Positions 1 to 64,000 of a stretch of 64,000 nt of DNA are shown here, piece after piece; the first letter of the stretch is position 1; the number at the start of each line of letters is the position of its first letter. The translations under genes and the position numbers were made by a program. Source of the DNA: Kiritimatiellia bacterium (GTDB taxonomy: Bacteria; Verrucomicrobiota; Kiritimatiellia; CAIQIC01; Lenti-01); the NCBI GenBank assembly GCA_040768005.1, contig JAXGNL010000006.1:9395-73394 (forward strand), written 5' to 3'. Under the pieces are notes generated by a model. It did not search any database, was not told the DNA's origin, and was given only the letters and a program-made list of their open reading frames with translations.

Positions 1-1
1 C

Positions 2-736
2 TCCAAGGCGGATGCTCAGCACAATGCCGCGATTTTCCGCAAAGCGGATTCGCAGATGCGGCTGACCGGTCTTCCTCGAAACGATTGGCTGGTTTCCGGC
101 CCGTCGTCGTATACCGGGCCGATGAAACGGCAGCACGCGGAATGCCTGCGTCAAAAGGCCGGCCGCCGGCTGGTTCTCTATGCCCCCACGTTCCGCGCCT
201 ATTATGCCGCGGACAGCCGGCCGGATTCCATCCGCCTCAGTCCCATTCTGGCGGGAGAATCCGGAGCCTTGATCGATTTGCTAGCCCGGCAGAACGCTGT
301 ATTGGGGGTGCGGCTGCACCATTATGATCAGCGCCAGGCCGACGGGATTCTGAATCCCGCCATTTTGAACTGCGGGCATGCCGAGTATCCGGAGGTGGCG
401 GCGCTGCTGGCCGAAACGGATTTGCTGATTTCCGATTATTCTTCCGTCTGGGTGGATTATCTGCTGACCGGCAAGCCGGTGATTGCCTTCCAATACGACC
501 GGGACGTCTACGATCACAAGCGGGGAATCGTCTGGGATGAGCGTTGCATCTTTCCCGGGCCGGTTGTCGAAAGCATGGATCAGCTCAACCGGGAAATCGA
601 GCGGCTGCTGACCACGGGCATGACGGAAAAAGAACGATGGCACTATGAGCTGAGCCGCCGTTTTTTCCATGAATTCGACGATGGCCGTGCGGGCGAACGG
701 GTTGCCGCCGTGATGCGGGATCTGCGGAAGGTCTGA
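2..736 (+). CDS. CDP-glycerol glycerophosphotransferase family protein (TagB/TagF-like), 5'-partial
   Basis: Motifs TGLPRND, VLYAPTFR, RLH and DLLISDYSSVWVDY; the frame is open back to the window edge. Confidence 0.88.
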   Translation, partial: SKADAQHNAAIFRKADSQMRLTGLPRNDWLVSGPSSYTGPMKRQHAECLRQKAGRRLVLYAPTFRAYYAADSRPDSIRLSPILAGESGALIDLLARQNAVLGVRLHHYDQRQADGILNPAILNCGHAEYPEVAALLAETDLLISDYSSVWVDYLLTGKPVIAFQYDRDVYDHKRGIVWDERCIFPGPVVESMDQLNREIERLLTTGMTEKERWHYELSRRFFHEFDDGRAGERVAAVMRDLRKV

Positions 737-905
737 ACGCCGGCGGGAGGGGGCAGGGGACAGTGGCCTGGTGTCGGTCTGGCGGCTGTTCCTAATCCTG
801 AATACAGCACTTGCCCAACAGAGTGTTGCATATGCTCCAATGTTCAGGAAGAATCCAGGCATAATGGACGTTGTATAAAGGCCTGCGGTGCGGTATAAGA
901 AATCC

Positions 906-1100
906 ATGAAACGCGCCGCCGTCAAAACCGTTCGGAAAGGGAGTCAGTCGCTGCGGGACGACTACGTCCCGGGCGGGTCACAGCGCCGTCTTGCGTTGGT
1001 TTGGCCGTTGACCCGCGAAGTCGCGGCTTGGTGCAAGCAGTTGAATGTTGAACAGAGACTACAAAGAGATGTTGCAGTGCTTGAACGACGAGGGCGTTAA
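906..1100 (+). CDS. Small hypothetical protein, partner of the DUF6036 nucleotidyltransferase
   Basis: RLALVWPLTREVAAW...EQRLQRDV resembles the short proteins found upstream of DUF6036 genes; overlaps the next gene. Confidence 0.6.
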   Translation: MKRAAVKTVRKGSQSLRDDYVPGGSQRRLALVWPLTREVAAWCKQLNVEQRLQRDVAVLERRGR

Positions 1101-1512
1101 GTTCCTCCTCGTTGGAGCCTATGCGTTGGCGGCCCATGGCTATCCCCGGGCCACCATGGATATCGACCTATGGGTCATGCCTTCGCCGGACAATGCGCAA
1201 GCGGTCCTGCGAGCCTTACGGCGCTTCGGGGCGCCCTTGCATGATCTTTCCGCCGCTGATTTGCTGAGAGACGACACCGTGTTTCAAATCGGAGTCGCCC
1301 CGCGGCGCATCGACATCATCACAGGCGCATCCGGACTCCGATTCGAGGAGACGTTCCACGCCTCATCGCCCATCGAAATCGAGGGTCTTCAAATCCGAAT
1401 TCCCTCGCGCAATGACCTGATCCGCAACAAGCGCGCCTCGGGACGCACCAAGGATCTGGCCGATGCAGAGGCGCTGGAATCGCTTGATCCATCCGATCCG
1501 CCCGGCGAGTAA
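1045..1512 (+). CDS. DUF6036-like nucleotidyltransferase
   Basis: FLLVGAYALAAHGYPRATMDIDL NTase motif and C-terminal NKRASGRTKDLAD. Confidence 0.85.
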   Translation: MLNRDYKEMLQCLNDEGVKFLLVGAYALAAHGYPRATMDIDLWVMPSPDNAQAVLRALRRFGAPLHDLSAADLLRDDTVFQIGVAPRRIDIITGASGLRFEETFHASSPIEIEGLQIRIPSRNDLIRNKRASGRTKDLADAEALESLDPSDPPGE

Positions 1513-1518
1513 TCCGTT

Positions 1519-1875
1519 CAGGAGACAGGAGACAGAAGGGCAGGGGGTAACTCAATATCCAATGTCCAGCAAGGAATGATCAATGTCCAAGGGGGCGGCC
1601 AGGGGGGCAGGGGACAGGAGGCAGGGGACAGGGGGCCGAGGTCCGAAGTCCGAGGACGGAGGTCCGCAAGACAGGGAACAGGATACAGGATACAGGGGAC
1701 AGGGGACAGAGGCCGAAGTCGGAGGTCCGGTGGAGAGACGGGTTCCGCCCCGCCCGGGCTGGTGGCGGGGATGCGGACGCCGACGGCGCGGCGTCCCTGC
1801 CCAAACGCAATCCAGGCCATGCACCGAATCGCAGATGCGCCCACGACCAACGACCAACGGCCAACAGCCAACAGA
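1519..1875. repeat. Mosaic of heptamer tandem-repeat blocks
   Basis: Successive blocks based on GGAGACA, AATGTCC, GGGGACA, GAGGTCC/GAAGTCC, GGATACA and CCAACGA/CCAACAG. Confidence 0.85.
1774..1801 (-). repeat. REP-like palindrome (GCAG/GTAG-led)
   Basis: Reverse complement GGCAGGGACGCCGCGCCGTCGGCGTCCG; a related copy lies at 51941-51968. Confidence 0.55.
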
Positions 1876-1947
1876 GAAAAGGCTTGCGTCCTCGGGGGGG
1901 GGGATGAAGAATCCCGTTCATTCGAGCCAACAGGAACTGGAGCCGGC

Positions 1948-2430
1948 ATGAACGACCCGAAAACCGTTTACGTGGGGATGAGCGCGGATTTAATCCATCC
2001 GGGCCATTTGAACATTCTGAGCACGGCGCGGGGGCTGGGCCGGGTGGTGGTGGGGCTGTTGACGGATGCCGCGATCGCGAGCTACAAGCGGCTGCCGCAC
2101 ATGACGTATGAGCAGCGCAAGGCGGTGGTGGAAAACCTCAAGGGCGTGGACGCGGTGATTCCGGAGACCTGTTGGGAACAGAAGGCGGACGACGTCCAAC
2201 GGCTGGGAATCGACATTTTCACCATGGGCGACGATTGGGCCGGCAAGTTCGACTTCCTGAAGCCCCATTGCGAAGTGGTCTATCTGCCGCGGACGCCGGA
2301 CATCTCGACTTCCAGCCTGAAAGCCGAACTGGACCGATTGCGGGCGGTGCAGGGGGTGTTGGGGCAGCTGCGCGCGGAAGACTTGAGGGATCTGGTCGGG
2401 GTGCTGGACAAGATCGTGCACCTGAAGTGA
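1948..2430 (+). CDS. Cytidylyltransferase (glycerol-3-phosphate cytidylyltransferase-like C-half, PEP-mutase-associated-like N-half)
   Basis: HPGH motif, [13 protein letters not shown] and [11 protein letters not shown]; start taken at ATG 1948 after GGAG. Confidence 0.85.
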
Positions 2431-2521
2431 ATGCACCCAAACGAGGGTCTGCAACAAGACGATTCATGACGGGCCCAACGAGGGGGTTTCTCCGGCGGGA
2501 TCTGCCCTTGAGAGAAGAAAG

Positions 2522-3730
2522 ATGAGCACTGTTTACACCAGATTGAAACGGATCATCCCCGCCGCATGGCGCGGGTGGATTGTGCGGCATGGGGTTGGAT
2601 TGTCTTGCTTTGCTGCGGCAGTGCGGACGTTTCTGCGCGCGCGGCTGACGCGCCGTCCCCTTCTGCTCGTCGGGAGTCATACGGCCATCTATAACAGTAA
2701 TGCGTATTATTTTCTGAAACACGCGTGCAGGGCTTCTTGGGCCTGCGTGGTGGGCGTGGCGGATCCGAAATCCAACCGGATCATGCTGCGTGAAGGGCTT
2801 CCATGGGTGCCCAAGGGGGGGAGGATGGCACGGAGCCTCGCGCATCGGGCGAAGGCGGTCTTGGGCACCGCGCGGCCCATAACGGACATAGGGCCGGAGG
2901 TGGCTGGCGCTTGTCAATTTCTTTTGTACCATGGCATGCCCATCAAGGGGATCATGAAACGAGACGCGAAGGTCCCCGAGGAATTTCCAGAGATCGAGCA
3001 TGCCATTGCGACCAGTCCGCTGACTGCCGACTCCATGGCTAGTTCATTTGGGCTTCCCCGGGAGAGGATTGCGTGTACGGGCGAACCCAAGACGGATGGC
3101 TTTGTGGATGTCTTACGGCCGGATGTGCGGGCTTGTCTTGGCGGTTCTTTTCGCCGCGTTGTGCTGTATGCCCCGACCCACCGGGATGAATTGCTTTCCC
3201 GGCCGGGGGGCAGCTTGACGACGGTGGGCATCATCGAAAGCGTAGTCGGGTCGCCGCAGCTCCGAGAGGTGCTGTGCCGGCAGCAGGCCTGCATGATCGT
3301 AGCGCCGCACCCATGGATGCGCAACATGATCAAAGCGCCCATTCGACCGCCGTTCTTTTTTTCCGTTGATCTGGACATGTACACGGAGCACTTGATGGCG
3401 GCGGCGGATGTGTTGGTCTCCGACTATTCCAGTGTCATTCTCGACTGGCTGCTTCTGTCCCGCCCCCTCTTGCTGTATTGTCCGGATATCGAAGAGTATA
3501 AGAGGAATCGGGGGTTTCCCTACTTTGACTTCGAGCAACTGTTTGAGCGGATGATTCATCGGGACCTAGAGGCATTGGCCGCGGGGCTGGAGCGGAATCT
3601 GACGGGGCAGAAGCCCGACCCGGAGATGGACAAGCTGAAACGCCTGTTCCACCAGTATGATGCCGGAGGCGCGGCGGAGCGGGTACTGAAGCGTTTGCGG
3701 GGGGTACTGGAACAATCTGTACAGAAGTGA
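2522..3730 (+). CDS. CDP-glycerol glycerophosphotransferase family protein
   Basis: YHGMPIK, TGEPKTD, VLYAPTHR and DVLVSDYSSVILD. Confidence 0.9.
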   Translation: MSTVYTRLKRIIPAAWRGWIVRHGVGLSCFAAAVRTFLRARLTRRPLLLVGSHTAIYNSNAYYFLKHACRASWACVVGVADPKSNRIMLREGLPWVPKGGRMARSLAHRAKAVLGTARPITDIGPEVAGACQFLLYHGMPIKGIMKRDAKVPEEFPEIEHAIATSPLTADSMASSFGLPRERIACTGEPKTDGFVDVLRPDVRACLGGSFRRVVLYAPTHRDELLSRPGGSLTTVGIIESVVGSPQLREVLCRQQACMIVAPHPWMRNMIKAPIRPPFFFSVDLDMYTEHLMAAADVLVSDYSSVILDWLLLSRPLLLYCPDIEEYKRNRGFPYFDFEQLFERMIHRDLEALAAGLERNLTGQKPDPEMDKLKRLFHQYDAGGAAERVLKRLRGVLEQSVQK

Positions 3731-3861
3731 ATGAGGTTGAAAAAGCCTGGAAGTGATGCGGGACGGATATGACACTCCACCTCAAGATGAAAGATGATCC
3801 AGGCGGGGACGTGGAGCATGGCCGGAAGATCGCCTGCATCGAGCCGGAGTCGCCGGGAGCC

Positions 3862-4872
3862 ATGGCGGAACTGGTCGGCCATGTGTCCGTTGTGATACCG
3901 GCATACAATGCCGCCGGAGTGTTGCGACGCGCAGTGGACAGCGTAATGGAGCAAACCGTCCGAGTACGCGAGATCATCATTGTGGACGATGGTTCCACCG
4001 ATGGTACGGCAGATTTGGCGAATTCGCTGGCGGCAGAACATGCGGGCTGGATTACATGGATTCAGCATCCCGACGGGAAAAACCACGGAGTATCCGCCGC
4101 CCGCAATTTAGGAATCGCCCACTGCCGAGGTGAATTCATTGCGTTTCTGGATGCCGATGACGAATGGCTTCCCGGAAAACTGGACGCCCAACTACGGGTG
4201 TTCGCGCAGCAGCCCGCCGTTGGGCTGGTGCACACCTTCGTTGATTTGAATAAAGATCCGTTCGCTTCTTCGCGCATTGCGCACATCCCGCCCCTGAACC
4301 AACGCCAGGTTTCGCAGCCGTACGATTGTCTCGACACATTGCGGTTCATTCTCGAGAAGCGATTTGTTATCTATCCCTCCACCGTGATGTTGCGAAGCCG
4401 GTTGATGCAATCGATCGGTTTTCATGAGGGGATGCATCGTGGGGAAGATATGCTCTTGTTTGCCATGTTGGCGGTGCAGACCGAGTTCTAGACCGTAGCC
4501 GTACCCCTGTGCCGGTATTGGTTAAGCGACACGAGCTCAACGGGCATGATCGTGAATCAGGGGGGGGGGCAGGATATCGTCTGGCTGGATGTGCAAATCC
4601 GAGTATGCCGATTTTTAAAAACACAAGCAGGTTTGAGAGAATTTGCCCTTGAGCAGGCACAAAAGATCATCCCGAATCAGATTCGGTGTTGCCGACAATT
4701 GCTCGGTGACCGCCGGTGGCGCGGCCCCTTGATTCGTTCCGTATTGCGGTTTGTTGTGTTCTTTCCTGGCCCCTTTACCGCCTGGCTATGGGCATGGGTT
4801 CGGCGAAAACTGATGGTGAACAGAAGCCGAACCAATACGGCGGAGGAAAACGCGGACACGCGGACACGCTGA
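3862..4872 (+). CDS. Glycosyltransferase family 2, frameshifted near 4490
   Basis: VSVVIPAYN, VDDGSTD, AARNLG, FLDADD and GED motifs; continues in ORF 4546..4872. Confidence 0.8.
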
Positions 4873-4899
4873 AAGGGTCCGGCGCGCGGGGATTGACAT

Positions 4900-5092
4900 T
4901 ATCGCAGTGGCCGCTGAAATGGTCACAACCAATTGAAGCAGATCTGACGAACTGGCGCGAACATATTGGCGAGTGCGGTGCTGAGCAGAGGCTGGCGCAA
5001 ACGCTTCAGACCGGTCTGAAAACCAACATGATCCGGGCAAAGGATCTGAAGCGAATCAATGTGGACACCACGGTACAGGAAAAGGAGATCCG
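4900..5092 (+). pseudogene. IS5-family transposase fragment
   Basis: WREHIGECGAE...LKRINVDTTVQEKEIR matches the region of the first catalytic Asp of IS5 transposases; both ends are missing. Confidence 0.7.
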
Positions 5093-5585
5093 GCCTGAGT
5101 GGTGCCGGATCCGGAAGCCATGAAACAAGCCGTCCAGGAGGTCGTTGAAGAATCCCGCGGAGTTTTCGGAGGCGAGGAGGCCAGATCCGGGATCAGTTGC
5201 TCTACCATCCGGGGCATGCCGCGGAGAAGGCGGCTCAAATCCTGCTGGATCTGCTGGAGGAGCCGGAGGGGAGATAGCGGGGACCGGTTCGGGCCTGATC
5301 GGGGTCAGATCTGCTCCGGGGACGTCTCGAACAGACCGGAGAACCGTCCGCAGCGCCCACGGGAGGAGGCATGGATCTGTTTTCCTCACCGGGGCAGGGC
5401 CATGGAGACCTGATGTCCGAATCTCCTGCCTGCCGGAACAATCCCCCTGCCGCGACAAGCAAAAAGGGGGCAAAAAGGGGGGGAGATTGACTTGTCAGGG
5501 GGCACGGCACTGTATTATATTCAAATTAAGGCGTATAGCGGGGTGATGGAGTCTCCCGGCTGTCCGTTCCTGCGAGGATGACCAA

Positions 5586-8500
5586 ATGAAATCACGAATT
5601 TGCCTGTTGGGTTTTATCATGTGTTTGGCGGCGGGGCCGATGGCCGCTGGGGCGGCCTCGTACACCAACGAGCCGATGCCGAACGGCGGTCGTGTGAACG
5701 TGGGGCTATACGGGGGGACGGCGGAGGCGAGCAAGAGCCGGACGGACGACTGGCTGTTTGCCATGACTTTCAACGATGGGGGCAACCTGATGCAGACGAC
5801 ACGTTTGGAGTGGGCGGGCGGCAACCTGGGGCCGGGAGCAACGGTCAACCTGGAGTACAGCACGAACAATGGTGCGGAGGCTGGAGCACGATTACAAACG
5901 GCTGGCGGCGACGAACGAAGGCTATACGTGGGTGCCGGCCTTTGCCCATGCGGCGGTGTTGTGGCGGGTGGTGAACGCCACCAACGCGGCCTGCACCTCG
6001 ACGAATGCCAAGCCGTTCAGTGTGCGCCCGGCGACCAACACGGCGTTCAGTTTCTACGTGAACGACGGCAGCACGGCCAACGACGTTTATTGCTCGGCGG
6101 TCGGTGCCGCCTCCAACCTCGGGGTGGCGTCGAACGCTCCCAAGGCCAGCCTGATGGGGATCCTGACCAACTATTCGCTGCGGGGGGGCGATGTGGTGTA
6201 TGTGGACACGGGAACCTATGCGGGGCAGACCGTGGTGGTCGGAGGATTCGACTCGGGCCGCGCGGGCAGTCCGGTGCGGATTCTGGGCAGCCCCAACGGG
6301 GTCGTTCTCGACCGGATGTCGGCGGCAACGGTGCTGGACATCAGCGGGGCCAGTTTTCTGGAGATCGAGAACCTGGCTCTGACCGGCGGCAGCGCCGGGC
6401 TGTACGGGAGCGGGGCGAGCGACATCACGCTGCGCAACGTGCAGTTCCGGGACAACCAGACGGGCGTGAGCCTGGCGGGAGCGGCGGTGCGCCATGTGTT
6501 CGAACGCTGCCTGGCGGCGAACAATTCCAGCCATGCCTTCCTCAGCAGTTCCACCGCGGTGAGATCCAACCAGTGGCTGAACGGGGTGATGTGGAACAGC
6601 CAGGCGATCATTCATGCGGCGACCAACCAGGCGCTGGCGGTATCGAACAGCATCCTGGGCCAGGCGGGAACCGCGCTGTTCGGCAATCAGGCCGTGGCCG
6701 GCAACCACAACGTGGTCTGGGGCCTGCCGCTGACCAACGGCGTGGGCGGCGGCTACGTGAAATTCACGGTGCTGCAGAGTTCGACGCTGGGCTGGGACCG
6801 GTGCGCCTATGCGGATCCGCTGTTTGCCAACACCGCGGGCGGCGATTATCACCTGCGGAGCCCGGCCGGTCGCTATGACACCAATCTGATGGATTTCGTG
6901 ATGACGGATACCAACGCTTCGCCGGCGATCGATCTGGGCGATCCGGCGGCGGATGTGACGGGGATCGAGCCCGATCCCAACGGCGGCCGGCTGAATGCCG
7001 GGCTGTACGGCGGGACGGCGCAGGCGAGCCTGAGCCGGACCAATGCGTGGCTGCAGCTGCTGACCTATATGGACGGCGCGCCGCTGTCGGCGACGGACGG
7101 GGCGTGGGTGCGGTGGGACGGCGGCCAGTACGAGACCAACGCGACGGTGCGGATTCTGCTGTCGCGCGACAGCGGCCTGACCTGGGAGGTGCTGGAAACC
7201 AACGTGACCGCCAGTCTGGGGTCCTTTTTCTACCAGGAGGCGGAGCCGGACAACACGTCGTCGTATTCGGCGAGGCTGCGGGTGGAACTCGAAGACGATC
7301 CGGAAGCCGGCAGCGGCACCGGCAGCGAATCGCCGATGGATTTCATCTACCGCAACGGCTCGTTCGCTTATTACATCAACGATGCGTCCACGGCCGGAGA
7401 CATGTACTGCGGGGCGCCGGGCAGCGATTCGAATGTGGGGACGAGTTCGAACCTGCCGATGGCGAATCTGCATGCCCTGGTGGCCAAATTCATCACCTTC
7501 GGCCCCGGCGACCGGATCTACATTGATACGGGGAGCTACACCGCCACGAATCCGGTGGTGCTGGGGCCGGCGCAGTCCGGGACCCCGTCGGATCCGATCG
7601 TGATCGAGGGCAGTACGAACCGGCTGGCGGGCGGGACGGTGTTCGGGGCGTCGGGAACCGCCCGGCCGATGGGATTTGAATTCCAGTCGGGGGCATCGAA
7701 TCTCGTGCTGCGCGACATCATCGTGACCAACCGGCAGACGGGGATCCTGATGGGCACCGTCTCCAACCTGCTGCTGCACCGGGTGGAGGTCCGCGGCGGC
7801 ACGAGCCGGGCATTCGATCTGAACGGATCCCGGCATGTGACGCTGTCCAACTGCGTGGCGCACGGCGGGGGCGCCGGGGTGTATCTGAACAACGCCCGGG
7901 TCATTGCCATCCGGCACGGCGTGTTCTGGGAGAACTCGCCGGCGATCCAGCGGGCCTCGGGGACCGACGGGTTTGAGGTGCGCAACAGCATTCTGGGATC
8001 GACGCGAACCGGCGGGACGCTGTTCAGCCTGAATTCGGCGACCGGATTCACGTCGGACTACAACGGCCTGTATGCCGGACCGAATACGCGGGTGGGCACC
8101 CTGGGGGGGACGGCGGCCGACAACGCGGCGGCCTGGCAGAGCCTGACCGGCGGCCAGGACCGCCACAGCGTGCCGGGGGAGCCGCAGATGGCGAACCCGG
8201 GTGCCGCCACGGCGGAGGAATTCGCCTATGATTACCATCTGAAGACGGAAGAGACGCTGGGACGCCTGCGTCGCGACGGCACGCGCAAGAACGATACGAC
8301 GTCGTCACCGCTGCTGGACGCGGGGGATCCGGAAGGAGGCGCCGGAGAAGAGCCGGAACCCAACGGAGGGCGGGTCAACATCGGTGTCTGGGGCGGGACG
8401 GAAGAGGCCAGCAAGGCGCCGTCCACCGCGCCCTGGCTCAAGACGGTGTCGTTCGGGGATGGCGGCAGTGTGTCTTCGGGCGTGATCCGTCTGGTCTGGA

Positions 8501-11500
8501 CGGCCGGCGGCGGGTTCAGCAACCAGACGGCAACGGTGGAGGTGTCGGTGGACGGCGGCGAAAGCTGGGCATCTCCGCCGGCGGCCACCAACGTGCCGAT
8601 CACCAACGGGTGGGCGGACTGGACGGTCGCCGGTCTTCCAGCCACGCCTGGCGGGGCCTGGCGGGTGGTGTGTGAACAGAACACCAACCAATGGGCGCTC
8701 TCGACAAATTTCTTCGCCATTCGCACCAACGGTTCTCTGGATCTGTACGTGGCCACCGTGGACACGAACGAGAATGTGTATGCCAGCGGGGCCGGAGCAA
8801 CGAATCACTGGATGGCGAGCATCGAGGCACCCATGCTGTCGCTGCGGTCGGTGTTCGACCGGTTCGACCTGGAGCCGGGGGACCGGATCTGGGTGGATCC
8901 CGGGGTCTATCCGGAGGACGAGACCATCGCGGTGGGGATGAAGAATTCCGGATCGGCCGCCAGCCCCGTGCGGGTGATTGGAGACACCAACCGGCCCTAC
9001 CAGGGGACGTTCCTGGCGCGGACGGCGCGCACCACGGGGTCCAGCGTGTTCCAGATTTCCCGCGCGGGCGGGATTCATCTCGAAGCCCTGACGGTCTCCA
9101 ACGCCTGGAGAGGGATCCGGGTGGACAACACCGGGAAGGCGGTTCTGGAGAAGGTCCGGGGCGTATCCTGCGGAACCAACACCGTGGAGGCGGGGGCGGG
9201 GGCGAATCTGGAACTCAGCCGCGTGATTCTGGAAAAGAGCCTGGTGTCCGGGCTGCACACCTTCACCGGGGCGACGGTCACGGTCCGGCACAGCCTGTTC
9301 CGGGACCACGCGCTTGCCGGATTCTTTCTGCGGGGCGGCAGCGTGGAAGTCCGGAACAGCATTCTGGAGGCCGAGGGGGCCGGCCAGCATGTGTTCTACA
9401 CGGGAGGGCCCACCGCCCTGGATTCCGACTACAACAACGTCCGGGCGACGGACGGCGCGAACGTGGCGGGCGGCGACAATCAGCCCGACGACCGGTTCCT
9501 GATCGACTGGCAATTGAATGCCGGGCAGGACCCGAGCAGTTTCGGCTATGCCGCGCTGTTTGCGGATGCCGGCGGCTATGATTTCCACCTGAAGAGCGAA
9601 TACGGGCGGTTCGATCCCGCGGAGGGCGCGTTCACAACCAACGACACCGAGACGTCGAGGCTGATTGATCTGGGGGATGCCGCGCCGACGAACGAGCCGT
9701 CGCCGGATGGCGGAAAAGTCAACGTGGGGCTGTACGGCGACACGCCGGAGGCCAGCAAGAGCTCGGGAACGGGAGCGCTGGTGCCCCTGACGATGTCCGA
9801 CGGCGGCACGATCCGGGGGGATGCCACGCTGTATTGGGCGTGGATCGGGCTGGCGGGGAACGAACGGGTCACGGTGGATTTCTCCTGGGACGGCGGGGTC
9901 AGCTGGACCAATATCGCCGAAGCGTATGCCGACGACGGGACCACGGGGCTGCCATGGGCCACCACCAATTTCCAGAGCACGGCGATGGGGGTGTGGCGGG
10001 TGTGCACGACCAACGGAGCCGTTTGCGGCCAGACGGAGACGCTGTTCGCCCTGAAGAACGATCCGGCGAGCTATTACATCAACGACGGCAGCGCGGAAGG
10101 CGATGTGTACTGCACGGACATCGGCCGATCCACTCACAGCGGGCTGAGTTCCAATGAACCGCTGAATTCCCTGGCGACGCTGCTGGCCCGGTACAAGGTG
10201 GAGCACGGGGACACGGTGTACGTGGACACGGGCGTGTATCCGCGCTCCACCCCCCTGGAGATCTCGATTTCCAGCGCGGAAGCGGTCAGCCCGCTGGTGA
10301 TCCAGGGGAGCACCAACGAAGCCGCCGGGGGAACGGTGTTCACCAATTCCGGCGGGGGAGCGGTGCTCACGCTGCTGAACAGCCGGAACGTGGAACTGCG
10401 GGATCTGCGGCTGCGAGGCGGCGGCAAGGGGCTGCTGCTGAATCAGGCGAGTTCCAACCGGATCGTGGGGGTTCGGGCGGAGCACACCCGGGGCAACGCG
10501 TTTGAACTGGGGCTGCGCTCCGACCAGAATGATTTTGTCCGCTGCGCGGCGCTGCACTTCATGAGCACGGGCCTGCATGTGGCAACGCCCCTCACGGTCC
10601 AGACGCCGTCGGCGACCAACCGCTGGTCGTTCGGGGTGATCGCCTCGCGGGGTCTGGACACCAACGGCATTCCCGCCGCCACCTCCACCCTGGTCGGCGT
10701 GAAATCCGGCCGGCTGACCGTCAGCAACAGCGTGCTGGTGGCGCAGGGGCCCCTGGACACGGTGTACGACCTGGGGCCGGATGTGTTCGGAGCGGATTAC
10801 AACGCCTACCACCGGGTTCCCGGCGCCCTGCTGGCCCGCGTCAGCCGCGCGGCGGTGTTCGGCATCTCCAGCCTCCAGATGGATCATCTGAACACGTGGG
10901 CGGCCTGGAGCGGGGCCGACTCGAATTCGCTGGCCGCGGATCCCCTGTTTGCGGATCTTGACGGAGGGGATCTGCATCCCCGAAGCGAGGGGGGGCGCTG
11001 GGACTGGAGCGCGACAAACTGGGTGGCGGATGATGCGACGTCTCCGCTGGTGGATCTGGCGGATCCGGCGGCCGACTTCGGCCTGGAACCGACGAACAAC
11101 GGCAGCCGCGCGAATCTCGGGGTGTACGGCGGAACGGCCTTCGCCAGCCGGTCGCCGGCGGAACCGTCTTTTGTCCTGCTGGCGCTGAACGAAGGCGGGG
11201 TGGTCAGCAACACCGTCACGCTGAAGTGGCAGGCCCGCGGGGCGGCGACCAACGGCGCCGCCTCCATCTGGCTGTCCACCAACAGCGGGGCGAACTGGGA
11301 CCAGATCGGCACCAATCCGGCCGCGGCCGGGAGCTACGCGTGGGACACCACGACCAACCGGAGCATCCCGACGGCCCGCTGGCAGGTGCGGCATCTCGTG
11401 ATTCCCGGAGTCGAAACGGAGTCCGACCGGGATTTCCTGATTCACAACGAGCCGCTGATCTACTACGTGAACGACGGATCGCTTTCCAACGACCTGTGGT

Positions 11501-14500
11501 GTTCGGCCGTCGGCTCGGCCGTTCAGACGGGCCTGGCGCCGGATTCGCCGCTGCCTTCGCTGGAGCACGTGCTGGATCGGTACGACCTGGAGCCGGGGGA
11601 CACGGTGCGGCTGGACACGGGCGAATACCTCCAGACGTCGCCGACGCGCCTGGGCTATCTGGACAGCGGATCGGAATCCGATCCGGTGGTGATCGAGGGC
11701 AGCAGCCTGTACCCGGGAACCGTGATCCAGAACGCCGGACTGGCTCTGGTCAGCGCCCGGGGGCTGGAGGCGCGGCGTCTCCGGATCCATACTCCGTCTC
11801 AGGGCGCGGTGCTGGCGGACATATCCTCGTCGGAGGACATTCTGTTCGAAGAAGTGGATCTGACCGGCGGGGCGGTCGGGGCGGGCATCTCCGGCAGTTC
11901 CAACGTGTGGTTCCGCCATTTTTCGGCGGTGGGGGCGACAACGAACGGCGTGGAAAGCTATGTGTCGTACGGCACGTATCTGGAGTTCGGCACGATCTGG
12001 TCGAACGGGAACGTGCAGGTGCTGTCCAGTTCCACTCCGAAAGGGGGAATCGGGACGCAGCCGGACGCCTTCGTGAGCGTCAGCAACTGCATTCTGGGGG
12101 CCTTTGGCCTTCGCAAGCCGGTGTACAACGTGCGCGGCGCGTTGCGGGCCAACTACAACAACCTGTTTCTGACCAACGGGGCGCTGGCGGCGCTGACCTA
12201 TGAGAGCGGAATCACGCGGGAACACGATTCGGTGGGGCGGTGGACGGAGGCCTCGGGCCTCGATCGTGCGAGCCTGTCGCACGTTCCGCGCTTTGCCAAT
12301 GCACCGGCCGGCGATTTCCATTTGCGCACCCAGGCGCCGGGCGGGCGCTGGGATCCGGCGGCCCAGGCCTGGACCAACGATGCCGACAGTTCGCCGCTGA
12401 TTGACGCGGGCGATCCCGGACGGGCCGTTGGCGACGAGCCGCCGCCCAACGGGGGACGGGTGAACCTGGGGCGCTACGGCCGCACGGCGGAGGCCTCGAA
12501 GACGCCGACCAACGGCACGCTGACCCTGGTGAGCTTCAACGACGGCGGGCGGGCGTCCGGAACGAATGTCTGGATTACCTGGCTGGCCCGAGGGGCCGCC
12601 ACGAACGCCGGCGTGACGGTGACCATCCGGTTTTCCGCGGACGGCGGGGCCACCTGGACCAATCTGGCGGCGGGCATTCCGGCGACGGACAGCCAGTGGG
12701 TCTGGAATTCCGAGACAGTGGACCAAACCGTGCAGGGGCTGCTGCGCATCGAAGGTTCGGACGGCAGCACGACCCAGAGCGACCAGTTCTTCTCGATCCG
12801 CAACAAGCCGTTCCGGTTTTACATCAATGACAACGACACAACCGGTGACGAGTACTGCACGCAGCCCGGCAGCAACGTCAACAGCGGCCTGACGAACTCG
12901 GCGCCGATGGCGGATCTCAACGCGCTGCTGGCGAAGTACGACCTGGAGGGAGGGGACATCGTCTTCATCGACACGGGGGTTTATGCGGGAGGAGGAACGG
13001 GCGGGTTCAACCCCTGGAGAATCACGCAGGCGGATTCCGCGGGCACCCTGGCGACCAATCCGGTGGTCATTCAGGGAAGCACCAATTTCTTCCCCAGCCG
13101 CACGGTGCTCAACCGCAATTTCCGGACGGGGGGCATTCAGGTGGATTACGCCATCGGCGTCGAACTGCGGAACATCACCGTGTCCAATGCGGCGGGATCC
13201 GCCGTGTCATTCAACAACAGTTTCGGGGTGACGGCGGAAGGGATGGCCGTCGCAGGCGGCGACACGGCATTCAGCCTGAACGCGGGAAGCCAGCTGCGGG
13301 TGGCCCGCAATGCCGTTTATGACACCGCCGTCGGCGTGGCGATCGAAAGCCAGGACATCACGATTCCCGACCGGGTGGCGCCGGTGATCGAGCACAACGT
13401 GTTGTGGGATCTGGTGAGTTCGTGCATCGCGGCCGGGGCGAACGATGCCGTGGTGCGGCACAACATCCTGTCGGCGACGGCGGGCCGCTATATTTACGAA
13501 CTAAGCAGGGCCAACGGCCTGACCGCCGATTACAACGCCATCTGGCTGTCGAACGGCGGCCGCGTATCGCGACAGACGGTGAGCCGCGATATCTCGCCCC
13601 TGCCGATCGTGTACGAAACCGTCGGGGCATGGTCGGAAGCCACCGGGCGGGACCAGCACACCTACGACGGCGACCCGCTGGTGGCCGATGCCGCCGGCCT
13701 CGACTTCCATCTGATGAGCCAGGCGCCGGAAGGCCGCTGGGATCCGGCGCTGCAGGTCTGGACCAATGACGCCGTGACCTCTCCGCTGCTGGATGCGGGC
13801 CGGACCAATGACGCCTCCTGGACCAACGAACCGTCGCCCAACGGCGGGCGGGTGAACATCGGGCTGTACGGCGGAACTTCCGAAGCCTCCCGCACCGCCA
13901 CGAACGCCGCGCTGCACCTGCTGAGTCTCAACAACGGCGGCGTGGCGTCCGGCCAGGTGGCCCTGTACTGGATGGCCTCCGGTGCGGCCACCGGGCACAC
14001 GGTGCGTCTGTCGGTCTCGACCGACGACGGAGCAGGCTGGACGGTGGTGGCCGGAGGGCTTCCCGCCGGACTGGGCGGCATCGACTGGTACAGTCCCAAT
14101 CTGCCGGTGGCCTCTTCGCCGTTTTGCCGCTGGCGGGTGGAAAGCGAGCAGGAGGCGGAGGTGGAGGCCGTCAGCGCCCAGCCGTTTGTGCTCCACAACG
14201 CGCCGATCGCCTACTATGTGAACGATGACTCGACCACCGGGGATGCGTACTGTTCAGCGCCGGGCGCTTCCACCAACACAGGCACATCGGCGGCATCGCC
14301 CAAGCGGTGGATCAAGGAAATTCTCGACACGTTCAATCTGGAGCCCGGGGATGTGATTTACGTGGATACCGGCGACTACGTCACGACCGAGCCGATTGCG
14401 TTCGGCGATCTGGACGGGGGGGAGCCCGTTCAGAGCGCGAGTCAGCAGGTCACCGTGCGCGGCAATCCGGACGGGGGGACGCTCATCATCACCACCGAGC

Positions 14501-17500
14501 CGGACCAGTCGGCGTTTGAGCTGTCGGGAACCGTGGGCGTCCGGCTGGAACATCTGGAAGTGATCGGCGCCACCAATGCGCTGTCCATCCAGGGCAGCTA
14601 TTTCATCGCGGGCGAGTGGCTGGTCCTGCGCTCCGGACAGAACGGAATCCGGGCGCTGTCCAGTTCCAACCTGGTGTTCAACCACTGCGTCCTGTCCGGG
14701 AATCAGGGGGCGGGCATCCGGTTTTCGGACAGTTCCAGGGGGATCCTCCACATGGGATCCAGCGTGCTGTGGTCAAACCGTCACGGGATTTACGTTGACC
14801 AGGGTTATGTGGTGGTGTCAAACTCGGCCTTCGGCCTGACGGCGCCGGGTTCGTACGCCTACTACATGCGGTCGGATCTGCCTTTCACGGGAATCCGCGG
14901 GGACTACAACAACCTGTATGCCGGACACGCCGAGAGCGTGATCGGCGCTTATCAAAAGGGACCGGATGCCGTGGCCCGGACCACGCTGTATTATTCGGTG
15001 TCCGGCTGGACGGCCGGCACGGGGCAGGATACGCATTCCCTGCCGCATGATCCCTTGTTCGTCAATCCAGGCGGAGGGGATTTCCATCTGCGCAGCCTGC
15101 AGGGACGCTGGCAGCCGGGGGGCGGATGGGTCGTCGATACGGAATCCTCTCCCCTGATTGATGCCGGCAATCCCCGGACCACGGCCTGGACGGCGGAAAG
15201 CGATCCCAACGGGCAGAGACTGAACATCGGGCTGTACGGCGGAACGCCCGAGGCCAGCCGGACGCCGATGGCCGGGTTCCTGACCCTGATTTCGCTGAAT
15301 GACGGCGGCAGCGCGAGCGGCACCATTGATCTGCGCTGGGCGGCGGGCGGCGCCGCCACCAACGCCACGCTGTGCCTGGAATACTCCCCGGACAACGGCA
15401 TCACGTGGAGCAACATCATTTGCGGCTGGCCGGTCAGCGAGGCCAGCTATCCGTGGAACAGCGAGCCCTACGGGGCGTCGGCCCTGGGGCGCTGGCGGGC
15501 CACCATCGACAGCCTGGGCATCCAGGTCGAGAGTCTGGCGCCTTTCCTGCTGCGCAACGGCGGACAGATCCTTTATTACGTCAATGATGCGTCCACCGCG
15601 GGGGATGTCTACTGCACGGCGCCGGGATCCGACGGCAACGACGGCCTGACCCCGGGCACTCCCAAGGCGACGCTGCAGTCCGTTCTGTCGAGCTACGACC
15701 TGGAACCGGTGGACGTGGTGCACGTGGATGCGGGCGACTACACCACGGCGACCATCACGATCGGACCGGACGATTCCGGGTGGAGCAATCAGTTCGTCAC
15801 CATCCAGGGCAGCACCAATCCGGCGGCTCCATCCCGGATGTGGGGTTCCTCGTTCCAGTTGCCGGCCGTTTTCCACCTGTCGTATGCCGAAAACGTCCGG
15901 TTGCAGGACCTGACGATCCGCAACGCGGCCGCCGGCATCCAGTTGACGGAAAGCATCGGCTGCGAGTTCGACCGGGTGCGCATTGAAAACAACCGGGGAA
16001 CGGGACTGGATGTGGAGAAGAGCACGGGAATCCGCCTGCTTCGGTCCGTGCTGTGGAAGAACCTGGACAACATGAGCGGGGCGGGGGTGGCGGTGCGCCT
16101 GCGGAATCTCAGCTCGCTGGCAATGGAAAACTGCACGGTGTGGGGGCATCCGAACTCGGTGACGTTCGGACAGGGCACGAGCCTGACGGTCACCAACAGC
16201 GTGCTGGACGCCGACGGCATCAGCGGACGAATCTACCAGTTCGACGCCTTCACCGGACCGGCCACTTCCTTCCAGGGCGATTACAACTGTTATTCGCGAA
16301 AGAACGGCGCGCTGATTGCGGACAAGCCCTATCAAACCGGCGGCAACGATCTGTACAACGATCTGCCGACCTGGGGACGGGCGTCCGGAAGCGAACAGCA
16401 CAGCATGACCCTGGAACCGGGGTTCCACAGCGAAGTCAACGGGGATTTCCATCCCCGAAGCACCCGCGGACGTTTCACGCTGACCGGCTGGGCCAACGAC
16501 CCGACAAACTCCCCGCTGATCGATGCGGGGCATCCCGCCCGGGCGGCAACCAACGAGCCGGCGCCCAACGGAGATCTGATCAACATCGGTGCCTACGGAG
16601 GAACGCCGGAGGCCTCCATGACGCAGACCAATCCGCCGTGGCTGCGGGTGGTGAGCTACAACGAGAGCGGCGAAACCCTGTCGGGCAACGCCCTGCTGTA
16701 CTGGTTGCACGGCGGCATGGAAAGCAATGCCCTGGTCCAGCTGGACTACACCACAGACCAGTGGACCTGGCATTCCATCGCCAGCAACCTCGCGGCCGGG
16801 TCGCGGCAGTACGAGTGGAACGTGAGTGAAATGCCCCTGACGGTGGGGCTGTACTGGCGCGTAGTGCTGCAGAACCAGACGAATATCTTCGACGAGTCGG
16901 ATGCGGCGGTGGCGGTCAAGACGACCAACTACACCTACTACATCAATGACGACAGCACCGTCGGGGATGTCTGGTGCAGCGGAGCGGGGAGAGACTGGGA
17001 TCCCTGGGTGACCTACGGAACCAATCCGGCCACTCCGTTGAAGAGCCTGAAAGTGCTGCTGGATCATTTGCCGGTCGGCGGCGGAGACAAGGTGTATATT
17101 GACACGGGCATTTATCCGGTTGCCAGCAGCAATGCCGTTGTTCTGGACGACCGCAACATGGGCACGGCGGCCTCTCCGCTCGAGATATTCGGCAGTCCCA
17201 ATGTGACCAACGGCGGCAGCCTGCTGCTGGGGAACGGGACCGCCAGCGGTCTGCGCATCCGCAACACCCGTCATATTCATCTGAACGACCTGCGGATCGG
17301 CCGGGCCCAGAACGGGCTGCTGCTGGAAAACGTGGCGACCATCCGGATCCGCGGCGGGGAATTCTTCCGGAATCTCACCAACGGCATCAGCACGTCGGGA
17401 AGCAGCGGACTGGAGCTGTCCAGCACGCTGATCTGGGGGAACGGCGGATTTGGTTATCAATCCACAGCTCATCTGGGGGCTCAGTCCATCGAGAACGCCA

Positions 17501-20500
17501 CGTTCTGGGGCAACCGGCTGGGGGCCGTGGAGAACAGCCTCGGCACTCTTCAGGTCCGCAACAGCATTCTGACCGTGACCAACGACGCGCCCGTCTACAG
17601 CGTGACCGGCCCCGGCGACGTGGCCGGCGATTTCAATCTGTTCTGGAATCCGGCGGGCGGACCGCTGGCCACCAATTCCGTTAACCGGGTGGCCTACGAT
17701 TATCTGAGCCAGTGGCAGGCCAAGGGCAGCGACGGACAGAGCCTTCGGGCCGATCCCCTGTTCGTGAATCCGGCCGCGACCAATTTCCATCTGCAAAGCC
17801 GGGCCGGCTATTGGAGCAACGGCAGCTGGCCGGCGTCGTCGCAGACCTCCTGGGCGATTGACGCCGGGGATCCGGCTTCGTCCGGCAAAACCAACGAATG
17901 GGCTCCGAACGGGGACCGCATCAACCTGGGCGCCTATGGCGGAACTCCGTATGCGTCAAAGAGCGATGACTCGGTGGCGGAGCTGCTGCCGGTTTCCTTC
18001 AGCGACGGGGGAGTGGCAACGGGGTACCAGCCGCTGTACTGGCTCTTCCGGGGGCTGTCGGCCACCAACACGGTGTGTGTGGAGTATTCGCCCGATGGAG
18101 GCGGCACCTGGACCAACATCCAGTGCGGTGTCGGTATCGGGACCACGAACTTCTACTGGGAAAGTTCGCTCGAGCCCACTCCGGAAGCCCTGTGGCGCCT
18201 GGTGCTGGAAGCGGATCCCGGTCTGACGGTGGCCACGACAGAGCTGTTCACGCACCGGACGAAGGCCCTGACGTACTACGTCAATGACGACAGCCAGGAC
18301 GGCGACGTGTTCACCGCGGCCATCGGCGCATCCGCCAATCTGGGATATACGAGCAACAGTCCGCTGGAATCGATTCAGCAGGTGCTGGACCGGTTCAGTC
18401 TCTCGCCGGGCGACGAGGTCAAGGTGGATACGGGCGTGTACGTGATCGACGAGCCCGTGACGTTTTCGATTCTGGAGCGCGGCAGCGCCGCGCTGCCGGT
18501 GCGCTTCCGCGGCAGCACCAATCCGGTCGCCCGCAGCCGGTTCGAGCCGGGCGCGGGCATGGATGAGGCGGCGTTCATCTTTTTTGATACGGACTATGTG
18601 GACCTGTCGGGTTTCCACGTGGTTGGATTCACCAGCGGGGTGTCCTTCGAGGGAACCGAAGGCTCCGAAGGCTGCCGGTTGCAGGATCTGGACATTCAAG
18701 GGGCGCTGGGTCCCGGGCTCTTCCTGGCCCGGGCTGGGGACATTCAGATGGAGCGGGTCCTGGTCCGGGAGGGACAGGACGACGGCGTGTACGCCAGCCA
18801 AAGCCGGTTCACGATGGATGGCTGCGTGATCTGGTCCAACCAGGGATCGGCCGTAAGCATGGGCCAGAGCGTTCAGGTGGGGCTGACCAACAGTGTGCTG
18901 GAGGCCGCGGGACTGGGGAACTACTGCTATTATTCCGCGACATCGGCCACCATCCGGGCGAATTACAACAATCTGGTCATCCAGGACGGGGCGCAGATCG
19001 CCTCCATCAACAACCGGCAGTACGCCCGGCTGCCGCAATGGTCCAGTTCGGATGTCCAGGGAAAACAGGACCGTTTTTCGCTGGGAGCCGACCCCCGGTT
19101 CCATGATCCGGCGGCCGGAGATTTTCACCTGCGAAGCCTCGAGGGCCGTTACCAGCCGGGTACGGGCTGGGTCCAGGATGTCTCCGAGACCAACCTGCCC
19201 GATTTCTCTCCGCTGATTGACATGGGGGCGCCCCAGACGGCCTGGAGCAACGAGCCGGTTCCGCATGGCGAACGCCGGAACATCGGGCTCTATGGGCACA
19301 CCTGGCAGGCCAGCCGCAGCGACACCAACGACTGGATTCAGGCCATTACCGCGTCGGACGGCGGCCTGCTGGCGGGCGGTTTCTACCTGACCTGGGGATA
19401 CAACAACGTCCGCATCCCCTCCGGCACAATCGTCCGGGTGGATTACATGGCCTTTGACGACGGCTCGGAAAACTGGATTCCGATTACGGAATCCGTTGCC
19501 ATCGGCCAGCGGCAGGTCTGGTGGCAAAGCGATCAGCTCACCGCCATCGGAACGGAGAAATTCGATTCCAGTCCGGCCGGCACTTGGCGGATCTGGCTGG
19601 ATGCGGAGAACTACGACGAAACCGACCGCTACTTCGGGTTGCGCAACAATCCGTTCAAGTATTATGTGAATGATGAGTCGCTTGCCGGCGACGTGTATGC
19701 CACGGCGGTCGGGGATGACGACAATCTGGGATTCTTCCCGGCCGGCCCCAAGCTGACCCTGCAGGCCCTTCTGGAAGATGTGGATCTGGAGGAAACCGAC
19801 CAGGTCTACATCGACACCGGCATTTACGCCATGTCGGACACCAACAAGCCGATCCGCTGGGAGGTCGGTGACGGCGGCCAGGCCGGCGGCCGGGTTCAGG
19901 TGTTCGGCAGTCCCGGCGGATCGCTGTTTGCGGCCACCAATAAGTTCAGCTCAGAAGGTTTCTTCTTCATGGAGGCCAGTCACGTGGACCTGCGGGATCT
20001 GCGCTTTGCCGGCGAATCCCTCTCGTTCAGCGGAGACGGACTGATCGTGAGCAATGTGGTGTTGACCAACCGGTTGGGGACGACGGTTTCCCTGTCGCTG
20101 CAAAGCAGCGGTTCGAGTTTCCACGACATCCAGATCGACCGCGGGGCGGTGACGCTTTCCGGGACCAGCAACCGGCTGGAGCGTCTGCGGCAGCGATGGG
20201 GCGAAACCGCCGTTACCGGGACCGACGTGGCCATGCTGAATTCGGCGATCTACACGACCAACCGGCATCGCACCGCCCTGACCGTGAACAACTCGGCGGG
20301 CGTCGCCGTGTCCAATTGCAGCATTGTGGCATCCCAGGGAACCGCGCTGGAGAAACGGGGCGGCGGCACCCTCCACCTGGGGCACAATATTCTCGTGGCG
20401 GGCGGGACAGACACCAACAGTGTGATTGTCTGGAGCGATGGACCGCTCCTGTCCGACTGGAACAATCTGCGGGCCCGCGGTTCGGCCTGGGTGGGTGTCC

Positions 20501-22746
20501 GCGAGGGCAAGTGGGAACGGCTGGCCTACTGGCAGGCGGTTTCCGGACAGGACGCCAACAGCGTTTCGTTCGAACCGGAATTCGCCTGGGAGGAGCGGGG
20601 AGATCTGCACCTGAAATCCGCCACAGGCTATTGGAACCCGCTGCTCGGGCAGTGGGAGACCAATGCGGTCCATTCGCCGCTGATCGACCTGGGCAGTCCG
20701 TGGAGCCTCGTGGGGCCGGAGCCGACGCCGAACGGCTACCGGAGGAATCTGGGTGCCTACGGAGGAACCGGGGAGGCCAGCAAGAGCCGGGAGAGCTTCT
20801 GGCTGACGGCGCTGACCGCCAATGACGGCGGAGTTTTGAAGGGCACCAACATCGTGCTTCAATGGGCCGTGTCCAACAACGCCCCGCAGACGGTCCGGCT
20901 GGACTACAGTTGGGACGGCGGCACCACCTGGAGCAACATCGTCACCGGATGGCCGGCCACCGAGCGGGTGTATACCTGGGACACCACCGGGTTCCCGGAC
21001 GGTTTCAACGGGCTGTGGAGGGTGGTGGCCGAAGACGGCTCGTGGGGGGATACGAACGACACGGCCTTTGCCTTGCGCAACTTCACCCAGGATTTCTTCG
21101 TGAACGATGCCTCGCAGGAAGGCGACATCTATACGGATGACGTGGGGAACGACGGAAACGACGGGCTGACCGCTCTGACGCCCAAGGCCACGTTGCAAGC
21201 GGTTTTGGACGCCTACGATCTGGAGGCTGGTGACCGGGTGTTCATCGATACGGGGAACTATTCCTCCGAGACGGACCTGCGGGTCATCTGGTCGCGCAGC
21301 GGGGAGCCGGGCGATCCGGTGGTGATCCAGGGCAATACCAACGGAGCCTACACTGTCATGACCCGCAGCGCCGCCACGACCAATTATCCGGCCATCGGCA
21401 TCGACGTGAAGGCGTCGGACATCGAACTGCGGGATCTGGTTCTGCGCGGCATGAACCGGGGGATTCTGCTGGAGTCCAACCGGAACGCCCTGGTGGACGG
21501 AGCCTATCTCATTGATAACCAGCTGGCCGGCGTGACGGTTCAGGGATCCCAGGGGACCATCATTCGGAAATCCGCACTCTGGCAGGGCGGATGGGGCGTC
21601 GATTTGGCCAATACCCGCACGACGCGGCTGGAAAACCTGACCTTTGCCCTGCCGGTTCTGGCCGGGATCCGCCTGAGCAACACCGTGGAGGATGTTGTGC
21701 AGAACAATGTATTCATTCCGGCGGAAGGGGCTTTCGCTTATTCGGTCGGAAGTGTCACCACGCTGCTGTCCAATGCCGAGATTGACTACAACCTGTATGA
21801 TTTCGGGAACACCAACACGGGATTCTACGCAGGATGGACCAACGATCTGCGCACCTGGCAAGTGGGGATGAATGCCGATTTCCGCAGCGCCATGACCGAC
21901 GCGGGCCTGGTCCGGACCAATGACTATCCCTGGGAAGCCGGGGATCTGCATCCGCGGTCGGAATACGGACGCTGGACCAACAGTCCGACGGGCGCGGGAT
22001 TGGTGTATGACGAGGTTGATGCCACGTCCTGGGCCGTGGATCACGGCAATCCCGACAGCGCGTGGGACCAGGAGCCGGGAGACAACGGCGGGCGGATCAA
22101 CATCGGCATGTACGGCAACAGCATTCAGGCCAGCCTGGGCAGCACCAGCACGTATTTCGACGTCCGGACACTGGATGGCGAAGTGGATCGCATCCTGCTG
22201 GACGATCCGCTGCCTTGGCCGCTGGTCTGGTCGTCCCATCTGGTGGGCGATGATGTGATGGTGCTGGTCCAGTTCAACGGCGGGGCCACCAATGCGTCGG
22301 GAGAGCTGGTCTGGACGACCCTGGCCTCCAATATCCTGGCCCGGCAGGAGTACTTCATCTGGCGGCCGGATGTGACGCATCAGACGGCAAACGGGCTCTG
22401 GCGGGTCATTGCCGAGGAGGACCCTGCGCTGGTGGATGCCAGCACCCAGCCGTTCATTGTGTCCAGTCCCGGCATCGGATTCCGCGGGCGGCCGTACCGG
22501 GTGTTCGGGCTGATGCGGTTCGACTGGGAAGGCGGCATTCCGGGCATCAACTACCGGATCGAATACTCGGACGATTTCGGCGAGACCTGGCAGGTCTGGG
22601 AAACCAAGTACAACGGGCCGGCCCAGATCAACATGAGCCAGTTCAGCATTGCGGTGCCCCAGGCCTGGTACACGTTTGAAGACCGCACGTCCTATCAGAA
22701 CCGGCAGCGGTGGTACCGGATCAGCCGGGAATCCGAGGGGGACTAG
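5586..22746 (+). CDS. Giant secreted protein (~5,700 aa) with 12 tandem right-handed beta-helix + Ig-like modules; two apparent 1-nt frameshifts near 5880-5900
   Basis: Signal peptide MKSRICLLGFIMCLAAGPMAAGA in the 5586 frame joins via WSTITNG to the 5625-aa ORF. Repeated motifs: YYVND..GD.YC, DLEPGD.VYVDTG.Y, DFHL, SPLID.G and EP.PNGGRVN.GLYGGT. Confidence 0.9.
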
Positions 22747-22751
22747 GCGGC

Positions 22752-23639
22752 ATGCGGAGATTGCCCGGGGGCTGGAGAACGGCGGCGGGAAGCGCCGCCG
22801 TTTTCCTGTTGCTGCTGGTCCCCGTCAGGCTTCCCGCCGGTGAGCGCTGGATGGAGGCGTGGAGCGCGGCGGCGCATGTTGTATTGTTTGCGGCGCTGGC
22901 CTGGCTGTGGGAGCGAAGGCATTCCGCGGTCCGGAGGGGCTGGCGGCTCTGGCTGGTGCTGGCGGCCGTTGCGGCCGGCGTGGAAGGGTTGCAGTTCTGG
23001 ACGGGGCGCTCGGTCGGATGGACCGACTGGTGGAGCGGTGCGGCCGGGGCGGCATGCGTTTGCGCCACGTGGCGGATCCGGAGCGGCGTTCGCCTGCTGG
23101 GCGTGCTGGCGCTGGCGTTTCTTCCGGCGGCTCGGGAAGCGACCTTGCAGGAACTGGAAAGACGCGATTTCCCGGTCTTGGCCGCTCCGGAATGCCGCTG
23201 GGCGGCACGGGGCTGGATGGAGAATGGCGGGCGGCTGCATCGAGAAAAGGAGGGGTTCCGCTTTCTTCCCGACAAGCCGGCCTCACCGTCGGCTTATCCC
23301 GGGGTCTTTCGCGTTCCGGCGGCACAGGACTGGCGGATGACGAAGGCGCTGGAAGCCTCCCTCTTTTGGCCGGGGGACAAGCCGGCGGTCATGGGCCTGC
23401 GGGTGGATGACCGGCCCGGGCAGCCGTCTTATCCGGAACGATTCCAGCGGGAATTCACCGTCACGCAGGGGTGGAACCGCGTGAGGATACCCGTCCGGGA
23501 ACTGGGCCGTACCCCCGGCGGCCGCCCCCTGCGCCTGGATTGCATCCGCCGCTGGGGCGTTTTCCTTGTTTCCGACAAAGCCTTTGACTATTTTCTGCTG
23601 GGTCCGGTCCGCTTGACGCTGCAGGAGGAGCTGCCATGA
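22752..23639 (+). CDS. VanZ-like membrane protein with C-terminal carbohydrate-binding-like domain
   Basis: H..LFA and E.LQ...GRS....D VanZ pattern in a hydrophobic N-half; C-half GWNRVRIP jelly-roll-like. Confidence 0.65.
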
Positions 23640-24331
23640 AGAAACTATCCATTGTGATTCCGGTATACAATGAAGCCGCCACCATCCGGCGGATCGTGGA
23701 TCTGGTCCGTTCGGTGGATGTCGGCCTGGACAAGGAACTCCTGCTAGTGGACGATTGCTCCCGCGACGGAACCCGCGAGGTGCTGCAGGAGATGGCCACA
23801 GCCTTGCCGGAGGTGGAGGTGCTCTATCACGAAGTCAACCGGGGAAAAGGGGCGGCCCTGCGGACGGGTTTCGCCGCGGCCACGGGCGACATTGTTCTGA
23901 TCCAGGACGCCGACCTCGAATACGACCCCCGCGAGTACATCCGTCTGCTGGCGCCCATCCTGGAAGGGCACGCCGATGTCGTCTATGGCTCTCGGTTTCT
24001 GGGCGGAGGGGCGCACCGCGTCGTGTTCTACTGGCATTACCTGGGCAACAAACTCCTGACCACGCTGTCCAACATGACCACCAACCTGAATCTGACGGAC
24101 GAAGTCTGCTACAAGGTGTTCAAGCGCGGGATCCTTCAGGAGATTCCGCTGCGAAGAAGGCCAGTTCCGGCTTCGAGGTCAAGTGCCACTCAAAATTGCC
24201 CGCCGGAAGCTGAAAATCTACGAGGTGCCCATTTCCTACTACGGGCGGGATTATGCCGAGGGCAAGAGAATCAGGTGGAAAGACGGATTCAGCGCCCTGC
24301 GCGCATCGTGCGCTACGCCTTTTCGGACTGA
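23636..24331 (+). CDS. GT2 polyprenol-phosphate glycosyltransferase (DPM1-like), frameshifted in the 3' part
   Basis: [24 protein letters not shown] and [10 protein letters not shown]; EVPISYYGR lies in another frame. Confidence 0.85.
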
Positions 24332-24359
24332 CGGTGTTGGCGCCAGAGGGGCGATCCGA

Positions 24360-25003
24360 TCATTCGAGGGCCGGCCTTTTCCAGGGCATCCCGGGTGACC
24401 GCCGGGGCGGCGGAATGGGCGAGAGCTGACAAGGCGGCGCGGACATATTTGCCGATCAGGTCGGTTTCCAGATTGACGCGGTCGCCGGGCTGCAGCAGGG
24501 CAGCGCGGTCTGCTTCAGGTGTGGGGAATGACATGGACGGCCGAGTGCCGGCGCGGTCGTTCAGGTCCACCAGGGTCAGGCTGACGCCATCCACCGCCAC
24601 GGAACCCTTGGCGACCATGTCGGAGAGCAGGGCCGGGGCCACAGCCGGAGAATTGTGTCGCGTCCCGCCGGCTCGATTTTCAGCACGGATTACCGTGCCG
24701 TCCACATGGCCGCTGACGAGGTGCCCGCCCAGGGGCTCGCCCATGGCGAGAGCCCGTTCCAGATTGAGCGGAGCGCCCGGCGCCTTGTCGCGCAGCGCCG
24801 TTTTTCGAAGGTCTCCTTCAGCACGTCGAACAAAAGAGCTTCCCCTGCTGTTCGACCAGTGTGAGGCAGGCTCCGTTGACGGCAATGCTTTCGCCGTTTT
24901 GAAGGGGGGCATCGAAACGGGCCGAGAGCGCCAGCCGGCCGGCTTCGCCTTGGAAGGAAACATTCTTCAAACGACCAACCTGTTGAACCAGACCCGTGAA
25001 CAT
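24360..25003 (-). CDS. ribE: Riboflavin synthase, frameshifted
   Basis: MFTGLV start, SIAVNGACLT, NLERAL...GGHLVSGHVD, GSVAVDGVSLT and VNLETDLIGKY spread over several frames. Confidence 0.9.
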
Positions 25004-25005
25004 GG

Positions 25006-26148
25006 CTAATGCGTCTTTCTTCGTTTGCCGGGGCGCGGCGTTCCCGCCGGGCCGGACGGTTCCGCCGGCACAAACCGCAGGAAGATGTCGTGGCCGATGG
25101 GAATCGATTCCACCCGCTGGAAGCGGGGTGCCCGGTCCAGGCTCCATTGGGTGTTGCCCATGGCGCCCACCGGTCCGCCAAGGAGCATGGGGGCCAGAAA
25201 AACGCAGAGTTCGTCCGCCAGCCGGGCGCGGATCAATTCCCCGGCAAGAATGCCGCCGCCTTCGCACAGGACACGCAACGCTCCCAGTTCCCCGAGGCGC
25301 TCCGCCAGGGCCGGCAGGAAGCGGCGGGCGGGCAGTTCCCAAACCGTGATTCCCTTGCGCTGAAGCGTGCGCGTCGTGGCGGGAGCCCGGCCCCGCGGGG
25401 CGGCCACGATGGTGCGGGAGGCATGCGCATCGGTAAAGACCTGGGCGGAAAGCGGCAGGGCGCCGGTTCGGACAACGATGACCCGCCAGGGGGCGCGTCC
25501 GCGGTCGGGCCGGGGCCAGAGCGACGGATTGTCATGGCGAAGGGTGCCGGCGCCGATCAGGATGGCGTCGGATGCGCGACGCAGGGCTTGAACGGCCTCC
25601 CGGGCCTTGGGACCCGTGATCCAGCGGGACGAATGAGTGTGATCGGCGATTCGGCCGTCGAGCGAAAGCCCGAGCTTAAGTGTGAACCACGGGCGGCGGG
25701 TCCGAAGCAGACAGGCAAAGGGCGCAATCAAATCGGCTGCTTCGCCGCCGCCGGTACCCACATCCACTTGAATGCCCTGCCGGCGAAGAAGCCGGATGCC
25801 GCGCCCGGCATGCTTCGGGTTGGGGTCAATGGCGGCCACGACGACGCGCCGGATGCCGGCCTGAAGAATAGCGTCCACGCAGGGGGGAGTGCGGCCATGG
25901 GTCGAACAGGGTTCCAGGGTGACATACAGCGTGGCGCCGCGCGCCTGGTCTCCGGCCTGGCGCAGCGCATAGATTTCGGCATGGGGGCCGCCGGCGCGCC
26001 GGTGCCAGCCCTGGCCGATCCGGCGGCCGTTTTTAACCAGAACTGCGCCTACGGGCGGGTTGGGCCGCGTTTGTCCTTCGCCGCGCCGGGCCAGGGCCAG
26101 GGCCTGTCGCATCCATGCCAGATCGGAGGACATCGTTCGGGCGGTCAT
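25006..26148 (-). CDS. ribD: Riboflavin biosynthesis deaminase/reductase RibD
   Basis: PNPPVGAV, HAE, TLEPC..GRTPPC, SLDGRIA and EGGG. Confidence 0.96.
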   Translation of the reverse strand: MTARTMSSDLAWMRQALALARRGEGQTRPNPPVGAVLVKNGRRIGQGWHRRAGGPHAEIYALRQAGDQARGATLYVTLEPCSTHGRTPPCVDAILQAGIRRVVVAAIDPNPKHAGRGIRLLRRQGIQVDVGTGGGEAADLIAPFACLLRTRRPWFTLKLGLSLDGRIADHTHSSRWITGPKAREAVQALRRASDAILIGAGTLRHDNPSLWPRPDRGRAPWRVIVVRTGALPLSAQVFTDAHASRTIVAAPRGRAPATTRTLQRKGITVWELPARRFLPALAERLGELGALRVLCEGGGILAGELIRARLADELCVFLAPMLLGGPVGAMGNTQWSLDRAPRFQRVESIPIGHDIFLRFVPAEPSGPAGTPRPGKRRKTH

Positions 26149-27041
26149 GCCGGCTCTCCGGTGGCCAGGAGGGCCTCCACATACCCCGCGGGATCAAAGG
26201 GGGCCAGGTCGTTTTCTCCTTCTCCCAGGCCGGCGAAAAGGATGGGAAGATCCAGTTCCTGGCGTACGGCAAAAAGGAAGCCGCCTTTTGAACTGCCGTC
26301 CAACTTGGTGGCGATGACTCCGGTCAGGGGGGTGATGTCATGAAACTGCCGGGCCTGGACGACGGCATTCTGGCCGAGCATGGCATCCAGCACGATCCAG
26401 GTATGATGGGGTGCGCCGGGCAGGCGCTTGTCCATGGCGGCGCGAACCTTCTGCAATTCACGCATCAGGGGCTCGCGGGTGTGCATGCGGCCGGCGGTAT
26501 CCAGCAGGACGATATCGCATCCGCGGGCCAGCGCGGCATCCAGGGCGTCGTAGGCGACGGCGGCGGCATCGCCGCCGGTGGCGCCGATCACGGATTCGCA
26601 GCCGATCCGTTCGGCCCAGATGCCGAGCTGGCGGGAGCCGGCGGCGCGCCAGGTGTCGGCGGCGCCCAGCAGGGGCTTCCGGCCGGCCTGCCGGGCCTGA
26701 TGAGCCAGCTTGGCGGCTGTCGTGGTTTTGCCGGAGCCGTTGATGCCCACCAGCAGAATCACGGTGGGCGTGGGCAGGGTGGCCCAGTCCAGCGCCGGGG
26801 CGGGCCCGATGGCATTGAGCAGCACGCGGCGGAACGTATCGCGAACGGGTTCCCGCCGGGTGGATGCCTGTGCCAGTTCCCGGGTGATGGTCTGCACGAG
26901 CCGCAGGGGGACGTCGGCTGTCACCAGCAGGTCAGACAGGTCCTCGACGGTGGTTTCGTCGGGCCGGGGCGAGGCCATGGCATCGCGCAGAGCGTCGGCG
27001 AAACGCGCCCGGGTTTTGCGGAGGCCTTGGAGCCAGTTCAT
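26145..27041 (-). CDS. ftsY: Signal recognition particle receptor FtsY (NG domain only)
   Basis: GINGSGKTTT, DTAGR and TKLDGSSKGG. Confidence 0.95.
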   Translation of the reverse strand: MNWLQGLRKTRARFADALRDAMASPRPDETTVEDLSDLLVTADVPLRLVQTITRELAQASTRREPVRDTFRRVLLNAIGPAPALDWATLPTPTVILLVGINGSGKTTTAAKLAHQARQAGRKPLLGAADTWRAAGSRQLGIWAERIGCESVIGATGGDAAAVAYDALDAALARGCDIVLLDTAGRMHTREPLMRELQKVRAAMDKRLPGAPHHTWIVLDAMLGQNAVVQARQFHDITPLTGVIATKLDGSSKGGFLFAVRQELDLPILFAGLGEGENDLAPFDPAGYVEALLATGEPA

Positions 27042-27553
27042 CCGTCGTTCTCCGCCTGCGGCGGGGGATTGGGGGAGCGGGCCGGCCGGTCCAGATCTTT
27101 GCGGATCCGGTCCAGGATGCCGTTGACGAACTTGCCGGATTCAGCGGAACTGTAGGCCTTGGCCAGTTCGACGGCTTCGTTGATGGAGACGACCGGGGGG
27201 ATGTCATCGCGATAGAGCATTTCATAGACGGCGATCCGCATGGCATTGCGATCCACGTTTCCCATCCGGTCAATTCCCCAGTTCTCGGCGTGCCGGGCGA
27301 GCAGCGCATCGATGTCGGGGTGGTGGGCGATGACGCCGCGGACAAGTTCTTCGGCGAACTGCCTGGCCTTGGCCTGGCCTTTGGCGTCAGGCCGGGGCGG
27401 GGCTGCCGCCAGGGAACGGGGGCCGGGCGCCGGGTCCGATTCCTGATGGTGCCAGAACAGCTGAAACCCCTCGTCCAGGGATTCGGCGCGGTTGAATTCG
27501 GATTGGAAGAGGAACTGCAGGGCCCATTCGCGGGCGTCATGGCGAAGTCCCAT
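27038..27553 (-). CDS. nusB: Transcription antitermination factor NusB
   Basis: R..ARE.ALQ, INEAVELAK and FVNGILD. Confidence 0.96.
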   Translation of the reverse strand: MGLRHDAREWALQFLFQSEFNRAESLDEGFQLFWHHQESDPAPGPRSLAAAPPRPDAKGQAKARQFAEELVRGVIAHHPDIDALLARHAENWGIDRMGNVDRNAMRIAVYEMLYRDDIPPVVSINEAVELAKAYSSAESGKFVNGILDRIRKDLDRPARSPNPPPQAENDG

Positions 27554-27617
27554 GGGGGCCTCCTTTCAGGGGAGAAGAGACGGGTGTCATGGCCAACAGA
27601 GTCAAGGTCACAAGAGC

Positions 27618-27646
27618 ATCGTGGCGGGTGGCGAGGGGACTGTCAA
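27618..27646 (-). promoter_or_regulatory. Putative sigma70 internal promoter for nusB-ftsY-ribD-ribE
   Basis: TTGACA-17 nt-CACGAT on the minus strand, just downstream of an 8-bp GC hairpin (27647-27670). Confidence 0.55.
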
Positions 27647-27699
27647 CCGTCCGGTTGGCGGGCCGGACGGCCGGTGTCTTTCCGCGTTCCGGCAGGGGG

Positions 27700-28170
27700 C
27701 TAGCCGAGAACCTTCATCAGGGAAGCCATTTCGATGGCGGTCTGGGCAGCGGTCCAGCCGCGGTTGCCGGCCTTGCTGCCGCAGCGTTCGATGGCCTGGT
27801 CGAGGTTGTCGGCGGCCACGATGCCGTCCACGACCGGCAGGCCGGCGTCGAGACTGATCTGGACCAGGGCACGGGCGACCTGGGCATTGATGAGCCCGGC
27901 ATGGGGCGTAGCCCCCTGGATCACGGCGCCCAGCGCCACCAGCGCATCACAGCTTCCGCTCTTGGCGAGCTTCTGAATGGCCAGGGGCTGTTCATAGGCC
28001 CCGGGCACCCAGACGATTTGGATGTCCTGTTCGTTGGCTCCGTGACGTGCCAGGCAGTCGAGCGCGCCTTTCAGCAGCTGTCCGGTGAACAGATCATTGT
28101 GGCGGCTGACGACGAGGCCGAAACGAAGCCCCTTGGCCTGGAGCTGTCCGCCGGTTTCCTTGCAGTTCAT
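27700..28170 (-). CDS. ribH: 6,7-dimethyl-8-ribityllumazine synthase
   Basis: WVPGAYE, LGAVIQGATPH and KAGNRG. Confidence 0.95.
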   Translation of the reverse strand: MNCKETGGQLQAKGLRFGLVVSRHNDLFTGQLLKGALDCLARHGANEQDIQIVWVPGAYEQPLAIQKLAKSGSCDALVALGAVIQGATPHAGLINAQVARALVQISLDAGLPVVDGIVAADNLDQAIERCGSKAGNRGWTAAQTAIEMASLMKVLG

Positions 28171-28185
28171 GGTGTCCTTTCCGGG

Positions 28186-29403
28186 TCACAGCAGGTGACC
28201 CAGTTTGTCCTTTTTGGTTTTCAAATAGCGGGCGTTATGCGGGGTGGGGGGAAAGGAGATCGGCACGCGTTCAACGATTTCAATGCCGTACCCCTGCAGG
28301 CCGACGATCTTGCGGGGGTTGTTGGTCAGCAGGCGCATGCGCCGGATGCCGAGGTCCAGCAGCATCTGGGCGCCGACGCCGTAATCGCGCAGATCGGCGG
28401 CAAAACCGAGTTCGTGGTTGGCCTCAACGGTGTCGCGGCCCTGTTCCTGCAGGGCGTAGGCCCGGATTTTGGCCGCCAGGCCGATGCCGCGGCCTTCCTG
28501 GCGCATGTAGAGAAGGGCTCCCGTCCCGTTGGCGGCGATCTGACGCAGCGCGGCATGCAGCTGGGAACCGCAGTCGCAGCGGCGGGAGGCAAACACATCG
28601 CCGGTGAGGCATTCGGAATGAACACGAACCAGGGGGGTGATGTCGGGGCGGAGTTCGCCGTGAACCAGGGCGAGATGGTGTTCGCCGGTGGTGTCGTCGA
28701 GATACAAATGAAGCCGGAAATCCCCGTATTCCGTCGGCATCTGAACAACGGAATCGAGACGGACGGTTTTTTCGCGCTGGCGCCGCCAGGCGACAAGGGA
28801 AGCCACGGTCAGGATGCGCAGTCCGTGGCGGCGGGCGAACACTTCCAGATCGGGCAGGCGGGCCATCTGGCCGTCGTCGCGCATGACTTCGCAGATGACC
28901 GTGACGGGCTTGAGGCCGGCGAGCCGGGCGAGGTCGAGAGAGGCCTCGGTATGGCCGGTCCGGCGCAGGACGCCGCCGGGGACACCCTGCAGCGGGAAAA
29001 TGTGGCCGGGACGGATGAAATCGCAGGCCGTGGTGGTTTCGTCGGCCAGCAGGCGGATGGTCCGGGCCCGATCGAAGGCGCTGATGCCGGTGGTGATGCC
29101 CTGACGGGCGTCCACCGATACGGTGAATGCGGTCCGGTAGCGGTCCTGTTCATCCAGCGGCACCATGCGGCCGAGCCCCAGGCGGCAGAGCCGCTGTTCC
29201 TCCATGGGCACGCAGATCAGCCCCCGGCCGTGGGTGGCCATGAAATTGACCCATTCCGGCGTGATGAATTCGCCGGCGGCCACCAGGTCGCCTTCGTTCT
29301 CCCGGTTTTCATCATCCACGATCAGCAGCAGGCGGCCGGCGCGGAGAATGTCCAGGGCCTCTTCCACCGAGCAGAAGATGTCGCGGGGATCGGATGTCGT
29401 CAT
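28186..29403 (-). CDS. ribBA: Bifunctional DHBP synthase / GTP cyclohydrolase II
   Basis: [41 protein letters not shown] and LLTNNPRK. Confidence 0.97.
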
Positions 29404-29404
29404 G

Positions 29405-29432
29405 AAAAAACCGAAGACCTTTCTGTCTTCGG
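29405..29432 (-). terminator. Intrinsic terminator hairpin, expression platform of the FMN riboswitch
   Basis: CCGAAGAC-AGAAAG-GTCTTCGG followed by TTTTTT, 1 nt before the ribBA ATG. Confidence 0.75.
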
Positions 29433-29458
29433 GGCTTGGAGCGGCCAGAAACCGCACG

Positions 29459-29572
29459 CGTCTTCTTCCATCCAGACTGTGTACTGTCGGCCAAGGAGTT
29501 TCACCTTATCTGCCTGTCGGCTCGCGGGCTGTCACCGCCGGTCGGGAATTTCACCACGCCCTGAAGACGGAG
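29459..29572 (-). ncRNA. FMN riboswitch (RFN element)
   Basis: Minus strand reads TCTTCAGGGCGTGGTGAAATTCCCGACCGGCGGTGACAGCCCGCGAGCC...GCAGATAAGGTGAAACTCCTTGGCCGACAGT...AGTCTGGATGGAAGAAGA, the RFN consensus, upstream of ribBA. Confidence 0.97.
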
Positions 29573-29617
29573 AGAACGCTATCATGACCGCGAGGCCCGC
29601 GCAAGAAACGAATTGAG

Positions 29618-32128
29618 TTAATCGAACAGTTCGGCGGGGTTGAGATTGATCGGCCGCCAGCGGGGATTTTCGAAGGTGCCGGTCAGGCGGAACTCCAGCA
29701 GGCGGGTAACCGGCATCGTGGCGAGGCGGACGAGGGCGGCGACGGGGCCTTTGCGCAGCGGCTGGACTTCGACACGGTAGCGCAGGTCGCCGTCGAACGC
29801 ATAGCGACCGGAGGCCTTGACGCTGAACAGGGAACCCATCAGCTCGATGTCGGAGGAGTACACGCGGCTGTTGCGGATGGCGAAACGGCCGCGGGCATCG
29901 GTCTGGGCGAAGAAGTTGAAATCGGGGAACAGCCGTCCGAGAATGGAGGTCAGTCCGCTGAACAGGCGGGTTTGGAAAAGCAGGCCGTTGCGGATTTCCG
30001 CCTGGCCGGTGCCGGTGGCGAGGGGGCCGGTGCCCGTGCCGATGTAGCCCGCGAAACGCCCGTCGCCGTTCAGAATGCCGCGTAGATCGCCGGGGGGCTT
30101 GCCCAGCGTGGCGGCCAGCAGGTCGTCGAGCCGAGCGCCCGCCGTCTGCAGTTGGACTTCATAGCGCCAGCGATCATCGCGCGCCACGGGATACAGCGCG
30201 CCGTGACCCGTGAAGGTGCCGCCATATGCCGTCGCGGCGGCGTTGGTGATGCGCAAGCGGCGTCCGGCCGCTTCCAGGTCGAACGATGCCGTGTCCGCCT
30301 CCCAGCGATCATAGCCGAACCGCCGGGCTTCGACATGGGCCTGCAGGCGGTTCAGGGAGAAATTGCAGTAGTCGAGCAGGCCGTTCACCCGGACATGGGC
30401 GGGGCCGTTCAATTGGAACGGCTTCAGGAAATCGGCCACGACCGGTCCGAGCATGTTTCCCACGGCCCGGGGATCGAGACGGCTGTCCACATCCAGGCGA
30501 AGGGTCTGGTTGGAAAAGGCCATGTGCACGTCGCCCCGGGCCTGGCCTTCCGGTCGCGCGAGCGTGGCCCCGGTCAGGTGCATGACCTCGTTGGTGATGT
30601 TCAGATCCCCCTGCAGCCAATCCACGGGCACGCCGCGAATGGTGAAGTTGGTCGCCTGCACGGGACCATGGCAGGAGATGGCGGGATTGCCCACGGTGCC
30701 GCCGATCTGCACGTCGCCCTGCAGGGGTTCCCGGAACCCGAACCAGTCCAGGATGGTCCGGAAATTCGGCGTCAGGACCGGTTTCAGCACGTGGGGATTC
30801 AGCGTGCCTTCCACCCGCGCCTGGTATTGACGGGTGTCCAGGCGGAATTCTGTGTCCCGGAACTGCAGCCGGCTGGCCAGCGGCCCGGAATCCAGCTGAA
30901 GGCGACCGGTATCAATCCGCAGCCGCGGGCCCTTGCGGGAAAACGAGAGATCCGCCTGTTCGACGGGGATCCCTCGGATCAGCGCCCGGGAGGCAAGAAG
31001 GCGGCCCGAAAACTGCTCCGCTGCTTCAGCCACGGGAACGGGGCCGACTTGCAGCTCGACGCGAAGGGGGAAAGACGGTTCGGGAACGGCGGCCGCCACC
31101 GCTTGCTGCCAGGCGGACGGCAGGAGACCGAGAAACAGATCCAGGGGCAGGGTGTTGACCAGGTGTGCCGACACCTGCTGGAGACGGGCATCCCACCAGC
31201 CGGACAGGCCGGCCGTGTGATCTCCGCGGCACAGTTGCAGATCGGGCACATGCAGGCGCTGGCTTTTCCAAGAGGCATTCAGCCGGAACCGGTCCAGTTC
31301 CAGGTCCTTGAGGCGGCCGCCGGCTTTGCCGTCCAGCAGAAAGGTGACCACATGCGATTCCGGATGACCGGGGTACAGGGCGAAGGCGAATTCAGCCAGG
31401 GGCGGGGCGTTGAAACTCAGGGCATTGATCTGTTCCGCCAGACGCAGCACCCAGTCCGGAGCCTGTTCGATGCCTTGAAGCGCCGCCGTCAAGGGATTTC
31501 CGCCCGGGACGACGGGCGGACCGGAATCGGCGTCTGCTTCGGCGGGCGGCAGATACACCGTGCCCCGGCCGCGGAACTGGATGCCCAGCAGCAGCGCCTG
31601 GAATTGCCGCAGCCGGATTTCCTGTTCCGACGCGGAAAACCGCAGATGAATGTGTTCGGCAGTCAGGGAACGCAACCCTTCCCGGGCGCCAAAGCGATCC
31701 TGGCCCGGCTGTGCCTGAAGCCGGCCGTCCACGATGCCGAGCACGGGCACGATCCTTCGGCGCAGCAGAGCCGCGGGATCCAGCGCCAGGGTGAGTTCAC
31801 GGGCGGTCAGGAACGGATCCGGCGCCTGTTCCGCGGCAAACAGGCGGACGCCGCGGGCGACCAGGCCGCGGTCCATTTCCAGGGTCAGCCGTTCGATCTG
31901 CAGGTGATAGCCCTGCCGGGCCATGCGGTCCAGGAAGACATCGGTCAGATAGGCCGGCAGACCCACCATGTGCAGATAAGCGAACAGCACTGCCAGCAGG
32001 ATGGCAGCGGCGGCGGACAGGCGGAGAATCCAGGCCGACGAATGCCGAAGGGCGATCAGCACAAACGCGCCGAAACGCCGCCGTTTGGAATGGCTTTTGA
32101 CTGGCTTCTGGGCGGCAAGGAAACTCAC
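29618..32128 (-). CDS. AsmA-like / YhdP-family periplasmic bridge protein
   Basis: N-terminal TM helix, long beta-rich body and C-terminal FRLTGTFENPRW typical of the AsmA C-terminus. Confidence 0.75.
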   Translation of the reverse strand: MSFLAAQKPVKSHSKRRRFGAFVLIALRHSSAWILRLSAAAAILLAVLFAYLHMVGLPAYLTDVFLDRMARQGYHLQIERLTLEMDRGLVARGVRLFAAEQAPDPFLTARELTLALDPAALLRRRIVPVLGIVDGRLQAQPGQDRFGAREGLRSLTAEHIHLRFSASEQEIRLRQFQALLLGIQFRGRGTVYLPPAEADADSGPPVVPGGNPLTAALQGIEQAPDWVLRLAEQINALSFNAPPLAEFAFALYPGHPESHVVTFLLDGKAGGRLKDLELDRFRLNASWKSQRLHVPDLQLCRGDHTAGLSGWWDARLQQVSAHLVNTLPLDLFLGLLPSAWQQAVAAAVPEPSFPLRVELQVGPVPVAEAAEQFSGRLLASRALIRGIPVEQADLSFSRKGPRLRIDTGRLQLDSGPLASRLQFRDTEFRLDTRQYQARVEGTLNPHVLKPVLTPNFRTILDWFGFREPLQGDVQIGGTVGNPAISCHGPVQATNFTIRGVPVDWLQGDLNITNEVMHLTGATLARPEGQARGDVHMAFSNQTLRLDVDSRLDPRAVGNMLGPVVADFLKPFQLNGPAHVRVNGLLDYCNFSLNRLQAHVEARRFGYDRWEADTASFDLEAAGRRLRITNAAATAYGGTFTGHGALYPVARDDRWRYEVQLQTAGARLDDLLAATLGKPPGDLRGILNGDGRFAGYIGTGTGPLATGTGQAEIRNGLLFQTRLFSGLTSILGRLFPDFNFFAQTDARGRFAIRNSRVYSSDIELMGSLFSVKASGRYAFDGDLRYRVEVQPLRKGPVAALVRLATMPVTRLLEFRLTGTFENPRWRPINLNPAELFD

Positions 32129-32250
32129 AATGGCATCCTAGGTGCTTTCTTTCCGCCGGGAAAGCCAGAAAGAGATGATTCAAGGATGATGCAAGGGACC
32201 CGCCACCGGCCTCCTGCGGCCGGTGGAGGGGGAGGCGGGCGGTGGCGGAG

Positions 32251-33210
32251 TTACTCGCCGATGCCTTCGAAAAGGGCGGTGGACAGGTAGCGCTCGGCGG
32301 CATCGGGCAGGATGACGACGATGGTTTTGCCGGCGAATTCGTCTTGTTTCGCCAGACGGACCGCCGCAGCGGCGGCGGCTCCGCAGGAAATACCGGTCAG
32401 CAACCCTTCTTCACGGGCCAGGCGGCGGGCCATTTCAATGGCTTCAGGGCCGGAGACCTGTTCGATGCGGTCCACGATGGACAGATCCAGGGTGTCGGGA
32501 ATGAAGCCCGCGCCGATGCCCTGGATTTTGTGGGGACCGGGCTGCAGGGGCTGGCCGGCTGTTTTCTGGGTGATCACCGGGCTCTCCCGGGGTTCAACGG
32601 CGACGGACAGGATGGCCTTGCCTTTGGTGTTTTTGATGAAACGCGACACGCCGGTGATGGTGCCGCCGGTGCCGACGCCGGATACCAGCACGTCGATTCC
32701 GCCGTCGGTGTCGTCCCAGATTTCGGGCCCGGTGGTGGATTCATGAATGGCGGGATTGGCGGGATTCTTGAACTGCTGAGGCATGAAGATCCGGTCCGGG
32801 GCAGCGGCGGCCAGGGCTTCGGCGCGCTGGATGGCGCCTTTCATCCCTTCGGCTCCGGGGGTCAGCACCAGGCGGGCGCCCAGAAACGCCAGCACCCGGC
32901 GGCGTTCCAGGCTCATGGTGTCCGGCATGGTCAGCGTCAGGGGGTAGCCGCGGGCGGCGGCGACATAGGCCAACGCGATTCCCGTGTTTCCGCTGGTGGG
33001 TTCCACGATCTCCATGCCGGGCCGGAGCACACCGCGTTTTTCCGCATCCCAGATCATGGCCGCGCCGATGCGGCATTTGACCGATCCCGCGGGGTTGCGC
33101 CCCTCGACCTTCGCCAGCACGGTGGCGCGGGCGCCTTCCGTGACGCGGTTCAGGCGGACGAGAGGAGTGCGGCCGATGGATTCCGGATTGTCGCGATAGA
33201 TGCGGCTCAT
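32251..33210 (-). CDS. cysK: Cysteine synthase A
   Basis: [43 protein letters not shown] and ERYLST. Confidence 0.97.
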
Positions 33211-33294
33211 CTTGTAGCTCCTTGACTTGGTCGTTGTTTGGGGTAACAGTCCATACCTTATCCCATGCCGGAGCTTGTTCAAGCAGACGGATGA

Positions 33295-34614
<1,320 letters not shown>

Positions 34615-34620
34615 GGCACC

Positions 34621-36063
34621 GTGGACATCCGGCTGGAGGATCTGGACTCGCGCTTTCCCGCCGACTGGGACGGGGGGCGGGTGGCGCGTGCGAAAACGGC
34701 CTTTTTCAAGGCGCTGGCACTGGAGGCTCATCGCTTTTACGGCGGCAAGATCCAGGTCCTGCCGCGGGCGGCCCTGCCCGGTTTCCAGTGGTTCAATGCC
34801 TGGTACACGCCCGGCGTCTCCGCCGTCTCCACCGGCATCCGCGACAATCCCGACGAGTCCTTCGAGGTGTCGTGGCGGGGCAATGTCGTGGCCGTGGTCA
34901 GCGATTCAACCCGCGTGCTCGGCGACGGAGATGTTTCGCCGCCGGGCGGGCTGGGGGTCATGGAGGGCAAGGCCTTCCTGATGAAAGTGCTGGGCGGCGT
35001 GGACGCCGTACCCATCTGCATGGACAGCCGGGATGCCGCGGGCCGCCACGATCCGGACATCCTGATTGATTTCGTCCGCCGGCTCACGCCGTCCTTCGGG
35101 GCCGTCAATCTGGAAGACATCAGCCAGCCGAACTGCTTCCGCGTGCTGGACGAGCTGCGGGACAGCTGCGACATCCCGGTCTGGCACGATGATGCGCAGG
35201 GAACGGGTTGCGTGACGCTGGCCGGTCTGATCAACGCGCTGAAGGTGGCGGGGAAGGATCTGGACCGCTGCCGCATCGTGTTCCTGGGCGCCGGGGCATC
35301 CAACACCACCATCGCGCGGCTTATCCTGCAGGCCGGCGCTGATCCGGCCCGGGTGGCGATGTTTGATTCGCGCGGCGGTCTGCATGCCGGACGAGTCGAC
35401 ATCGAGGCGGATCCGCGCTTTTACCGCAAATGGGAAATCTGCCGGACGACCAACCCGAAGCGCATTGCCGATGTGGCGGAGGCGCTGCAGGGCGCCGATG
35501 TGCTGATCTCCCTGTCCCGCCCCGGACCGGATGCCATCCTTCCCGAATGGGTGCAGGGCATGGCCTCCCGGGCCATCGTGTTTGCCTGCGCCAATCCGGT
35601 GCCGGAAATCTATCCGCATGCCGCGAAGGCCGCCGGTGCCCTGATCGTGGCTACGGGGCGAGGCGATTTTCCCAACCAGGTGAACAATTCCCTGGGGTTC
35701 CCCGGCATCCTCAAGGGCGCGCTGCTCGTGCGGGCGCGAAAGATCACCGATGCCATGGCCATTGCCGCGGCGCGGACCATCGCCGCATTTGCCGAGCGCC
35801 AGGGGCTGTCGCCGGACCGCATCATGCCGCGCATGACCGACAGCGATGTGTTCGCCGAAACGGCGGCGGCGGTGGCCCGTCAGGCCCAGGAGGAGGGCGT
35901 GGCCCGCCGCGACCTTTCCCCGGAACAGGTCCTGACCTGTGCCCGGCAGGATATCGCGGAAGCCTCCCGCGCGCTGGAACTGCTGATGACCTCCGGTCTG
36001 ATTCCGCCCCCGCCGGAGGGCATGATTCAACGTTGTTTCGATGCCGCCCTGGCCGGGGCGTAG
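34621..36063 (+). CDS. NAD(P)-dependent malic enzyme
   Basis: [34 protein letters not shown] and NQVNN.LGFPG. Confidence 0.93.
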
Positions 36064-36076
36064 GCGGGCTCTCAGG

Positions 36077-37759
36077 TTATCCTTGGTGGACCCGAACCTG
36101 CGGGAAGGGAATCACCCAGCCGTTTTCATTGCAGGCATCCACCAGGATTCGTTGCATGAAGCCCGGAATCTGCGGATGCAGGCGAGCCGCGCCGCCTGTC
36201 AGATCCACCCAGACCGCATAATCCAGCGACGAGTCGCTTGCGCGCAGGAACCGGACCTGGATGTCGCGCAGATTGTCCGCGCCGACCGCGGCGGGCAGTT
36301 CCGCCGCCAGTCTGGATTTCATCCGGTCCGGGATTTCCGTGGTGGCGATGGCCTGGTGGCGGTAATCCACGCCGAAGGTGGATTCAATCCGGAAACCGCC
36401 GGAAAGATTCCGGGGGTGCAGAGCGAGAAAGCCGGCCACGGGATAGGTGACGGTTTCTCCTCCCGGAGCAATGAGCTGGACGTTTGCGGGGGTCTGTCCG
36501 GCGATCTGGCCTGTCTGGCCGCCGTCCAGTGCCACCCAGTCGCCCTTCTCGCAGGGGAACCAGGTTTCGGTCTGGCCGACCGGACGCGACGTCATGCCAA
36601 CGAGAAATTTCACCGGGAGCAGGCGGGTGCCGCCGTCCAGGCGGGGATTGTTCAAATGGGCGGAGAAGCCCAGGGAATCGACGCGGTAGGCCGTGCCGTC
36701 ATAGACCAGGTACTCCCCTTCGCGCACCGCCCCGATGTTCAGCATCAGCTTGATGGTTTCCACCTGGCGGGGGAGGGTATTGACGCTGGCCCATCCGATG
36801 CCGAACAGGAAAATGATGATGATCCCCAGCAGGAACCAGTCGCCGGCCAGGTTGAAGACCAGCATCATGGCCCCCAGGCCGCCCAGCACGCTGAATACAT
36901 GAAACAGCAGGGCGGTCAGCCGCGAACCGAATTTCTTCTCGGAGCCTTTTCGGCGCAACTGGCGCAGACCGAATTCGGCCAGCCGGAAGCCGAAGAACAC
37001 CGCGCAGAACGCCGCGATGCCCAGCAGAAGATTCAGCCCCCGGGTTTGGAAGAAATGACGCGCGTAGCCGGTGGTTTGTTCCAGCACCGATTCGCGGGCG
37101 GCCAGCCGGCTTTGCAGCTGGATATCCAGCGCGGCAAATTCGTTGTCGGCTTCTTCCCAAATGCGTTTCCAGGCGGCATGGCGGTTTGTCAGGCGGGCCT
37201 GGAGTTCCGGTGAAGCCGGCCGGCCCAGCAGCGCCTCCAGATTGTGGACGGCTTCCGCCGCAAGGTCCCGGCGCTTGCGGACAGAGTTCAACTGGGCGCG
37301 GATCTGTCCGATGACACGGGTTTCCGCCGTGGCATTTTCAAATTCCGCCAGGATGGGCTCCAGCAGCTTGCCAACCTGTTCCTGCCAGTCGAACTTGGAG
37401 TCCGCCTGAGGCGTGAACGGACTCAGATCCACGTCAACGGCAAAGCCGTCAAACTGCCGCCGCTGGTCTTCGATGGCGTTGCGGACCTCCTGCAGCCGCC
37501 GGCGGATTTCATCCCGGGCCAGATCGTCGGGGGCGGCGGCCAGCTGCTGTTGCAGTTCGGCCGCCTCGGCTTCCTTGAGCGCCAGCGCCCGCTGCAGGGA
37601 TTCCAGCGATTGCAGCACTCCCGAATCCGGGGACCATTCCAGCGCCGGAGCGGCTTCCGCCGCCGTCGACGGGTTCGCTTCGGTTTGACCTGTTGCGGGG
37701 CCGGAAGAACACAGGAGAACAATGCCCAGGACGCGCAAGAAAACAGACAGTTGCTTCAT
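36077..37759 (-). CDS. Membrane protein with periplasmic coiled coil and MscS-like C-terminal region
   Basis: Signal peptide, coiled coil, three TM segments and C-terminal IPFPQ. Confidence 0.65.
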   Translation of the reverse strand: MKQLSVFLRVLGIVLLCSSGPATGQTEANPSTAAEAAPALEWSPDSGVLQSLESLQRALALKEAEAAELQQQLAAAPDDLARDEIRRRLQEVRNAIEDQRRQFDGFAVDVDLSPFTPQADSKFDWQEQVGKLLEPILAEFENATAETRVIGQIRAQLNSVRKRRDLAAEAVHNLEALLGRPASPELQARLTNRHAAWKRIWEEADNEFAALDIQLQSRLAARESVLEQTTGYARHFFQTRGLNLLLGIAAFCAVFFGFRLAEFGLRQLRRKGSEKKFGSRLTALLFHVFSVLGGLGAMMLVFNLAGDWFLLGIIIIFLFGIGWASVNTLPRQVETIKLMLNIGAVREGEYLVYDGTAYRVDSLGFSAHLNNPRLDGGTRLLPVKFLVGMTSRPVGQTETWFPCEKGDWVALDGGQTGQIAGQTPANVQLIAPGGETVTYPVAGFLALHPRNLSGGFRIESTFGVDYRHQAIATTEIPDRMKSRLAAELPAAVGADNLRDIQVRFLRASDSSLDYAVWVDLTGGAARLHPQIPGFMQRILVDACNENGWVIPFPQVRVHQG

Positions 37760-38032
37760 GGCGCAACTATGAACAAAGGATGCCGTTGTGGCAAGGGAAG
37801 GGGCCCGGAAGGGATAGAATCCGACGGGCGGACGGAGGGAGCATCGCGGAAGATCCTGTTCCGGAATTCAGCCTGCGGATGCGGCAGGTAATGGGCGGTT
37901 CAGGACGAGAGTAAAATTCACACAGTTAATTAACTATGTGGAATATGAAAATACATAATATATTTATGACTATGGCAATATACTAATATATAAATGAATA
38001 TTGATAACATTATAATCCATTATAACTGTTAA

Positions 38033-39250
38033 CTACTGAAAGGAAAGCGCCCGGTGGCGCCGGGCCAGGAGCAGATAGGCGGCGGAAGAGGCGAGGATGG
38101 TGTTGAGGGGGGCGATGCCGGGCAGGAACTGGGCGGCAGCGAAACCGCAGGCCCAGGCGATGATGGCGGGCCAGTGAACCGGCCGCGAATCGGGGGGCGT
38201 TCGGCCTCCGCGGCGGACCACGAAATGGTCGAGAATCAGCACCGCGCCGATGGACGGCAGCATCCGGTTCAGCAGGTTCAGCCACGGGACGAAATGGTTG
38301 TAGGCCGCCGTGGCGAACAGCGTGCCGATGAATCCGTTGAGCAGCACGAACCGCCGTTTGGGCCAGCGGGCGAGCGTGGCGAAGCCGAGGCTGGCGGCGT
38401 ACAGCGCGTTGTCGTTCGTGGTCCAGATGTTCAGCCCCAGCACCAGCACGGCCAGGCCGATCAGCCCCTGTTTCATCATGACTTCCGAGATGTCGTTGGT
38501 GCCGTAGAATGCGGCGGCGACCGCCCCGAACAGGAACATCAGCGAATTGCCGAGCAGAAAGGCGGCCACGGTGGTCGAAACCGCGATGCGCGGGGTGCGC
38601 GCGAAGCGGGTAAAGTCGGGGGTCAGGGTGCCGCCGGAGATGAACGATCCCACGCAGATGCCGATGGCGGCGCCCAGGCCGATGCCGCCGGCCGGCTCCT
38701 GCGCGAACCATGCCGAGACCCCGCCGAAGTCGGCAAAGGCTCTGGCGACCGATGCGGATCCGAGCAGGGCGATGGCCGGCACGGCGACAATGGACAGGAG
38801 GGTCAGGGACTGGATGCCGTAATACGCGGTCAAGGTCATCAGCGCGCCGGCCGCCCACAACAGGGCCAGATGCGGCACATCGGGAAACAGCTGTCCCACG
38901 GGCAGGGCAAACATGGCCACGCCGACTCCGAACCAGCCGACCTGCGTTACGCCCAGCAGCAGCGAGGGCAGGGCGGCTCCGCGCTCGCCGAAGGCCTGGC
39001 GGGCCAGCAGATGGGTGGACCGGCCGGTTTGGGATGCAATAAAGGCCAGCAGGCCCGTGTAGACACCCAGGAGGACATTGCCCGCCAGCACCGCGAGCAG
39101 GAACGAAGAGGCGCGCAGCCCCGTGCCCAGCGTGGCGCCCGCCCACATGCTGGCGGAAAAGAACGTGAATCCCACCATCACGGCCAGCATGGCCCAGAAT
39201 CCGCGGCGGTCTTCCGCCGCCACGGGACTGAATTCATATTCGGAATGCAT
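38033..39250 (-). CDS. codB: Cytosine permease (NCS1 family)
   Basis: GFTFFSASMW.G, TQVGWFGVGVAMF, GSFISGGT..PDF.R and NIWTTNDNALY. Confidence 0.9.
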   Translation of the reverse strand: MHSEYEFSPVAAEDRRGFWAMLAVMVGFTFFSASMWAGATLGTGLRASSFLLAVLAGNVLLGVYTGLLAFIASQTGRSTHLLARQAFGERGAALPSLLLGVTQVGWFGVGVAMFALPVGQLFPDVPHLALLWAAGALMTLTAYYGIQSLTLLSIVAVPAIALLGSASVARAFADFGGVSAWFAQEPAGGIGLGAAIGICVGSFISGGTLTPDFTRFARTPRIAVSTTVAAFLLGNSLMFLFGAVAAAFYGTNDISEVMMKQGLIGLAVLVLGLNIWTTNDNALYAASLGFATLARWPKRRFVLLNGFIGTLFATAAYNHFVPWLNLLNRMLPSIGAVLILDHFVVRRGGRTPPDSRPVHWPAIIAWACGFAAAQFLPGIAPLNTILASSAAYLLLARRHRALSFQ

Positions 39251-39350
39251 GCGGTCGAGTGTGCGGAATGATCGGGGCGGGCGTCAATCCGGAATGAAGC
39301 GCCCGGAACCTTCTTGACGCCGTCCGCAGCCAGCGGGATGCTGGCACGGC

Positions 39351-42300
39351 ATGAAACGGACTGGGTGCACATTCCGGCGAAACGGGGGGGCTGCGCTGAT
39401 TTTCCTGTGGTTGTGGACGGCGCCGGCGGCGGGGGATGTGATCACCGGCGCGGATTGGCGGGTGGTGTTCAACCGTCCCGACCAGACCACGACACTCACC
39501 AGCATCGGCGCGAATGAGTTCGACATTCGGGAGGCCTTTGTCGAGCGTATTGAGGCGCTGGGGGCGGGCGATCAGGGATATTTGGCGACGTACACTCTGA
39601 CGGGAGGCTATGAAGCCAACGGGGCGGCCGGTCCGATCCTGACGGCTGTGTCGAACGCCTTGGCGCGCGGCGCGCACATGGGATTTGCAGTGGGCAGCGG
39701 GGTGGACCTGGCCGAAGAATTCCAGCCGGGCTGCTCGCTGGATTCGCTGTCCCGCCGCCCGGGCAATGCGCTGGAGGTGGCCCGGGCTCCTTCCAAGGGC
39801 ATCATGCACCACAAAATCGGCGTCTTTTTCTACAACAGAACCGGGGGGGGCCGGCTCCTGACCGCGTCGTGGAATTTCACGGCCTGGGCCAGTTCGCGTC
39901 AGTGGAACATCCTGGCGGATTTCTCCAGCCGCGACCTGGCCCTGGCCTATTCCAACGAGCTGCGGCAGCTGCTCAACGGCTACTTCCACTCGAATCCCGC
40001 CAAGTCGCGGGTCCCGCACGACAAGGCGGCGTTTCGCACTGCCGGGGCCGGGGAAGACGGATGGGTGCGGTTTGCGCCGTTTCCGTCCGGCCGGACGGGA
40101 GGCGACAACGCCCAGACGGAAATCACCAACCGCATCGCCCGGGCCCGGCAGAGCATCTGGTTTGCGCTGAACAAGCAGACCCGCGCGGTTGTGACCGATC
40201 AGCTGATTGCCGCCTGCGACCGGGGCGTGGCCGTGCACGGCGTGATTCCGCGAAGCGACCGCGACACGGCGTCCGCCGCCAGTTATGGCCAATTCCAGCG
40301 GATGCTGGATGCATCCGAATACGCCACGACCAACCGCATTCAACTCCACGAGGCGTATTACAAAAGCACCAGTACAGAGGACTTCGACAATGGGCTCTCC
40401 GACCTGGTTCACTGCAAATACATGGTGATCGATCCGTTTGGAGAATCGCCCTGGGTCATTCACGGGTCGGCCAACTGGACGCTGACAGCGCTGGCGACGA
40501 CCAACACGCCGACCTCCAACGACGAGAATATCCTGTTCATCCCCGACGGCGGAATCGCCCGGGCCTTCCTGGCTCAGTTCGAGGCCATGACCGGCATCGA
40601 GGCCATCGAACCGGAGCCGGGCAGCGGCGTGCGCCTGGCGGTGGCTCCGACGTCCGGCGGCCGCTCGGAACTCCGCTTCACGCTTCCGGAAGGCGTGACG
40701 GGCATTCTCGTCGGCACTGCGGATCCGCGCGACTGGTCGCTGCCGGTGTGGTCCATGTCCGTGGGGGAGGGGGCCCACGCCATTGCCCTGACGAACGGCT
40801 TGCCCCGGATGTTCTTCCGGCTTGAGGCGGGCACGCCATCCGGATCGAGCCGCGGTCCTGCCGACCTGTCGCCGCGCCGCGGTTCCGGCGGCGGCGCCCA
40901 GCCCCGGACCAACGGCGTCCTGCTGGAGGTGACGCTGGAGCCGGAGACGCTGACGGCCCTTGGCGAAGGCGGGGTGGAATACACCGTGTCGGCCACGGTG
41001 GCGAACGATACGGGCATGGACATTACCCGCGCCGAATGGTCGGTGGTGCCGGCGGACGGCATGACCAACGGATTTGCGGGGGCGCAGGCCGAAGACGGCG
41101 AAACCCTGGTGCTGGTGCCGGCGCCGGAGGATGGCGGACGCGAATTCGATGTCGGCTATCTGGTCGTGGCCGGCGAGGGGGACGGGTCGGCAACGAACTC
41201 CGCCGCCTGCCGGTTGACGGTGTTGAATCCCCGCCGGGTGGATTTCGAGACCCTGGGGCCGTTCTCCAGCTATCCGACCAACTACACGGTGGACGAAGCC
41301 ACCGGGGAGCCTGACTACATCGGCATCACGACAAACTTGAACGGGATGGACTGGATGCTGTTCAACCTGCGCCGGTCCGAGACCAATCGCATCGGCGCCT
41401 ATTCCGCCCGTCTCCGCCACAGTTCCAGCCGCCTGCCCGGCCTGCTGGAAAGCCGCGGCGCATTCTCCGGGGTCGGCTCCATCTCCGTGAACTACGCGCT
41501 CTACAGCACCACGGGATTTCTGACGTTTGTGATCGAAACACAGGCCGCGGAATCCGGCGAGTGGCTCCCGGCCGGGGAACCCTGCCGTGTGGAGGCCGGG
41601 GGCGACATCAGCAATCAGATGTACACGGTGGATGTGAACCGTCCGGGACGGCATCGGGTGCGGCTGCGGACGACGGGCGGATATGGGAAGGTGGTCAACA
41701 TCGACAACTTGATCATCCGGCCGCATGGCGATCTGGTGCCGGCGCTGGCGGTGGACGGGGGACCATTTGCGGCCATCGGCCGGGAATATGAATTGCGGTT
41801 CAGGCTGGACAACGCCGAAGGCGCGCCACGCATCTGGTCGGATTACGGCGCGGTGGCGGCCGATGCCGGCGACGCCCCGGTCCTGGCGGAAGCGGACGGC
41901 CAACTGCGCCTGGCGTTCACGCCGGCGCCCGAAGACGCAGGGCGGACGTTCACCGCCACGGGCACGGTTTCCGTGTACGGCGGACAATACGTCTATTCCA
42001 CGAGCCGGACGTTCACCGTTGCTTCCGCGCCCGGGTTCGAGCTGTGGAATGCCAGCCCGGAAGGCCGGACGGTTCTTTTCACCAACGAAATCCTGGATGT
42101 GTGGTCCACCAATGTATTCCTGGGCGGCGAACCCTGCACGAACCGCGACGCCTACGAAGCCCAATGGATGGCCTATCCTGCCTTTGCCACCAACACCGTG
42201 AGGGACTATAACCGCTATCGCATCGGCGGCGGGCTCCTGGCGGCCGACATCGGCAACCACGAGCTGTTCCTGACCCTGACGGACAAGTCCAACGGCCTGG

Positions 42301-43322
42301 CCACCACGCACAGCCTGCATTTCCTGGTACTGGACCGCGAAACGCCGGATTCGCGGCATCTCGATTTCGAAGACTTTGCCGAGACCGGCTACGAACCGCG
42401 CACGGCGACGCTGTCCGGCGGCGACTGGGACATGGCCGGCATCCGGGCCGGATGGGAAACCCGGGATGCCTGCATCGGCACCACGGCCGCCCGGATCCAG
42501 TGTCCGGGAACGGGCGCGGCCTTTCTTGAAAGCCGTGATTCCTTCGACGGAATCGGCTATATCGAATTCGCCTGCGCCGGTCATGCCGGCACCGAGGGCG
42601 GCGCGGTACAGGTGCAGGTGCAGGCGGAAGGCGAAGCGGAATTCCGGCCGGTCGGCGCGTCGGCGGTTCCGATCGCCGACCTGACCCGGCATCGGGTCTA
42701 TGCCGGAGTGGAAACCCAGGCCCGGGTCCGGATCGAAGTGTCCGGCCCTGCTGGGAGCCTCATCAATGTGGACGAGGTAAGCATCGGAGCCTTTCGTTCC
42801 GAAGAACGGATTGTCGTCAACGGCGCGCTGGAGATTCCGGCGGGGGGCGGATTCGACCTGCGGTTTGTGCCGGCCGATCTGGCCGCCGGCGTGACGGCGG
42901 AAGGAATCGAAGTCCTGCGCAACGGGTGGGATGTGACGCAGTATGACGGCGAAACGCCGCGTTTTGCCCTGACGACCGAAGGGGAAGCCGGCGGGCGCGC
43001 GGGCGAGTTCCTGATTCGGATTCCGCTCTCCAGCGGCTATTGGCTGGAAACCAACGTGGAGTGGACCGTCCGGGCCGCCGCCGGCCCGGGCATCGAAGGC
43101 TTCCGGCCCGGGACCCTGTCTGTCTGGGGTCTGGCCGGATGGGACCTCGTGGTCTTTGCGTTCACCAACCTGACCGGCGAGGCCGCGCACCCCGCCAGCT
43201 GGGTCTGGGCCATTACCAACCTCCATGCCGCCGACGGCGTGGAGGAGATCGAACTGCCGGCCGCGGAGGATCCGTCCGCCGCGGGCCGTCGCATTCTGTT
43301 CTACGGCGTGAAAATCCAGTGA
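39351..43322 (+). CDS. Secreted phospholipase D-superfamily (Nuc-like) protein with beta-sandwich extensions
   Basis: Signal peptide; HHK...SWNFT and HCKYMVID...GSANWT...NDEN motifs. Confidence 0.8.
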   Translation: MKRTGCTFRRNGGAALIFLWLWTAPAAGDVITGADWRVVFNRPDQTTTLTSIGANEFDIREAFVERIEALGAGDQGYLATYTLTGGYEANGAAGPILTAVSNALARGAHMGFAVGSGVDLAEEFQPGCSLDSLSRRPGNALEVARAPSKGIMHHKIGVFFYNRTGGGRLLTASWNFTAWASSRQWNILADFSSRDLALAYSNELRQLLNGYFHSNPAKSRVPHDKAAFRTAGAGEDGWVRFAPFPSGRTGGDNAQTEITNRIARARQSIWFALNKQTRAVVTDQLIAACDRGVAVHGVIPRSDRDTASAASYGQFQRMLDASEYATTNRIQLHEAYYKSTSTEDFDNGLSDLVHCKYMVIDPFGESPWVIHGSANWTLTALATTNTPTSNDENILFIPDGGIARAFLAQFEAMTGIEAIEPEPGSGVRLAVAPTSGGRSELRFTLPEGVTGILVGTADPRDWSLPVWSMSVGEGAHAIALTNGLPRMFFRLEAGTPSGSSRGPADLSPRRGSGGGAQPRTNGVLLEVTLEPETLTALGEGGVEYTVSATVANDTGMDITRAEWSVVPADGMTNGFAGAQAEDGETLVLVPAPEDGGREFDVGYLVVAGEGDGSATNSAACRLTVLNPRRVDFETLGPFSSYPTNYTVDEATGEPDYIGITTNLNGMDWMLFNLRRSETNRIGAYSARLRHSSSRLPGLLESRGAFSGVGSISVNYALYSTTGFLTFVIETQAAESGEWLPAGEPCRVEAGGDISNQMYTVDVNRPGRHRVRLRTTGGYGKVVNIDNLIIRPHGDLVPALAVDGGPFAAIGREYELRFRLDNAEGAPRIWSDYGAVAADAGDAPVLAEADGQLRLAFTPAPEDAGRTFTATGTVSVYGGQYVYSTSRTFTVASAPGFELWNASPEGRTVLFTNEILDVWSTNVFLGGEPCTNRDAYEAQWMAYPAFATNTVRDYNRYRIGGGLLAADIGNHELFLTLTDKSNGLATTHSLHFLVLDRETPDSRHLDFEDFAETGYEPRTATLSGGDWDMAGIRAGWETRDACIGTTAARIQCPGTGAAFLESRDSFDGIGYIEFACAGHAGTEGGAVQVQVQAEGEAEFRPVGASAVPIADLTRHRVYAGVETQARVRIEVSGPAGSLINVDEVSIGAFRSEERIVVNGALEIPAGGGFDLRFVPADLAAGVTAEGIEVLRNGWDVTQYDGETPRFALTTEGEAGGRAGEFLIRIPLSSGYWLETNVEWTVRAAAGPGIEGFRPGTLSVWGLAGWDLVVFAFTNLTGEAAHPASWVWAITNLHAADGVEEIELPAAEDPSAAGRRILFYGVKIQ

Positions 43323-43379
43323 CCGGTTCGGCCGTCTCGGGCGAGCCCGCCGGCCGTTCTCCCGCCGCCCCCCCTTGTT

Positions 43380-44249
43380 CTAGGGTTCGACCCGGATCTG
43401 ATAGAACACGGGGGTCTGGCCCGGCGCGGCATTGGTCCAGCGGTTGAGCGGCGCGTCGGCGGGAATGCCGGAGGCCAGGGGCAGAAACGCCGATGCCAGA
43501 TCCGCGGCGGCATGAACGGCGTAGGTCTTGCCGGCCACGCTGTTCCATTGCAGCAGGTGGCCGCCGTCGCGGTCCGCGCGGACCAGGGCAAAGACGGAAC
43601 CGGGATCGCGGGGATGGGTGCCCGCGCCGAATTCGGCCAGGTTCCCGGAGCGGTCGGCGTCGTCATCGCTGCCGGGCAGCGCCAGGGTGCGGTTGGTGTA
43701 ATAGGCGTATTCCCACCAGTCCGGCAGTCCGTCGCCGTCGGAGTCGCCGACGATGTCCGTCACGGCGAGCGTACCGGGAGCGGGGACGTCCAGGCGCATC
43801 CACAGGCGCTGGCCGGGGTGCAGCGAAAAACCGGTCCAGGCGCTGTCCGGCGCGCCTTCCAGAACGGGCAGTCCGAGGGGAATGGTGTTGGTGGACTTGA
43901 TCACGCTGACCGAGGCGGAACCGGAGACGGGGCCCGTCGCCTCGATCCGGTCGGCTTCTTCGGGGCCGTTGACATGGCACACATAGGTGCCCGCGAATTC
44001 CACGGCTCCGTCGAAGCGCACGGCGCCGGTTTCGGAAGACAGGTTGCCGCAGGGGGACACCAAGCCGGCCAGGCGGGAGTGCGGCGCGGTCAGGGAGCCG
44101 TTCCCTTCCAGCGCTCCGCCCAGGTCAAAGGAATCGGTGCGGATCGAGTCGCCGTTGATCCACAGAAACCCGTCGGCCACCGTCAGGCCGGCGCCGGCCG
44201 GGCGGGCGGCGAGGCACAGAAGCGAAATCAGCAGGCAGAAGCGGCGCAT
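43380..44249 (-). CDS. Secreted protein with autotransporter-like beta strand, Asp-rich DSDGDGLPDWWE repeat and C-terminal domain
   Basis: Signal peptide MRRFCLLISLLCL; DSDGDGLPDWWE, NLAEF.AGT.P and W.SV.G..Y...FYQI. Confidence 0.7.
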   Translation of the reverse strand: MRRFCLLISLLCLAARPAGAGLTVADGFLWINGDSIRTDSFDLGGALEGNGSLTAPHSRLAGLVSPCGNLSSETGAVRFDGAVEFAGTYVCHVNGPEEADRIEATGPVSGSASVSVIKSTNTIPLGLPVLEGAPDSAWTGFSLHPGQRLWMRLDVPAPGTLAVTDIVGDSDGDGLPDWWEYAYYTNRTLALPGSDDDADRSGNLAEFGAGTHPRDPGSVFALVRADRDGGHLLQWNSVAGKTYAVHAAADLASAFLPLASGIPADAPLNRWTNAAPGQTPVFYQIRVEP

Positions 44250-44257
44250 GGGAAGGA

Positions 44258-45364
44258 TCAGCGGCCGGTGACGATGAAAGTGAAGGCGGTATTGGTCGGC
44301 ACGAAGGCCCCTGTGGTGGTGCGGACGGTGAACCGGTTCAAGTCCAGCGTGCGTTCCACGTAGATCAGGCGGGCGTTCGCCGCGTTGGTGGGGGGAAGAA
44401 GGTTGAAGGTGTCCGCCGTGGCCACGGGAACAAGCGTGGCGGGGGAATCCATGGCCGCGTCCAGCAGAAGATCGTACTGGCCTTCGGCGACGGGCGTGCA
44501 GGATTCCACGCCGAAGTGGGAGGTGGAGATCGTGCCCTCCGCGGACACGCGGCCCCAGGCCACGATGTTGTTGTCGGCGAAGCGCGCCTTCCGGTTCGGC
44601 AGCGGATCGGGCCCCAGGTCCGACTCGAAACGCACGCCGCCGGCGGCGCGGACGGCAAACTCGTTGGCATTCGATGATGCGAAGGCGTTGGTGGCGGACT
44701 GGTCCGCCCAGACAAAAGCCCCGTCGTGCAGGGCCTGCGCGCGGGTTCCCGCCGCGAAGGTGTTCGAGCCGGCGGCTGCATTGTATTCGCCGCCGGGAAT
44801 CGTGCCGCCGCGGGCGGTCACCGTGTTGTGGTATCCGCCGCCGATGGCGGCAAATATCGGGCCGTTGCTGATCACGTTCTGTTCGCCGCCGGCAATGAGG
44901 CATTTCTGCGAACCGTAGATGGCGTTGCGCGTGCCGCCGCCGATGACGGAATGGTACGAGCCCAGCCCGGCATGATAGACGATTTGGTTGTCGCTGCCTC
45001 CGGGGATGGACGAATAGGGCGACAGAGACACATAGTTGGTGTGGCCGGCAATGAAGTTGGCCTGCGCGTTGGCGATGCGGTTGGAGCCGACGACCAGGCT
45101 GCCGCGGATGGGGTCGGACAGAAACCGGGCGACGGTCTGGGAGGAAACGACAACCGGCAGGACGCTGCCCATGGAGCCGAAGGCGACATTGGTTCCGGTG
45201 CGGACCGCCGCGGCATCCACGTGGAGCAGCGGGAACAGATAGGCGTTCTGCACGGAGAAGTGTTCCGTGTCGCCTTCCGGCAGCGTGATGACCGTCTCGG
45301 CGCGGGCCATGGAAAAAACGGCCCATGCGCACAGCAGGACCAGCGGGGTCGGCAACAGCTTCAT
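44258..45364 (-). CDS. Secreted fibre/YadA-head-like Gly-Asn repeat protein
   Basis: Signal peptide, repeated IGGG..N / AGG..N units, FAAG..A.A.H.GAFVWAD and N.FAVRA.GGV.F. Confidence 0.65.
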   Translation of the reverse strand: MKLLPTPLVLLCAWAVFSMARAETVITLPEGDTEHFSVQNAYLFPLLHVDAAAVRTGTNVAFGSMGSVLPVVVSSQTVARFLSDPIRGSLVVGSNRIANAQANFIAGHTNYVSLSPYSSIPGGSDNQIVYHAGLGSYHSVIGGGTRNAIYGSQKCLIAGGEQNVISNGPIFAAIGGGYHNTVTARGGTIPGGEYNAAAGSNTFAAGTRAQALHDGAFVWADQSATNAFASSNANEFAVRAAGGVRFESDLGPDPLPNRKARFADNNIVAWGRVSAEGTISTSHFGVESCTPVAEGQYDLLLDAAMDSPATLVPVATADTFNLLPPTNAANARLIYVERTLDLNRFTVRTTTGAFVPTNTAFTFIVTGR

Positions 45365-45560
45365 CGCAACACACTCCTGGCAGAAGACCGGCCCTCCAAC
45401 CGGAAGGGCGCAAGGTGGTTACGGATATGCCAAATCCCCCCCGGGCGTCAATGCGGATCGGTCGGCATCCGCATTAAAATCCCGTTACAGACCGGCGCGA
45501 GCCGGGACTTTGCCCATGCTCTGCACCGGTGGAATGAACGGCCGCGGTTTCCGGATCGGT

Positions 45561-46169
45561 TCAGTACTTGACGGAGCAGCCGTAGGGGGTGGTCCGGGCG
45601 ACGGGCACGGGCTCGCCGGCCAGAACCGCCTCCAGGGCTTCCGCCAGGTGCGGCCGGGCGCCGGGAATGTCGTCGGGGTTGACCGACGGCTTGTCGTCGA
45701 TCGCCCCGTTGTAGGCGACCCGGCCGTCGGCCTGGATCACGAACAGGTGCGGGGTGGTTTTGGCGCCGTAGGCCAAGCCGACGGTCCCGTCCGGGTCCAG
45801 CAGGAGTGCGGTGGCCCGGCTGCCGGTTTCCTCCAGGAGGGTATTCCATTCCGCCGCCGGGTAGTGCCCCTGTTTGCCGGGCGCGGACGAGCAGATGGCG
45901 AGCCAGACGACGCCCCGGGCGGTGAATTGCTCCTGGAGCTTTTGCATGTTGCCGGAGCGGTAGTGTTTTTTCACGAACGGGCAATCGGGATTGATCCATT
46001 CCAGCACAACCACCCGGCCTTCAAAGCCGGACAGGCTGCGGGGTTGTCCATGCGTATCGGGAAGGGTGAAATCCGGCGCGGGGGCGCCGGGAGACGCGTC
46101 GGCGAAGGCGGCGGCCGTTCCCGACAGGAAGACGGCGGCGGCGAGGGCGAGGAGACGGCGTGGGTTCAT
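45561..46169 (-). CDS. Periplasmic thioredoxin-fold (AhpC/TSA, redoxin) protein
   Basis: APDFTL, EWINPDCPFV, YGAKTTP, YNGAIDD and PYGCSVK. Confidence 0.9.
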   Translation of the reverse strand: MNPRRLLALAAAVFLSGTAAAFADASPGAPAPDFTLPDTHGQPRSLSGFEGRVVVLEWINPDCPFVKKHYRSGNMQKLQEQFTARGVVWLAICSSAPGKQGHYPAAEWNTLLEETGSRATALLLDPDGTVGLAYGAKTTPHLFVIQADGRVAYNGAIDDKPSVNPDDIPGARPHLAEALEAVLAGEPVPVARTTPYGCSVKY

Positions 46170-47032
46170 GGGGCATTCCTTTCTGTTCGGGGGATTCCGG
46201 GAGGGGTGGGTTTGGAAACGGGAGCGGACACCCGCCACGCCTGCCGGCCGGCGGGTCCCTGCAGGACCAGCACTCCCGAGAGGCGTTCCGGGAGCGCATC
46301 GCCGCGGCCGGCGGGTTCCATCTCCAGCGAGAACCCGCGGCCGGCGGGCTGAAAAGACTGCGGGGCCGCATGAAGAATCACGTCCGGCGAATCGGGGAAA
46401 AAGGCGGCGGAGGAGACGGGTTCCGGCGAATGGCCGAGAGGCTGCGCCAGCAGGCGGCAGCGGCGGGCAGAGGCTTCGGCATGGATTCGCCAGTCTGCCG
46501 GGGCCCTGGGCAGATTCTCCCGGGCCTGGCGGATGGCGGCGGCGTGGAGCGGATGCGGCGGCGCGGGGGCCGGGCCGACGGGCAGGGTCAGGTCCAGCCG
46601 GGCGGAACCCGGCAAACAGAAATCGCGGCAGACCAGCCAATCGGCTTCCGCATGGAGAGTCACGGAATCCGCTTCCAGCGCAGAGGGCGGGGTCAGGGTG
46701 ACCAGAAACAGGACCTCGCCTTCATGGCCATAGGTCATGAACGGGGGGGTGGGGATGGCGGTCGGCGGGGGATGCTGAAGGTCGCCGGCGGTAAAGCCGT
46801 CGGGGAGGGTCCAGTCCAGCGAAGGGGCCAGGCCGGAGTCGCCGGGGTTGGTCCAATAGGCGTGCCAGGATTCATCCAGGGTCATGCGGAAGGCGACGGT
46901 GAACGGTTTTCCGGGCGCGACGGCCGCCACTTCGGAGATCAGTTCGGCCTGCACCGGGCCATCGCGGACCGGCGCCGCCCGGGCATTCCCCGCCAGCATC
47001 GCCAGGGCCAGGATGGGCATTGCCGGTTTCAT
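46166..47032 (-). CDS. Stand-alone DsbD N-terminal-domain protein
   Basis: WHAYWTNPGDSG and WLVCRDFCLPG. Confidence 0.85.
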   Translation of the reverse strand: MKPAMPILALAMLAGNARAAPVRDGPVQAELISEVAAVAPGKPFTVAFRMTLDESWHAYWTNPGDSGLAPSLDWTLPDGFTAGDLQHPPPTAIPTPPFMTYGHEGEVLFLVTLTPPSALEADSVTLHAEADWLVCRDFCLPGSARLDLTLPVGPAPAPPHPLHAAAIRQARENLPRAPADWRIHAEASARRCRLLAQPLGHSPEPVSSAAFFPDSPDVILHAAPQSFQPAGRGFSLEMEPAGRGDALPERLSGVLVLQGPAGRQAWRVSAPVSKPTPPGIPRTERNAP

Positions 47033-47110
47033 CGCGGGAACGTACCCCACGGTTCCGGCGCGCGCAACCAGCCGGCTGGAAATCCGATGCCGCAGGCGGG
47101 AGGCCGGAGG

Positions 47111-47404
47111 TCAGGAAGAGGTTCGGAGCAGGCCGGCGGCCCTGGCGGGGGTCAGGCGGGTGAGGCACTGTTCATCTTCGGTGCCGTTGGCCAGGTATTC
47201 ATAGTCGGTTTCGAACAAATAGAAGGTGCCGCAGCGGGGGCAGCGGAGAAGCTTGCGCTGGCGTTCGTCACCGGGACGGAAATCCTTTTCGACGACCAGG
47301 GAGCGGACGGCGTCCGGCAGGTCGACATCGTGTTCGGGCCAGCCGAATTTCCGGCGGCCTTCTTCACGATCGGCCAGGACGGAGCAGACGGGGCAGGCGG
47401 TCAT
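47111..47404 (-). CDS. Small hypothetical protein with two CxxC motifs (zinc ribbon-like)
   Basis: CPVC and CPRC; ATGA overlap with the upstream ORF. Confidence 0.6.
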   Translation of the reverse strand: MTACPVCSVLADREEGRRKFGWPEHDVDLPDAVRSLVVEKDFRPGDERQRKLLRCPRCGTFYLFETDYEYLANGTEDEQCLTRLTPARAAGLLRTSS

Positions 47405-47616
47405 GGATTCACCGGAACCACCTGGTAATCGTCATAATCGGGCCAGCGGGGGGTGGCGGCGGGGTCCTGTTTTTTTTCATTGCAGCAGGCCTGTGCCTCG
47501 GCCTCGGTGTTGAAAACGGCCACGGTTTCCTCGAAGGCAATATCGCCTTTCGACAGGTGGAAACGGATGACCCGGAACCGGCCGGATGCGGAAGGCGGTT
47601 TGTTCGGATGGTTCAT
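47401..47616 (-). CDS. Small hypothetical protein
   Basis: 71-aa ORF coupled to the downstream gene, same strand as its neighbours. Confidence 0.5.
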   Translation of the reverse strand: MNHPNKPPSASGRFRVIRFHLSKGDIAFEETVAVFNTEAEAQACCNEKKQDPAATPRWPDYDDYQVVPVNP

Positions 47617-47665
47617 GCTGTCCGTCCAGGGGCGTCGGCTTTTGTCCGGGAGTCCGGAAGGCGGG

Positions 47666-48622
47666 CTAGCGGGCCTTGGCCTCCCACTCCTGCCGGAGCC
47701 AGGCGATGGCGCGATCGCTGACTTCGGGGTCGTTGGGCATGGGATGGCCGCCGGGGAACGTGAAGATCTCGACGCGGCACTTGCGAAGCAGCAGGGCCTG
47801 CTTGTCGCTCACGGCCCAGCCGTTGGCGGCATCGTCCTTGTCGCCGTTGATCATGGCCACCGCCATGAACCGGCAGTAGCGTTTTTTCTGATATTCCGGG
47901 CCCCCGAGCCAGCCGCCGTAGGCCAGGATGCCGGCAAAGGGATCTTCGCGGCGGGCGGTGATGCCGTAGGCCCGCATGGCCCCGCCCGAGTGTCCGGCCA
48001 GATAGACCCGGCGCGGATCGTGGGGAATGCTGCGGTAGATGTCCTCCAGCACTTCGTCCTCCATGGCATCCGTCAGCTTGTCGTCGCCCATGTTGTTGCG
48101 GAGCTTGTCGCAGCCGATGGCGATCCAGCCCGCCTTATCGGTGCTGGCGGAGATCGAGCGCAGGATGGAATGGCCGTTGCCGGTGGAACTGAAGGCGATG
48201 ACCAGCGGCGTCGGGCGGGCGGGGTCGTATCCCGGCGGCACGCGCACGTGGTAGGTGATGGCGTTGGGGCCGGCGGCGGTCTGGACGAAGGTGGCGCCGG
48301 GGGTCATTTTAGCCGCCACCTCCGGGGTGCCGTGACGCGGGGCCAGCGCCGCGGCACGGCTCTCTTCCACCGCCGCGGCCGTGCTGCGGGTCCGCGAGGC
48401 CGGAATCTTCCGGGCCTGGATGAATTCGCGGTCTTCGGGGCAGAGCTTGGCGAGGGGAATGCCGATATTTTCGCCCTGGGGCGTCTTCAGGGTGACCCGC
48501 CCAAAGGCCTCGGAGACGAATTCCGCTTCGATCTGCTTGCCGGACACACTGGTCCAGGTCCGGGCATCGGCCGCCAGAGCCACCCCCAGCACCAACAGCA
48601 TCCATCGCAGCTTGAGGTTCAT
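47666..48622 (-). CDS. Secreted SHD1-domain alpha/beta hydrolase (esterase)
   Basis: RTWTS..G..IEAEF SHD1 domain; GHSGG nucleophile, GDKD and GGH. Confidence 0.8.
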   Translation of the reverse strand: MNLKLRWMLLVLGVALAADARTWTSVSGKQIEAEFVSEAFGRVTLKTPQGENIGIPLAKLCPEDREFIQARKIPASRTRSTAAAVEESRAAALAPRHGTPEVAAKMTPGATFVQTAAGPNAITYHVRVPPGYDPARPTPLVIAFSSTGNGHSILRSISASTDKAGWIAIGCDKLRNNMGDDKLTDAMEDEVLEDIYRSIPHDPRRVYLAGHSGGAMRAYGITARREDPFAGILAYGGWLGGPEYQKKRYCRFMAVAMINGDKDDAANGWAVSDKQALLLRKCRVEIFTFPGGHPMPNDPEVSDRAIAWLRQEWEAKAR

Positions 48623-48708
48623 GGCCGTTCTCCTCGGTTCGCAACCGTGGTCAGGGTAGGTCCGGAAGCCGCGACAAGTCAAGAAAGAGGCTCCTTCCGC
48701 ACCGCGCG

Positions 48709-48930
48709 TCAGCGCGGCATCAGCGCAAAGACGCCCCAGCCCAGGTAGTCGCGCGTATAGGTGGCATAGCGCACGGGTTCGGTGTCCAGCTGTTCCCGGA
48801 CCCGGCTCGCGAACTCGTCGCCGGGATTCTCCTCCAGCCATCGGCGCATGGTCAGCCATTTGGCCGCCTCGTAGCGGTCCCAGCCGTCCGGATCGGCCAA
48901 CACCATTTCCACGACATCGCAGCCCAGGCG
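48709..48930 (-). pseudogene. 3' remnant of a YjhP-like SAM-dependent methyltransferase
   Basis: VEMVLAD.DGWDRYEAAKWLTMRRWL...YTRDYLGWGVFAL matches the YjhP C-terminus; the SAM-binding N-terminus is absent. Confidence 0.75.
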
Positions 48931-49029
48931 ATGGGGAGGGGGCTGGAGACCGTAGACGGGGAGCCGGAAAGTCTCGGGTCTACAGCCTCTGGGCTATTGT
49001 CTGACGCGCGCCCGGGGGGCGGGCACGCC

Positions 49030-50778
49030 TTAAAGGGGTTTGCGGTGGAGAATGATGCGGCGGGTTTTGTCAGGGGCGAGGACTTTGAATTCCACGGTCT
49101 TGGAGCCTTCGGTGACTGTCAGCCATTCATCGATGTCGAAGGTGATCCTCTCGGTGACGGAAGGATGGCCGGAGAAAGCGGTTTTGGGGCTGGTGGCTTT
49201 CAGGCTGACGGCGAGAATCTGGCCGACGGCATGGGAATAGCCGGTCAGTTGAAGGGGGGAGATGCCGGGCAGCTTGAGTTCGCTGCCGCCGTCCAGGGTG
49301 ATCACGGCCATGCCGGAGGGCAAGGGCTGGAGGTCGATGGGGCAGGGGTCGCCGCCGACGACATGGGGCAGGATAACGGGCAGATAGCGTTTGTCGTTCG
49401 CGAGAAGGGTGTATTCCAGGGCGGGATTGACGGTGAAGTCGGCGACTCCGGTGCGGTCGGTTTTGGCGGACATCGGCTGACCGCTGTCGGGGAACAGTTC
49501 GAGGAGGACGCCTTTGACGGGATATCCGCCGCTGCGGGTTTCGACCCGCAGGCACGAATCGTTCCGGGCGGCCGCTTCCCGGGCGGGGTCGGGGGGAAGA
49601 TCGCGGTAGAGGAACAGTCGGATGTCCGGGACGGGGGAGAGGACCTTCAGTTCGATGCGGCTGGAGCGTTCGTTGACGGTCACGAGGGTGTCGAAGTTCA
49701 GGCGGATCCGGTCTTGATCGACGGGAAGGCCATCGAACACGGTCCGGGGCGAGCTGGGCTGGATCACGATGCCGGAGCCGCTGCCGCTGTTGTAGCTGCC
49801 GCTGATCCGGAAGGGGGACAGACCGGGCAGGCGGACATCGCCGGCGATGCCGGTTTCCACGACGCGAAAGCCGTCCTGAACAGCCTGGAGTTCAAGGGCA
49901 TAGGCGGTGCCGCCGCTGCACTGTTCCAGGATGACGGGTTCGTAGCGGGGATCCAGCACCAGGATGCAGTAGTCGAGTTCGGGCAGGATGGCGAAATCGG
50001 CGCGCCCCTTGCGATCCGTTTTGCCGCGGAAGGATTTGTTGAAGGAATGGGAGCGCAGGGAGATTTCCACGTTGGCGGCGGGGCCCTGATTGTCGGAGGC
50101 CATGACGACGAGTCGGTCTTCGGGGACAGATTCCATCACGAGGGGCCTGGAGGGGGCGGGGTGCGCCGGAGGGACCGATGCGGGAGCCGGGCGGTCGGCC
50201 GGGCGGGAGGCCGACGCCGGGGGCGCCGGGGCGTCGCTGTCCTGGGCAAGGCGGAAGGCCGTGATTTCGCGGTCCACGTCCAGGGCCTGGTCAATCTGGT
50301 TCTGACGCGTCAGGTGGGCTTTCAGTTTCTCCAGATGCTCGAGGTAGGACCGGGCCAGATCGGATTCCGCCTGCCGGAGCTTGTCCCGGTCGTCCGAAAA
50401 AGCCTTCAGCGCGGAGCGCTGGGTCCGGGCGATGCGGGGGAAGCGGGTGTCGATGTCCTGTTCCTCGATGATTCCGGAGGATTGGAAGCGTTCGATTTCC
50501 TTCTGTACGGCGAGGTATTCGGCCAGCTTGCCTTCGGATTGGGCGGTCGATGCTCCCTTGGAAAGAAGGGTGCAGTACTTCTGGGAGAGGGCGGAGGTGG
50601 TTTGCTCGGCATGCGTCTGCCGGAGCGTCTCAAGCTTGACCTGGTAGGCGGCCTTGGCGGCGGCGAGCCGGGAGGACTCGTTGGCGCGGGCGGGGGCATG
50701 GAGCAGGGCGGCCAGGGTCAACACCCAGCCAAACCGGAACCATGGAACGGGGCGAAAACGGGTTGAAGCGGGGCTCAT
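49030..50778 (-). CDS. Secreted hypothetical protein with a coiled-coil N-region and two tandem beta domains
   Basis: Signal peptide; duplicated KTDR.G.ADF...PEL/ALEY...D.RY.PVIL...LPG.SP unit. Confidence 0.65.
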   Translation of the reverse strand: MSPASTRFRPVPWFRFGWVLTLAALLHAPARANESSRLAAAKAAYQVKLETLRQTHAEQTTSALSQKYCTLLSKGASTAQSEGKLAEYLAVQKEIERFQSSGIIEEQDIDTRFPRIARTQRSALKAFSDDRDKLRQAESDLARSYLEHLEKLKAHLTRQNQIDQALDVDREITAFRLAQDSDAPAPPASASRPADRPAPASVPPAHPAPSRPLVMESVPEDRLVVMASDNQGPAANVEISLRSHSFNKSFRGKTDRKGRADFAILPELDYCILVLDPRYEPVILEQCSGGTAYALELQAVQDGFRVVETGIAGDVRLPGLSPFRISGSYNSGSGSGIVIQPSSPRTVFDGLPVDQDRIRLNFDTLVTVNERSSRIELKVLSPVPDIRLFLYRDLPPDPAREAAARNDSCLRVETRSGGYPVKGVLLELFPDSGQPMSAKTDRTGVADFTVNPALEYTLLANDKRYLPVILPHVVGGDPCPIDLQPLPSGMAVITLDGGSELKLPGISPLQLTGYSHAVGQILAVSLKATSPKTAFSGHPSVTERITFDIDEWLTVTEGSKTVEFKVLAPDKTRRIILHRKPL

Positions 50779-50919
50779 GCAACAGTCCTTGGGTCCTGGA
50801 ATCCTTCGACGGAACCCAGTCACAATAGCAGAAAGACACCGCCCAAAACAGCCGCAAGCGGTTAGAAATGCATTAAATTTTCCGGCCGCCAGGCGGGGGG
50901 AGGGGCGCCCGGAGGGCGC

Positions 50920-50986
50920 GGTTGATCATTGGGGGTTAGTGGCCGGGCCACCAACCCTCAACCATCAACCACCAACCATCAACCAC
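50920..50986. repeat. Heptamer repeat block (TCAACCA) with a partial inverted upstream arm
   Basis: CCAACCCTCAACCATCAACCACCAACCATCAACCA preceded by GGTTGATCATTGGGGGTTAGTGG. Confidence 0.7.
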
Positions 50987-51403
50987 CTATTCTTCTTCGG
51001 CGGTCTCCATGCTGTCTTCTTCGGCCGGGAGGAGATCCACGGCGATCAGGATGCCCTCGGTTTCGGTCGGGTCGCCGGAAAACTTCGTGGCCGTGAAAGT
51101 GATGTCATAGACCGCCGCGTCATTCAGGCCGTCGATCAGGGCCTGCTGTTCGGGAGTGAAGTCCAGCTTGAGGTCGTAGTTGCCTTCCTGGCAGACCATG
51201 GCCACGGTATCCTCGTCCTCCACGTACCAGTACTGGCCCTTCACGATGTAGTCGCGGTTCACCTCCGTCTGGTTGAGCGTGGACTCAATCCGCACGGGAC
51301 CGGTTTCCACGACAGCCTCTTCCGTGGCCGCTTCCTTTTTGGAACAGGACACCACGGCGCATGCCGCCAGGAACAACGTCATGGGAATCATCAGTCGTTT
51401 CAT
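50987..51403 (-). CDS. Lipoprotein, hypothetical
   Basis: Lipobox-like VVSC after a hydrophobic leader; GGAGG RBS. Confidence 0.75.
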   Translation of the reverse strand: MKRLMIPMTLFLAACAVVSCSKKEAATEEAVVETGPVRIESTLNQTEVNRDYIVKGQYWYVEDEDTVAMVCQEGNYDLKLDFTPEQQALIDGLNDAAVYDITFTATKFSGDPTETEGILIAVDLLPAEEDSMETAEEE

Positions 51404-51543
51404 GGATATTTTCCTCCAGGTTGAACTGCATGTTGCTTCATGTCGGCCTTGCCGACCCCACCAGCCTAAAACGAAGAGAGACCCGAGGCAAGACAAAGGG
51501 ACGGCGGCCCGGCTGAGCGGCCCGGCTGAGATTCAACACCAGC

Positions 51544-52053
51544 TCTCGCAAAGATCGCAAAGGCCGCAGAGAGGCGAGAGGATGAAGGGCGTTCATAAAG
51601 GGCATAAGCATTTCTGGAAAAGGCCGCGATCATGTGAACAAGGAAAACTGACCTGCCAGGGAGGGGGCGGGACCGGGCTGAAGACTTTTGACAGGATTTA
51701 CAGGATGGACAGGATTCCGGAGGGGGGAAGGATTCTCTCACAGAGACACGGAGGCACGGAGGGGAGAGGTGAACTACGAAATACGCGCTTGTCCGCCCGT
51801 GGCGGAAAATACACGAAAGGGGCCGGGAACGGGGCGAAGACCTTTTTGACAGGATTCCGGACGAAAGATTTCACCACAGAGAGCACAGAGAGGGGACGGA
51901 GGGGGGAGAGGTTAACTATGAATGATACGAATGGGGGGCGGTAGGCAGACGCCGCACCGCGGCGTCCGGGGTCGGTTGCAAATGTCCGCCGGGGGCGCTG
52001 GATCGGAGAAGATCTGACAGGATTTCCAGGATGGACAGGATTCCGGAGGGGGG
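51544..52053. repeat. Cluster of 9-nt-period triplet repeat elements
   Basis: CGCAAAG x3, ACAGGAT x3 (twice), CACGGAG x3, ACGAAA x3, CACAGAG x2 and ACGAAT. Confidence 0.85.
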
Positions 52054-52248
52054 AGAACATGAACGCAACCGGATCCTTTTGCCAGAACGAAACTGAACGG
52101 ACCCATCCCGGACGGGAGAACCGAACCATGAACATGCTCCAATTCCTTTTCGGACGCCGCGTCGGCGCCCGCTGCGCACCGCCGGCGGAGAATGCCCCCG
52201 GACCTAAACGCAGAAATGCTACAATTCACGGGCTGACCCGAATGGCGC

Positions 52249-52584
52249 TTAGTTAAGGCCTAATACTCCTGGGGTCAATGGCTTGCGTCGTGCAGGCCCG
52301 GGCGTGTTTTCAAAGATCAAGGTGCGGCTGATCTGCTCCATGCGCTTGAGGGCCGCTTGGATCTCGCGCCACGCTTCGATGGCCTTGTGCATCTGTTCGT
52401 ATTGCTCTTTGGACAGGGCGACGGAAATGGTTTTTCCACGTTCCTTGCGCGTCCACTGGTAACAAGGTCCGCCGGCTCCGGGTCCGCGATCTTGCACGTA
52501 GCCATGGCTGATCCAACTGGTTTTGCTCAATTGCGTGCGAAGACGCCGGTATTCCGCCTTCAACTCTTTTTCGCTTGGTTTCAT
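52249..52584 (-). CDS. DUF6788-like protein
   Basis: GPCYQWTRK.RGKT.SV.L...Q......I...R pattern of IS-associated DUF6788 proteins. Confidence 0.7.
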   Translation of the reverse strand: MKPSEKELKAEYRRLRTQLSKTSWISHGYVQDRGPGAGGPCYQWTRKERGKTISVALSKEQYEQMHKAIEAWREIQAALKRMEQISRTLIFENTPGPARRKPLTPGVLGLN

Positions 52585-52608
52585 GAAAACAGACTAGCAT
52601 ATCCGTCA

Positions 52609-52634
52609 ATAGGGCGGTATATATACCGCCCTAT
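52609..52634. promoter_or_regulatory. Perfect 26-bp palindrome overlapping the transposase start codon
   Basis: ATAGGGCGGTATATATACCGCCCTAT equals its own reverse complement. Confidence 0.75.
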
Positions 52635-54063
52635 GAAAAGCAATGCCACCCCCTGTTTCCCGCAGTTTGCCGCAAAAGTAGCCGCCATGGGCAAGCGAGC
52701 CGGTGCCACCCTTTCATCGCCCATCGACGCCGAAGCGCAGTTCAACCGGTTCCTGACGAATCGTGGCCCCGATTTCCCGACGGACGGCCCTCGTCGGCGA
52801 GACCGTAAGTATCCGCAGGCCTTGGTATTCTGGAGCTTCATTTGGCAAATCCTTACGCCTCGCACCTCCTGCCGTGAAGTCGTCCGCCATATCCAGGCGA
52901 CCCGCGAAACCCAGGACTTCAAGTACGACGAAAGCACCAGCGCCTACTGCCAGGCCAGAATCCGGTTGCCCGAAAGCACCCTTCGCAAGGCCATGACCGA
53001 TACCGCCGAAACCGCCGCCCAATTCAGCCATTCAGGCGTACCCGGATGGACTCGTCCCATAAAGGTCGTCGACGCCACCTCCGTTACGCTTCCCGACACG
53101 GAGGCCAATCGAAAAGCATACCCCTATGCTCCCGGACAAAAGCCCGGCTGCGGGTTTCCGAACATGAAGGTGCTCGCGTTGAGTTCGTTGGCCAGCGGGG
53201 CCGTTTTCGCCGCCCGCGAAACCGGCAAGCGCATCCACGACATTCGAATGTTCAAGGCCTTCTTCGCCCTGTTCAAGCCCGGCGACATTGCTTTGGGAGA
53301 CCGCGCGTTTTGTTCCTTCGCCTCCATGGCGGCCTTGCTCCTTGGGAACGTCGACTCGGTCTTCCGTCTCCACCAGAAGCGCCTGCTGGACAAACGGCGG
53401 GCGCGCCGAATCGGCCCTTCGGACTGGATCGCGGCGTGGAAGCGCCCCATGCAACGCCCCGGCTACATCGAGCAAAAGGAATGGGACGCATTGCCCGAAA
53501 GCATGCCGGTGCGCATCTTCCGCGTTCAACTCAAACGCAACGGATTTCGCACCACAACCCTTTGGATCGCCACGTCCCTGCTTGACCCCGTCGCCTATCC
53601 CGTCGAACACATCGCCGTACTCTACCGTATGCGCTGGGACATCGAACTTGGCTTCCGTGACTTGAAGACGACCATGGCCATGGAAGAGCTGCGCTGCCGA
53701 ACCCCGGCCATGGCCCGCAAGGAACTCCTGGCCTATCTGGTTGCCCACAACTTCATCCGCTGCCTCGAAGCCGAAGCCGCCACCCGCCACGGCGTGCCGC
53801 GCCATTGCATCAGCTTCAAGGGGACCGTCGACGCCGCCCGCGCCTTCCATGCCGCTATCTCCCGCGCCCGATCCAGGGGCAAAGCCAAGAAACTGCGCGA
53901 CCGGCTCATCGAAATCATCGCACTCGACCTCGTCCCCGAAAGACCCGGCCGAAGAGAGCCGCGCGCTATCAAGCGAAGACCAAAACCATACCCCTTGCTG
54001 ACAAAACCCAGACGCCTATTCCGTGAAATCCCCCATCGCGGAAAGAAAAGAACCGCCGCATGA
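52633..54063 (+). CDS. IS4-family DDE transposase
   Basis: SAYCQAR.RL, VVDAT, GDRAF, YRMRWDIELGFRDLK (YREK motif) and RPGRREPRAIKRRPK. Confidence 0.95.
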   Translation: MKSNATPCFPQFAAKVAAMGKRAGATLSSPIDAEAQFNRFLTNRGPDFPTDGPRRRDRKYPQALVFWSFIWQILTPRTSCREVVRHIQATRETQDFKYDESTSAYCQARIRLPESTLRKAMTDTAETAAQFSHSGVPGWTRPIKVVDATSVTLPDTEANRKAYPYAPGQKPGCGFPNMKVLALSSLASGAVFAARETGKRIHDIRMFKAFFALFKPGDIALGDRAFCSFASMAALLLGNVDSVFRLHQKRLLDKRRARRIGPSDWIAAWKRPMQRPGYIEQKEWDALPESMPVRIFRVQLKRNGFRTTTLWIATSLLDPVAYPVEHIAVLYRMRWDIELGFRDLKTTMAMEELRCRTPAMARKELLAYLVAHNFIRCLEAEAATRHGVPRHCISFKGTVDAARAFHAAISRARSRGKAKKLRDRLIEIIALDLVPERPGRREPRAIKRRPKPYPLLTKPRRLFREIPHRGKKRTAA

Positions 54064-54099
54064 CTGCTCTTATCTTAGCGCCATTCAGGACTGATCCCT

Positions 54100-54327
54100 T
54101 TACCGCGACGATTCAAGCTCTTGGATACGGGCCTGCAATTTCCGGATCGTGGAGGTTGCTCCGCGGTAAATCGCGCTGGCGCATCCGCAGGCCACGGCTG
54201 TGAGCAGGAACACATCGCCACGGTCCGGCGCTCGGTCTCCCAATCCGTAGCCCAGCACGACCAGGCCGGCCATGGCGATCAGAAGGCCCAAACCAAGCTT
54301 CATCGTGAGCGGAGTGTCGTTTTTCAT
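54100..54327 (-). CDS. Small membrane protein, hypothetical
   Basis: Two hydrophobic segments and a coiled-coil tail. Confidence 0.55.
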   Translation of the reverse strand: MKNDTPLTMKLGLGLLIAMAGLVVLGYGLGDRAPDRGDVFLLTAVACGCASAIYRGATSTIRKLQARIQELESSR

Positions 54328-54569
54328 GTGTTTTCCCTTGTTGCACGCCAACTGGCGGATGATCCCGTCGCTGTCTTTGCACCGAGACTACGTCCCGAAA
54401 TAGAGGCAAGTCAAGAGATGGGGGACGCAAGACAAACCGGCATGCGGGCACGACATGCCCCCGGGGGATCAGGACAGGCCGATGTCCAGGCCGCGGGCGG
54501 CGTCGGGGCGGGTGGGGGGGCGAAGGTTCTGCGGGAGAGGGGCCGGGACCGGGGTGTTTTTATTAAATT

Positions 54570-55969
54570 ATAGGACTGACCCCCTTATTTCTTTTTTCCC
54601 CATCAGGCCCATATGCATCTGGGTTCTCTTGAGATCTTGATCAGATACTTCCCAATCAAGAAGAACTAACACAGTGGGTATTCGCAGTGGTTCTTAACGA
54701 GACCAAGGGAGTTCTTTAAAAAAGAAATAATTTTATCTTTGCCTCCTCTGTTTTCCTCTGGGTCCAATTGGGGTAAGCTTGTAAAGCGCAAATGATCAGC
54801 CTGCGAGACGAGCAACATGTGATAATACTGCTGCGTCGCAAGGGCCTTCAGTTAGCAATTCGGATTCCATGGAAAATTGAGAATTGGGTGCACCCAACCA
54901 GAAACGCCACGAGTATCAGCCGCATGGGTGAGCTCAGGTATGCTTAAATGATAAAATCTAGACTTCTCCATTTTCTAGCTCAACCAAATGCCTGGAATCA
55001 GCGGCCATAGTAAATATTGGCGAGTGGGATGTTACAAAGAATTGGAGCTTTGTATCGTCGTCTAGGCACCACTTTCGAATTGACCAGCCAAACGCGTTCC
55101 CAAATCTCGATGAAGCAGCTTCGGGTTCCTCAACACCCCATATTGTTGCTTGTTTCCAGCCGAAAAAACGACCATATGATGTGTCGAGTGCTTTAAGAAC
55201 TTGGTAAAGGAAAACGCCTGGTGACCGGCACTTCAATCTTCATCTTGAACTGAGAGGCCGTGTTGGCCTTTTGCCTGAAACCCGCCCATTACAAGCATAT
55301 CATTTATTGTATCAGTCGTTGACACTGATGGGTCGGATAATGGAGAGTCGGCGCTGCCGAGAGATTCGCTCGCGTCAAGTAGCATGCGTTTTGCTGGCAA
55401 GCTGAAGCGCTTGTAAAAGTGCAGATGCGTGCTGATCTCCTTTCATGCGGCCAAATATTGAACTGGCAATGGCTTGGGCTTTCACTGCGTAAAATCGCAG
55501 AAGGAACCGTGCGGTTTGGTATATGACGATAGGTGATGATAAAACTGACGACCAATATCCTCGCCTCCATTTATCCGATTACCTTGAACCTCAACTTCCA
55601 AACGATCGGCTGGTCTGCGTAGTTGATTCAGTTCCCAATATCGTGTGATAGAAAATTCCGATCCAAGGGCAGTCAGCGGGTTTAGTTCTTTTTCGTAGAT
55701 GGAAATTAGGCGGGGTGCGAAATGAGCACGAATACTGATTCGTTTCTTTACGCCTTCTCGGGCTTTGTTCATAATGATCTCGTGCAAAATCAACAGGTTT
55801 TCCGGGCTCGATCTCGCCATTAAAAAACATGTTAAGTGCGCGTAAAGCATTTGATTTTCCGCTGGAGTTTCTTCCTACAAACACATTTAAATTAATTACA
55901 TGTGTCAGTCAATTGCTGTGCTTGTATCGATCTCAACCCGTCAATATTGATGTCAGTGATTAGATTCAT
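54570..55969 (-). pseudogene. OLD-family/AAA_15 ABC ATPase-TOPRIM nuclease, multiply frameshifted and probably 3'-truncated
   Basis: Reconstructed MNLITDINIDGLRSI, Walker A GRNSSGKS, Walker B WGVEEPE, H-loop TSHSP, TOPRIM LTEG.CD, GG and VLLDWE. Confidence 0.7.
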
Positions 55970-56268
55970 AATGAATATATATAGCGGAAGGGCTGCTGAT
56001 GGTTAGGTTGCTATTCTGAAACCGATTATTTTAAAATATGAAGTCAATGCGGATAAGAAGCATGCAGGGGTTGGGGGCGGAGGTGGAGCGGATGCAATTC
56101 TAGCCGGACGCATGTAGATATAATAGCAGAGATTGGCGCGGAACAGCGTTAGAAAATGGTTAATTTATTGTGCGCAAGTGATTGACAAGAGGAGGATGGG
56201 GAATCGCGGCCTGGGGAGCACGAATATTCCGGATTCGTGAGCCAGAAGAAGGTGGGATCAACACCCCG

Positions 56269-57981
56269 CTAGCTTATCCCAGAACTTAGATTCGGCAGTA
56301 AAGAGCCTCTTAATATAGTTGTCATTCCGGTTGATGATAATGAGAATACCCCTTCGTCTTCGCTGAACACCCAGAAGTCAATTGCGGGCAGTCCCGTGAC
56401 CATATGATGTGTTGAAGCTGGCCGTAGAAAAGCTTGGGTAATCCTTCCGTGCGGCATCAAAGGTGCGCTCACCGCACTTGATTTCAATGACGGTTTTACA
56501 GTCTATCGAAAGCCCGTCCAGGCTGGCATGGAGCCATGGATAGCCCTTGTGCTCGATGCAGACAGGTACGACCAATTCCCCGCTGGGCGATATAGGCTTC
56601 TCGGGCGATGTGGGTTCCACCGGTGCCGCGTCGCATCGCTTCGTTTTCTTCGTGGCTCGTTATCCCCGTGCCTTTTTCCCGTTCAACGTCGGATGCGCTT
56701 TCTTCCAGGGTTTTCACCCATGATTACGGGGGCGTCGGACGCGCCGGAGCTCTGGTTGCGCCAAGTCAGCCATTCTTCGGAGCCTTGGGTTAAAGAAAGT
56801 GTACCATAGAAGTTGCCCTCCGCGGCATCGTTGGTGATTCTTTGGGCGCAGGCTTGGAGCGGGTTCCCGCCCTTGAATTCCGCAAGCATTTCTTCGAGAA
56901 AGGCCATCAGTTCGTCGTTCTTGCGTGGCGAAAATCCCGTCTTCTGCGATTTTCTCGACCAGATCCGCAATCACGTTCATGGGGTACACGTTGGGATGGG
57001 GACATTGAATTCAGCCAGTTGCGCAACAGATGAACTCGTCCGCCGTGATGACTCCGTCCGACATAATGCCTTTGCAAATGCCCGAGAGCTCGGCGATTTC
57101 CCGTTTGATGGCCTGGGCAACTGGATCACGCTGTTTTCTGGCCGGGGGAAGCGGAGCCGCCTTCTTGGGCTTTGATTTTCTTTTTCTGGGAGCCGATGAG
57201 GCAAACTCCGGCAATTCTTCGACGAAACCCATTGCGCCATGCCTTCGCGCCAGGCGAAGAACGAGCGGTTGCCCAAGGCGGACTTAATGTAGGCCACAGT
57301 GAAGGGCCGGCAGCGCGATAAGTCCTCCTGCAGGACATACCATTCCGGGTTTTGCGGGATCGCATTCCGGATCATTTCAAGGCAAAATTATGACGGGTGT
57401 CCATGCGAGAACTTCTGGATGGCGACGAACCCTTCAATGCCGCCATTGATCAGGCGAGGCTTGATGATGTCGGTCATGAGCCGGACCAGCGTTTCCACAT
57501 CGTTGCGGCCCCGATGGGACCGGGGGGGGGGGCGACAATGAGAGCGTTGGGAAGAGAAGAACTGCTTGAGGAGTTCTTGAGCTTGTAGTTCGGCGATTCC
57601 GGAATGGTCCGCCGTGAAAGCGTCAGCGCACAGAATCTTGGAGCCTGAGGCGGGAGCCGGAGGCGGGAGTATTCGGGCAGGGAGAACGCGGTCCCAATCA
57701 AAGCCCGGATTGTAGGCGACAATGGGTAAATCCTGTGCGTATTCGTGAAACAGGTTGTGGGCTTCGATGGGGTCGGCCCCGTATTTCCGGAGGTATCCTC
57801 GCGAATAGCCATGAACGGCCTCTGCTGAAGGGTCAATGGGGACATCATGATCTGCGAATCTGAACGGCTTGCCTTCGGGTTCCCATCCGCACATCCGCTG
57901 GGCGGCGATTTCGACCGCGTGAATGGGTTGGGAAAGGCCGTCGGTTTCCGTATCAACAATCAGCCAATGCTCCTTGTGCAT
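56269..57981 (-). CDS. Fusion: DEDDh 3'-5' exonuclease + GYF_2 + TerB-like helical domain + YqaJ/lambda-exonuclease domain (frameshifted)
   Basis: IVDTETDG / AYN..FD / HRGRND; WY...WREGM..W; ELSGICKGIMSDGVI; QGSEEW...GASDA..IMG, AMRRG, ASLDG and IEIKC in collinear order. Confidence 0.7.
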
Positions 57982-58289
57982 TCAGTTACTCCCATCCGGT
58001 CTACGGCGAATATTTGAACGTGGGTCTCGTCGTGAGCCGCGGCGGCTGAGAGGTCGAACCAGTTGCGGTCGGTTATTCCGACGAAGTACTTTCATTGGAG
58101 GCGGGCCGAAATCACGGCGGAAAAATAGCAGATACGAAGGGCGGTTGTCGAGGGCGGAAATAACTATTGAAAAGCGGCAAAATGTGCGAAAAAATGGCAA
58201 AATATGAGAAAAAACGGCCCCAAAAGGGCGAAAAACAGTTAAAATAGACCCAAATGGCAAAAATAGGCAAAAAGGCCATGGGGATTATT

Positions 58290-59326
58290 CATCACGAAAA
58301 TCGCGAATTACGCGAAAGGGATCGGAATAGGAAAGGGCTGATGCCGCAAGGGGCATCTCCGGACGATATTGACGGTAGGTACGGGGCCGATCGGGCGTTG
58401 GCGTCCTTTGCGACTTTGCGTTGAAGGATCGGGGATTTAACGCAAGGGCGCAAAGGGCGCGAGGGGAACGCTAGCGCCGGACGGGGAGGCGATTATTTTA
58501 GACAAGATTAACAGGATTTAGTAGGAGGCGGAAGGGCCGGCGCGAGGTCGTAGGTTTGAGACCGGACGGGGGATCTTAACGCAAGAGTCGCTAGAGGCGC
58601 AAAAGGAACGCTAACGCCGGATGGGAAGGCCGGGGCCCGCGATGAACCGCTGGGGCCTTGGATTATCCGTGAGAACAAACGGGACGCTTGTCTCCGCGGG
58701 TAATCCAGCGTCCCCGATGCCGCGCGGCATCCCCCGGCCGATCTTTACGGTACGGAACTGATCGGCGATGGCGTCGTTTGCGCCTTTTTGCGTTGAAGGG
58801 ATCTGATTCACCCACGGGCGCCCGTGGGGGCCTTAAAAAGCCCGGACGGACGGCGCGGGGGCATTTGGCCTTGGCGGGCATGGCGAGCCATGCCTGCGGC
58901 TTGGTAAACTTGGCGAGAGATGGGTCGGGAATTGAACAGCCGGTTTCTCTCACAGGGGCACGGCGGCACAGGAGGGAGTCGGAGAGGGAATTAACGCAAG
59001 AGCCGCAAAGGGCGCGAAAGAAACGCTGGCGCCGGGCAGGGAAAGGTCGGGGGTTGGGCGGGCGAAACAGCCAAAGATTTTAACGCAAGGGGCGCAAGGG
59101 ACGCGAAGGGTTCGCAAGCGCAGGATGGGGGGAGGCCGGGGCCGTCTTGCAGGCGTCTAGGTTGTCTGGTTCTGCCTGTGCCGCGCACGCAGTGTGTGCC
59201 TCACGGGCGGCTCCAAACAACCCAACGGATTCTATGAATCCGTCCCGGCCGATCGGGATCTGGATCCGAACGGTACGGAACGGGTCGGCGTTGGCGTCGA
59301 TTGCGTCGTTTGCGTTGAGTGGATCG
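58290..59326. repeat. BIME-like array of ~55-65 bp 9-nt-period repeats in both orientations
   Basis: Four TTAACGCAAG..CGC(A/T)A.. copies and three inverted ..TTGCG..TTTGCGTTGA..GATC copies. Confidence 0.85.
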
Positions 59327-59331
59327 GGGTT

Positions 59332-61639
59332 TTAGGCCTTCGCTGCGAGAGCAGCCAAAATCTTCTCGGGTGTCACCGGGATTTCGGTGAATTCGATGCC
59401 GGTGGCGTCGTGGATGGCGTTGAGGACGGCGGGGGCGACGCCGACGACGGGATGCTCGCCGATGCCGCGGGCGCCGAAGGGGCCGACTTCGCCGGGGCTT
59501 TGACGCACCGATGAATTGCCCAGCGGGGGCGTCCTTGATGCTGGGGAAGCGGTATTTGCCGAACGACGGGTTGAGGATCTTGCCGTTTTCGTCGTAGCGG
59601 ATTTCTCGTGGAGTGGTGGCGCCAGTCCGATCATGACGCCGCCGGCGATTTGTCCGCGGATCTGTTTTGGGATTGATGACGGTGCCGACATCGAAGGACG
59701 AGGCGAAGTGGTCAATGAGGACCTTGCCGGTTTTCGATGCGGATCTGGCAGGCCTGGGCGCCGAAGGTGTATTCGACGCCGAGACCGCCGCGCGTCCGTC
59801 GGCATCCGGGTTGGAGTAGCGGGGCAGGCGGGCATCGGAGGTGGTATGGACGACGTCGCCGATGGTGATGCCGAGCCCGGGTGATGTAGCCGTGGATGAG
59901 GCGCTGGATGGGGATGCCCAGGTCGGGATCGTGCTTGAGGAAGACGCGCTGGCCGCCGTAGTCGAGGTGATCGACATCGACGAGGAGGGCCTTGGCGGCG
60001 GTTTCCTTCATGACGGCGATGGCTTTGTTGCAGGCGCGGATGATGGCGCGTCCGCCTGCGGGTGAACATGGAGCCGATGGTCTGCCATTCCCAGGGGCAG
60101 TACTGGGTATCGATTTCGCGGTAGACGCTGATCTTGGCGGGGTCGATCTGGAGGGCTTCGCCGGCGATCTGCTGGACGGCCATGCGCAGGCCCTGGCCGA
60201 CTTCGGCGCCGCCCATGTTGATGACGACGGAGCCGTCGGGGTTCATCTTGAGGTAGCAGGACTTGGAGGAGAAGGGGGCGCCCTTGGGGGATTTCATGAG
60301 GGCGGCGAAGCCGCGGCCGTAGAAGTAGGTGTCATCCTCGGCGGGCTTGTCGCCGGCGAAGACGGCGGCGCGGACCTTTTCCTGGCATTCGAGGACGGAG
60401 CCGTTGGTTTCGTAGTAGCGCTCGCCGGCGGCGTTCTGTTTGCCGGGGCCGAGGTAGTTTTTCTCGCGGAGGGCGAAGGGGTCCATGCCGAGCTTGCGGG
60501 CGAGCTGGTCCATGAGGCGTTCGACGGGGAGGTGGCCTTCCTGGTGCCCGTAGCCGCGGAAGGCGCTGACGGCGGTGTTGGCAACGCATCAACGGAGCAG
60601 GGCGCAAGGCAACTCGTAGGCCGGTAAGCGTGGGTGGCGGCGTTGTAGACGTGCACGCCGGTGTCGGAGAACGCGCCGGTGGAGTGGAGGATATCGGCCT
60701 GAATGGCGACGAGGGTGCCGTCCTTTTTGGCGCCGATCTTCATCTTGTGGCGGAAGCCGTGCCCGATGAGGGTGCTGGTGAAGTCTTCGCGGCGGGAGGC
60801 GACCCACTTGACGGGGCGCCCGGGGACGTGGGAGGCGATCCAGGCGACGGTCTGTTCGACGGTGATGTCGGACTTGGTAGCCGAAGCGTGCCCGCCGATT
60901 TCGGGGATGCGGACGCGGACCATGGAGGAGAGGGGATGTGGTAGGCGTGGGCGAGGTCGTCGCGATGATGAAGGGGCAGATGGAGGAGGACCAGGCGTCG
61001 ATGGTGCCGTCTTCGTTGAAGCGGACGATGGCGCCGTGGGGTTCGATGGCGGCGCAGGAGCCGTGTAGATGGATTGGTCCGCCTTCGACGACGACGTCGG
61101 CCTCGGCGAAGCCCTTTTCGACGTCGCCCTTCTTGAGGCGGTACGTGTTGGCGATGTTGGTGCCGGGGACGGCGCCCATGCCGGGGAGGTGCCAGTAGTT
61201 TTCGGCGTGGTCGTGGATCAGGACGGCGTCGGGGGCGAGCGCGGCGCGGGCGTCGGTATAGACGGGCAGGGGCTTGTATTCGACCTTGATTTTGGCGAGG
61301 GCTTCCGTGGCCTGTCGCTTGGTCTGGGCGATGACGGCGGCGACATGGTCGCCGATGTGGCGGACCTTTTTCACGGCCATGGGGGAGATGTCGTCGATGT
61401 TGTCGCCGTAGAGGGTTTTGCAGTCGCGGCCGGTGACGACCTTGACGACGCCGGGCATTTTTCCGCTTCGGCGGTGTCGATGGAGAGGATATCGGCGTGG
61501 GCGGTTCTCGGGGTGGAGGATGGGCGGCGTGAGGAGGCCGGGGAGGCGGATGTCGTCGAGGTACTGGACTTTGCCGATGGCCTTCTGGATGGCGTCGGGG
61601 CGGGGTGAGGGATTGATCGATGTATTTGAATTTGGCCAT
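59332..61639 (-). CDS. Xanthine dehydrogenase/CoxL-family molybdopterin-binding subunit (heavily frameshifted)
   Basis: MAKFKYI start, PGVVKVVT, KGDVEKGF.EAD, IEPHG, GAEVGQG, QIAGG and GPFGARGIGE.P...APAV.NAI.DATG. Confidence 0.85.
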
Positions 61640-61706
61640 GGGGGGCTCCGGGTTCTGGAAGTTCCACAGGGGGAGACACTGTATCACGGGGCGGGGAGGG
61701 GCACTA

Positions 61707-61930
61707 GGAATGAAGAATTGCGAATGAAGAATTGAGAATGAAGAATGAGGGAAGCGGGAGTAACAGCCGGGGGGCACCACGGATGACACGGAGGACACGG
61801 GATGAGGAGGGGGAGAGGGAACAGCCGGGGCAGTTGGAAAGTCGTGAGCTACGGATTTCACGGAAGGACAGGACGCAGAGAGAGGGGAGGAGGGCGATTA
61901 TAAATGAAGAATTATGAATGAAGAATGAGG
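61707..61930. repeat. Heptamer (GAATGAA) and nonamer (CACGGA) repeat blocks
   Basis: GAATGAAGAATTGCGAATGAAGAATTGAGAATGAAGAATGAG; CCACGGATGACACGGAGGACACGG; ATAAATGAAGAATTATGAATGAAGAATGAG. Confidence 0.8.
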
Positions 61931-62294
61931 GGGGAGAGGGGCGGAGGAAGCGTTTAAAGGGAGGGAGGGGTTGGAGGGATGACCCTTTCCGTCCTGTTGA
62001 GTGGAGGCGCATAGCGCCGGAATCGAAATCACTTGTCCCCGCTGCGGGATTCCGGCCTGTTCCCGATGGCTGGCCTTGCGGACCAGGCCGAGATCCTCGA
62101 CTCCCGCCTTCGCGCAAGGCTTCGGCGGCCAAGTCCGGCTCGGGATGACAGCCTCCCGCGGTCAAATCGCTCACATCTGATCCGTCGTGCAACACCAGTT
62201 CCCGCAGATGGTTGGAAAATATCAGCTCTTCAACAGTTGGACAGGCATGATTAGGAATAAAGAATGATGGGGGGCGGAAAACGGGCTTGCCATT

Positions 62295-62320
62295 CCGATA
62301 TACATTCGGATATACATCGG
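62295..62320. promoter_or_regulatory. Putative ModE operator overlapping the regulator's own promoter
   Basis: CGATATACA-TTCGGA-TATACATCG resembles the CG(T/A)TATATA-N-TATATA(A/T)CG ModE box; TTGCCA at 62287 and TATACA at 62311. Confidence 0.7.
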
Positions 62321-62323
62321 CGC

Positions 62324-62665
62324 ATGAAGGTGCATGTGAAGCTGGCGCTGGCGAACGGACAGGACGAGGAGTTCTGCGGGGCGGGGGTTTTGGAGCTGCT
62401 GGAGGGGATCGGGGCGCATGGTTCGATCCATCGGGCGGCGCAGGAGATGGGGCTGTCGTACGTGAAGGCGCTGAAGATCCTGAACCGGGTGGAGAAGGAG
62501 CTGGGGCAGACGCTGCTGGAGCGTCACAAGGGCGGGGCGGAGCGGGGGCGGACGGAACTGACGCCGTTTGCGCGGCGGTTCATGCGGGATTTCGCCCGGC
62601 TGCGCGGCCGGGTGCGGCGGGCGGCGGATGCGGCGTTTAAGGGATTCCGGGAGACATATGAGTAG
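62324..62665 (+). CDS. modE: ModE-family winged-HTH regulator (no molybdate-binding TOBE domains)
   Basis: G.G..ELL..I...GSI..AA.EMGLSY..A......E..LG..LL....GG...G.T.LT. Confidence 0.85.
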   Translation: MKVHVKLALANGQDEEFCGAGVLELLEGIGAHGSIHRAAQEMGLSYVKALKILNRVEKELGQTLLERHKGGAERGRTELTPFARRFMRDFARLRGRVRRAADAAFKGFRETYE

Positions 62666-62815
62666 AGGGCGGAGGACAGAGGACAGAGGACGGAGGACAG
62701 AGGCCAGAGGGCAGAGGATAGAGGGCATCCGCCTTCGCCAAGGCTTCCCACTTCACATAAAATTACGTGGGACAAGACGGCGGACAAGGGGGACAGGGGA
62801 CAGAGGACAGAGGAA
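62663..62815. repeat. GAGGACA heptamer array interrupted by two nested CTTG-led hairpins
   Basis: Removing 62728-62788 restores the 7-nt phase. Confidence 0.85.
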
Positions 62816-62880
62816 CAGCCGGGGTACGGATCACGGAGTACTGATGTCTGAAACGGTTTGAAAAAGCGAAAGGGAAGTGA

Positions 62881-64000
62881 ATGAACAGGCGGCAAGGATG
62901 GATGATCGGGGTGGTGACGGCGGGGCTGCTGGCGGCGGGCGCGTGGGCGCAGGAGGAGGCGTCGGAGGTGTTTTCGCTGGGGGAGGTGCTGGTGGTGGGG
63001 ACGGAGGACCCGGCGGGGGAAGGGACGGCGGCGCAGGTGACGGGGGAGCAGGCGGACCGCCGGTTCCGGCGCAGCGTGGGGGAGGCGGCGGCGCTGGCGC
63101 CGGGCGTGACGCTGGTGCGGGTCGGGGGGCGCAACGAAGCGATGGCGTACGTGCGCGGATACGACACGCGGCAGGTGCCGCTGTTCATTGACGGCATTCC
63201 GGTTTATGTGCCCTATGACGGCAACGTGGACATGGGGCGGCTGGATACGTTCGGCATGTCCGGGCTGTCCATTGCCAAGGGGTTCAGTCCGGTGGTGTAC
63301 GGGCCGAACACGCTGGGGGGGGCGATCAACGTGGTGAGCCGCCGGCCGTCGCAGCCGGAGGAGCTGGAGACGCGGGCGGGGGTATTCAGCGGGGAGGGCC
63401 TGGAGGGGGCGGTGCGGGGCGGTCTGCTGCGGAAGAACGGCTATGCGCAGGCGGGGGTGTCGTGGCGGGAGCGCGATGATTTCCGGGTGTCGGACGATTT
63501 CCGGGCGGTGGAGACGGAAGACGGGGGGCGGCGGGGGAACTCCGACAGCCGGGACGTGCAGATCCACGCGAAGGCGGGGTGGACACCGGGCGGGGGCGAG
63601 GACGAGCTGGCGGCGGGGTTCATGCGGCAGGACAGCGAGAAGGGGGTGCCGGTTTACGCGGGCACGGACCCGGGCACGGTGCCGAGGTACTGGCGGTACA
63701 CGGAGTGGGTGAAGAACAGCGTGTATGCCGTGGGGCACAAGCGGCTCGGGCAGACGGGATACGTGAAGCCGCGGATCTACTACGACACCTACGAAAACAC
63801 GCTGAAGGCGTATGACGACGACACGTACACGACGCAGACGAAGCGGTCGTCGTGGACGAGCATTTACGATGATTATTCGTTCGGGGGGTCGGTGGAAGGC
63901 GGGGCGGTGGCGGCCGAGCGGCACGACCTGCGGGCGGCGGTGCATTACAAGCAGGATGTGCACCGCGAGCACAACGCGGGCAGTTCGGAGGCGACGTTCA
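62881..64000 (+). CDS. TonB-dependent receptor, 3'-partial
   Basis: Hand translation from ATG 62881: signal peptide MNRRQGWMIG...AWA, LGEVLVVG TonB box, VRGYD, IDGIPVY.PYDG and YGPNTLGGAINVVS plug; absent from the ORF track because it runs off the window. Confidence 0.92.
   Translation, partial: MNRRQGWMIGVVTAGLLAAGAWAQEEASEVFSLGEVLVVGTEDPAGEGTAAQVTGEQADRRFRRSVGEAAALAPGVTLVRVGGRNEAMAYVRGYDTRQVPLFIDGIPVYVPYDGNVDMGRLDTFGMSGLSIAKGFSPVVYGPNTLGGAINVVSRRPSQPEELETRAGVFSGEGLEGAVRGGLLRKNGYAQAGVSWRERDDFRVSDDFRAVETEDGGRRGNSDSRDVQIHAKAGWTPGGGEDELAAGFMRQDSEKGVPVYAGTDPGTVPRYWRYTEWVKNSVYAVGHKRLGQTGYVKPRIYYDTYENTLKAYDDDTYTTQTKRSSWTSIYDDYSFGGSVEGGAVAAERHDLRAAVHYKQDVHREHNAGSSEATF

What the first reader, a model, noticed from the sequence alone, without database searches (positions are those of the whole stretch)
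62663..62815. Three-level nesting of tiny CTTG-led hairpin elements inserted without target duplication
Seen: a GAGGACA/GGGGACA heptamer array is split by TCCGCCTTCGCCAAGGCT...ACGGCGGACAAG (62728-62788). That element is itself split by TCCCACTTCACATAAAATTACGTGGGACAAG (62746-62776). On the minus strand both read CTTG + 6-bp stem + GTA...GAA + stem. The stems differ but covary (TCCGCC/GGCGGA versus TCCCAC/GTGGGA). Removing the inner unit restores the outer one, and removing the outer one restores the 7-nt phase (gaggata gagggca ggggaca). Known: a hairpin with a 5' tetranucleotide and no TSD is the signature of HUH/Y1 single-strand chemistry (IS200/IS605, REP/RAYT). Inference: these are ~30-nt non-autonomous mobile units that target other repeats and are mobilised in trans. 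Similar palindromes occur in other genomes and may already be catalogued, but precise nested insertion with covariation is notable.
Basis: partly seen in the sequence, partly recalled or inferred. Interest (0 to 1): 0.85.

Follow-up and report, generated by a model that had tools for sequence, protein, structure and literature searches.

The report
Tiny self-nesting hairpin insertion element
A 30-base DNA hairpin that has been inserted precisely into a simple repeat, and then received a second copy inside itself, belongs to a family of very small insertion elements found almost unchanged in many bacterial phyla; the enzyme that moves them is unknown.

Summary
On the minus strand, window 62728-62788 reads CTTGTCCGCCGT[31-nt inner unit]AGCCTTGGCGAAGGCGGA inside a heptamer array whose phase is kept. 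Contigs from three independent studies span it without gaps.

The unit has a fixed plan: a CTTG tag, a 6-bp stem (TCCNNN/NNNGGA), a conserved internal loop (GWA/GAA), a variable covarying apical stem, then a loop. A covariance model finds 37 copies (E<=0.01) in this 2.58-Mb genome.

It is a discrete insertion without target duplication. Sister genomes hold exact or near-exact empty sites at three loci. Of 31 copies, 26 lie in heptamer arrays, a MITE-like repeat, loops of other palindromes or other units.

The same ~30-nt unit, with compensatory stem changes, occurs in many phyla, including Bradyrhizobium isolates and small CPR genomes. In some genomes it sits in frame inside mutS, mgsA and an aminoacyl-tRNA synthetase gene.

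Its commonest flank, CGA^AGC, is also present inside the unit, which explains the self-nesting at one fixed position.

No cognate enzyme was found. The Y1/RAYT genes here are flanked by other repeats. HUH chemistry remains an analogy. The closest precedent is the cyanobacterial SDR elements, cited from memory.

The parts
62664..62727 (-). Left part of the host heptamer array (GAGGACA/GAGGGCA on +, CTGTCCT-type on -). It ends 1 nt into a repeat.
   Evidence: TRF period 7, 8.7 copies, 62664-62724; sequence.
62777..62788 (-). 5' part of the outer unit on the minus strand: CTTG tag, the 5' arm of stem I (TCCGCC), then G and T of the internal loop. The unit is cut after this T.
   Evidence: An identical uninterrupted unit lies at G000:C6:74348-74377.
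62746..62776 (-). Inner 31-nt unit: CTTG, stem TCCCAC/GTGGGA, internal loop GTA/GAA, AT-rich apical part ATTTTATGT.
   Evidence: Covariance model hit of 27.5 bits, E 4.8e-5; fold. The same stem I with the canonical apical part occurs in relative G020.
62728..62745 (-). 3' part of the outer unit: AGCCTTGGCGAA followed by the 3' arm of stem I (GGCGGA).
   Evidence: The model hits a 12-nt piece of this half alone at 14.6 bits.
62789..62815 (-). Right part of the host heptamer array, in phase with the left part once the 61 nt are removed.
   Evidence: TRF 62791-62814, consensus GGACAGA, which is AGAGGAC rotated by 3.
62103..62133 (-). Another family member (31 nt, apical part GCCTTGCGC, degenerate tag CTTGG). 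It is inserted in a degenerate copy of a ~200-nt MITE-like repeat at GAGCCGGA^...^AGTCGAGG.
   Evidence: Model hit of 32 bits; flanks. The site is uninterrupted in 23 of the 31 aligned copies of the repeat; the other 8 carry a unit (3) or a different 23-nt insert (5).
62032..62053 (+). A CTTG-led short hairpin that is an intrinsic part of the MITE-like repeat. It is not a member of the unit family.
   Evidence: Present in all 31 aligned copies; not found by the model at E<=1.
51788..51806 (+). Short CTTG TCCGCC CGT GGCGGA hairpin. It has the same tag and stem I but no internal loop or stem II. It is related in form and is not matched by the model.
   Evidence: 8 such short TCCGCC hairpins with 3-6 nt loops; absent.

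Best explanation
The feature is two members of a family of ~30-nt, non-autonomous hairpin insertion units, one inserted inside the other, and the pair inserted in a heptamer array.

A unit is, 5' to 3' on its 'CTTG strand':
- the tag CTTG;
- stem I (T-C-C-N-N-N pairing with N-N-N-G-G-A);
- a conserved 3x3 internal loop (G-W-A opposite G-A-A);
- a short stem II that can be any complementary sequence;
- a small apical loop.

Shown:
- The unit has exact ends (^CTTG...GGA^).
- It makes no target duplication.
- It is present or absent between sister genomes and between paralogous repeats.
- Its stems change by compensatory substitutions.
- It occurs in many phyla with the same invariant positions.
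- Its commonest insertion context is CG(A/T)^AG(C).

The unit carries this context on the 5' side of its own internal loop (CCG-W^A-GCC). New copies therefore land at one fixed place in old copies, 12 nt from the 5' end, and this gives the nests.

Inferred:
- The unit is moved in trans as a folded single strand, the CTTG strand.
- It goes into places that are transiently single-stranded, namely slipped tandem repeats and the loops of other palindromes.
- A strand-cleaving and strand-joining enzyme recognises the tag, the base of stem I and the internal loop.

A Y1/HUH transposase of the RAYT or IS200/IS605 kind is the leading candidate by analogy only. No cognate gene was identified.
For: Exact insertion.
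- At C14:21458, G001 reads CTGCCCCC|TGTCTCC where G000 has CTGCCCCC[30 nt]TGTCCCC. No shifted boundary fits.
- At C14:9957, G004 reads CTGAACCC|TGTCCCC where G000 has the nested pair.
- The window's own array is uninterrupted in G001.

Empty and filled paralogues.
- There are 159 uninterrupted copies of the Bradyrhizobium repeat GTCATTGCGAGCGNAGCGA^AGCAATCC. Loci from Bradyrhizobium records carry the unit exactly at ^.
- In the MITE-like repeat the site holds a unit in 3 of 31 aligned copies, a different 23-nt insert in 5, and nothing in 23.

In-frame copies. Units lie inside conserved genes: MgsA/RarA, MutS, a class-I tRNA synthetase, DUF255 and a DNA methylase. Pfam hits were found in 5 of 5 tested.

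Structure.
- Among 83 units found with the three inner stem positions left free, all three pairs form in 69. Shuffles give a mean of 32.6 and a maximum of 46.
- Stem II varies as GCC/GGC, GCT/AGC, GTC/GAC, GCTC/GAGC, GCCC/GGGC and GCGC/GCGC (my reading of the listings).

One folding strand. There are 14 G.T pairs on the CTTG strand against 2 A.C.

Target. Among the 83 flanks, position -3 is C in 57, -2 is G in 50, -1 is A in 44, +1 is A in 51, +2 is G in 54 and +3 is C in 44.

Nests at the same offset occur in G000 and in other phyla (L074 with four or more levels, L131 with three, also L129, L078 and L112).

Target preference. Six of 31 copies lie within 45 nt of a period-7 array, although such arrays cover 0.31% of the genome. 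Twenty-six of 31 lie in a recognisable repeat or another unit (my classification).

Multicopy in 10 of 10 distant genomes tested, with 0 hits for the reversed pattern.

Y1_Tnp genes are present in G000 and in 4 of 5 distant carriers.
Against: - No enzyme is linked. Neither RAYT-like gene of G000/G001 is flanked by the units as its own repeat. No unit was found in the six Y1 loci of distant carriers.
- One carrier, G064 with 2 units, has no Y1_Tnp match.
- Several relatives with units gave no match to the RAYT fragment, for example G052 with 15 units. G052 does have Y1_Tnp matches by the family model.
- REP-RAYT pairs are lineage-specific (established knowledge; Nunvar 2010 and Bertels 2011 were seen only as listing and abstract). 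This unit is nearly invariant across phyla, which fits a conserved host factor or another mechanism better.
- The flank consensus holds for about a third of sites: CGA|AG in 23 of 81 and CGT|AG in 4. The heptamer-array sites of G000 read C^TG(T/C/A)CC instead, so there is no single strict target of the IS608 kind.
- Flanks are not generally a perfect hairpin around the site. In register -3/+2 the mean stem is 1.07 bp against 0.89 for shuffles.
- No excision product, circle junction or movement in real time was observed.
- A strand bias relative to replication could not be judged: 8 copies each on two complete chromosomes, with unknown origins.
Confidence: 0.6

Rival explanations
1. The same mobile unit moves through an RNA copy. 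The hairpin is transcribed, and the RNA or its reverse transcript is put into DNA. As I recall it, this is what was proposed for the cyanobacterial SDR elements.
For: - The strand-asymmetric wobble (14 G.T against 2 A.C) and the conserved GUA/GAA-type internal loop flanked by two covarying helices look like an RNA motif.
- Conservation across phyla would follow if a conserved RNA-binding or RNA-processing protein is used.
- The precedent is Elhai et al. 2008. I recall the abstract only. The paper is not held; only its reference entry was seen.
Against: - No transcript was seen. The one RNA-library contig laid stops at 62656, before the array. That is weak evidence, since contigs cannot show absence.
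- Rfam has no match in 61500-63000 at E<=1.
- G.T pairs and sheared G.A pairs also form in ssDNA.
- Units lie in either orientation relative to the neighbouring genes. Here the CTTG strand is antisense to both flanking genes.
- No reverse transcriptase was looked for.
Confidence: 0.15
2. There is no dedicated enzyme. Units spread by template switching or gene conversion between repeats that share short flanking identity (CGA...AGC, or heptamers). Nests arise because the unit itself contains CGW-AGC.
For: - Donor and target share the 3+3 nt context.
- Most copies lie in multicopy repeats, where conversion is easy.
- All 7 MITE-borne copies carry the same apical variant GCCTTGCGC or a near variant, so they probably spread with the MITE and not by new insertions.
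Against: - Exact 30-nt ends occur in unrelated contexts with no shared flank. Examples are C^TGTCC in arrays, GGA^GTCG in the MITE, CTTG^...^CCGTGGG in another hairpin, and unique coding sequence of mutS, mgsA and a tRNA-synthetase gene in other phyla.
- Near-identity across phyla needs horizontal spread and fresh insertion.
- Three nucleotides of identity is little for homology-driven copying.
Confidence: 0.12
3. The hairpin is a conserved functional site, such as a protein-binding site, an RNA stabiliser or terminator, or a regulatory motif. It is kept by selection, and the nests are local duplications.
For: - There are invariant positions: 16 of 30 columns are invariant in 38 distinct sequences.
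- Both stems covary.
- REPs are known to bind host proteins and to affect mRNA (background sections of PMC3733652 and PMC2817692, seen as passages and abstract).
Against: - Presence and absence differ at orthologous sites of genomes about 90% identical.
- The distribution is patchy: 28 of 61 relatives and 9 of 151 genomes of another phylum.
- Some copies lie inside conserved proteins.
- No T-run follows the hairpin in any of the 31 copies.
- The nested partners have different stems that each pair with their own partner, in the order X1 X2 Y2 Y1. A tandem duplication does not give this.
- A function is not excluded, but it does not explain the distribution.
Confidence: 0.08
4. The nested structure is an assembly or binning artefact.
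For: - The genome is a 93-contig draft.
- Arrays break contigs in relatives.
- Some short contigs in the runs skip 31 or 75 nt here (table 5).
Against: - Three independent runs from three studies give contigs identical across the whole nest.
- The skipping contigs have 21-26 nt sides and 3-4 other letters. They fit paralogous arrays or other organisms.
- The same architecture recurs at other loci and in finished isolate genomes.
Confidence: 0.01

Closest known systems
Small dispersed repeats (SDR1-8) of Nostoc and relatives (Elhai et al., Genome Res 2008;18:1484). The content is recalled from the abstract. The paper is not held; only the citation was seen, in PMC3116915.
   Same: - Very small (21-27 nt) dispersed units.
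- A hairpin supported by compensatory changes.
- Often embedded in tandem heptamer repeats or in minitransposons.
- Often found inside copies of themselves, giving nested insertions.
- Judged recently mobile, with no encoded protein.

All of these behaviours were found here.
   Different: - As I recall, SDRs are confined to one subgroup of cyanobacteria. This unit is found in many phyla. In the phylum of a record titled as cyanobacterium it is rare: 9 of 151 sampled genomes, and mostly single hits.
- It is slightly longer (30-34 nt). It has a CTTG tag, a conserved GWA/GAA internal loop and a definable target motif.
- Whether any SDR family has this sequence could not be checked.
REP / REPIN elements with their RAYT (TnpA-REP) Y1 transposases. 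Includes the GTAG- and CGTC-tagged superfamilies (Di Nocera et al. 2013, PMC3733652, passages read).
   Same: - A 20-40 nt palindrome with a conserved terminal tetranucleotide.
- Multicopy and non-autonomous.
- Some REPs sit inside other palindromes and inside ORFs, including DNA-repair genes (PMC3733652, sections 7 and 15).
- Single-strand HUH chemistry gives no target duplication.
   Different: - The tag is CTTG. That paper's main text holds neither CTTG nor CAAG.
- There are only about 31-45 copies here.
- No RAYT is flanked by these units.
- The sequence is conserved across phyla instead of being lineage-specific.
- Self-nesting at a fixed internal site is not described there ('nested' occurs 0 times).
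- Its 'GCGG/CCGC type loops up to 27 bp' in a Bradyrhizobium REP family might be an earlier sighting of this unit. I could not check this, because the figures are not held.
IS200/IS605 family and its miniature derivatives (PATEs). Knowledge of IS608 and ISDra2 is recalled; the abstract of PMC6006769 was seen in a listing.
   Same: - Insertion as single-stranded DNA without target duplication.
- Hairpins at the ends.
- A short sequence next to the hairpin foot is used in site recognition.
- A preference for transiently single-stranded DNA.
   Different: - Those elements have two different ends and insert strictly 3' of one tetra- or pentanucleotide.
- This unit is a single hairpin of 30 nt with a loose target.
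Rickettsia palindromic elements (RPE). Mentioned in PMC3733652, section 3.
   Same: - Palindromic repeats found in frame inside protein-coding genes.
- This unit is 30 nt long, which is 10 codons.
- Its GAAG form has no stop codon in any of the six frames (read from the sequence).
- It lies in frame in five conserved genes.
   Different: RPEs are about 100-150 bp and restricted to Rickettsia (recalled). They have no tag and no self-nesting.

Membership tests
REP/RAYT (REPIN) system | A short imperfect palindrome with a conserved tetranucleotide at one end. | tested here: met
   CTTG (variants CCTG and CTCG) lies 5' of stem I in the copies. The tag differs from the described GTAG and CGTC tags.
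REP/RAYT (REPIN) system | A cognate RAYT gene flanked by the same REP sequences. | tested here: not met
   - The RAYT at C3:3643 is flanked by GTAG-CCGGGC hairpins.
- The RAYT at C7:69250, and its intact orthologues in G001, G029, G023, G025 and G020, are flanked by GGAGCC-GGGAC and CCCCGAC hairpins.
- The only units near the C7 gene sit inside the loop of that other REP.
- No unit lies in the six Y1 loci of distant carriers.
REP/RAYT (REPIN) system | High copy number, with inverted doublets (REPINs) as the replicating form. | tested here: not met
   There are 37 copies at E<=0.01. The copies are single or nested in direct orientation, not inverted doublets.
IS200/IS605-derived miniature elements | Insertion without target-site duplication. 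| tested here: met
   Exact empty and filled pairs without any repeated flank base; phase kept in the arrays.
IS200/IS605-derived miniature elements | Insertion strictly 3' of one specific tetra- or pentanucleotide, which also serves as the left cleavage site. | tested here: inconclusive
   CGA|AG in 23 of 81 sites and CGT|AG in 4. The other sites are varied, and array sites read C|TG.
IS200/IS605-derived miniature elements | Two distinct subterminal hairpins (left and right ends). | tested here: not met
   There is one hairpin per unit.
Cyanobacterial SDR elements (features recalled) | A hairpin kept by compensatory changes. | tested here: met
   69 of 83 against a shuffle mean of 32.6. One search was run on an alignment that I had pre-selected for paired stems, so its 100% paired figure is by construction. 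Five of its 9 pairs show changes on both sides.
Cyanobacterial SDR elements (features recalled) | Embedded in tandem heptamers or minitransposons, and nested in copies of themselves. | tested here: met
   Heptamer arrays; the MITE-like repeat; self-nests.
Cyanobacterial SDR elements (features recalled) | Confined to a coherent subgroup of cyanobacteria, with the sequence of one of the eight SDR families. | tested here: not met
   The taxon limit is not met. Sequence identity to an SDR family could not be tested, because the paper is not held.
Intrinsic transcription terminator | A G+C-rich hairpin followed directly by a run of T. | tested here: not met
   None of the 31 copies is followed by a T-run. 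The 3' flanks begin TGTCC, AGCC, GTCGA and the like.
Any Rfam RNA family | A match to a curated covariance model. | tested here: not met
   No match at E<=1 in window 61500-63000, either strand.

The most novel reading that the evidence does not exclude
A single, sequence-conserved family of ~30-nt hairpins is a pan-bacterial mobile element that has not been recognised as such.
- It would be the smallest known mobile DNA with a cross-phylum range.
- It carries its own preferred target (CGW^AGC) and so builds nests.
- It colonises tandem repeats, other palindromic repeats and even essential genes, where it adds 10 codons.
- It is moved either by a widely conserved enzyme not yet linked to it or by core replication or repair machinery.
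Probability: 0.45. Interest if true: 0.88.

Novelty: new variant of a known kind. Interest (0 to 1): 0.75.

Why it matters
How the many very short palindromic repeats of bacterial genomes arise and spread is an old open question. Only for E. coli-type REPs is an enzyme known, and even there movement has not been reconstituted.

This family offers an unusually clean handle:
- exact ends;
- a definable target that it carries within itself;
- two covarying helices around an invariant internal loop;
- empty and filled sites between close relatives;
- the same unit in culturable bacteria (Bradyrhizobium) and in tiny CPR genomes.

That makes the search for the enzyme a tractable phylogenetic-profiling and biochemical problem.

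It also matters for annotation. The unit adds a 10-residue insert such as STFAKATADK or RLRQGFGGQ to real proteins. I expect, from recall, that it also seeds spurious ORFs. It breaks assemblies at arrays. The unit could also serve as a marker of horizontal exchange between phyla.

Tried and rejected
- Rfam scan of 61500-63000: nothing at E<=1.
- Neighbour-gene enrichment. I made 2,513 stop-to-stop frames (>=90 aa) from the 80 public loci and clustered them all-against-all. The largest cross-locus clusters were ABC-transporter-like, sensor-kinase-like and housekeeping proteins, in at most 5 loci. No recurrent nuclease or recombinase appeared.
- RAYT association: rejected for the two RAYT-like genes.
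- The ~330-aa Y1 family with a C-terminal extension. It is present in 42 of 61 relatives. These include G002, which has no unit. It is missing from G031, G025, G038, G041, G043, G054 and G055, which have units. So there is no tracking.
- RAYT-fragment search against unit counts, by my tally within the window's family. Twelve of 13 genomes with units and 13 of 22 without units have a match. This is weak, the genomes are kin and not independent, and the query was a 75-aa fragment.
- Idea that the target is the tip of a GNA-triloop mini-hairpin. Consecutive flank pairing in nine registers is barely above shuffles. The idea was dropped as a general rule, although some sites do sit in longer inverted repeats.
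- Replication-strand bias: only 8 copies on each of two complete chromosomes, with origins unknown to me. Not informative.
- Orthologue search for the nested locus C6:4462 in five same-genus genomes: the flanks were not recovered.
- C6:74348: the unit is shared with G001 in mutated form, so this is an old insertion and not an empty site.
- Joints in run contigs that skip exactly the inner 31 nt (X9, one 68-nt contig, 3 other letters) or 75 nt (X6, X9). They have short sides and probably come from paralogous arrays or other strains. They are not used as evidence.
- RNA. The RNA-library contig covers 62300-62656 only. No conclusion on transcription.
- Literature. Elhai 2008 is not held. Searches for 'small dispersed repeat(s)' found only citing or unrelated papers. 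A full-text search for six strings of the unit or its peptides found no paper with the two loop strings or the two peptides; the two 10-mers hit only unrelated papers among the 15 of 125 listed. A search on nested or smallest mobile elements gave nothing relevant. The Geobacter genome paper mentions other heptanucleotide elements only. Supplementary files were not consulted. Those of PMC3733652 (repeat lists) and PMC2700814 (multicopy sequence alignments) could hold this unit.
- Viral contigs: 15 stretches with an exact match among the IMG/VR contigs. They were not examined further.
Full report
**Observation**

On the minus strand, window 62788-62728 reads CTTGTCCGCCGT, then CTTGTCCCACGTAATTTTATGTGAAGTGGGA, then AGCCTTGGCGAAGGCGGA.

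The feature lies in a 215-nt spacer. Upstream is a small HTH_1 regulator gene (62264-62665). Downstream is a TonB-dependent receptor gene (from 62881).

TRF finds period-7 arrays on both sides (62664-62724 and 62791-62814). Their consensus units (AGAGGAC and GGACAGA) are in the same phase once the 61 nt are taken out.

As single strands, the 30-nt, 31-nt and 61-nt pieces fold as a hairpin, a hairpin, and a hairpin within a hairpin, with z about -2.7 each.

Contigs from three independent runs of three studies reproduce 62694-62842 with no gap and 0 to 2 other letters. The nest is therefore not an assembly error.

**The unit and its copies in this genome**

The window is part of a 2.58-Mb, 93-contig draft of 65.9% G+C.

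A blastn-short search with an uninterrupted copy (C6:74348-74377) and a structural scan found about 20 close copies and several more nests.

I built a covariance model from 38 distinct units taken from many genomes. It finds 45 matches at E<=1 in the genome, 37 at E<=0.01 and 31 below 1e-4. These include the inner unit (27.5 bits) and the copy at window 62103-62133 (32 bits).

In a strict scan, 3 of 157 CTTG-led perfect hairpins restore another such hairpin when cut out. All three do so at offset 12. Eleven control tetranucleotides gave 0 or 1.

Relaxed inspection adds further cases:
- C16:39613.
- C22:34300, C22:38291 and C57:4452. These show three levels: a CCCACGGG...CCCGTGGG hairpin contains a CTTGCCCGAC...GTCTGG unit, which contains a CTTGTCCGCC...GGCGGA unit.
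- C33:25680-25830.

**Architecture**

An unbiased sample came from the public genome collection. The pattern left the three inner stem positions free on both sides, and it yielded 83 units in 80 loci. The three pairs all form in 69 of the 83. Shuffles give a mean of 32.6 and a maximum of 46.

There are 14 G.T pairs on the CTTG strand and 2 A.C pairs, so one strand is the folding strand.

A looser pattern left the apical part free. It shows that the segment between G-W-A and G-A-A is almost always a small stem-loop of varying sequence. Examples are GCC-TT-GGC, GCT-TT-AGC, GTC-TGC-GAC, GCTC-GAA-GAGC, GCCC-GGA-GGGC and GCGC-GCA-GCGC (my reading of the listings).

The conserved parts are therefore:
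- the tag CTTG;
- the first three pairs of stem I (T-A, C-G, C-G, with T-A changing to C-G in some lineages);
- the symmetric internal loop CG-W-AG over CG-A-AG.

The counts were made on an alignment that I had filtered for paired stems. They overstate the pairing, and I cite them only for the number of pairs with changes on both sides (5 of 9).

**Evidence that the unit is an insertion**

(a) Orthologous sites.
- In the closest relative, G001 (about 91% identity here), the window's heptamer array runs on without any unit. The array differs in length, so this is an empty site in a variable array.
- Fourteen other relatives with both flanking genes have short or different spacers without it.
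- At C14:21458, G001 has CTGCCCCC|TGTCTCC where G000 has CTGCCCCC, then 30 nt, then TGTCCCC. Neither boundary can be shifted by a base.
- At C14:9957, G004 has CTGAACCC|TGTCCCC where G000 has a nested pair.
- At C6:74348, G001 shares the unit in a mutated form, so that insertion is older.

(b) Paralogous sites.
- A ~200-nt repeat with terminal inverted repeats has 31 aligned copies.
- The site CTCGAC^TCCGCTCGGG holds a unit in 3 of the 31, a different 23-nt insert in 5, and nothing in 23.
- Seven model hits carry this MITE flank. The window's 62103-62133 copy is one of them.
- In a finished Bradyrhizobium chromosome, the repeat GTCATTGCGAGCGNAGCGA^AGCAATCC occurs 159 times uninterrupted. Bradyrhizobium loci carry the unit exactly at ^. 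That host repeat looks like the CGTC-tagged REP class of Di Nocera et al. (my inference).

(c) Coding sequence.
- Among the 83 units, 18 stop-free frames span a unit with at least 100 codons on both sides.
- Five were tested and all five are real genes: MgsA/RarA AAA+ ATPase, MutS, a class-I aminoacyl-tRNA synthetase, a DUF255 thioredoxin-like protein and a DNA methylase.
- The unit is 30 nt long. Its GAAG form has no stop codon in any frame (read from the sequence).

**Where it goes**

Of the 31 best copies in G000, by my classification:
- 5 lie in CTGTCCY-type heptamer arrays;
- 7 lie inside another unit;
- 7 lie in the MITE-like repeat;
- 3 lie in the loop of the CCCACGGG/CCCGTGGG hairpin family;
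- 4 lie in the loop of the GGAGCC-GGGAC palindromes that flank a RAYT gene;
- 5 lie elsewhere.

Period-7 arrays (201 arrays, 7,971 bp) make up 0.31% of the genome, yet 6 of 31 copies are within 45 nt of one.

Across phyla the flanks have a consensus, CGA before the unit and AGC after it. Among the 83 flanks, position -3 is C in 57, -2 is G in 50, -1 is A in 44, +1 is A in 51, +2 is G in 54 and +3 is C in 44. The exact form CGA|AG occurs in 23 of 81 sites.

The same six letters, CG-W^AGC, form the 5' side of the unit's internal loop. That is the place where inner units sit. Self-nesting is thus explained by target preference. It recurs in other phyla: four or more levels in L074, three in L131, and two in L129, L078 and L112. 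In every case the stems pair in the order X1 X2 Y2 Y1.

The array sites of G000 (C^TGTCC and similar) do not fit this consensus, so the preference is not strict. A strict hairpin around the site is not general either.

**Distribution**

By record titles they come from:
- Planctomycetota, Verrucomicrobiota, Kiritimatiellia and Acidobacteriota;
- Elusimicrobia, Armatimonadetes and Anaerolineales;
- alpha-, delta- and gamma-proteobacteria, and Bdellovibrio;
- several Bradyrhizobium isolates;
- a cyanobacterium-labelled MAG;
- many Patescibacteria of 35-48% G+C.

Ten of 10 distant genomes tested hold 2 to 43 copies at up to 2 mismatches. The reversed pattern finds none. Lineages have their own stem variants, for example TCCGAC/GTTGGA in a Saccharibacteria genome and GCGC apical stems in G071. 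This is the signature of within-genome proliferation.

The distribution is patchy. It is found in 28 of 61 relatives of the window's genome, with 3 control hits in all. It is found in 9 of 151 sampled genomes of the phylum of G071, mostly as single and partly dubious hits. Fifteen viral contigs carry it.

**Mechanism**

The facts are: exact ends, no duplication, a strand-specific fold, a conserved tag plus internal loop, targets in slipped repeats and palindrome loops, a sequence preference, and non-autonomy.

These fit trans-mobilisation of a folded single strand, as in HUH/Y1 systems.

The link to a Y1 enzyme is not shown:
- G000 has 7 Y1_Tnp matches.
- The 160-aa RAYT-like gene at C3:3643 is flanked by GTAG-tagged CCGGGC hairpins.
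- The gene at C7:69250 is cut by a TGA after 75 codons. It is intact in G001. It and its orthologues are flanked by GGAGCC-GGGAC and CCCCGAC hairpins.
- The four ~330-aa Y1 genes are flanked by GGGGTCAGNCC, and that family does not track unit presence.
- Distant carriers have Y1_Tnp genes in 4 of 5 cases, but no unit lies within the loci taken around six of those genes.
- The 8-kb neighbourhoods of 80 units share no nuclease gene.

Near-invariance across phyla is unlike REP-RAYT pairs. It suggests either a conserved dedicated enzyme that travels horizontally or a conserved host enzyme.

I give 0.6 to trans-mobilised single-strand insertion with an unidentified enzyme. Of that, about half is for a Y1/HUH enzyme. 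I give 0.15 to an RNA route, 0.12 to homology-driven copying alone, 0.08 to a static functional site and 0.01 to artefact.

**Comparison with what is known**

The behaviour matches what I recall of the cyanobacterial SDR elements of Elhai et al. 2008: 21-27 nt, hairpins with compensatory changes, in tandem heptamers and minitransposons, nested in themselves, called perhaps the smallest mobile elements. That paper could not be read here. Its citation was seen in PMC3116915.

The present family differs in tag, size, internal loop, definable target and, above all, range.

Among REP classes, Di Nocera et al. 2013 (passages read) describe GTAG and CGTC tags, REPs within palindromes and REPs within ORFs. 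They do not describe a CTTG tag or nesting.

No held paper contains the unit's loop strings or its peptides.

I therefore class it as a new variant of a known kind.

**Verdict**

Its core inference, tiny mobile units that insert into other repeats without target duplication, is supported. The HUH assignment remains an analogy.

The finding is larger than reported. The unit is a member of a cross-phylum family with a self-contained target. This makes the long-standing question of how such repeats move directly testable.

Noticed in passing
window about 61990-62180 (degenerate copy); full copies e.g. G000:C53:3070-3320: A ~200-nt MITE-like repeat with terminal inverted repeats (GCATCTGCGATTCGGTGCAC ... 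GCACCGAATCGCAGATGC). It has 31 aligned copies. One internal site is empty in 23 of them, holds a unit in 3, and holds a different 23-nt insert (CCTCCACGGGCGGGCAGGCAAGG) in 5.
   Followed up: partly
window 51788-51806; also G000:C28:8581, C28:11790, C62:1130, C26:1640, C30:28958, C1:86840-86892: Short CTTG TCCGCC (3-6 nt) GGCGGA hairpins with the same tag and stem I as the unit, but without the internal loop or stem II. A CCTG variant lies next to the RAYT gene at C3, and a CAAG-ended one lies in the G003 orthologous spacer. They may be a minimal relative of the unit.
   Followed up: partly
G000:C3:3643-3924 (L005) and G000:C7:69250-69474 (L007/L028): Two RAYT-sized Y1 genes, each with its own flanking palindromes (GTAG-CCGGGC, and GGAGCC-GGGAC with CCCCGAC). 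The C7 gene is cut by a TGA after 75 codons, but it is intact (155 aa) in G001:C326. Units of the CCTG variant sit inside the loop of four GGAGCC-GGGAC palindromes.
   Followed up: partly
G000:C12:19768-20754, C4:30643-31179, C10:18471-19253, C4:78501-79496: Four ~330-350-aa genes with an N-terminal Y1_Tnp domain and a long C-terminal extension. Each is bracketed by GGGGTCAG(A/C)CC-type motifs. The family is widespread among relatives (42 of 61).
   Followed up: partly
L108:2142-3434, L123:794-4189, L098:2228-5359, L066:264-2513, L096:787-3246: In other phyla, the 30-nt unit lies in frame inside genes for MgsA/RarA, MutS, a class-I tRNA synthetase, a DUF255 protein and a DNA methylase. It adds inserts such as RLRQGFGGQ, STFAKATADK and DLSAEALAKAE.
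   Followed up: partly
whole genome G000: There are 201 period-7 tandem arrays (7,971 bp, 0.31% of the genome) of several unit types, such as CCTCTGT, CCCCTGT and CCGAGGT. Arrays often end contigs in the related drafts.
   Followed up: partly
L011, L012, L013, L017, L019 (orthologous spacers in another genus): A different heptamer array (AATATCC/AATATTC) sits in the spacer, or at the start of the TonB-dependent receptor gene, at the place where the window has its GAGGACA array.
   Followed up: no
window 62745/62777 and 62715/62791: Short contigs in runs X9 and X6 join across exactly the inner 31 nt, or across 75 nt. They could be alleles without the inner unit, or reads from paralogous arrays. 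The sides are only 21-26 nt, with 3-4 other letters.
   Followed up: no
L210-L224: Fifteen IMG/VR viral contigs hold an exact match to the unit pattern. It was not checked whether they are prophage flanks or true phage DNA.
   Followed up: no
G000:C33:268-294 and C72:1-25: A unit-like sequence (CTTGCCAGCCGAAGCCTTGGCGAAGGC) lies between two copies of a prepilin-type N-terminal motif coding sequence (…IELL…), as if inserted in or beside a pseudopilin gene start.
   Followed up: no
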